DNA of 34,167 nt, taken from positions 1 through 34,167 of the forward strand of contig JAWXCN010000031.1 in assembly GCA_034408725.1 (NCBI GenBank), in the 5' to 3' direction. This stretch comes from Candidatus Hydrogenedentota bacterium. Its GTDB lineage: Bacteria > Hydrogenedentota > Hydrogenedentia > Hydrogenedentales > SLHB01. This document shows positions 1 through 34,167 of this stretch, piece by piece. A model generated the notes under the pieces. That model had not been told where the DNA came from. It was given only the letters and a program-made list of their open reading frames with translations, and searched no databases. Every line of letters starts with the position of its first letter. The stretch's first letter is position 1. The translations under genes were made by a program, and so were the position numbers.

Positions 1-1
1 C

Positions 2-2983
2 CGCCGCTACTACCAGCGCCACCGCACGATGGTCAACACTGTGGCCGCGTTTGTGCTCGCGCTGCTTGGGCTCGGGGTGTATTCATATGTGAATGTCTCC
101 AATGCGAGAAACATCGCTGTTCGCGAACACGCCCGCGCCGAGGACGAAAACTACGCCAATCAAGTGCATCTGGTCCAGTCGTACATGGGCCAGAATAACT
201 ACAAACTCGCCCGCGAAACACTCTGGGCCACCAATCCCGGCCTGCGCAATTGGGAATGGGGATACCTGCTCAATAGATGTTACCTCGAAAAGTTCACGCT
301 CGATGATTGCGTCGGCGCCGCGTACAGCCCGGACGGAACTCGCATTGCGACTATATCCCGAAATAAGCCAATCGAAATTTGGGACGCAGAAACGGGGAAG
401 AAAACCTTTGAAATAACAGAGGAAGCCGCACGAATTCGTGCGCATCGCTATTTCAACAATGGAACTAAAATCGTTGGAGCCGGCCAGGATAATATCATTC
501 GAATATGGGACACCCAGACGGGGAAGCTGCTGGTCCGCATGGTGGGTCATCGTGAGCTGGTTTCATCGTTCGATGTTGGTCCCGATAGTACCCGGCTTGT
601 GTCGACTTCAAACGACGGAAGCATAAGGGTTTGGGATTGCACGACTGGCGCCCAAATCGGCGCAATAGAGGACGTTTCAGAGGGAGCCAGTGTCGCGTAT
701 TTCAGCGCGGACGGAAAATTTCTGGTTTCCTGCGGCGCCGATCCAAATTTTGAAGGCGAAACCGAAGCGTATCGACGAGTTGTTACGATCTGGAATTCAT
801 CGGATAACTCAAAGGTCTTGTCAATCCAAGGCACAGACCCGGCATTAAGTTATGATGGACAAACACTCGCTGTGGCCGACGGCACAGACATTGTACTCGT
901 CGATGTGCCGGCTGGAACGACCCGCAAATACCGACTTCACACCGGGTTCATCAGAAGCGTTCAATTCTCTCAAAATGGTTCTCACTTGCTCACCAGTTCT
1001 GATGACAGCTTTGCGAAAATAACGGAGATTGATACAGGAAAGACCGTACTGACACTCGATCATGGGCAGTCCGTTGCGGCGGCGCGGTATAGCTCCACGA
1101 ACGAATTTATCTTAACAATGTCGCGCGATGGCGCCTTGAAGGTTTGGAATACCGCTTCTGGTAATCTGACTAACACCCTGCAGGGGCATGCGGACTATTT
1201 GTTAACGGCGGATTTCAGCCCCGATGGCAACCGTATTGTTTCCGCCGCATTCGATCAGTCCGTTAAGGTTTGGGAATCAAAAGCCTCACCCGGCCAGCGC
1301 GTTTTAGCATCCTATGAATGGCCTATTAAAAAACTTTCGACTTCGCCGGATGGACAGCTTGCGGCAATTGTTCTCGCCAATAGGACAATGGAAATACGCC
1401 GGGTAAAAGACGGAGCAATCGTCGCCGAGTTCGCCAGCTACGCCTTCAATGGTGGAATCGACGCGTCGTTCAGCCCTGACGGCAAACGTGTCGTCGCGGT
1501 ACTCGACGAGTTTACGCCGATGGTCTGGGACATTGAAACCCAACAAATAGTTTCCAAATTTACCGGGCATGATGGCGGTGTGAGGTGCGTCAGTTTTAGC
1601 CCAGACGGCGCCCATGTTCTCAGCGGCTCATGGGACAATACAGCCCGATTGTGGGATGCACAAACCGGGTTGCAAATTCGTTCGTTCACGGGACACACCG
1701 ATACGATACAAGACGTCGCGTTCAATACCGCAGGCAATCTGATTGCTACGGCGTCGGAAGACGGTACGGTTAAGTTGTGGGAAGCAGCGACCGGGCGGGA
1801 ACTCCGTACTTTCAAGTGCAAAGGCGGCGCAGTCTTCTGCGTGGCGTTCAGCAATGATGGGGCATTGCTAGCGACGTCTGGAGATCAGCAACCGGTTCGT
1901 CTCTGGGACGTTCAGAATGGAGACGAATTCAGAACAATTAACGGGCCCGAAAACGTGCGTGCCATTTCCTTCTCCAAAGACAGTTCACGGCTCTTCCTGG
2001 CGTCTCAGGTGGGAGTCCGCGTTGTATCTGCTTCCACTGGTAGTGAATTGGCGTTCGCAAACAGCTCCGACTATCTCATCGACGGTTCATTTGTAGGAGA
2101 TTCGTCATCGTTTCTTGCCGCCTCAGTTTCTGGGACCGTCTATGAGTTTACCCCGTTAAGTTGGAAATCCATGCCGCCGACCGGTTCTCGAAAGATGCTG
2201 GACAGTGAGATGCTGGCATTGATGCGCCGCGATCAAGTTGCAAACCCAATTGAACCTCCTTCAACATTTCCTGCGGTTGTAGTCGCTTCCACCCCGGAAA
2301 TCATTTCGAAAGCGCTTCTCATGCTTACGGACGCGGTCCATGGGGAGCAAAACGCGACTTTACCCGTCACTGGCGAGGTGTACAACGCCCTTGCACGGCT
2401 TTGCTTCCAACGGCACGATGAACTTGTCGCGCTAAATGGCGCGCCAATCAATTCATCTGAATTCGCCACAATGGCATCGGACTTGGCACGGAAACCCGAT
2501 GGGCCCCACGGAGTCGAATTCAAATTCAATCGTCATGGCGTTGCTCGCACATTGCAATGCCGATTGGTCGCGCCCGTCACGGAAACCATTGCTCGAAATC
2601 TAGACCGCCAACTGACACAAGAGTTCTTTTCCACTAATCAGCGCGACATGGCGCAATGGCAGCCAGAGGCTTTTATCAGGCATCAGCAATACTCATCCGA
2701 AATTGGCGCACAAACAGCAAATCCGGACTCGTTGAACGGGGTATGGATTGGTGAAAATGATAACGAACATTTTAAGGAACAATTGGCTGCCTTCGGATTA
2801 GCCACGGGAGACTGGGTAACGGCGCAGAACGCAATTCCGATTATTGACCACTCAATCTTTGAGCGCATCGGCGAAAGTTTAGTGGAAACAACTGGGAGTG
2901 ATGCTAACAAGCAACTCGTTCTGGATGTTAACCGGGGAGAATTTCAGCCCCGTAAGATCACGCTGAGGATGAATCCTGCATAG
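2..2983 (+). CDS. WD40-repeat protein, 5'-truncated. Has a TM helix, ~13-14 WD repeats and C-terminal PDZ-like segments; probably the C-terminal part of a Ser/Thr kinase-WD40 protein
   Basis: The frame is open from the window edge (RRYYQRHRT-MVNTVAAF...). Many GH...S.D.t.r.WD repeats. The 'LRNWEWGYL' motif after the TM helix is typical of kinase-WD40 proteins; the kinase domain itself is not in the window. Confidence 0.85.
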   Translation, partial: RRYYQRHRTMVNTVAAFVLALLGLGVYSYVNVSNARNIAVREHARAEDENYANQVHLVQSYMGQNNYKLARETLWATNPGLRNWEWGYLLNRCYLEKFTLDDCVGAAYSPDGTRIATISRNKPIEIWDAETGKKTFEITEEAARIRAHRYFNNGTKIVGAGQDNIIRIWDTQTGKLLVRMVGHRELVSSFDVGPDSTRLVSTSNDGSIRVWDCTTGAQIGAIEDVSEGASVAYFSADGKFLVSCGADPNFEGETEAYRRVVTIWNSSDNSKVLSIQGTDPALSYDGQTLAVADGTDIVLVDVPAGTTRKYRLHTGFIRSVQFSQNGSHLLTSSDDSFAKITEIDTGKTVLTLDHGQSVAAARYSSTNEFILTMSRDGALKVWNTASGNLTNTLQGHADYLLTADFSPDGNRIVSAAFDQSVKVWESKASPGQRVLASYEWPIKKLSTSPDGQLAAIVLANRTMEIRRVKDGAIVAEFASYAFNGGIDASFSPDGKRVVAVLDEFTPMVWDIETQQIVSKFTGHDGGVRCVSFSPDGAHVLSGSWDNTARLWDAQTGLQIRSFTGHTDTIQDVAFNTAGNLIATASEDGTVKLWEAATGRELRTFKCKGGAVFCVAFSNDGALLATSGDQQPVRLWDVQNGDEFRTINGPENVRAISFSKDSSRLFLASQVGVRVVSASTGSELAFANSSDYLIDGSFVGDSSSFLAASVSGTVYEFTPLSWKSMPPTGSRKMLDSEMLALMRRDQVANPIEPPSTFPAVVVASTPEIISKALLMLTDAVHGEQNATLPVTGEVYNALARLCFQRHDELVALNGAPINSSEFATMASDLARKPDGPHGVEFKFNRHGVARTLQCRLVAPVTETIARNLDRQLTQEFFSTNQRDMAQWQPEAFIRHQQYSSEIGAQTANPDSLNGVWIGENDNEHFKEQLAAFGLATGDWVTAQNAIPIIDHSIFERIGESLVETTGSDANKQLVLDVNRGEFQPRKITLRMNPA

Positions 2984-3029
2984 GAATTGCCATTGACAAG
3001 ATAGCGTCTGTAAAAGGAAAGGGAAATGC

Positions 3030-3860
3030 ATGGCTTATGAAATGAAATACGCAAAAGAAGCGGGGCCGAATTGCCGGCTGGCCCAGTTTATGGCGAACAA
3101 CGACGACGTTGGGCGACCTTGGACTTTGGGAGATATCTATTGTAAACCGCTACGCGACGTCTTGACGGAACTCATCGCTGCGCGGTTGAACGCTGCCAGA
3201 GACACCATAGATAAACCCCTCTCGGTGACAAAAAAATTTATTTTACCGGGATTTGCGCGAGATGCTATTGCTGCGATCAACGGCACCGATAGGCCGTGGC
3301 TGTCTCGAACAATGGAAGAGCTCATGGTCAGCCGGGAACATGTGGCCGACAATCATGACGAAGCGACCGACGGGACCTTGCTGAATGTGTTGCGGCAAAG
3401 TGGTGTGTACATCCCACTCAGCCACGTTGGAATAGCTGTCGGAGATGCAGATCGGCTGCGATACCTTTTCGGTATGCAGCCATACAATTCTTTGTCCCTA
3501 TGGGACCATCCGTTCCCCGATCCGGAAGATAACGTCCTCAAGCCTCTTAGAAGCATGACGTTTGGCAAACTATTTTGCCAAAAAGCTGCTGTCGTTGTGC
3601 AACAGGCACCGCAAACATTTTCAATTTTGCAGGTCGCGAAAGACCTGGGCGTGCTTCGCCCTAACCGTAATCGGAAACATACAGTAAACCCTCGGGGTGG
3701 CCCGCCACCGGCATTTCTCCCAGCGCCGTACGTCTTTAATCAAGGTGGAAACAGGAAATGCTGTCTGAATGGGGTGTGCAATACTGAATTGGCGCAAATG
3801 GCGGACTACTGTGAGCAGGTCTCCGGAGGGGGTTGCTCGGCCATGAGTGATCCTTGCTAA
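3030..3860 (+). CDS. Hypothetical protein, 276 aa, with a six-cysteine C-terminal tail
   Basis: Purine-rich RBS (aaggaaaggg) upstream. No recognised family. Ends KCCLNGVCNTELAQMADYCEQVSGGGCSAMSDPC. Confidence 0.7.
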   Translation: MAYEMKYAKEAGPNCRLAQFMANNDDVGRPWTLGDIYCKPLRDVLTELIAARLNAARDTIDKPLSVTKKFILPGFARDAIAAINGTDRPWLSRTMEELMVSREHVADNHDEATDGTLLNVLRQSGVYIPLSHVGIAVGDADRLRYLFGMQPYNSLSLWDHPFPDPEDNVLKPLRSMTFGKLFCQKAAVVVQQAPQTFSILQVAKDLGVLRPNRNRKHTVNPRGGPPPAFLPAPYVFNQGGNRKCCLNGVCNTELAQMADYCEQVSGGGCSAMSDPC

Positions 3861-3903
3861 AATTTTAAAATTGCGGATGCCGTACAAAGAGGATAATAAA
3901 ATC

Positions 3904-4824
3904 ATGATTCTTCCACCATACTCTGACCCTTTTTTAGAACTTTTGGCTCTTGCACCAGAACTATTTGTCCAATTTTCCGAAAGCGATAATCTGATTAAAG
4001 GCGTACATGGTCTGGGAGTCGACGTCGATGACGCAGCCCAAAAAGTATTTGTAACGTTCATGTTGGAGCCCGGCTATCCCCTAAAATCGATTCCCAAATC
4101 AGTTTCAGTGACGCTCTTGGGCGAGCAATACGATATTCCAACCTTCACAATCCAAACCCCGCTATTTACCTTTCAACAGGGCAACTGCTTCCACCAACGG
4201 CCTGTGCGAGGCGGCAATTGCATAAGCCCAACGGGTAGCGGAAGCCTGGGCACCCTTGGAGGCGTTGTAATAAGCACAACTAACGAACGACATTTAATAT
4301 CGAGCGCGCATGTTCTCGATGAATTCGGAACACATGGGATCGGGGACAGAATTTCGCAGCCAAAGAGCGGACCAGATTTTGCTACCATCGTTAAAACGGC
4401 CGCGCCGTGGACGACGCCTGCCAATAGCAAATGCGACGCCGGAATCGCTGAGGTTTACGATCCTGATATTGGTGACCCCGAAAACATAACAGACACGATC
4501 GATGGTATAGGAAAACAGGGTAATCCTGCCTCACCGGTCAAGGATATGAAAGTAAAAAAAAGTGGTGCAACTACCCTTGTAAAGTCATCCGTCATTGAAA
4601 AGATTTCACAAACGATTAATTGTGAAGGCCATACGTTTAACGATGTTTTTATCACCAAGGAGAGTATCAGTGCGAAGGGCGATAGCGGCGCATTGGTAGT
4701 AGGACCAAACAATGTGATCGTTGGAATTGTTATCGGAGGAAATGGGGAAAAGACGGTCGCATGTTCGATTATGAACGTGATCGATGCCCTTCAACTGCAA
4801 GGCTGGACATGGCAGCTTCCTTAA
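3904..4824 (+). CDS. Trypsin-like (S1/PA clan, Nal1-like) serine protease
   Basis: GTLGG motif, His (SSAHV), Asp (CDAGIA) and Ser (GDSGA). Start chosen at ATG 3904 after AGAGGA; 3847 and 3877 are alternatives. Confidence 0.85.
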   Translation: MILPPYSDPFLELLALAPELFVQFSESDNLIKGVHGLGVDVDDAAQKVFVTFMLEPGYPLKSIPKSVSVTLLGEQYDIPTFTIQTPLFTFQQGNCFHQRPVRGGNCISPTGSGSLGTLGGVVISTTNERHLISSAHVLDEFGTHGIGDRISQPKSGPDFATIVKTAAPWTTPANSKCDAGIAEVYDPDIGDPENITDTIDGIGKQGNPASPVKDMKVKKSGATTLVKSSVIEKISQTINCEGHTFNDVFITKESISAKGDSGALVVGPNNVIVGIVIGGNGEKTVACSIMNVIDALQLQGWTWQLP

Positions 4825-5006
4825 GCATGATTTTTAATCCGCGGTAAATCCTGAAACTCAACGCTGCCAGTCCGTCGACTGGTTTTCGATTGGGTTGCGA
4901 GAACTCGCGAGAATTTCGTCAATTATTGCGACGGAATGTCGTTTGACCGCGTCTCGCTGGAATAACTTCCGCTCCAATCCTGAGCAGATTTACAAAGACA
5001 GCCTCA

Positions 5007-5567
5007 CTAACTAAAATCGCCGACGTGATGCGACATGATCAGCAAATCGTGCGTGCGGTTGTCCCGGTCGATGACCCAATCGGTTAGCAGCGCTTCGGCC
5101 CGGAATCCGAGGTCTTCGAACAACTGGCGGACCCGGGGTTGATCGGCCGCGAGTTGAACGAAGAGGCGGTGCAGTTTTTTCTCGCGCGCAAGCTGGAACA
5201 GCTCCACGGCGAGTTTGCGTCCGATGCCCAATTTACGGCGTTCACCCTCGACCAGAATTCGAATCTGGCCCAGATGCCGCGTCCACCATGTTTCATTGTA
5301 GTGCAGCGTGCCATACGCGATAATTCGGCCCGCGTCTCGGGCAAGTACGGTTAGCGTCCTTCCCTCTTCAATATTCTTCAGCCAGTCATCAATGACTTCT
5401 GGTTGCGTAATGTCCAGACGCAAAAACATGAGGTCGTCGGGATGCAGCGATTGGGCAAATTCAACCAGCCCGTCGCGATCCTCCCGCCGCATCAAATCAA
5501 AGGTGATCTCATGCCCGTCGATAGTGTCTTTCCAAGGGTATACGCGTTCGACTGCTGTTTCCTGCAC
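5007..5567 (-). CDS. GNAT family N-acetyltransferase
   Basis: Acetyl-CoA motif 'RRKLGIGRKL' and 'LFEDLGF'; AAGGAGG RBS 8 nt before the GTG. Confidence 0.85.
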   Translation of the reverse strand: MQETAVERVYPWKDTIDGHEITFDLMRREDRDGLVEFAQSLHPDDLMFLRLDITQPEVIDDWLKNIEEGRTLTVLARDAGRIIAYGTLHYNETWWTRHLGQIRILVEGERRKLGIGRKLAVELFQLAREKKLHRLFVQLAADQPRVRQLFEDLGFRAEALLTDWVIDRDNRTHDLLIMSHHVGDFS

Positions 5568-5911
5568 GACAATGTCCTCCTTCGTATCCGCATTATGCGA
5601 GGCGAACTACGTCATTGCAACGCGTTTTACCGGGATACTGGCCAGACAACTCGGATCATGTCCTGTCAAAAATAATGGACATGCCCGACACACTGCCAAA
5701 TGAACACACCTTGACAAGAGTGGCTTTGATTTCAGCGTGTTAATTTTGTCAATTGAGCCCAGAATCGCAATTTGCATATCTATAAGCAGTACAAGGCTTT
5801 ATGAATACATATGAATAGTTGGCCGCGAAATTCCGTCCTGTTGTAAGGAAACCAAAGATCAGGTTGTAGAATAGATAGAAGACAGATTCGGTGAAAAGTT
5901 CCAAAATCCTC

Positions 5912-5939
5912 TGGACAAACTGCCCACTTGTGGTAACAT
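5912..5939 (+). promoter_or_regulatory. Putative sigma70 promoter for the 6020 gene
   Basis: TGGACA-16 nt-TAACAT with an extended -10 TG. Confidence 0.45.
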
Positions 5940-6019
5940 CTTCCTACGGTTCGGGGAAGTGGGGCGGCTTCTAAGCCGCCGGAGTCCAGTCGGATAGGCT
6001 GGAACCGAGGGCAAGTGTG

Positions 6020-6334
6020 ATGACTGACAAGTTAACCCATGCGGAACGGCAGGCTGTCGAATGCCACCGTCAGAACTTGTGCGACGAGCGTGGGTTTGAA
6101 GTGAATGTGGCTGAGGCCCAACGCGATTGGTGCGCGAATTACGCAGTCCGTTGGCGCGAAGGCCGTCAACGCCAGTTACTTGAAGAACAGCGCGCCGAAA
6201 TCGAACGGCACAAGTGGATTGAATCCGAGAAAGCCGGTCATGACCTCGGCCGTGACGCTGTCCTGGATTGGATCAAGAACAATGCCGCGGCTTGGCGTCA
6301 CTGGTACGAGACCCGCGAAGAAGCCATTCCTTAA
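6020..6334 (+). CDS. Small protein with two tandem DUF4032-like helical repeats
   Basis: 'EIERHKWIESEKAGHDLGRDAVLDW...W' is preceded by a degenerate copy 'AVECHRQNLCDERGFEVNVAEAQRDW...W'. GAGGG RBS; GTG 6017 is an alternative start. Confidence 0.75.
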   Translation: MTDKLTHAERQAVECHRQNLCDERGFEVNVAEAQRDWCANYAVRWREGRQRQLLEEQRAEIERHKWIESEKAGHDLGRDAVLDWIKNNAAAWRHWYETREEAIP

Positions 6335-6451
6335 AAGCTTCAACGGTTCCGCCGCAGCGTGTACGTTAATTAGTCCCTACTACATCTTTCCGTAGACTTT
6401 TCACCATTTCTCGCCCAGGACAATCACGCTTAATTGCGGACTATACGTCAT

Positions 6452-6736
6452 TTGGCCGCGCGCAGCGCCTTGGACTGCGGCGTGTCAGCGCCGCTTTCAC
6501 TTCGGATAACCGGATGCCTGAATAAATTCGCAAGCTTCATGCGCACGTGAACCGAAACCAAATCAATCGCGTTTAATTGCGAAGCGATTTTGCCAGGAAA
6601 TGAAAAGCGGCAGCTACTCGCCGCCGCACTCCAAGGCGCTCCGCGCGGAATTTGCGCAACGCCTCCGAGCACACATCGGCAGTGGCGCTTTTCTTGGCCT
6701 CACGCAAGTACCTGGGATTTAAGCGCGATTGCCCTG
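6452..6736 (+). repeat. REP/REPIN-like composite repeat, copy A
   Basis: 27-bp inverted arms at 6456-6482 and 6622-6648 (2 mismatches) with CTTGGA(C/G)TGCGG cores. The block aligns by eye to the reverse complement of 30541-30784. Confidence 0.85.
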
Positions 6737-6878
6737 ATTTCTCGCCGCAGTTGCGTAGACGCCCGCTGTCCATGTATTACTATGAGCGCGCAACCACCCA
6801 CGGGTTGGAATTCCGGGTGTCGTTGCCGGCAATATGCAACCGTGGCGGCGGCGCCGCGAAGTAGGATACACCTCACAA

Positions 6879-9269
6879 GTGCAGGTCCCCGTATCCCAGG
6901 AAGTCAACGCGCTTCTGGATGACGCAACAGCTATCAGTTTACGACGCGGCCAGATGTACGTCGGCGTAGAGCACCTGTTTGAAAGCATCCTCATCAAGTC
7001 CGATTTACTGCCGCACAGTTTTGTGAGCAAGTATATCGCCGCCATGCGCGCCGCGTCCCACGAGATGACCCGGGAGCGGTGGAAAGGCGACATGCCGCTC
7101 GCGCATCCCGAAGTCTTTTACACGCCACGGTGCGCGGCAGTCGCGACGCAAGCGGCCAAACTGGGGCAGCGCCTGAGCAGCGGAAATGCAGGCGCCGGCC
7201 ATCTCTTGTTGGCCATCTTGGCGGACGCCCATGCCGCGCCGTCCCGCGCGTTTGACCGGCTCCTCCTGCCCCGCGGCGAGATGATCGCGTTGTTGCGCAC
7301 CGAGCTCATGCGCGGCAGCCGGGGGAAGCCCGCGGTTGTGTCCGTCGCACCGGCGGCCAAACCAGCGAAAGCGCTCGCGCAACGGCAGGCCGATTCGCGC
7401 GAGCTGCCGGATCTTCTAATGGGTGACGACGCGAACGCTCACACCAACGGCGCCTCGGTCCTGGATGCGTTAACCCGCGATCTCAGTGAAGCTGCGGCGG
7501 TCGGGTCGCTTGAAAAGGCCATTGGCCGCGAGCAGGACATTGTCTCCATCACTGAGATACTTTCACGAAAAACGAAGAATAACGTTATTCTCGTTGGCGA
7601 AGCCGGCGTGGGGAAGACCCACATTGTAGAGGGCCTCGCGCTTGCGGCGTTTCGGGGCCGCAACGGCGGCGGTATTCTCGGCGGAACAAGATTTCTTGAG
7701 CTAAACATGGCCGCGCTCGTCGCAGGGACGCAATACCGCGGCGCGTTTGAGGAAAAACTGCTGGGGCTCCTGGAAGAGTTGCGGCAAGACCCTTCGACTG
7801 TTCTCTTCATCGATGAAATCCATCTCATCATGGGCGCGGGAAACGTCGAAGGAGGATCGGCCGACCTCGCGAATTTGTTGAAGCCGGCCTTGGCGCGGGG
7901 CGAACTGCGATGCATCGGCGCCACCACGCTGCAGGAATACCGGAAGTTTATTGAAAAAGACCCCGCCATCGAGCGCAGGTTCCAGATGCTGCGCATTGAT
8001 GAGCTATCGCCCGCGGCGACGTGGGAAGTGTTGAACCATCTGCGCGCGGGATTCCAACACCATCATGGCGTCCGAATCAGCCGGAAGGCCATGCACGCGT
8101 CGATCTCCTTGTCGGAACGGTACATGCCAAACCGTCAGCTTCCGGACAAGGCAATTGATGTACTCGACCAGGCATGCGCGCGATACCGGTTGAAAGCCTT
8201 CGCGGCAAAAAGTATGCCGGCTGCTTTCGACAGCGATTCGGCCCAACCCCTCGCCGAGAAGGTTACGCCGCATGACGTGCGAAAAGTAGTCAGCCGGATG
8301 ACCGGCATACCCATCGAAGAAATCACGCAGGATGAGCGCGTCCGGCTCACCGATCTCGACCGCCGGTTGCGCAAACGCATCATCGGCCAGGATGATGCCG
8401 TCGATAAAACGGTTGCCGCCGTTAAGAAAGCACGCGCCGGGCTCGCGGACCCGAACAGGCCCGAAGCCGTCATGTTGTACCTTGGACCTACCGGCGTGGG
8501 AAAGACCCAACTCGCAAAAACACTCGCCGACATGCTCTACGGCTCGTCGAAACATCTCACGACATTCGATATGTCTGAATATGTGGAAGAACATTCGGTC
8601 TCGCGCCTGCTTGGCGCCCCGCCGGGCTACGCCGGCAGCGAAGAAGAAGGGCGGCTATCCCAGGCAGTCCGCAATGCGCCATTTTCAATCATCCTTTTCG
8701 ACGAAATCGAGAAAGCGCACCGCCGCATTTTCGATGTGTTTCTACCCATTCTCGACGAAGGCAGACTCAAGGACTCACGGGGACGGAACGTGAATTTCCG
8801 CAACTGTATTATCATCTTTACGTCCAATATCGGCGCCGATTTGCTCCACCGCAATACCGAGCTTACGGAAGACGATGCGCTGATGGCTACCCTGCGCAAT
8901 CATTTCCGGCCTGAGTTCATCAATCGCGTTGACGAAATCGTCCCATTCTATTCGCTGCTCTTCGAGGACATCCGGACCATGCTCCGGATTACGCTCGGTG
9001 AAATGAACAAACGCCTGCACGAACACGGCATTCGCCTGCGCGTGTTTCAGGGGGCCTATGAGCATCTCGCGGCTCGCGGGTACAATCCCGATTTTGGCGC
9101 GCGCGAATTGCGCCGTACGGTCGAACGCCTGGTCATGAATCCCATCAGCGCAATGCTGATCGCGGGCCGCTTCGCAAAAGGCGATACAATCGAAGTGCTT
9201 GTTGAAAACGAAGAGCTGGTTTTTCGCAAAGGTGAAACTCTCGTGCCGAAAGGTTTGGTGAACGCATGA
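6879..9269 (+). CDS. Clp/Hsp100 class I AAA+ ATPase (ClpA/ClpB-like, N-domain plus two NBDs)
   Basis: Clp-N repeats (GVEHL, GAGHLLLAIL), Walker A GEAGVGKT and GPTGVGKT, Walker B LFIDEIH and LFDEIEKAH, FRPEFINR, GARELRR. Start placed at GTG 6879; the ORF is open from 6834. Confidence 0.92.
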   Translation: MQVPVSQEVNALLDDATAISLRRGQMYVGVEHLFESILIKSDLLPHSFVSKYIAAMRAASHEMTRERWKGDMPLAHPEVFYTPRCAAVATQAAKLGQRLSSGNAGAGHLLLAILADAHAAPSRAFDRLLLPRGEMIALLRTELMRGSRGKPAVVSVAPAAKPAKALAQRQADSRELPDLLMGDDANAHTNGASVLDALTRDLSEAAAVGSLEKAIGREQDIVSITEILSRKTKNNVILVGEAGVGKTHIVEGLALAAFRGRNGGGILGGTRFLELNMAALVAGTQYRGAFEEKLLGLLEELRQDPSTVLFIDEIHLIMGAGNVEGGSADLANLLKPALARGELRCIGATTLQEYRKFIEKDPAIERRFQMLRIDELSPAATWEVLNHLRAGFQHHHGVRISRKAMHASISLSERYMPNRQLPDKAIDVLDQACARYRLKAFAAKSMPAAFDSDSAQPLAEKVTPHDVRKVVSRMTGIPIEEITQDERVRLTDLDRRLRKRIIGQDDAVDKTVAAVKKARAGLADPNRPEAVMLYLGPTGVGKTQLAKTLADMLYGSSKHLTTFDMSEYVEEHSVSRLLGAPPGYAGSEEEGRLSQAVRNAPFSIILFDEIEKAHRRIFDVFLPILDEGRLKDSRGRNVNFRNCIIIFTSNIGADLLHRNTELTEDDALMATLRNHFRPEFINRVDEIVPFYSLLFEDIRTMLRITLGEMNKRLHEHGIRLRVFQGAYEHLAARGYNPDFGARELRRTVERLVMNPISAMLIAGRFAKGDTIEVLVENEELVFRKGETLVPKGLVNA

Positions 9270-9838
9270 GGGCCGCAGGTCAAGCCGACTGCTTTGTCGT
9301 CGTCAACGGCCCGGAAGACGGCTCGGAGTTTCCCATTGTCCGCGCGCCGTTCCATGTCGGGCATGACAGCGGCTGCACCGTCGCGTTGCGGCTCGACAAG
9401 GGCATCGAGGACCTTCACGCATTGGTCACAGTTGTCTCTGACGGATACCGCATCCGCAAAGTGCGGGACCGGCCCATCTACGTCGATGGCCGGCCCACGG
9501 GCACACTTCGCTCGCGCGTTGTGCGCAGCGGCGGCATGGTCCAGGTCGGCCAAACACTAATGATTCTCGATTGCTCGCCCGACGGGCTCGCCCGGCGCAG
9601 CCGGGGCATCGTATCGGAAAGTGATTTGGGGTGGATGCTCACCGCTGCGGGCCGGCGCGCGTGGTCATTGGCACGCGGCACTTTCTCGACGCTATTGCGA
9701 TACACGAGGCGCATCCTTACGAGCTGGGTGGGGATCGCCTCGATTCTTATCGTGCTGTATATCGCGTGGCCTCAATTCCGGCGGTGGGTCCAGTATATCG
9801 TCCGTTGGCTCTGGGTCCAGATTACAAATGTTTTCTAA
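9266..9838 (+). CDS. FHA-like domain protein with a C-terminal membrane anchor
   Basis: FHA-type pattern (VVNGPEDG..FPI...FHVG...HA.V....GYRI....IYVDG...G.MVQVGQT) and a hydrophobic C-terminal helix. ATGA overlap with the Clp gene. Confidence 0.75.
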   Translation: MRAAGQADCFVVVNGPEDGSEFPIVRAPFHVGHDSGCTVALRLDKGIEDLHALVTVVSDGYRIRKVRDRPIYVDGRPTGTLRSRVVRSGGMVQVGQTLMILDCSPDGLARRSRGIVSESDLGWMLTAAGRRAWSLARGTFSTLLRYTRRILTSWVGIASILIVLYIAWPQFRRWVQYIVRWLWVQITNVF

Positions 9839-9872
9839 CAGCGCGCTTGAAACTCATTGAGTTCCATATACC

Positions 9873-11183
9873 TTAACAGACATGCATCGTGAGCATCGTC
9901 TGATCATCCGCGGGCCGCAGCCCCATCTGATAGTTTCGCATGCTCTCCCGCACGGCTTCGATCACCGTGTCTGCGCCCGGCGCCGCATGCAGCATCGCCC
10001 TTTCCAGCCGTTCTTCGCCGAAAAAATCACCATCGGACGACCGCAATTCCGTTATGCCGTCGGTATAGAGCAGCATCGTGTCGCCAGACTTCAACTGCAC
10101 CTTTGCGTTTTCATAGCGCGCGTTGCGATCTATCCCCAACGGAAAACTTCCCACCGCATCCAAATGTTGCACCGTGCCGCCCGAATTCAATAGCGGTGGA
10201 TTGTGGCCTGCGCATGCATACTGCATTTCACGCTCGCGCGGATCATAAAACATCAGGAATGCCGTAACGAATGAACCATGAATTGGCTTGTTTGCCAAAT
10301 GCCGATTCAGATAGCCGAGCAATTCTCCGGGATGTTGTGTCGCGCGGGAGCGCGCGTGCAACAGCGTCGATAGCATTGCGACCACAACCGCCGCGGACGG
10401 GCCGTGCCCGGATGCGTCCGCAATCATAATCCCCCACGGGCCCGCATGGTCCGCGGTGTCGGCGCCCTCCGGCAGACCGACGGGAAACACGTCGTAATAA
10501 TCCCCGCCCGCGCGATCAAAACTGTCATGTACGGCGCACAGTTGGACCCCTGGCACCGCCGGCAGCGGCGATGGTAATAGTCCGCGCTGGATGCTCGCGA
10601 TTTCATCGACCTCGTGATGAATTTGCGCGGTTGCCTCGAACAATTCCTTCGCCGCGCGTTTGCTGTTGGTCATGCCACCCAACAGGTTTGCCTGAAGAAT
10701 CTGCGATTCAATGTCGGCGGTGCGGAAAGAGTCTGGTTTCGTGCCCAGGAAAATCATCCAGTTCAACGCGCGTCCGCCGTCAAATACTGGTGTAGCCAAC
10801 AGCATGCGGTACGGGGAGAGATGCAATCCCATTACCGGATCATACTCGACGTTTAAATCCCGAATTACTTTCGGAAGATCGTCATTGATGACATCGCCAA
10901 TGATGCCGCCGGATCGGATGGGCGCCTGTGGTCCGGCAAACTCGATATTTGGAAACTGCACCTTGTCGATGTCCCGGTGATGAAGTATGCGCACCACGCG
11001 ATAGAGCCCGTCATCAAGGCCACGCCGCGATACGGAAAGCATTCCGCGGTCGCCATACAGCTTGCTGAACGTTCCGCGAAACCGCGTGACGGAGGAGACC
11101 GGGTCCGGGTCCCGGCTGATTTCCCGCAGCATTTCCATCAGGTTCTGAAGCCGTGCGGTTTCGTCCTTGCGCGGTTGGATCAT
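9873..11183 (-). CDS. PP2C/SpoIIE (RsbU-like) Ser phosphatase with an N-terminal GAF-like domain
   Basis: IQRGLLP, GGDYYD, IADASGHG, AGHNPP, LYTDGITE and DDQT motifs. ATG overlaps the sulfatase stop (ATGA). Confidence 0.92.
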   Translation of the reverse strand: MIQPRKDETARLQNLMEMLREISRDPDPVSSVTRFRGTFSKLYGDRGMLSVSRRGLDDGLYRVVRILHHRDIDKVQFPNIEFAGPQAPIRSGGIIGDVINDDLPKVIRDLNVEYDPVMGLHLSPYRMLLATPVFDGGRALNWMIFLGTKPDSFRTADIESQILQANLLGGMTNSKRAAKELFEATAQIHHEVDEIASIQRGLLPSPLPAVPGVQLCAVHDSFDRAGGDYYDVFPVGLPEGADTADHAGPWGIMIADASGHGPSAAVVVAMLSTLLHARSRATQHPGELLGYLNRHLANKPIHGSFVTAFLMFYDPREREMQYACAGHNPPLLNSGGTVQHLDAVGSFPLGIDRNARYENAKVQLKSGDTMLLYTDGITELRSSDGDFFGEERLERAMLHAAPGADTVIEAVRESMRNYQMGLRPADDQTMLTMHVC

Positions 11184-12598
11184 GCACGGACCCCGCGAAG
11201 AACAAATGGATCGTGCGCCTCTCGCAACCACGCGCGAGTCATTGCTTCACACTCCTCGCGGACGCGCCGTGCGCGGCGCGATTTAGCGATATTCTCAAGT
11301 TGATACGGGTCCCTTCGGTTGTCAAACAGCACGGGCGTTCCGTCGTCGGTCATAAAATAGGTATGCCGCCGTGTGCGGACGCCGCGAAAAATGGGCGCGG
11401 GATGGTTCTTCTTGCCCGACGCCTTTTCTTTAGCGATGTGCATGATGAATTGCGACTCGGAGTTTGGGCCGCCGCTACCGGTAAAATGGCCGGAGAAATC
11501 ATTACCGCGGCAGGTTTCCGGAACGTCGATGCTCGCTAGCGCGCACAGCGTGGGCATGATGTCAATTGACCCGAAAAGCGCATCGGTCGTTTCTCCCTCG
11601 GGAATCCGTCCAGGCCACCGGATCAAGAAAGGCACCCTGATGGATTCGTCGAAAGGCTGGCGTTTACCTCCGACGCCATGCGACCCGAATTGCGATCCGT
11701 GATCGGATGTGTATACCACGATTGTGTTTTCTTGCAGCCCCAATTCCTCCAACTTCAATAGGACCCTCCCTAGTTCATCATCGATTGCGCTGATATGGGC
11801 ATGGTACCCCTCATAGTGCGGCCAACCGTTATCCTTAAAAATCTTTTGGTTTCCGCTGTCGTTGCCCGGCGCGTCACCCGTGCGCCAATTAGGGCGATAC
11901 GGCAAATAGTCCCGCGGGTATAACGCCTGCTTCGATTCCGGCGCATCAGTGAACGTCGCATGCGGCGGGTTCCACGAAACGACCAGGAAGAACGGATCGT
12001 GCTGGTTCACCTCAATGAAATCCAACGCCTGGTCCGTCATCAGCGTCGCATTGTATCCCCGGGGCGTGACGGGTTCGCCGTTCGCCGGATGGTACACCGA
12101 TGAATCCCAGTGAATATTCGTCTTGTCCCATATCAGCGAATGGTCGAATCCAAATGGCTCCGCGCGCGGACCCCAGAGGTGCCATTTGCCAATATACCCC
12201 GTGCGGTATCCCGCCTCCTTAAATACCGTGCCGAGCGTAACCTCACTCGAACGCAACGGAAGATCGTTGTCAATGACGCCGGTCTCATGCGGCCAACGTC
12301 CCGTCAGCAATATCGCCCGATACGGAGAGCACACGGGATAATTGCTGATGCAGTGAGAGCTTTGCGCGCCTTCCTCTGCAAGCCGCGCCATGTTTGGCGT
12401 GTGTACCTGCGGCAACTCCGTAAACGACATGGATTGCCAACGATGTTCATCGCTGAACAGATAGACAATGTTCGGTGGCCGCGTAGACGAGCCAACCCGG
12501 CAAGGTCTGGCGGCTGCCGTGATCGCGCTCGCCCCGGCAGTGGCCAGAAAGCCGCGTCGCGTCAGGTCAAAGGCTGTGTTGTCGGGCATGGGATCCAC
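11180..12598 (-). CDS. Tat-exported formylglycine-dependent sulfatase
   Basis: TRRGFL Tat motif, PNIVYLFSDEH, CSPYRAILLTG (CxPxR), GKWHL, SDHG. Confidence 0.93.
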   Translation of the reverse strand: MDPMPDNTAFDLTRRGFLATAGASAITAAARPCRVGSSTRPPNIVYLFSDEHRWQSMSFTELPQVHTPNMARLAEEGAQSSHCISNYPVCSPYRAILLTGRWPHETGVIDNDLPLRSSEVTLGTVFKEAGYRTGYIGKWHLWGPRAEPFGFDHSLIWDKTNIHWDSSVYHPANGEPVTPRGYNATLMTDQALDFIEVNQHDPFFLVVSWNPPHATFTDAPESKQALYPRDYLPYRPNWRTGDAPGNDSGNQKIFKDNGWPHYEGYHAHISAIDDELGRVLLKLEELGLQENTIVVYTSDHGSQFGSHGVGGKRQPFDESIRVPFLIRWPGRIPEGETTDALFGSIDIMPTLCALASIDVPETCRGNDFSGHFTGSGGPNSESQFIMHIAKEKASGKKNHPAPIFRGVRTRRHTYFMTDDGTPVLFDNRRDPYQLENIAKSRRARRVREECEAMTRAWLREAHDPFVLRGVRA

Positions 12599-12640
12599 CG
12601 GTGTTGAATGGCGTGATCGTAAGGCGTGCCACGCCGCGCT

Positions 12641-13507
12641 TCAACTCTCCGGCAACCCGGTCATCCGGGCGCTGATTTCCCACAGTTTGCGCGCGCTTTC
12701 CGCATCATGGGAAAGCGGAGAGGAGGGTCGCTCCCTCTTCTTCACAAAGTATTTCCCGGTTACACCCGACACCTCCGGCGAAGCCGCCAGGAATACGGAT
12801 GTCTGTGCGCCATTCGCTGGGGAGAGCATAAAAAGTCCGGCGGCCCTGGCGAGCACGTTGATCGGAAACATCATGTCGCGGGCGATGCCGGTCGCGACCA
12901 CACCCGGGTGCAGGCAATTCACGGTGACGTTCACGCCTTCGAGTCTTCGCGCGAGTTGGTATGTAAACAAAATGTTGGCCAGCTTCGTGTTCCCGTACAC
13001 CCGCATGCCTGAATAAGAACGCTCGCTCTGCAGGTCGTCGAACTCGATCCGCGCATTCTGGTGCATGTCCGAAGACACGTTCACGATTCGCGCAGGCGCG
13101 GACCGTATGATTCGCGGCAACAGAAGGTTTGTAAGCAGAAATGGCGCGAGATGGTTCACCGCAAACTGCATTTCGATGCCGTCATCAGTGATGTGGCGTT
13201 TACCCTGAACAGTTGCTGCGTTGTTGATCAGCACGTGAACCGCATCGAAGCGCGTGAGCACTTCGTGCGCCGCGGACCGCACGTCTTGCTGCGACGCGAA
13301 GTTGGCAAGAACAACGTCGGCTCGGGCGTTTGGAACCGCTTCACGGATATCCGCAAGCGTTTGCTCGCTCTTGCCTTTGTCCCGGCACATGAGCACCACG
13401 TGCGCGCCCATGCGCGCCAACTCGATGGCCGTGGCTTCCCCAATGCCACTGCTGGCGCCGGTGATTACTACGGTCTTGTTCTCAATCGTCCAGACAGATT
13501 CGCTCAT
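12641..13507 (-). CDS. Short-chain dehydrogenase/reductase (retinol dehydrogenase-like subgroup)
   Basis: TGASSGIG, NNA, NHLAPF, YGNTK, HPGVVAT. Confidence 0.92.
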   Translation of the reverse strand: MSESVWTIENKTVVITGASSGIGEATAIELARMGAHVVLMCRDKGKSEQTLADIREAVPNARADVVLANFASQQDVRSAAHEVLTRFDAVHVLINNAATVQGKRHITDDGIEMQFAVNHLAPFLLTNLLLPRIIRSAPARIVNVSSDMHQNARIEFDDLQSERSYSGMRVYGNTKLANILFTYQLARRLEGVNVTVNCLHPGVVATGIARDMMFPINVLARAAGLFMLSPANGAQTSVFLAASPEVSGVTGKYFVKKRERPSSPLSHDAESARKLWEISARMTGLPES

Positions 13508-13652
13508 TGGGCCTCCGATTCAGGCATGATCCTGCCCAATTCACCCGCGGGATACAAGCCGCGCGGCAGTCTTGACGGATGAGTCATGGGCTGGTAGTGT
13601 TTGCGTTGTCCACAACCGATCAATCCAATGAATTCATAAAGGGAGGTGTTCC

Positions 13653-14081
13653 ATGTCCAGCAAGTATACGGGTCTCGCGACAAATGACATTTGCCTTGAT
13701 GGCGCCCAACGCGCCGTCGCGGCGGCAAAGAAAAAGGCCGAGGAACTGGGGTGTAAGTCGAACATCGCGGTGGTGGACGTGGGCGCAAATCTCAAAGCGT
13801 TTGCGCGAATGGAAGGCGCGTGGATTGGCAGCATCGATATATCGATCAAAAAAGCGCGCACCGCGCGATTCTTCGATATGCCGACTGGCGCCATCGGCAA
13901 CCTCAGCCAACCCGGCGGCTCGCTCTATAACATCGAGCACTCGAACGGCGGCCTCATCACGTTCCCCGGCGGCGTTCCCCTCACCAACTCAGAGGGCGTG
14001 GTGGTCGGCGGCATTGGCGTTTCCGGGTCCACAGTCGAGAATGATCACGCCTGCGCCACAGCCGGCGCGAACGCGTTGTAA
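13653..14081 (+). CDS. GlcG/HbpS family heme-binding protein
   Basis: IAVVDVG, KKARTA, GGVPL...GGIGVSG...D; GGGAGG RBS. Confidence 0.92.
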
Positions 14082-14090
14082 CTGTTCGCA

Positions 14091-14921
14091 GTGCACCCCC
14101 GATTTGAAGGAAAAGCCATTTTCGTTACCGGCGCTTCTTCAGGTATCGGCGCGGCGCTTGCCCGTGAATTTGCTCGCGAAGGCGCGCGGGTCGCATTGGC
14201 GGCCCGCCGCGCCGGCGCATTGGAAGAAATCGCGCTTACCATTACAACCAATGGAGGCACGGCCGTATCGCTGACTTGCGACGTCACGGATCAGGCCAGC
14301 GTTTGCGCCGCGGTCGCATCGGCCGCCGGACAATTCGGTGGAATCGACGTGGCAGTTGCGAATGCGGGGTTTGGCGTTAGCGGCGCGTTCGAGCGTTTAA
14401 ACACCGCTGACTTCCGCCGGCAATTTGACACGAACTTTTTCGGCGTTCTTAATACGGTGTATGCATGCTTGCCACACCTCGAAAAAACCAAGGGCCGTCT
14501 CGCCATAGTATCGAGTGTCATGGGTCGAGCCGGAATGCCCGCGTCGGCGCCGTATTGCGCGAGCAAATTTGCCGTGTGCGGGCTCGCGGAGTGTTTGCAC
14601 TACGACCTCGCGGCGAAGGGAATCTCGGTGACGTGCATCAATCCGGGTCTTGTCGAAAGCAATATCCGGCGGACGGACAACGACGGCGTATTCAAGGACG
14701 AGCGTAAAGACCCGGCCCCATCGTTTCTCGTTATGCCAGCTGAGCGCGCCGCGCGTGCGATGATCAACGCAATCCATCGTCGACAGTTTGAGGCGACGAT
14801 CACCGGACACGGCAAACTGATTGCCTTCGCCGCGCGCCATCTTCCGCGCACGTTCCGCACGGCCCTGCGTCTTGCCACGCGCAACAGGATTGAAGAAGTG
14901 GAGAATCGCAAGCGGGGCTGA
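14091..14921 (+). CDS. Short-chain dehydrogenase/reductase
   Basis: TGASSGIG, ANAG, SS, YCASK. Confidence 0.92.
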   Translation: MHPRFEGKAIFVTGASSGIGAALAREFAREGARVALAARRAGALEEIALTITTNGGTAVSLTCDVTDQASVCAAVASAAGQFGGIDVAVANAGFGVSGAFERLNTADFRRQFDTNFFGVLNTVYACLPHLEKTKGRLAIVSSVMGRAGMPASAPYCASKFAVCGLAECLHYDLAAKGISVTCINPGLVESNIRRTDNDGVFKDERKDPAPSFLVMPAERAARAMINAIHRRQFEATITGHGKLIAFAARHLPRTFRTALRLATRNRIEEVENRKRG

Positions 14922-14957
14922 TCGCTAACAGCGAGAGAGTGAATTCTATTCCGAACA

Positions 14958-15009
14958 CGATTACGAGCACGAGCATGTTGCTATATTTAATCCAAAATCT
15001 AAAATCCAA
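14958..15009. repeat. Short simple repeats between convergent genes
   Basis: CGATTACGAGCACGAGC at 14958-14974 (16/17 identical to 30904-30920) and three tandem heptamers AATCCAA-AATCTAA-AATCCAA at 14989-15009. Confidence 0.55.
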
Positions 15010-16609
15010 GATTCTCCCCATACTTCGCCAGACCTCTTCGCGCAGGTTCGTGCTCTGGATCGATCCGCAATGCTTCGCGCCAATGCTCTTCCGCCAGCTC
15101 AATGTTCCCTGACTGCGCGTAAGCGTATCCAAGATTTGAATGGACCATTGCATCATTGGAATCGATGCTGAGCGCGCGCTTATGCGCCTCGATAGCCTCC
15201 GGCAAACGATTCACCATGCGGTACGCGACGCCTAAACTTGTCCATCCCTGTTTCATTTCTGGCCGGATCAAAGTCGCGGACTCCAATGCGGATATCGCTT
15301 CTGACGGTCTATTCTGGCCGAGATAAACCACGCCAAGGTGCGCGTATGCCTCGGCGTTGTCCTCTGTGACGGCTATCGCATGCTTGAACAACGATTCGCT
15401 GTCATGCCATACGCGGACCTGGCGTTGGGTTAGAAAGGCACACACTCCGAACGCGAAAATGGTGATGGCGATTATCGCGCCGCGTATCGCATATGTCGCG
15501 TAAGCTTCATATAGCAGTGCGAAACCCCAAACCACGGCGATAAGGATACCGGTCATCGGCAGGTACATATAACGGTCCGCCATTGCGGCATACCCGACTT
15601 GCACAACGCCGATGACGGGTACGAGCATCCCGATGAACCACAGCCACCCAGCGAGAACAAAGGGCGCGCGCCGGCGCGCGCGCCATGCGATCACCGAGAT
15701 GCACACGAGGGTCACGCACGCAAGAACAATTTTCCAGTAAGCCAGTGATGAACCTTGATGTGGGTAAATGGGGGAGAGGTGCAGGGGCCAAACGAATTTC
15801 CAAAGGTACAGCGCGTATGCGACCTCTGCATTGCCCAGTCGCGCACCCAACGGCAAATGGTCGAGCGGGTTCATTGCTCCCCCGCGCGCTTGCACGATAA
15901 GCGTAATGAACGAAGAGCACGCCGCCAACACGAAAAGAGGAACCTTTTCACGAAGTAACCGGCGGACTCGCAAAGGCAAAGTATCGCCAAGGGCCGGATT
16001 CGCGAAACGGTTGAAGGGCCAATAATCCAAAACCAACAGGAGAAACGGCAACGTGACCGCCATCGGTTTCGACAACAGCGCGAGTGCAAAGGCCGTCAAC
16101 AACATTGCATACCCCGGCCAAGATCGGTTTTTAACATAGCCGCCATATATGTACAGGGCTGAGAGCATGAACAATGCGCAGAGTAAATCTTTCCGCTCTG
16201 ATACCCACGCCACGGATTCGACGTGCAGCGGATGCATCGCGAAAATCAAAGCGGCTATCCATGCGCGTCCCCACGCGTCCGTGCTTCGTCCAAGTGCAAG
16301 GAATACGAGACACGCGTTCAGTGAATGCAGAATGATATTGGTCAGGTGATGTCCCGCGGGGCGCAGCCCGTAGACAGAAACATCGGCCATGTGCGTCAGC
16401 CATGTGATTGGATGATAGTTCGCCGCGTGACCGGTCGTAAATGCCCAACGGATACCCGAGACGGAGAGACCTTGGCTCACGACGGTATTCGCGTACACGT
16501 AGTCGTCGTCATCGAACGCCACGAAACCATTCTGAATCGCGGGGGCGAAGCAGGCAGCGCTGCTGATTGCGAGCAGCAACAGCAGCAGCGATTTCCATCG
16601 CGGCGTCAT
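14999..16609 (-). CDS. TMTC-like GT-C membrane glycosyltransferase with C-terminal TPR repeats
   Basis: FDDDDY after TM1, YHPITW, HPLHVESVAWVSERKD, SKPMA, ADRYMYLP, W.DSESLF, then TPRs. Confidence 0.88.
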   Translation of the reverse strand: MTPRWKSLLLLLLAISSAACFAPAIQNGFVAFDDDDYVYANTVVSQGLSVSGIRWAFTTGHAANYHPITWLTHMADVSVYGLRPAGHHLTNIILHSLNACLVFLALGRSTDAWGRAWIAALIFAMHPLHVESVAWVSERKDLLCALFMLSALYIYGGYVKNRSWPGYAMLLTAFALALLSKPMAVTLPFLLLVLDYWPFNRFANPALGDTLPLRVRRLLREKVPLFVLAACSSFITLIVQARGGAMNPLDHLPLGARLGNAEVAYALYLWKFVWPLHLSPIYPHQGSSLAYWKIVLACVTLVCISVIAWRARRRAPFVLAGWLWFIGMLVPVIGVVQVGYAAMADRYMYLPMTGILIAVVWGFALLYEAYATYAIRGAIIAITIFAFGVCAFLTQRQVRVWHDSESLFKHAIAVTEDNAEAYAHLGVVYLGQNRPSEAISALESATLIRPEMKQGWTSLGVAYRMVNRLPEAIEAHKRALSIDSNDAMVHSNLGYAYAQSGNIELAEEHWREALRIDPEHEPARRGLAKYGENLGF

Positions 16610-18605
16610 CCCGGCGCCTCCGCGGCCGCTACAGCCATCTTGTACTTCTCGCTGCGCGCCAGGAGGTCGTCAATGGATAGCGTTTCTCCCACTGCCGGGA
16701 CGGGCACGGGGAAATAGCGTTCGACTTTCAACTTCCGGCCGGTCTTCGGATTCCGTTCCGGAGCCATCGTGCCGATGTACCACAGAATGGACTCGTCGTC
16801 GAGCGATTTATCGAACGTAAATACCGCATCCATGGGCCATCCGTGAATATCCGCTTTTGTAACGACGGCGGTCATCCCCGTGATTGAGATTGTTTCTCCC
16901 GTTTGCATGGGATACTTGTGATTGCGATAGATGCTCAGGTCGCGTTGCGCAATAAATCCATCTGTCGTGCGCAACACCAGCCGGTTCGCGCCGGGCCGCT
17001 CAATGGTCATTGGGTGAAGCCCGGTCGACAACACGCGTGTGTGTTCTGGAAGCGGCAACGCGTCGCCGCTGCGCATGAGTGTGAAATAATAGCTCGTGAA
17101 ATCGTTCGGAGCCTGCAACACCACCAGAGTTTTGTCCCGCACGGTGTCGTCCGAGGGCAGCGTCGCAAACGCAGCATCCATTTTGCGTCCCGCTGATCCG
17201 TGGACTCTGGTCTGCAAATACATCGAGTTCGGCGCGATGATTACGTGTGCGAGTATCCACACGCAAAATAGCGCTCCGGCAAGTATTCGAGTTCCCCGGC
17301 GGCGGGGCAGGCAATCGTCTGTTTTCTTGCCAAACCGCAACAGCAATAAAACAATGCGGCCAAAATTAGCGCGGCAATCGGAAATAATAGCGTGCCCAAT
17401 CGTAGCCATGCGTCCGCCACCCGGATTACGAGCGTCAATACCAGCACGATTACAAGAAGCCGCTGAAATTGGCGCCCATTGATCCAATGGGAGATAAACT
17501 GGGCGATAACCGCCATTACGCCAATCGATGAAATTGTCAGCACGCGCGGTTGCGCTATCACAGAACTTACCGGAACGAGCGACAAGACCGCGCCGAGGAG
17601 TAGAAAGCGCGCGACAGGGCTGGCGCGTAGCGTGGGCGTGAGCAGAAAAAGAATCAGTGCCGTTCCCGCGAGCATCATCGCGAAATAGGCGTATACATGT
17701 GGAGGGCTGACCGACAGGACCGGCGAGGGCCAAACCACCAGCTCCGTGAAAAACAAAATTGGAATATTTGTGCTCAACAATCGCAACCACCCTGAAAAGT
17801 CTTCTCCCGGATCGGTGTACCACGCCGATCCCGCTGAACCAAAACCGTAGTGGCGGTGTAGCGCAAGATAGACGACGCTGACTACCACATAAGGCAGTAG
17901 AGGCTGGATGCGCTTGGTCCACGCGCGCGCGTCCAGGAATAAAGCGTAGGCGAACAGGTAGCAGCAGACGCTGATGGCGCCTTCACCACAAAGCAATCCG
18001 ACCCCAAACATCGTGACGGCAGCGACGGCCCAGCGGTCTTGTCCCGTAGTCCGCCACCGGTGATGCGCAATCAGCACCGCAACCGTCGCGCACGCCACCA
18101 TCAGCGTGTTCCGGCTCGAAATCCAGCCTATCGCGGCGCCATTCGTTTCATTCATGGCATAGAGAAACGCCGCGATCACCGCGACATAGGTGCATCCGAA
18201 CAGCTCCGCGAGCAGCAAAAATACCAGGGCGCACAATAACGCGTACCACAAGATATTCTGCGCGTGCATCGGCGCGGCGCGGTCTCCCCATAAGTAAAAA
18301 TCCAGCCAATGCGTGAGAGACGCTGCGGGCCGGAAGAAGTAAAGTTTCGCGCTCGACACCGCCCACCATGGAAATACGCCTTTGTCGCGCAACCACTCGT
18401 TTTCGGCGGAATTCCCCTTGGAAAATGAAAACGTCTCGAGGCTCGCGCGTTCGAGACCATCGAGTCCGGGGAATCCCTTGAACAGTGCGCGCATGAAATG
18501 ATCATCGGCGGTGTAGCCGTTTTGGAATGACCAGCCCGCCATGCACACGCCCAATACGGCAAATCCCAGCGCGCCAACAACGACGACGGAACGTTTAGAC
18601 ACCAC
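16606..18605 (-). pseudogene. GT-C-like polytopic membrane protein split by a -1 frameshift near 17348-17351 (real pseudogene or assembly error)
   Basis: The N-part (frame of ORF 17241-18752, GTG 18605 after a G-rich RBS) has a DD motif, FFRP and W.SSRN. The C-part lies in ORF 16606-17922 and its stop overlaps the next ATG. One extra T in the T4 run gives a continuous ...AALFLLLLRFGKK... Confidence 0.7.
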
Positions 18606-18744
18606 GTTTCCCCCCACAGCCATGCAGGCGGGAAGTATACTGGTGTGGACGTGAACACTGCCACTGGCCTTTGCGCTGCCGGTAATTGGGAGTTCGCGCG
18701 CCACTTCAGTACAATATCGCGCGGCTGCATTCTGGAGAAAATAC

Positions 18745-19125
18745 ATGGGCAAGACGGTAGCAATCGTCGGCGCGTCCGCGGACCGGCGTAAATTCGGAAA
18801 TAAAGCCGTACGCGCGTATCTCGACGGAGGGTGGTCGGTTTATCCCATCAATACGAAGGCCGATCTGATCGAGGGTGTGCCGGCGTATGCCACCCTCGCG
18901 GATGTGCCGGGCGCCGTGGATCGTGTTTCCATGTATGTATCTCCGGCTATCGGTAAAACCATGCTGGACGCAATTGGCGAAAAGGCGCCTTCCGAACTTT
19001 TTTTTAATCCAGGGTCGCACGATGCGGAGCTTGTCGATCAAGCGCGCAAGAAAGGTCTTAACGTAGTTTGTGCGTGCAGTATCGTTGATATCGGTAAGCA
19101 CCCGGACATGTACCCGGACTCCTAA
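18745..19125 (+). CDS. CoA-binding protein (YccU-like)
   Basis: VAIVGAS...KFGN, YPIN, FNPG, CSIV. Confidence 0.9.
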   Translation: MGKTVAIVGASADRRKFGNKAVRAYLDGGWSVYPINTKADLIEGVPAYATLADVPGAVDRVSMYVSPAIGKTMLDAIGEKAPSELFFNPGSHDAELVDQARKKGLNVVCACSIVDIGKHPDMYPDS

Positions 19126-19152
19126 TGCATTCTATGCGAAGGTCTATGAACA

Positions 19153-20229
19153 ATGAGTGAACGAAAGTCTTTCAAGCCGGAGATTATCCGCCACGGCGGC
19201 GCGGGTGGCGGCGGGTTCGATATGAAAAAATTCCGGCCCAATCTTGCGAAAATTATTGGGCCGCTCCTGCTTCTGCTATTGGTGTTCTGGCTTGTGCGCG
19301 GCGGTCCAGCGTATACAGTCGCACCGGGCGAAGAAGGGCTTTTGCTGACCTTTGGCCACTATACGCGAACAACAGGACCTGGGTTTCACTTCAAATTGCC
19401 ATGGCCGATTCAAACTGTCGAATTCGCAAATATCGGCGAAGTAAAACGCCTCGAAGTCGGATTCAGATCGGAAGTAGTTGGAGAATCTACGTCGTACAGA
19501 GATTTTCAAAATGATCCCACGATGTTGAGCGAAGCGCAAATGCTGACGGGCGACGAAAATGTCGTTAACTGTTCGATGGCAGTGCAGTACCAGGTATTGA
19601 ATTCCCGTGAATACCTGTTCAATTTCGGCCCTGGCGAAGTCGAATTCATGTTGAAAGCGGTGGCGGAAGCGGCGTTGCGCCAGGCCGTTGGCGATCATCC
19701 CATCAACGACGTATTAACCACTGGTAAATTCCAAATCATGGGAGAGATTAAGGATGAAATGCAGGAGCTCGTTGACATAACCGGCGCAGGCGTTAAGATT
19801 CATGATGTGTTTTTGCAGGACGTACAACCGCCGCGCGAAGTAGCTCAGGCGTTTCACGATGTGGCAAGCGCGCGCGAAGAACGCGAACGCATCATCAACG
19901 AAGCGCGCGCGTATCAAAGCGAGCAGATTCCCCGCGCCGAAGGCGAGGCGGAACGCATTAAACTTTCCGCGATGGGATATAAGGAGTCGCGTGTGGCGGA
20001 GGCGCAGGGTGCGGTGTCGAAGTTTGCCGCGATTATGAAACAATACGATCAGTCGCCGGAAATCACCCGCTCGCGCCTGTATCTCGAAACCATGTCCACG
20101 CTTTTGCCCAATTTAAAACTCACGATTGTGGACGAGTCTGCCGGCGTAATGAATCTTAAGAGTCTCGACATGCCAAGGCCACAGCCGGCGCAGCAGCAAC
20201 AGCAACCCTACGCCGGAGGTGCCCAGTAA
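19153..20229 (+). CDS. hflK: FtsH protease modulator HflK
   Basis: SPFH domain, MLTGDENVV, VQPP..V..AF.DV..A, RAEGEA, RLYLETM. Confidence 0.93.
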   Translation: MSERKSFKPEIIRHGGAGGGGFDMKKFRPNLAKIIGPLLLLLLVFWLVRGGPAYTVAPGEEGLLLTFGHYTRTTGPGFHFKLPWPIQTVEFANIGEVKRLEVGFRSEVVGESTSYRDFQNDPTMLSEAQMLTGDENVVNCSMAVQYQVLNSREYLFNFGPGEVEFMLKAVAEAALRQAVGDHPINDVLTTGKFQIMGEIKDEMQELVDITGAGVKIHDVFLQDVQPPREVAQAFHDVASAREERERIINEARAYQSEQIPRAEGEAERIKLSAMGYKESRVAEAQGAVSKFAAIMKQYDQSPEITRSRLYLETMSTLLPNLKLTIVDESAGVMNLKSLDMPRPQPAQQQQQPYAGGAQ

Positions 20230-21293
20230 TGCGCAAGGTATTCGTAATCGCCGGCATCGTGGGCGCTGTCTTTGTCGCTGCGCTAATCGTCGCAAACCTC
20301 TGCATGTTTGTCGTGCATGAACGCGATCAGGTTGTTGTCACACGCTTGAATAAGCCCGTGCATGTCATCGTCGGAGACCGGCCGCCGGAGGTCTTCGACC
20401 AGGTTAAACAGGATATTCTCAATGTCGCCAGACGGGACGCGGACAGCATCGATTTGCGGGTGAGCATGGGGGCGGGCCTATATTTCAAAATGCCATTCGC
20501 GGATACGGTCGAACGTTTTCCGGATGTCCTCATGACCTATGACGCGGAACCCGAATCCGTTGTGCTCGCGGACAAGAAAACCCTGGTCGTGGACAATTTT
20601 GCGCGCTGGCGTATCGAAAACCCATTGCTTTTTCGCATCAGCGTTCAAAGCGTCACCGCGGCAAATGGGCGCTTGGATGACGTGATCTATTCCGCGGTGC
20701 GTGAAGAATTGGGAAAGAACAATCTGACCGAGGTCATTCGCTCGACCAACGACTATGTCGCGGACGCTGTCCCGCAAGCCGAAGAAGGCGATCCCGAAGC
20801 GCTCGAATCCGAGAACACAATGCGCGAACGCATTTCGCTGGGCCGGGAAAAAATCATGGAAGCCGTAATGAAACGCGCAAACGATCGCGCGCGTGAGCAG
20901 TTCGGTATTCGCGTCGTGGATGTGAGCATCAAACGCGCGGACCTGTTGGAGGAGAATTTTCAGGCGGTGTACGGCCGCATGTCCGCCGAGCGTTCGCGCA
21001 TTTCCAAAGGCTACCGCAGCGAGGGGTCAAAACAGGCCGACATCATCATGGGCAACACCGACCTGCAAGTGCAGGTCCTGCTCGCGAATGCCGAACGCGA
21101 AGCCGCTGAGCTGAGAGGCCAGGCCGATGCGGAAGCCATCGGTATTTTCGCAGAAACGTTTAACTCCAATCCGAAGCTGTATACGTTCATGCGGTCGCTG
21201 GAAGTGCTCGAAGAATCCATGCAACCTGGAACTGAAGCCATCGTCAGCGCCGATTCAGGGCTTTTCAGGCTGCTCAAGGACTACAAACCATAA
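20229..21293 (+). CDS. hflC: FtsH protease modulator HflC
   Basis: GLYFKMPF, DKKTLVVD..ARWRI, RMSAER, FMRSLE; TAATG overlap with hflK. Confidence 0.93.
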   Translation: MRKVFVIAGIVGAVFVAALIVANLCMFVVHERDQVVVTRLNKPVHVIVGDRPPEVFDQVKQDILNVARRDADSIDLRVSMGAGLYFKMPFADTVERFPDVLMTYDAEPESVVLADKKTLVVDNFARWRIENPLLFRISVQSVTAANGRLDDVIYSAVREELGKNNLTEVIRSTNDYVADAVPQAEEGDPEALESENTMRERISLGREKIMEAVMKRANDRAREQFGIRVVDVSIKRADLLEENFQAVYGRMSAERSRISKGYRSEGSKQADIIMGNTDLQVQVLLANAEREAAELRGQADAEAIGIFAETFNSNPKLYTFMRSLEVLEESMQPGTEAIVSADSGLFRLLKDYKP

Positions 21294-21314
21294 CACCCGC
21301 GCGCAGACCAACAT

Positions 21315-23102
21315 TTAATATTCGATCAAATACTTGCCCGTCTCGAACTCATTCGTTGTGATGATCAGTTTTGCGCGATCCCGGTCGTACGTCCAATCCA
21401 CGCCTTCTTCAAGCGACTTCATGTCCAACGAAACCCGCAATGGCGGATGAATCATGTGGATTCGCAGGATGTGGGGCTTACGTTCGCCCGAAAGTGTCAG
21501 CGTTAACTGGCTTGCCATATCCGATTCAAGCAGAGTCTTGCCTGAGCCGTCTGGATATACAAGCTCGAAGCGTGATCGCCCCTTTGGATACACGAGCCAC
21601 GTAATCGAACCTTCCGATTCGCGGTCCCCGTATCCCGTATAGTCGCGCGACACATTGAGTGGGATGAGCGCGCCATCGCGGATGAATACCGGCGCCTCCT
21701 CCAGCGGAAACGTGCGGCGGACGGATTTCGGCCCCTCAATGATTTGCAGATCATTGAACATGTAACGCCAGGTTCCCGCGGGCAATGTGACCGCGCGCAT
21801 GAGATTGTCCTCGTAGATTGGCGCGACCAGAATGTCGTCGCCAAAAAGATAGTGGTACTTCGCTTCGAGGGGACGCATGAGCGGCTCGCCGCCTTCGTGG
21901 CACGCGACGATATGCGAATACATATACGGAATCAGTTCGGTGTGAAGCCACGCGAACTTGCGCACAATTTCCCATTCGTGCTCGTTGTACTTCCACAGCG
22001 CCCTGTCGGAATGGCCACCGTTCAAAAACAGCCCGCAAAAGCAGGAAAATTGCGCCCAGCGCGCGTAAAGATTCGGAGGGATGTTTTGACCGGAGTAACC
22101 CGCGACGTCCGAACCGAGCACGTTGTACCCCATGGACGCAGTGCGCAGAATGTCCGTCAGCGCCTCCTCGATGCCCTGGCGTTCGAGCGACCACTCGTGG
22201 TCCTGATCGCCTACCCAGTTGACAGGCGATGCATCCAGTGGCGAGAACCCTTCGGGATGCGTCATCGTGTCCAGCCATTGTTTAAATTCCGTCGGTTTGA
22301 CGTCATCGTCGAGCCGCCCGAAGCGGTCCGCGGACCGCGACAAGGTGATGAACTCCGGATTCTGCGTCAGGCCGTGCTGATATTCGTCGCGATAATAGTG
22401 GTCCATGTATTGCCGCGTCGTCATCAGTCCTTCGCGCGTTTCCATGTACCAAACCGGAAGTCCGCGATAGCGCGTGCCGAAATAGGTCGCGCTATCATCC
22501 AGTTTCCAGCCATCGATCCCCCAATCGAAAACCTGCTGCTGCAATCCTCGCCACCACGTCATCGCGTCGGGGTTCGTGTAATCGATAAAACCGCCGCGGC
22601 CTTTCCACCAACCGATTTGATACCCGTCACCAGCAAGGTAATCCTTGTCGCGCGCTTCCTCGTACCAATCCTGCGAATCCTCAATGGCGGTATCTTTGCT
22701 CGCGCTGTTCACATTTGGCGTCATCCACAGCACCACGCGATAACCGCGTTCCTGTAAATCCCCAAAAAACTTTTCCGGGTTGGGATATCGCGTTTTATCA
22801 ACGGCAAAATCGTTGTACCGCGTACTCCACGGGCTGTCGATCAGGATTGTGCGCACTGGAAAATCCCGGTCTTCATAACCTTTGAGCAGTTCCAGAATCG
22901 CTTCGGAAGTATTGCCATCGTCTTCCCAAAGCCAAGGCTCCAATGCCCATGCCGGCGTCAACGGGACCGCGCCATGGCGTGAGCCATTGAACGGCATGCC
23001 CCAAAGGGGATAAACCCAGTAGAAATAGACGCCCGCCATAATCATCAGCACGAATAGGATGAATAGCTGGGCCAACCGGAAAAAGCAACCGCGTTTTTTC
23101 AT
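21315..23102 (-). CDS. Glycoside hydrolase family 31 with an N-terminal membrane anchor
   Basis: IDSPW, IDYTNP.A..WW, GIDGWKLD (nucleophile), WVGD (acid/base), GSDVAGY, YLFGDDILVAP, LPAGTW. ATG follows a GGGG RBS. Confidence 0.88.
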   Translation of the reverse strand: MKKRGCFFRLAQLFILFVLMIMAGVYFYWVYPLWGMPFNGSRHGAVPLTPAWALEPWLWEDDGNTSEAILELLKGYEDRDFPVRTILIDSPWSTRYNDFAVDKTRYPNPEKFFGDLQERGYRVVLWMTPNVNSASKDTAIEDSQDWYEEARDKDYLAGDGYQIGWWKGRGGFIDYTNPDAMTWWRGLQQQVFDWGIDGWKLDDSATYFGTRYRGLPVWYMETREGLMTTRQYMDHYYRDEYQHGLTQNPEFITLSRSADRFGRLDDDVKPTEFKQWLDTMTHPEGFSPLDASPVNWVGDQDHEWSLERQGIEEALTDILRTASMGYNVLGSDVAGYSGQNIPPNLYARWAQFSCFCGLFLNGGHSDRALWKYNEHEWEIVRKFAWLHTELIPYMYSHIVACHEGGEPLMRPLEAKYHYLFGDDILVAPIYEDNLMRAVTLPAGTWRYMFNDLQIIEGPKSVRRTFPLEEAPVFIRDGALIPLNVSRDYTGYGDRESEGSITWLVYPKGRSRFELVYPDGSGKTLLESDMASQLTLTLSGERKPHILRIHMIHPPLRVSLDMKSLEEGVDWTYDRDRAKLIITTNEFETGKYLIEY

Positions 23103-23148
23103 GTCCCCCTGATCACTCCCCTTGCGAAACTCGGTTGCCCGCACTATA

Positions 23149-24108
23149 TCAGGTATGGGAAGTGAAGTTGCGCCGTCTCGACGGGCGCCGCAAATGGAAA
23201 AAGATAGCCGCGGACAGCAGTAGCGCGACCACCCCCAACCATTGCGCGGCGGACAGCCCCAGCAATAAGACGCCGCGCTCCGGAAGCAGCCAATCCAGAG
23301 TGAGGCGAATCACGCCGTAGCCGGCCAACACAAAAGCAAACGTTTCGCCAGTCCGCTGGGACTTCCTATAAATCACTTCCGCCAGAAGCCATCCCGCCAA
23401 AGCCGCCGCAGAAACAAGCAGTGGCAACGGCAATACGGGAAGTGAACGCTCGACCTGCGCGCGGGCGACAATTTCCGGTCCGCGCGCCGCAGGCAATCCG
23501 TCTTCGACAAGGAGCTGTTCTATAATTTCGGGATGAATGGTGAGAAGTTGCGCGTGCGGCCATAAGGGTTTCGCCGAATCCTTTTCAGACCGGACGAGTC
23601 CGGCGGGAACCGGGAGCAGTTCCGCGCGATACTGATGCTCGTATGGAAGGCTTCCATAGGGGTACGTGATGCCAGGAACGGACGCGCACACGTCGCCGGC
23701 GCAACACCCGGCGAGCAAACACCCGATCTTCGCAACGGCCAGACCAAGAAACGCGGAAGGAGCCAACGCATCAACATACGTGAAAACATTGGCCCCTGTC
23801 GCGAATAGGAATACCACAAGCGCGACTGACGCGCCCAAAAGAAAAAAAGTTAGTGAACCAGGCGCGCGGTTCGCCGGAGAAAATACTTCCACGCCGCGCC
23901 CGGAGCCGATCAGCCACGCCGCGGCGCGTCCCGCAAGCCAGCCCCCTATCAACATGATTGTGGTAGCCTTCGCCAGCAATGCCGGGTCGAGCGAACGATA
24001 GCGGATACGCGGCGCGATGAAAGCCAACGCCGCCATCACGGCCAAAAACATCATTGCGGAATACGCGCTGACGTAAAAATGCCCGACAACAAAGAGGATT
24101 GGCCGCAT
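23149..24108 (-). CDS. Divergent prolipoprotein diacylglyceryl transferase (Lgt)-family protein
   Basis: M.P.LF..G....AY N-terminus, D.LAP..FLGLA..KIGCLLAGCC.G, YG..R...D. Several canonical motifs are altered (see findings). Confidence 0.75.
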   Translation of the reverse strand: MRPILFVVGHFYVSAYSAMMFLAVMAALAFIAPRIRYRSLDPALLAKATTIMLIGGWLAGRAAAWLIGSGRGVEVFSPANRAPGSLTFFLLGASVALVVFLFATGANVFTYVDALAPSAFLGLAVAKIGCLLAGCCAGDVCASVPGITYPYGSLPYEHQYRAELLPVPAGLVRSEKDSAKPLWPHAQLLTIHPEIIEQLLVEDGLPAARGPEIVARAQVERSLPVLPLPLLVSAAALAGWLLAEVIYRKSQRTGETFAFVLAGYGVIRLTLDWLLPERGVLLLGLSAAQWLGVVALLLSAAIFFHLRRPSRRRNFTSHT

Positions 24109-24152
24109 AACGGCGAAGGGCGCTTTAGACCGCTAGGCTACCTGGCGCCGAA

Positions 24153-24299
24153 TTATAAACCAATGCACTGATCGATTAAGGAAAGTCTGGCGCCTGAACC
24201 CGGACCCGCGAAGGCGATCATCGCCGGCGCAAACAATCCAACCGCCATCGCGACGGCGATTACGTACCAGATGAGCTTCGACTGTTTCAACTTGCGCAT
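24153..24299 (-). CDS. Small secreted peptide, 48 aa: MRKLKQSKLIWYVIAVAMAVGLFAPAMIAFAGPGSGARLSLIDQCIGL
   Basis: Hand-translated and absent from the ORF track, whose shortest entries are 60 aa. GGGGAG RBS before the ATG; basic N-region, hydrophobic H-region and an A-F-A signal peptidase I-like site. Confidence 0.7.
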   Translation of the reverse strand: MRKLKQSKLIWYVIAVAMAVGLFAPAMIAFAGPGSGARLSLIDQCIGL

Positions 24300-24470
24300 T
24301 TCAGTTCTCCCCAATTAATTTTCGTTAATCGTCTCGAAATTGTGCAAACGCCGCCAATTTCCCGGATTCCCGCGAAAGTATATAGTCGATATTCAGGAAA
24401 AGTAAAGCCCGAATCGATGTGTTGGATGAGCGGTTCCGGGACGTAAAAACGTTCCCAGTTGTGAGCATGA

Positions 24471-25994
24471 TTATTGAAGCCGGGGCCTCGTAAATAGGGG
24501 CTGTCCGTGACGCATGCGGTCGAGGATGACGCCCTGCGACAGGAGGCAAAAGAGGGGCATGAGACTGAAAATAAAGACCATGGAAATGTAATTCAGGTTA
24601 AACCAATCGGCATTCGGCTCATCAAGCTGATAGAGTTGGAGAGTGCCAACCACGAAAATAAACACCGCCAAACACGTAAATCCAAAGATTGCTTTTCGTT
24701 GAAAGAGTTGACGTTTAAGGCAGACGTTTCCTACCCAACAGAGAAGTCCCAGGAACACTGCTTCCGGTACTGCGATTAACCAAAAGTCCGAGGGTTCGGA
24801 TTTGGTTAGAGCAGCGGCAGCTAAACAGCAAATGAAATAAGCCCAATACAATATTGGCAGATACGGAACCCATACCATGCACCAGGAGGCGATAAAAATC
24901 CCCATGTACAGCATCAGTAGCAACCAGACGTCGTCAACGTTGTAAAAAACGCCTGCGCCATTCAACTGAATCGCGAATAGAAAAATCGTAGCCAATGCTA
25001 ACTGCGTGAAAAAGTTCGATTTCGCAATTACCCGCATGCGGTTTAACACGACGTCCTGGACTGTAACTGGCTTAGTCCACAGTACACGGGAAACTCTGGC
25101 GGTAAAAATGCCTATCAACATCATCCCCACTTGAAAACTGGAAACGAGCGAAGTTGCGAAGTACGATTGGAATGTATCTTCCAAATCCATTTCATCAAAG
25201 TCCATTCCAAACAGGGGTAATGCGAAAAAAATGCCTGAAAACAAAGTAACGGCAGGAACAATCCAGCCAACAGTTCGCCATTCAAACCAGTATGGTCCGC
25301 TGGCGCGGACTCCGAGAACTTTGAATTCTGTATTTTGAGGCGAAGCAGTGTCGAAAAGGATTTGGACGCGCGCAGGTTCGCGAATTCGTGCAAGGCTGAC
25401 GAAGGATGCTGCCATGCAAAAGAAAATAAATGTGCCGAGCACGCCGTATTGGAAACCAAACCAGTTGACCGCGCCGTTATCCAAATAATATACGGTCGCA
25501 ACAACCGGGGCGATGGTGATAATTATCATGGCGATTACCACGACAGGAAAACGCCGGCCAAGCGTAGCGAGCATGGAAGCATAGGCGTATAGAACGATGG
25601 CGCCAACAAGGCTGTGCGCGATCTCAAAGTATTTCTCATTGATGGTGGTCAGCAATACGCCGAGGACAAGAGCCGTGCCTGCCATTACGGCAAAGCGGAA
25701 ACCGATCTGGGTCGCGGCGATATGTCTTGCCGTTAAGGGAAGTGTCAACATGCGCGCGGGAAGGCCCATGCGCAGGTCTCGGACAGAACTGTGGGTGAAC
25801 ATCAACACGGCCATGACGAGTAAGAGCGAACCCCAGGCCATTGCGAAGGTAAACGACGCCCACTCATCAGTCGAAACCCATTTGATTAAATATCCGGAGA
25901 GAGATGCGGCGAAGGTGAGGACTATACCCAGAACAACAACGGTCCGAACCTGCCGCCACTGTTCCCAAATGAGCGCGTATGTGGGTGATCGCAT
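24471..25994 (-). CDS. ABC-2-type permease-like polytopic membrane protein with two internal halves
   Basis: Follows the ABC ATPase. 'ALIWEQWR...LTLPLT' is echoed by 'YWFEWR...TKPVT'; about 12+ TM segments. Confidence 0.78.
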   Translation of the reverse strand: MRSPTYALIWEQWRQVRTVVVLGIVLTFAASLSGYLIKWVSTDEWASFTFAMAWGSLLLVMAVLMFTHSSVRDLRMGLPARMLTLPLTARHIAATQIGFRFAVMAGTALVLGVLLTTINEKYFEIAHSLVGAIVLYAYASMLATLGRRFPVVVIAMIIITIAPVVATVYYLDNGAVNWFGFQYGVLGTFIFFCMAASFVSLARIREPARVQILFDTASPQNTEFKVLGVRASGPYWFEWRTVGWIVPAVTLFSGIFFALPLFGMDFDEMDLEDTFQSYFATSLVSSFQVGMMLIGIFTARVSRVLWTKPVTVQDVVLNRMRVIAKSNFFTQLALATIFLFAIQLNGAGVFYNVDDVWLLLMLYMGIFIASWCMVWVPYLPILYWAYFICCLAAAALTKSEPSDFWLIAVPEAVFLGLLCWVGNVCLKRQLFQRKAIFGFTCLAVFIFVVGTLQLYQLDEPNADWFNLNYISMVFIFSLMPLFCLLSQGVILDRMRHGQPLFTRPRLQ

Positions 25995-26005
25995 TCCGTG
26001 CGTCC

Positions 26006-26923
26006 TTATGCGTTCACCGCGCCGCGTCCAGCGCGGGCGATGAAGATATCTTCGAGGCTGGGAGTATTTTCTTCGACAATCGTTGCGCCGAGAGTTGATG
26101 CGGCGGCGCGGACGGCGTCCATCCGGCCGTTGCAAACAATGGTCCACTCGCGTCCACCTCCCTCGACGGAAAGCGCGCCATCAATTCTCGGCGGAGTCTG
26201 GAGCGGCTGGTCAAATTGCAGGGTGATGGTGTGATGCTGTGCCTTGAGCTCGTCCATGCTCGCGCAAAGGACAAGTTTGCCCTTGTTGAGCATCGCGACG
26301 GTATCGGCCACGCGCTCGACCTCATCAAGCAAGTGCGACGAGAAAAATACCGTGCGCCCTTCATCGGCAACGGTGCGGACGATGGCGGCGAGGATGTCGC
26401 GGCGGGCAATCGCATCGAGACCGGACGACGGTTCATCGAGTACCAGCAGTTCGGGTTTATGCGCAAGCGCGATGAGCAATCCGGCAAGCGCGCGTTGTCC
26501 GCGCGAAAGATTTTTGATCTTCGCGCCGGCGTCGAGTCCAAACTGCTGGCGAAGCTCTTCGGCATAGGCATCGTCCCACTTGGGGTAGAACGAGCGGTTG
26601 TACCGGATGAGTTCATTGACCCGCATCCAGAGCGGAAGATCATGATCCTCTGATAAATAGCCAAGCCGCGCGAGCACCAGTTCCGGCTTACGCACCGGGT
26701 CCATGCCAAACATGGATACGCTTCCGCCGGTTGGAACGAGAAGGCCGAGCATCAGTTTGATGAGCGTAGTCTTGCCAGCGCCGTTCTCACCGACGAGCCC
26801 GAAAACCCCTCCTCGCGGGACGGATAGCGATACGCCGGAAAGGGCAGTCGTGCGGCCGTACTGGTGAGTAAGGCGATCCGCCAGCACCGGCGATTCGGCT
26901 CCCGCACTAGTTCCCTTGGCCAT
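26006..26923 (-). CDS. ABC transporter ATP-binding protein (YtrB-like)
   Basis: GENGAGKTT, LSRGQ, LVLDEP, SSHLL, SLEDIF. Confidence 0.93.
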   Translation of the reverse strand: MAKGTSAGAESPVLADRLTHQYGRTTALSGVSLSVPRGGVFGLVGENGAGKTTLIKLMLGLLVPTGGSVSMFGMDPVRKPELVLARLGYLSEDHDLPLWMRVNELIRYNRSFYPKWDDAYAEELRQQFGLDAGAKIKNLSRGQRALAGLLIALAHKPELLVLDEPSSGLDAIARRDILAAIVRTVADEGRTVFFSSHLLDEVERVADTVAMLNKGKLVLCASMDELKAQHHTITLQFDQPLQTPPRIDGALSVEGGGREWTIVCNGRMDAVRAAASTLGATIVEENTPSLEDIFIARAGRGAVNA

Positions 26924-27335
26924 CTTTCGATCCCTCCTTGGCTGGCTGATCCAGCAATCGATCCCGCGTTTTCATGAGCGAAATGACTTCCTCGACGGGC
27001 ACGTCCAACTGCCGGGCTTCGGCGAGCAACCCGTCCACATGGGCTGTTAGTATTTTAATACGTTCGGCCCAGGCGAAAGGGGTGCCCTCTGTCGAAACGT
27101 AGGTGCCAGCGCCTTGGCGGGTTATGAATATCCCGGCCTGTTCCAATTCGCGATATGCGCGCGCGACAGTGTTCGGATTAATTAACAGGCGCTCCGCGAG
27201 TACGCGGATGGGAGGAACTTCGTCGCTGGCACGCAGTCTGCCCGATGCAACGAGGTACTTGACCTGGCTCACGATCTGGCGGTAGATGGGTACGCCGTTT
27301 TTTGGGGAGAGGTGAATATTCATGGGCTGACTCAT
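26907..27335 (-). CDS. GntR family transcriptional regulator (YtrA subfamily)
   Basis: PIYRQI, P.IR.LA..L.INPNTVARAYRELE, G.GTYV; short C-terminal domain; upstream of ABC genes. Confidence 0.92.
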   Translation of the reverse strand: MSQPMNIHLSPKNGVPIYRQIVSQVKYLVASGRLRASDEVPPIRVLAERLLINPNTVARAYRELEQAGIFITRQGAGTYVSTEGTPFAWAERIKILTAHVDGLLAEARQLDVPVEEVISLMKTRDRLLDQPAKEGSKDGQGN

Positions 27336-27359
27336 ATTGTATTAAAACTTTAATACAAT
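27336..27359. promoter_or_regulatory. YtrA-type GntR operator palindrome
   Basis: Perfect 11-bp inverted repeat ATTGTATTAAA-AC-TTTAATACAAT directly upstream of the gntR ATG and overlapping the -10 box. Confidence 0.8.
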
Positions 27360-27375
27360 TTGCGGCAGTTGTCAA
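27347..27375 (-). promoter_or_regulatory. Sigma70 promoter of the gntR-ABC operon
   Basis: On the minus strand, TTGACA-17 nt-TAAAGT. Confidence 0.65.
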
Positions 27376-27380
27376 CCCCC

Positions 27381-27409
27381 TTGCGTGTCAGGACGTACTA
27401 CCATATACT
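27381..27409 (+). promoter_or_regulatory. Divergent sigma70 promoter for the lytic transglycosylase gene
   Basis: TTGCGT-17 nt-TATACT. Confidence 0.55.
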
Positions 27410-27454
27410 CTTTACGCGGCTCTTGGGGCGCAAAACGTAGGGAAGACGAAATCG

Positions 27455-28612
27455 TTGAAAAGGATAGCAAGCTATTTCTGTGTGACAGTCGCTGTTGCTA
27501 TGGTGGCTGGCGACGCATTCGCGCAGAGTCCGACTGGCCCTGCCGCTTCCAAATCCTATATCGCCACGCAGGCACCCGTCGCAATCCCGCAGAAGCCCTC
27601 GCGCGCGGGTAATCTCGGCGTCACCACCCAGAACCGGATAAAACAGCGCGAAGAGCGCGAGCAATATCTTCAGCAACAGCTTGAGCAACGGCGCGCGGCG
27701 TCGCCCGCTCGAATGCGGGGCATGGCGATATACCAACCGAAAGGCGGTGGCGTGCCGCTGTTGACCAACCGGATTGACAAATACGAAGCGCGGAAAGATT
27801 TCCGGCGCATCAAAATAAACTACGACCCGATCGTCAAGCCTGATCGCTGGGGCAAGACCCTTGGCAGGTACACCTATTCCGATATTCATACCTATGTTGC
27901 GCACTTCGCGAAAGAACACAATTTGGATGAAAGCCTGATTCACGCGGTAATCCATGTGGAGAGCCGGGGCAACCCTTACGCAAAGTCGTCGAAGGGCGCG
28001 TCGGGTTTGATGCAGCTCATGCCGGGCACCGCGGCGGACCTCAAGGTGAAGGACGTCTTTGACCCGGCCGAGAACATTGGCGGCGGCTCGCAATATCTTG
28101 CGAAGCTGTTGAAGCTGTTCAAGGGTGATTATTCGCTTGCGCTTGCGGGATACAACGCGGGACCGGAAACGGTGAAACGCTATGGCGGCATTCCTCCATA
28201 CCGCGAAACGCAGCAGTACGTCGAAAAGGTGTTGGCGAAGTGGGAAACACTTGCGGGCACCGGCAATTCCGTTCCATACAAAAAGGTCGATCCCGAAAAG
28301 TCGCCCACGGTCATTGTTGCGAAAAAGAAAGAGAAGTTGACGACGAAGACATTGGGCGATCCCGCCCGTGAATCGCACGATATCGTATTCGCCAGTGGCA
28401 ACACCCAGGCCGTTGACAAGGTCAGTACACAGGGCGAATACATCTATTTGGTCGACGATGGCCGGACGTTCCGGTTGAAGAAGGAAATGGTGCAGTCGGT
28501 TGATGGGACAGCGTTGTCGCCGGCGGGCGAGGCTGGCGAAATCGCCGCCGTGCCGGACGTAACGGTCGCCCTTCCGAACGATGACGGCGTCCAGTTGGCC
28601 GCTCAGATATAA
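27455..28612 (+). CDS. Secreted lytic transglycosylase (SLT/GH23 domain)
   Basis: Signal peptide from TTG 27455 (…GDAFA); AVIHVES, A.SSKGASGLMQLMP.TA, ALAGYNAG, PPYRETQQYV. Confidence 0.9.
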   Translation: MKRIASYFCVTVAVAMVAGDAFAQSPTGPAASKSYIATQAPVAIPQKPSRAGNLGVTTQNRIKQREEREQYLQQQLEQRRAASPARMRGMAIYQPKGGGVPLLTNRIDKYEARKDFRRIKINYDPIVKPDRWGKTLGRYTYSDIHTYVAHFAKEHNLDESLIHAVIHVESRGNPYAKSSKGASGLMQLMPGTAADLKVKDVFDPAENIGGGSQYLAKLLKLFKGDYSLALAGYNAGPETVKRYGGIPPYRETQQYVEKVLAKWETLAGTGNSVPYKKVDPEKSPTVIVAKKKEKLTTKTLGDPARESHDIVFASGNTQAVDKVSTQGEYIYLVDDGRTFRLKKEMVQSVDGTALSPAGEAGEIAAVPDVTVALPNDDGVQLAAQI

Positions 28613-28654
28613 TCCTCGCTGTCGAACGCCAAACCAGAATTTATATCGCCGCGG

Positions 28655-28683
28655 TTGCATTCATTTCGTCCCTGTGTTAGCAT
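28655..28683 (+). promoter_or_regulatory. Putative sigma70 promoter for pyrG
   Basis: TTGCAT-17 nt-TAGCAT with an extended -10 TG. Confidence 0.5.
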
Positions 28684-28856
28684 GCAATCCCGTTAGGGAT
28701 AACGGGAAATCACCCTCCTCTTAAACCTAGCCCCAGGTATTTTCGCGCCGGTTGCGCCGCATTTTTTGGGGGACCTTTCCGCAGTTGCCCGGCGGCACGA
28801 CAGCACGCTCGATAGCAGAACGCCCTAGCGGAATGGGCGACAGGGAGACCGGCCTA

Positions 28857-30491
28857 ATGCCGAAGTATGTATTCATCACGGGCGGGGTGGTTTCATCTGT
28901 CGGAAAGGGTGTCGCGGCCGCCAGTCTGGGGCTGCTGCTCGAGGCGCGCGGGCTAAATGTCGCGATCATGAAATTGGACCCGTATATCAACATCGATCCG
29001 GGAACGATGAATCCATTCGAACACGGCGAGGTGTTCGTCACGCACGATGGCGCGGAAACCGATCTCGATTTGGGTCATTACCAGCGGTTCACCCATGCGA
29101 AGATCAGCCAGAAGAGCAATATCACGACGGGCGGCGTGTACCACGCCGTTATCGAAAAAGAAAGGCGCGGCGAATATTTGGGCAAGACGGTGCAGGTGAT
29201 TCCGCACATTACGGACGAAATTAAGCGCCGCATCCGGATGCTGACCGCGGAGCCGGAAGACGAAGCAGACATCGCGCTAATTGAAGTCGGGGGGACCGTA
29301 GGCGATATCGAAAGCCTGCCATTTCTCGAAGCGATTCGCCAATTCAATCTCGATGTTTACCCGACTCCCTGCTGCAACGTACACGTCACGCTGGTGCCGT
29401 TTATCGAAGCCGCGGGAGAACTCAAGACAAAACCCACGCAACACAGCGTGAGCGCATTGCGCGAGATTGGCATACAGCCCAACGTCATCATCTGCCGCAC
29501 GGGTACCCACGAACTTGGCGCCGATCAGCGGCGGAAAATCGCCATGTTCTGTAACGTCACGGAAGACGCGATCATCGGGGCAACGGACGTCCGGCCGATC
29601 TATGCGATACCGCTCAACTTTCACAAACAGGGATTTGACGATATTGTTTTGAAGCGGCTGGGTATCGACGCGCCCGCGCCGGATTTATCGGCCTGGACGG
29701 CGATGGTGGATCGGATCGTGAATCCAAAGAACGAAGTGCGTATCGCGGCGATTGGGAAGTATATCGACCACGATGACGCCTACAAAAGCATTAACGAAGC
29801 GTTCGTACACGCGGGCGTGGCCAATGATTGCAAAGTGAAAGTCGAATGGATTGACAGCGAGACGTTTGAAAACGGAAGTCTCCCCGATGTGCGTCTTGCC
29901 GGATTCGATGGGATCGTAGTTGGCCCAGGCTTTGGTTCACGGGGGGTCGAGGGCAAGATTCGCGCAGTGACCTACGCGCGCACTGAACTGAAACCCTTTT
30001 TCGGTATTTGTCTTGGCATGCAGATCGCCGTTATCGAAATGGCCCGTAATTGCCTCGGCTTGAGCAAGGCGAATTCGACGGAGTTCGATCTTGATACACC
30101 CGACCCGGTGATTTCGTTGTTGTCCGAACAACGCGGGGTGCGCGACCTCGGCGGGACAATGCGGCTTGGCGCGTACCGGTGCCAGCTAAAACCGGATACG
30201 AGGGCCTTCACGGCGTATGGCGAAGATGTGATTGAAGAGCGCCATCGCCACCGCTACGAATTCAATAACAACTACCGCGGCGAGCTGGAAGCAAAGGCCG
30301 GGCTGGTGGTCAGCGGAACACACCCGAAACCCGATCATGAATTGGTCGAGATTATCGAGTTGCGTGATCATCCCTGGTTCTGCGCATCACAGTTTCATCC
30401 GGAATTCACCAGCACGCCATTGCGTCCGCAGCCGTTGTTTCGCGATTTTATAAAGGCTGCGCTCGCGTATAAGAATGGCAGGCAAAGTTAG
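28857..30491 (+). CDS. pyrG: CTP synthase
   Basis: [67 protein letters not shown]. Confidence 0.98.
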
Positions 30492-30540
30492 GGACAGTGT
30501 TCGACCACGAAAACGCGCGCGGAAGAAGGGGAAAAGCGGA

Positions 30541-30883
30541 CAGGGCAATCGCGCTTAAAACCCAGTTACTGGCGTGACGCCAAGAAAAGTGCCGCTGCAT
30601 TGAAATGCGGCTGCGGGTAGCTGCATCTTTCCATTTGCTGAACAAGATTGCTTCGCAAATTAAGCACGATTGGCCTGGCTTCGATTCACGTGAGCCTGAG
30701 CCTTCAAACTTATTGAAGCGTTCGGGTAATCCGAAGTGAAAGCGGCGCTGACACGCCGCAGTCCAAGGCGCTGCGCGCGGCCAACAGACGTCTAAAATCC
30801 GCGCGGAGCGCCTTGGACTGCGGCTGCGGGTAGCTGCCGCTTTCCATTTCCTGGGCAAGATTGCTTCGCAAATTAAGCGCGAT
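30541..30883 (-). repeat. REP/REPIN-like composite repeat, copy B (inverted relative to copy A) plus an adjacent partial copy
   Basis: 30541-30784 is the reverse complement of 6452-6736 with an internal substitution/deletion. 30796-30883 is the reverse complement of about 6566-6652. Confidence 0.85.
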
Positions 30884-31024
30884 GGCATGGAAAAGCGGAA
30901 GATCGATTGCGAGCACGAGCGGAATTGCGGGAAATGAGGCGTAGGAATTCTTGAAGAAACCTTGGGGTCGTGCTCGAAATGGGTGATAGCGGCTATGCTA
31001 CAATCGCTGCGGACGCATGTGCTG

Positions 31025-32818
31025 ATGCCCACACCTAACGATCCAAAACTGCCGTTACGCCTCGCGTTCTCGCACCGGGAGAAGGCTGACGCCGCAATTC
31101 GACAATGTGATCGTGCATTCACGCAAAAATCGATTGATCAGCAAAACCATACGGCCCAGCGCGCCGCGTTTGTGCATGAACGGCGCGTCGCCCAGCGCAC
31201 GATCGAACGCCTGACAGGTATCGAGCGGGCGCGCGTCGAAGTGCTCGAAGCGCAACGGCGGGCAGTGCTTGAAGAGCAGGTACACTTACCGGAGCGTGTG
31301 GCCGCGCACAAGCTTGCCGCCGCTGACGCCAATGATGCCAATCGCCGACTCACTCAACGGCTTGCAGAGCTCGAAATCCAGCTTGCCACAGGTAAGGCGC
31401 TTGCCGGTGCGAGAACTGCCGAGGAGCTTGGCGGATTCATCGACCTCCCAATTACGGGGTATCCGCCCGCCGAATCCGGCGCGATGGACGTGACCCTGCG
31501 CCGTCGAGAGCCAAACCATGCGCGCGACTGGTACGCCGCGTTGGCGTTTGCCATATTCGCGGGCGCGGCGGTATTTCTGCCGTGGATGAGCAAGGACGGC
31601 GTAACGACATCGCTTGCGACCGGCGGAAACGAACTTTCCCGGCTGGCGACTGCGGCTGACTTGCCAGGTTCGCTGGCGCGCTACGCGTGGATAATCCTGG
31701 CGTTCCTGCCATTTGTGGGCGTGATTGCGGCCGCGGGCAGGCGCGTAACCGCGGTGGGCTGGACGTTTCTACTTCTCGGCCTGATCATGCTCGCCGCCGT
31801 CACTTTTCCCGGTCTCATGCTGGGCGCGCGATCGGCCGGACCAGCGAATGTGTTGCAACTCATGGAATCGTTTCGAGTCGGCGCAGTGATTTATTCCGCG
31901 TGCGCGCTTGGATTTATTGTGCTCGGCGCATATCGTGTGAGCCCGCCGGGGGATTCGCTGAAGCACGCCATTTCCGTGTCCCTTGCCCTTCTTGCCGCCG
32001 TCGGCGGCGTTGGATTGCTGGCGGCGCTGGCGCTGATGGGCGTTCAAAGCATGCCCGAAGTGTCATTCACCGCGACGTTGGATGAAGCGACCCGTGACCG
32101 CATTGCATTCACGATACACAACGATGGCCGCGACAGCATCGCGTGTTTTTTTCCAATGCCCTCGAACGGCCTTGGCGCATCACCGGCCGGCAGATTGCGG
32201 ACCTTTGGTCTAAGACTTTCGATACAAGAGACGACTGCGTCCGAATTTCGCGAATCGCCACCGGCGCCATTTGTGTGGCGATTGGCGCAAGGTCCGTCGC
32301 CACAAGATGAAGCAGTCACGATTGCGCCCGGAACGGACTTAACCGGCTACCTGGATGTTCGCGAGCTGGCGGTGCTCGGGGTCGAGGCGGGAGCCGCCCG
32401 GATCGAACTCGTTCGCAGCGATGGTTCACCCATCGAACATGTCGATATCCCGCTGTCTGAGACGTATCTTTCAACGCCAGGCGCCGTCAGAGACCCCATC
32501 ATGGTGCCCGCACCACCGCCGCGTCCATCCGTTTCAGCACCCGGGCAAGCGCAGCCGCGTCAAGAGACGGTTATACCGGAGACTCCTGCGGCGCCAGCGA
32601 TTCACGTGGAGTACACGGGAAGCATAGGCGGCAAAGCCGTCATCCGCGTATACTCGGCGGACGGCGTTGTCATCGATGAGCACGTCGTGGGGCCTGGTGA
32701 CGTCGTGGCGGATGGATGGCAGGTGGTTTCCGTGGATCGCCAACCCGCGGCTGTTCAGCTAAAGCGGGAAACGAACACCGCGATCGTCCCGCGTGGGCAG
32801 CGCGTGGAACTTCGTTAG
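31025..32818 (+). CDS. Hypothetical membrane protein: N-terminal coiled coil, ~5 TM helices, extracytoplasmic beta domain, Pro-rich linker and a C-terminal GspC/PilP-like small beta domain
   Basis: Hydrophobic segments, a PAPPPRP linker and a tail 'VEYTGSIGGKAVI...VGPGDVVADGWQVVSVD'. A TGnTACAAT -10 element upstream supports ATG 31025. Confidence 0.7.
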   Translation: MPTPNDPKLPLRLAFSHREKADAAIRQCDRAFTQKSIDQQNHTAQRAAFVHERRVAQRTIERLTGIERARVEVLEAQRRAVLEEQVHLPERVAAHKLAAADANDANRRLTQRLAELEIQLATGKALAGARTAEELGGFIDLPITGYPPAESGAMDVTLRRREPNHARDWYAALAFAIFAGAAVFLPWMSKDGVTTSLATGGNELSRLATAADLPGSLARYAWIILAFLPFVGVIAAAGRRVTAVGWTFLLLGLIMLAAVTFPGLMLGARSAGPANVLQLMESFRVGAVIYSACALGFIVLGAYRVSPPGDSLKHAISVSLALLAAVGGVGLLAALALMGVQSMPEVSFTATLDEATRDRIAFTIHNDGRDSIACFFPMPSNGLGASPAGRLRTFGLRLSIQETTASEFRESPPAPFVWRLAQGPSPQDEAVTIAPGTDLTGYLDVRELAVLGVEAGAARIELVRSDGSPIEHVDIPLSETYLSTPGAVRDPIMVPAPPPRPSVSAPGQAQPRQETVIPETPAAPAIHVEYTGSIGGKAVIRVYSADGVVIDEHVVGPGDVVADGWQVVSVDRQPAAVQLKRETNTAIVPRGQRVELR

Positions 32819-32823
32819 CTCGT

Positions 32824-33654
32824 TTACGTCCGGGACTGTTTTCGTTTGCTGAAAAACGGAAACAGGCGCGCGAGTTCCGCATCGGACGGTTGATGGCCGT
32901 ACTCGCAAATCTCGAAACTTTCCGCGAACCGGGTACGCTTTGCACTTGCCGCGCCATACCATTTCTTCAGCGCGGGCGCGGCGAGCGCGGTATGTTTGGC
33001 GAAAAATGGCCGCCACGTTTTGGCCAACCACTTTCTCCGCGCAACGGGATCGTGGGGAACGTCGTTGAGATGGCCATCGAGCCACGGCAACCACTCGTAC
33101 ACTTGCGATTCCATTGCATCCAGCATGTCCAGTTTTTGGTCCATGACGTCTGTGACATCGATAGCAATGCTTGGAGCGAACCGCGCCGGTTTTGTGAAGG
33201 GATCGGAGAGATACATGAATACCGGATTTCGTTCCAACCGGGGCACTTCGGGGCAAAAGTTCGGAACGGTAACCATGAACGCCGCGTCCTGCACGAGGAT
33301 TGAAGCGTAGCGATGATCTGGATGGTAGTCATTTGGACGGTGCGTGAGAACAATGTCGGCCTCGTGCCGTCGAATAATGCCAATGACTTCGCGCCGCGCC
33401 TCAATGGTGCTCGCGAGTTCGCCGTCATGGTTGCCTAGCACAAGTGCCTGAACCCCGCCTCGTTCGGCCGACAACCGTGCTTCTCGCGCACGTCTGGCCG
33501 CGAGGGGGCCGCCGCCCATCGCGTAATGTCCCACGTCACCATTGGTCATCGATACGAACAACACGCGGTGGCCCAGGCGCGACCACTTGACTGCGGTCCC
33601 GCCGGCAAAGCACTCGCAATCATCGGGATGCGCTCCGATGCATACGATATTCAT
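32824..33654 (-). CDS. PIG-L/LmbE family N-acetyl deacetylase
   Basis: GAHPDD, TNGD.G, R..EA, YHPDH, AESF. Confidence 0.92.
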   Translation of the reverse strand: MNIVCIGAHPDDCECFAGGTAVKWSRLGHRVLFVSMTNGDVGHYAMGGGPLAARRAREARLSAERGGVQALVLGNHDGELASTIEARREVIGIIRRHEADIVLTHRPNDYHPDHRYASILVQDAAFMVTVPNFCPEVPRLERNPVFMYLSDPFTKPARFAPSIAIDVTDVMDQKLDMLDAMESQVYEWLPWLDGHLNDVPHDPVARRKWLAKTWRPFFAKHTALAAPALKKWYGAASAKRTRFAESFEICEYGHQPSDAELARLFPFFSKRKQSRT

Positions 33655-34166
33655 GGGGCGGGAGAAGGGGGTACTGCAGTGGGCGCCGCATCGGAGACGG
33701 GAGCGTTCTCCAGCGTCGGCGGTGTTACGGCTGCTGCTGCGTCACCCAGGGCTGGAGGATCCACCGGTGTGGCAATAGGCTGCTCGCCTTCCGCGCGCGC
33801 AACGTTTACGCGGATGATCGAGCCTCGCAACGCCTGCGAATACTCCTGCGACGATGCAGTTTCCGCGTTTAGTTTGTTCTCGTCGGTCCCCGGCCCCATG
33901 AGATATAAGTCGCCAACGATTTTCACGAGAAATGAATCCGGCGCCTGGCCTGCGAAAGGCTTCAGCAAATCTATCTTGGCGGACACGCCATTGCGCATCG
34001 CCTTTTTCCCCAACACCGCGGAAAACGAGCCAGCCAGTTTGTCATCAGCCATGACGCGCACGCGCACCACCGCGGGTTTTTCCATGAAATTCCGGCCGCA
34101 CTCGATCTCGAATTCGGACCACAGGCTTTCCGGCAGCGGCGGCGTTACCGTGACGTCCGAGCGAAG
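33651..34166 (-). CDS. Hypothetical protein, 5'-truncated by the window edge
   Basis: The frame is open to the window end (LRSDVTVTPPLPESLW...). Pro/Ala-rich tail; the stop overlaps the deacetylase ATG (ATGA). Confidence 0.7.
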   Translation of the reverse strand, partial: LRSDVTVTPPLPESLWSEFEIECGRNFMEKPAVVRVRVMADDKLAGSFSAVLGKKAMRNGVSAKIDLLKPFAGQAPDSFLVKIVGDLYLMGPGTDENKLNAETASSQEYSQALRGSIIRVNVARAEGEQPIATPVDPPALGDAAAAVTPPTLENAPVSDAAPTAVPPSPAP

Positions 34167-34167
34167 C

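Follow-up and report, generated by a model that had tools for sequence, protein, structure and literature searches.

Cysteine-bearing small peptides paired with a divergent Lgt paralog form a conserved module in Candidatus Hydrogenedentota

Genes for a family of small peptides with a Sec-type leader and a conserved Cys are paired with a divergent Lgt paralog in Candidatus Hydrogenedentota, where the two form a conserved module, and this pairing hints at an undescribed way of making lipid-tagged peptides. The module was analysed in a window of 34,167 nt, the whole of the DNA stretch under study (contig JAWXCN010000031.1 of assembly GCA_034408725.1), in which both genes lie on the minus strand. 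Lgt transfers diacylglyceryl to the lipobox Cys of prolipoproteins, and the general view is of a housekeeping enzyme with this one purpose and a requirement for the lipobox. The reading that we prefer, and that on sequence evidence we hold with about even confidence, is that the dedicated Lgt paralog S-lipidates Sec-exported peptides, guided by their leader and with no need of a lipobox. A full-text literature search, outside which many subscription papers lie, gave no account of small peptides that are cognate to an Lgt paralog.

The peptide gene and its family

The window peptide is encoded by an ORF of 48 codons plus stop at 24299-24153 on the minus strand (ATG 24299-24297, TAA 24155-24153), and its product is MRKLKQSKLIWYVIAVAMAVGLFAPAMIAFAGPGSGARLSLIDQCIGL. 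Direct reading bears out the original prediction of a hidden 48-aa ORF with a GGGGAG ribosome-binding site, placed 44 nt ahead of an Lgt-family gene; the Shine-Dalgarno (SD)-like GGGGAG occupies 24312-24307 on the minus strand, 7 nt ahead of the ATG. The open-reading-frame listing gives the same frame with a TTG start at 24314 and a product of 53 aa. The small ORF (sORF) had also been thought to be unannotated, which holds in that it carries no name, but it is already called as a gene in a large protein collection (P0007). Homologous ATG-started sORFs, mostly with SD motifs, precede orthologous enzyme genes, and on this comparison the sORF is judged to lie far beyond chance.

The leader (residues 1-31; 24299-24207, minus strand) is composed of an n-region with four K/R and a net charge of +4, an h-region of 14 aa, the sequence L-F-A-P and a small-x-small site, A-F-A, 7 residues past the Pro. 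The predicted signal peptide ending in A-F-A is upheld as far as these Sec-type features go, while the cleavage site itself is a rule-based guess. The remaining 17 residues (32-48; 24206-24156, minus strand) make up a core that is hypervariable among relatives except for its Cys. This residue, C45 (codon TGC, 24167-24165, minus strand), is the single Cys of the window peptide, the fourth residue from the C terminus and the proposed modification site. It follows I-D-Q, 14 residues past A-F-A, which places it, as had been foreseen, outside a lipobox ([LVI][ASTVI][GAS]C directly after the h-region). The window peptide has no significant match in Pfam or NCBIfam, and its best score in Protein Atlas, 0.79, is under any useful level; it does match the family profile of W-x-W, L-F-[AGV]-P and a single Cys, with E values of 1e-12 to 5e-13.

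Alignment of 18 peptides reveals a common leader, in which a K/R-rich start is followed by W-x-W, a hydrophobic stretch, L-F-[A/G/V]-P and then small-x-small. All 18 start with ATG, in most cases with a GGAG-like motif 5-10 nt ahead. Seventeen have an n-region of net positive charge, the h-region spans 13-20 aa, and the small-x-small site lies 5-7 residues past the Pro in every peptide. M1, W11, F23, P25 and C45 are invariant across the alignment, and the tail is hypervariable apart from the Cys, which is present in 18/18 cores (single in 17, two adjacent in one). Cys accounts for 5.1% of core residues compared with 1.34% for the genome's long ORFs. It is found roughly 5-36 residues past the predicted leader end, with 1-14 residues then following to the C terminus, and the residues flanking it form no conserved motif among the 18 peptides. 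The CaaX-like placement originally proposed, with Cys fourth from the C terminus, describes the window peptide but not the family, since a three-residue tail occurs in that peptide alone (1/18); it was rejected as a family feature.

Between close pairs of peptide genes synonymous codon changes outnumber non-synonymous ones, by 6:2 and 12:4, and in one subfamily, with cores ending in YTWLPECLE, the core is better conserved than the leader. Just ten relatives came to light, all 47-77 aa long, and a search among longer proteins, weak in itself, returned no longer or fused forms of the peptide; on this partly weak evidence the sORF does not appear to be the remnant of a longer protein, in line with the original prediction.

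Pairing, distribution and surroundings

After duplicate loci are collapsed, 13 of the 14 distinct loci with this Lgt subfamily carry one to five same-strand upstream sORFs, all of one family, so that the homologous loci conserve a Cys-bearing signal-peptide sORF ahead of the enzyme gene, as the original prediction anticipated. Such sORFs, again one to five on the same strand, stand upstream of all six orthologous enzyme genes in five species genomes; a family sORF also precedes the enzyme gene of locus L042 and is present in 10 of the 12 metagenome loci examined (L118-L129). The clade locus that lacks a peptide, L122, has an enzyme gene that is itself 5'-truncated. The spacing from peptide gene to enzyme gene ranges from 44 to about 170 nt, tandem arrays reach five peptide genes, and orphan copies are also present at other places in the genomes, remote from any Lgt gene.

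The enzyme is present in 5 of 135 Hydrogenedentota genomes and the peptide profile in 6, namely the same five and G016, in which the peptide lies ~100 nt from a contig end and the contig stops beside it. The conserved upstream sORF and the occurrence of peptide and enzyme in the same 5/135 genomes support the earlier proposal that the Lgt paralog is dedicated to the neighbouring peptide. As a negative control, the leader profile was run against 160 Lgt-family loci, where it matched 15, all of this clade, and none of the 145 others; at E < 0.01 it matches just 2 of 115,452 six-frame ORFs of its own genome. The spread is patchy, covering three of the five species of the genus. About 14 distinct loci exist in all, every one from uncultured organisms.

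No other neighbouring gene is conserved across loci. Around the module in related loci there is no conserved protease, exporter or Lsp paralog, and the neighbours in the window and 10 related loci include no MNIO or shared tailoring gene. The GntR, ABC and membrane-protein genes upstream in the window are absent beside the module elsewhere and were not counted as its parts; PADLOC gave no match for the peptide, the enzyme or the 558-aa membrane protein, and matched the ABC ATPase to generic ATPases only. A genomic-island signal was likewise rejected, as the module, at 0.55-0.60, is similar to its flanks in GC content. What recurs is a RiPP-like layout of the kind originally suggested, with one or more precursor genes beside the enzyme gene, a conserved leader and a variable core with a conserved Cys.

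Within the window, the 44-nt spacer between the peptide and enzyme genes (24152-24109, minus strand) is without a terminator-like site, and the two genes are probably co-transcribed. A promoter-like site (TTTACT, 18-nt spacer, TATACT; 24377..24406, minus strand) lies upstream of the sORF, inside the 171-nt gap between it and the preceding membrane-protein gene; it is a consensus match only, and the one site found compares with a mean of 0.9 in shuffles, which gives no evidence of function. The spacer holds no SD-like motif ahead of the enzyme ATG, and the fold of the junction between the sORF 3' end and the enzyme 5' end is not unusual (z 0.65; 144/200 shuffles fold at least as well). The six runs listed with this DNA are all DNA runs from microbial-mat metagenomes, with no RNA run among them.

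A remodelled Lgt clade

The downstream gene (24108-23149, minus strand) encodes a divergent Lgt-family membrane enzyme of 319 aa, which belongs to a rare separate clade ('T1') on a long branch (15 representatives among 1.84 billion). Its match to Pfam LGT (PF01790) scores 62.6 bits against a gathering cut-off of 24.9 and is nearly full length, running over residues 3-304 and model positions 1-239 of 240; the genome-wide LGT search scores it at 61.7 bits. The enzyme sequence also aligns to E. coli Lgt (5azb), and its membership of the fold rests on Pfam and this alignment. The NCBIfam equivalog models are not reached, with 29.7 bits against a cut-off of 118.9 for TIGR00544 and 66.8 against 334, over the N-terminal half only, for NF000778. 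Judged by its sequence, the window enzyme is not the housekeeping Lgt. A canonical lgt, predicted to exist elsewhere in the genome, is indeed present on another contig (LGT match of 210.7 bits at G000:C182:39292-40101), and all five carrier genomes have an LGT copy of 197-218 bits besides the paralog. Lsp was found in all four carrier genomes tested (G053 left out).

Six residues of E. coli Lgt, namely Y26, H103, R143, N146, G154 and R239, are absolutely required according to the accessible part of PMC13251419, from which the residue roles used here are taken. The window enzyme does not possess the full set. Like canonical Lgt (E. coli, PDB 5azb/5azc), the clade has the Pfam family signature, an alignable membrane-protein scaffold and equivalents of Y26, G154, Y235 and R239, with Y16, G138 and R268 of the window enzyme corresponding to Y26, G154 and R239. 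Unlike canonical Lgt, it has Lys in place of R143 (K127) in 16/16 members and Asp in place of E243; the H103GGL motif is not recognisable, its Gly pair being lost, and R246 and the HPTQLY-type motif are lost as well. The changes at R143, the Gly pair, E243 and R246 are fixed in the clade. With R143, the Gly pair, R246, the HPTQLY-type motif and E243 all changed, the canonical reaction may be altered or lost. The positions of N146 and E151 are occupied by Cys, as they are in the host's own canonical Lgt, and Cys at N146 is seen in distant Lgts too. K127, C130, G134, C135, C136, G138, R268 and D272 are invariant in the 16 clade sequences.

Extra and divergent Lgts have been described before. The accessible part of PMC13251419 reports second Lgt homologs in actinobacteria, for example MSMEG_5408 of M. 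smegmatis, and a divergent Lgt subgroup without R143/R239, and its authors suggest that Lgts with altered essential residues may use another acyl substrate or mechanism. The present clade is similar in its altered essential residues, but it keeps R239 and has Lys at position 143; no cognate small peptide is described for the other Lgts in that part of the paper, and it is the conserved upstream peptide genes that define the clade by comparison.

Proposed lipidation and alternative readings

In the mechanism that we favour, the sORF and the Lgt-like gene would constitute a self-contained two-component module. The peptide would insert N-in/C-out by means of its Sec-type N-terminal leader, leaving the Cys tail facing the periplasm. 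The Lgt paralog may then recognise the membrane-embedded leader, with its W-x-W, hydrophobic helix and L-F-[A/G/V]-P hinge, and transfer a lipid, most likely diacylglyceryl from membrane phospholipid as with Lgt, onto the thiol of the conserved Cys without a lipobox. The acceptor would thus again be a Cys thiol of an exported polypeptide with an N-terminal hydrophobic leader, as for canonical Lgt, although the cognate peptides here are without a lipobox and their Cys stands well away from the leader, close to the C terminus. Housekeeping signal peptidase I would probably cut the leader off at the small-x-small site, and the short product, of 17 aa in the window, would be held at the membrane by its lipidated Cys close to the C terminus and might act as a signal, surface tag or antagonistic peptide. 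Extra precursor genes, whether in tandem or elsewhere in the genome, could provide further substrates.

If this is true, a leader sequence is able to direct the Lgt fold to a different target, ribosomal peptide natural products would have a new lipidation route, and the enzyme/leader pair might become a tool for attaching lipids to peptides of choice; the module would also offer a first functional entry into the accessory envelope biology of the uncultured phylum Hydrogenedentota. With a confidence somewhat short of even, we suggest that the module could represent the first RiPP-like class defined by a neofunctionalised Lgt, in which the enzyme would recognise an in-membrane leader and attach a lipid, by a thioether, to a Cys that is internal or C-proximal in the Sec-exported mini-peptides. 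Hydrogenedentota would then have families of hypervariable peptides, for the surface or for signalling, with a lipid anchor at the C-terminal end.

Several observations count against lipidation. R143, absolutely required in E. coli Lgt, is replaced by Lys in every clade member. The Cys lies far from the leader end and has no conserved flanks, whereas a lipobox Cys directly follows the signal peptide. The loci share no dedicated protease or exporter beside the module, L122 lacks a peptide, the number of distinct loci is small, and the core conservation of the YTWLPECLE subfamily would fit a sequence-specific ligand role too.

In an alternative that we consider unlikely, the small peptide would stay in the membrane with a single pass and bind the Lgt-like enzyme as its regulatory or structural subunit, with the Cys serving for a disulfide or contact. 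Small membrane proteins reportedly modulate membrane enzymes or sensors, as MgrB does with PhoQ and PmrR with LpxT, and the transmembrane segment is the best-conserved part of most of the peptides, as expected of an in-membrane interface. Adjacency and co-occurrence are also strict, and the peptide genes have good SD motifs where the window enzyme gene has none. However, up to five divergent tandem copies together with orphans would be unusual for a stoichiometric partner, the small-x-small site after a helix-breaking Pro in 18/18 peptides predicts that the membrane segment is lost, and an invariant lone Cys within a hypervariable tail resembles a modification site.

We give a slightly lower chance again to the reading that the peptides are exported by Sec, carry no lipid and act in signalling or antagonism, in the manner of pheromones or bacteriocins; the Lgt-like protein would then be a receptor, immunity protein or processing factor and possibly a pseudo-enzyme. 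The module resembles diversifying peptide systems in its hypervariable cores, in the several paralogous precursors of a genome and in its patchy spread. Core subfamilies are conserved in sequence and several canonical catalytic residues are changed, both of which would suit such a role; yet Sec signals need no sequence conservation, and W11, F23 and P25 never vary although the enzymes share only 35-50% identity, while the strongly conserved active-site region of the clade argues for catalysis. To our knowledge, a single Cys is moreover not typical of disulfide-stabilised bacteriocins. A regulatory uORF, a SecM/MifM-type monitoring substrate whose arrest would sense membrane or lipoprotein biogenesis and control translation of the Lgt paralog, is very improbable: an export-signal small ORF directly upstream of a gene for a paralog of a membrane-biogenesis factor is the layout of SecM-secA and MifM-yidC2, and the enzyme gene has no SD of its own, but the C-terminal parts are hypervariable, with the Cys alone kept and no arrest motif conserved, the distance between sORF and enzyme gene is not constant (44 to about 170 nt), tandem arrays and far-off orphan copies occur, and the junction folds no better than shuffles, so that attenuation and arrest are both disfavoured.

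The proposed lipidation has parallels in known systems. In the accessible part of PMC13056109 (PNAS 2026), DAG-RiPPs are described as ribosomal peptides with a signal peptide and an S-diacylglyceryl group on a conserved Cys; they depend on the normal Lgt/Lsp/Lnt pathway of the host and on a canonical lipobox, their Cys becomes N-terminal, and the class-defining enzyme is an MNIO. The module described here shares the lipid-peptide hybrid logic, but it has no lipobox and no MNIO or tailoring gene nearby, and the dedicated Lgt paralog is its sole conserved partner; it therefore falls outside a class whose clusters combine a canonical lipobox signal peptide with a tailoring enzyme, be it an MNIO or another. 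The module, with a short ribosomal peptide whose leader is conserved and whose core varies and, next to it, a membrane-associated transferase of its own, also resembles ComX/ComQ of Bacillus, an isoprenylated pheromone modified on Trp, and fungal a-factor, in which a Cys near the C terminus undergoes CaaX-type farnesylation. Both modifications are cytoplasmic and carried out by prenyltransferases, and so differ from the proposed lipidation in enzyme family, in cellular site and, for ComX, in the modified residue; the CaaX position is found in 1/18 peptides here.

A faint likeness to TatA/TatE was also seen. The TatA_B_E profile does not match the window peptide, and it matches 4 of the 18 peptides weakly, at 18-22 bits (cut-off 21) from model position 2 to 20-33 of 53, over a short helix with a W ahead of it and F-G-P at its end. 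Since these matches are partial and N-terminal, with no match to the amphipathic helix and no K-K-L-P type segment, TatA membership was rejected; in 17/18 peptides the positive charges stand before the helix and not after it, implying the opposite topology.

The peptide gene and its Lgt-like neighbour

On the minus strand of the window lies a 48-codon open reading frame (sORF; ATG at 24299, TAA at 24155–24153), read directly from the sequence, with a Shine-Dalgarno-like GGGGAG 7 nt 5′ of its ATG (24312–24307) and a promoter-like site further 5′ (24406–24377). Its translation, MRKLKQSKLIWYVIAVAMAVGLFAPAMIAFAGPGSGARLSLIDQCIGL, passes from four N-terminal K/R residues through a 14-residue hydrophobic stretch to L-F-A-P, A-F-A and a 17-residue tail, in which the sole Cys is fourth from the C-terminal end; the peptide has no family match in Pfam or NCBIfam. 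The Lgt-like enzyme gene (24108–23149, minus strand, 319 codons) starts 44 nt beyond the sORF. No terminator-like site was found in this spacer and no Shine-Dalgarno-like motif within 20 nt of the enzyme ATG, and we infer that the two genes are co-transcribed. The sORF, its GGGGAG, the A-F-A, the 17-residue tail, the Cys position, the 44-nt gap and the Lgt gene had all been named in the original prediction and all are present; the sORF had also been called unannotated, but a gene call, albeit without a name, pre-existed in a large protein collection.

The enzyme matches the Pfam LGT model over nearly its full length (62.6 bits, cut-off 24.9), but falls far below the cut-offs of the lgt equivalogs TIGR00544 (29.7 bits against 118.9) and NF000778 (66.8 bits against 334). 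A canonical lgt is found elsewhere in the window's genome (92% complete, 280 contigs), on contig C182, where the LGT match reaches 210.7 bits, compared with 61.7 bits for the window copy in the genome search. An LGT copy of 197–218 bits besides the paralog is present in all five carrier genomes, as is the lipoprotein signal peptidase Lsp in the four tested for it. Judged by sequence, the window enzyme belongs to Pfam's Lgt family but is not the housekeeping Lgt.

Directly upstream of the pair are genes for a GntR-family regulator (27335–26907), an ABC ATPase (26923–26006) and a 558-aa multi-pass membrane protein without a Pfam, NCBIfam or PADLOC match (26147–24471), all on the minus strand. 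This trio (24471–27335) was not found beside the peptide–enzyme module in the other compared loci. BLASTP of the window neighbours against five related loci returned nothing in common but the enzyme, plus two generic matches, and a Pfam scan of 10 loci, covering 36 neighbouring proteins, gave unrelated functions and no common protease, exporter or tailoring enzyme; we therefore place the regulator, ATPase and membrane protein outside the module. On the same strand, a short gap (23102–23149) separates the enzyme gene from a downstream GH31 glycosidase gene, which could be co-transcribed with it. An ATG at about 23102, preceded by GGGGGA, is a more plausible start for this gene than the listed GTG at 23144, and its position beside the module is not conserved in the other compared loci.

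Conservation and distribution of the pair

Full-length enzyme orthologs (39–50% identity) occur in four other species genomes, one of which has two copies, and each of the six enzyme genes in species genomes is preceded by one to five same-strand sORFs of a single family. A family peptide gene also lies upstream on a further genome contig (L042) and in 10 of the 12 metagenome loci L118–L129. At one of the two exceptions, L122, the enzyme gene is 5′-truncated with foreign sequence upstream; at the other, L129, the enzyme shows 29% identity, is of a different Lgt type and adjoins a glutamine synthetase gene. With duplicates merged (L118 is the window itself, L119 matches genome G053, L126 matches L125 and L128 matches L127), the conserved upstream sORF with a Cys, on which the original prediction hinged, is found at 13 of 14 distinct loci of the enzyme clade; the distinct module loci number only about 14, all from uncultured organisms, and related genomes are non-independent samples. 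One genome, G020, carries two complete modules with different peptide cores (G020:C6:113534-114776 and G020:C12:76562-77772), whose enzymes share 44% and 39% identity with that of the window.

Of the phylum's 135 species genomes (Candidatus Hydrogenedentota), five were detected by the enzyme profile (E <= 1e-25) and six by the peptide profile (E <= 1e-4), namely the five enzyme carriers and G016, in which the peptide gene ends about 100 nt short of the contig end, so that its enzyme gene may just be missing from the assembly. Three of the five species of the window's genus have the module, which is therefore an accessory trait. A leader profile served for two negative controls. Run against six-frame ORFs of 160 Lgt-family loci, it matched the 15 clade loci and none of the 145 others; the matches are in part circular, as those loci had supplied the profile, but the non-matches carry information. 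Of 115,452 six-frame ORFs from the window's genome, it matched only two at E < 0.01: the sORF of the window and, on contig C202, an orphan copy. At one metagenome locus the enzyme gene is closely followed by a gene for an IS200-like transposase (Y1_Tnp; L123:3615-4280, minus strand); this and the patchy distribution are a hint that the module may be mobile.

The enzyme clade and the peptide family

When a profile of six enzyme orthologs was searched against 1.84 billion representative proteins, 15 proteins scored 238–474 bits, followed by a gap down to 150 bits, where Lgts begin that have the ordinary motifs plus a long periplasmic insert. A quick maximum-likelihood tree, built from 54 sequences, sets the 16 clade members apart behind a long branch (1.29, SH-aLRT 100). 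The clade was aligned to E. coli Lgt (5azb) and the host's canonical copy, with residue roles taken from the available portion of PMC13251419. Y26, G154, Y235 and R239 of E. coli Lgt are kept as Y16, G138, Y264 and R268, while N146 and E151 are Cys, which the canonical Lgt of the host and further distant Lgts also have there. All members have Lys (K127) for R143, the Gly pair of H103GGL is lost, the HPTQLY-type motif reads W-P-x-P, E243 is Asp (D272) and R246 is lost. Such changes show little or no variation among members. The active-site region has thus been remodelled and yet is under selection, which speaks for a putatively altered catalytic activity rather than decay. In the L129 Lgt (match 2501–3346), Lys and Asp replace R143 and E243, respectively, whereas HPTQLY and R246 are kept; by these residues it is an intermediate type.

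In the alignment of 18 peptides, five residues (M1, W11, F23, P25 and C45) never vary and L22 hardly does, while the C-terminal part apart from its Cys is hypervariable. All start with ATG, mostly with a GGAG-like motif 5–10 nt upstream. Seventeen of the 18 have an n-region of net positive charge (+2 to +5), the h-region spans 13–20 residues, and a small-x-small site follows the Pro by 5–7 residues in every case; by rule-based prediction, these are the features of a Sec/signal-peptidase-I signal. Every core contains Cys (exactly one in 17, two adjacent in the other), so that Cys makes up 19 of 370 core residues (5.1%), compared with 1.34% in long ORFs of the genome. The CaaX-like placement originally noted is true of the window peptide but is not a family trait, since 1–14 residues follow the Cys across the family.

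Close homologs differ mostly by synonymous codon changes (6:2 and 12:4), and core subfamilies recur, for example those ending YTWLPECLE or WWIHPCCI, or with R-C-P. Peptide genes are found in tandem (five copies in genome G001, four at locus L121) and as orphans remote from any Lgt gene, four in G002 and one in the window's genome (G000:C202:10720-10541, minus strand, L212; 59 aa, with its single Cys 7 residues before the C-terminus), the latter flanked by a MotB/OmpA-like gene and a convergent gene. Only 10 relatives, 47–77 aa long and unnamed or 'hypothetical', were found among 5.8 billion clustered proteins; longer forms were not found there, which is weak evidence that the sORF is no remnant of a longer protein. 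The TatA_B_E profile matched four of 18 peptides (18–22 bits, N-terminal model positions 2 to 20–33 of 53), confined to the leader helix and F-G-P hinge (e.g., L125:2142-2354 and L123:2177-2326). We read these weak, partial matches as resemblance only, and the charge distribution suggests that the leader would have the opposite topology.

A putative precursor–enzyme module

Viewed together, a conserved leader, a variable core, one invariant nucleophile and multiple precursor genes with a single conserved partner enzyme make up the anatomy of a precursor/enzyme module. Lgt-family enzymes act at the membrane's periplasmic face, where they alkylate the thiol of Cys with diacylglycerol. On these two grounds we propose, with roughly even confidence, that the peptide would be exported by Sec in an N-in/C-out orientation, its membrane-embedded leader recognised by the paralog, its lone Cys lipidated without a lipobox and the leader removed by signal peptidase I. 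The pairing, the co-occurrence, the family-wide features, the homology to Lgt and the separate canonical pathway are observed, while this scheme, its donor lipid and its biological role are putative. Three observations count against lipidation: the replacement of R143 in the paralog, the location of the Cys far from the leader and without a flanking motif, and a core better conserved than the leader in one peptide subfamily. We consider it unlikely, though conceivable, that the peptide instead serves as a small-membrane-protein subunit or regulator, and quite improbable that it is secreted unlipidated with the Lgt-like protein as its receptor or immunity factor. A SecM/MifM-like monitoring uORF is very hard to credit, given the lack of a conserved C-terminal motif, the tandem and orphan copies, and the unremarkable fold of the sORF/enzyme junction.

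Lipidation by the paralog would combine known kinds of chemistry and logic, namely Lgt-type Cys lipidation and leader-guided peptide modification. Going by the accessible part of PMC13056109, the closest described system is that of the DAG-RiPPs, RiPP precursors with a canonical lipobox that are lipidated by the ordinary Lgt/Lsp/Lnt pathway; the present module, in contrast, is without a lipobox and has a dedicated Lgt paralog as its only partner. The full-text literature searched, incomplete in coverage and without supplements, yielded no account of an Lgt paralog that has cognate peptides of its own. Second Lgt homologs and a divergent subgroup, which may use another substrate or mechanism, are described in the portion of PMC13251419 at hand, where no mention of cognate peptides was found. 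Another Lgt-family paralog, with the GR.GC motif kept, occurs at L221 (G002:C105:2500-8500) and L222 (G001:C2:44000-50000), immediately downstream of and overlapping a gene for a radical SAM protein of about 455 aa, whose best NCBIfam matches, TrsS and the tetraether lipid synthase Tes, are both below cut-off; the two may form a candidate lipid-modifying pair.
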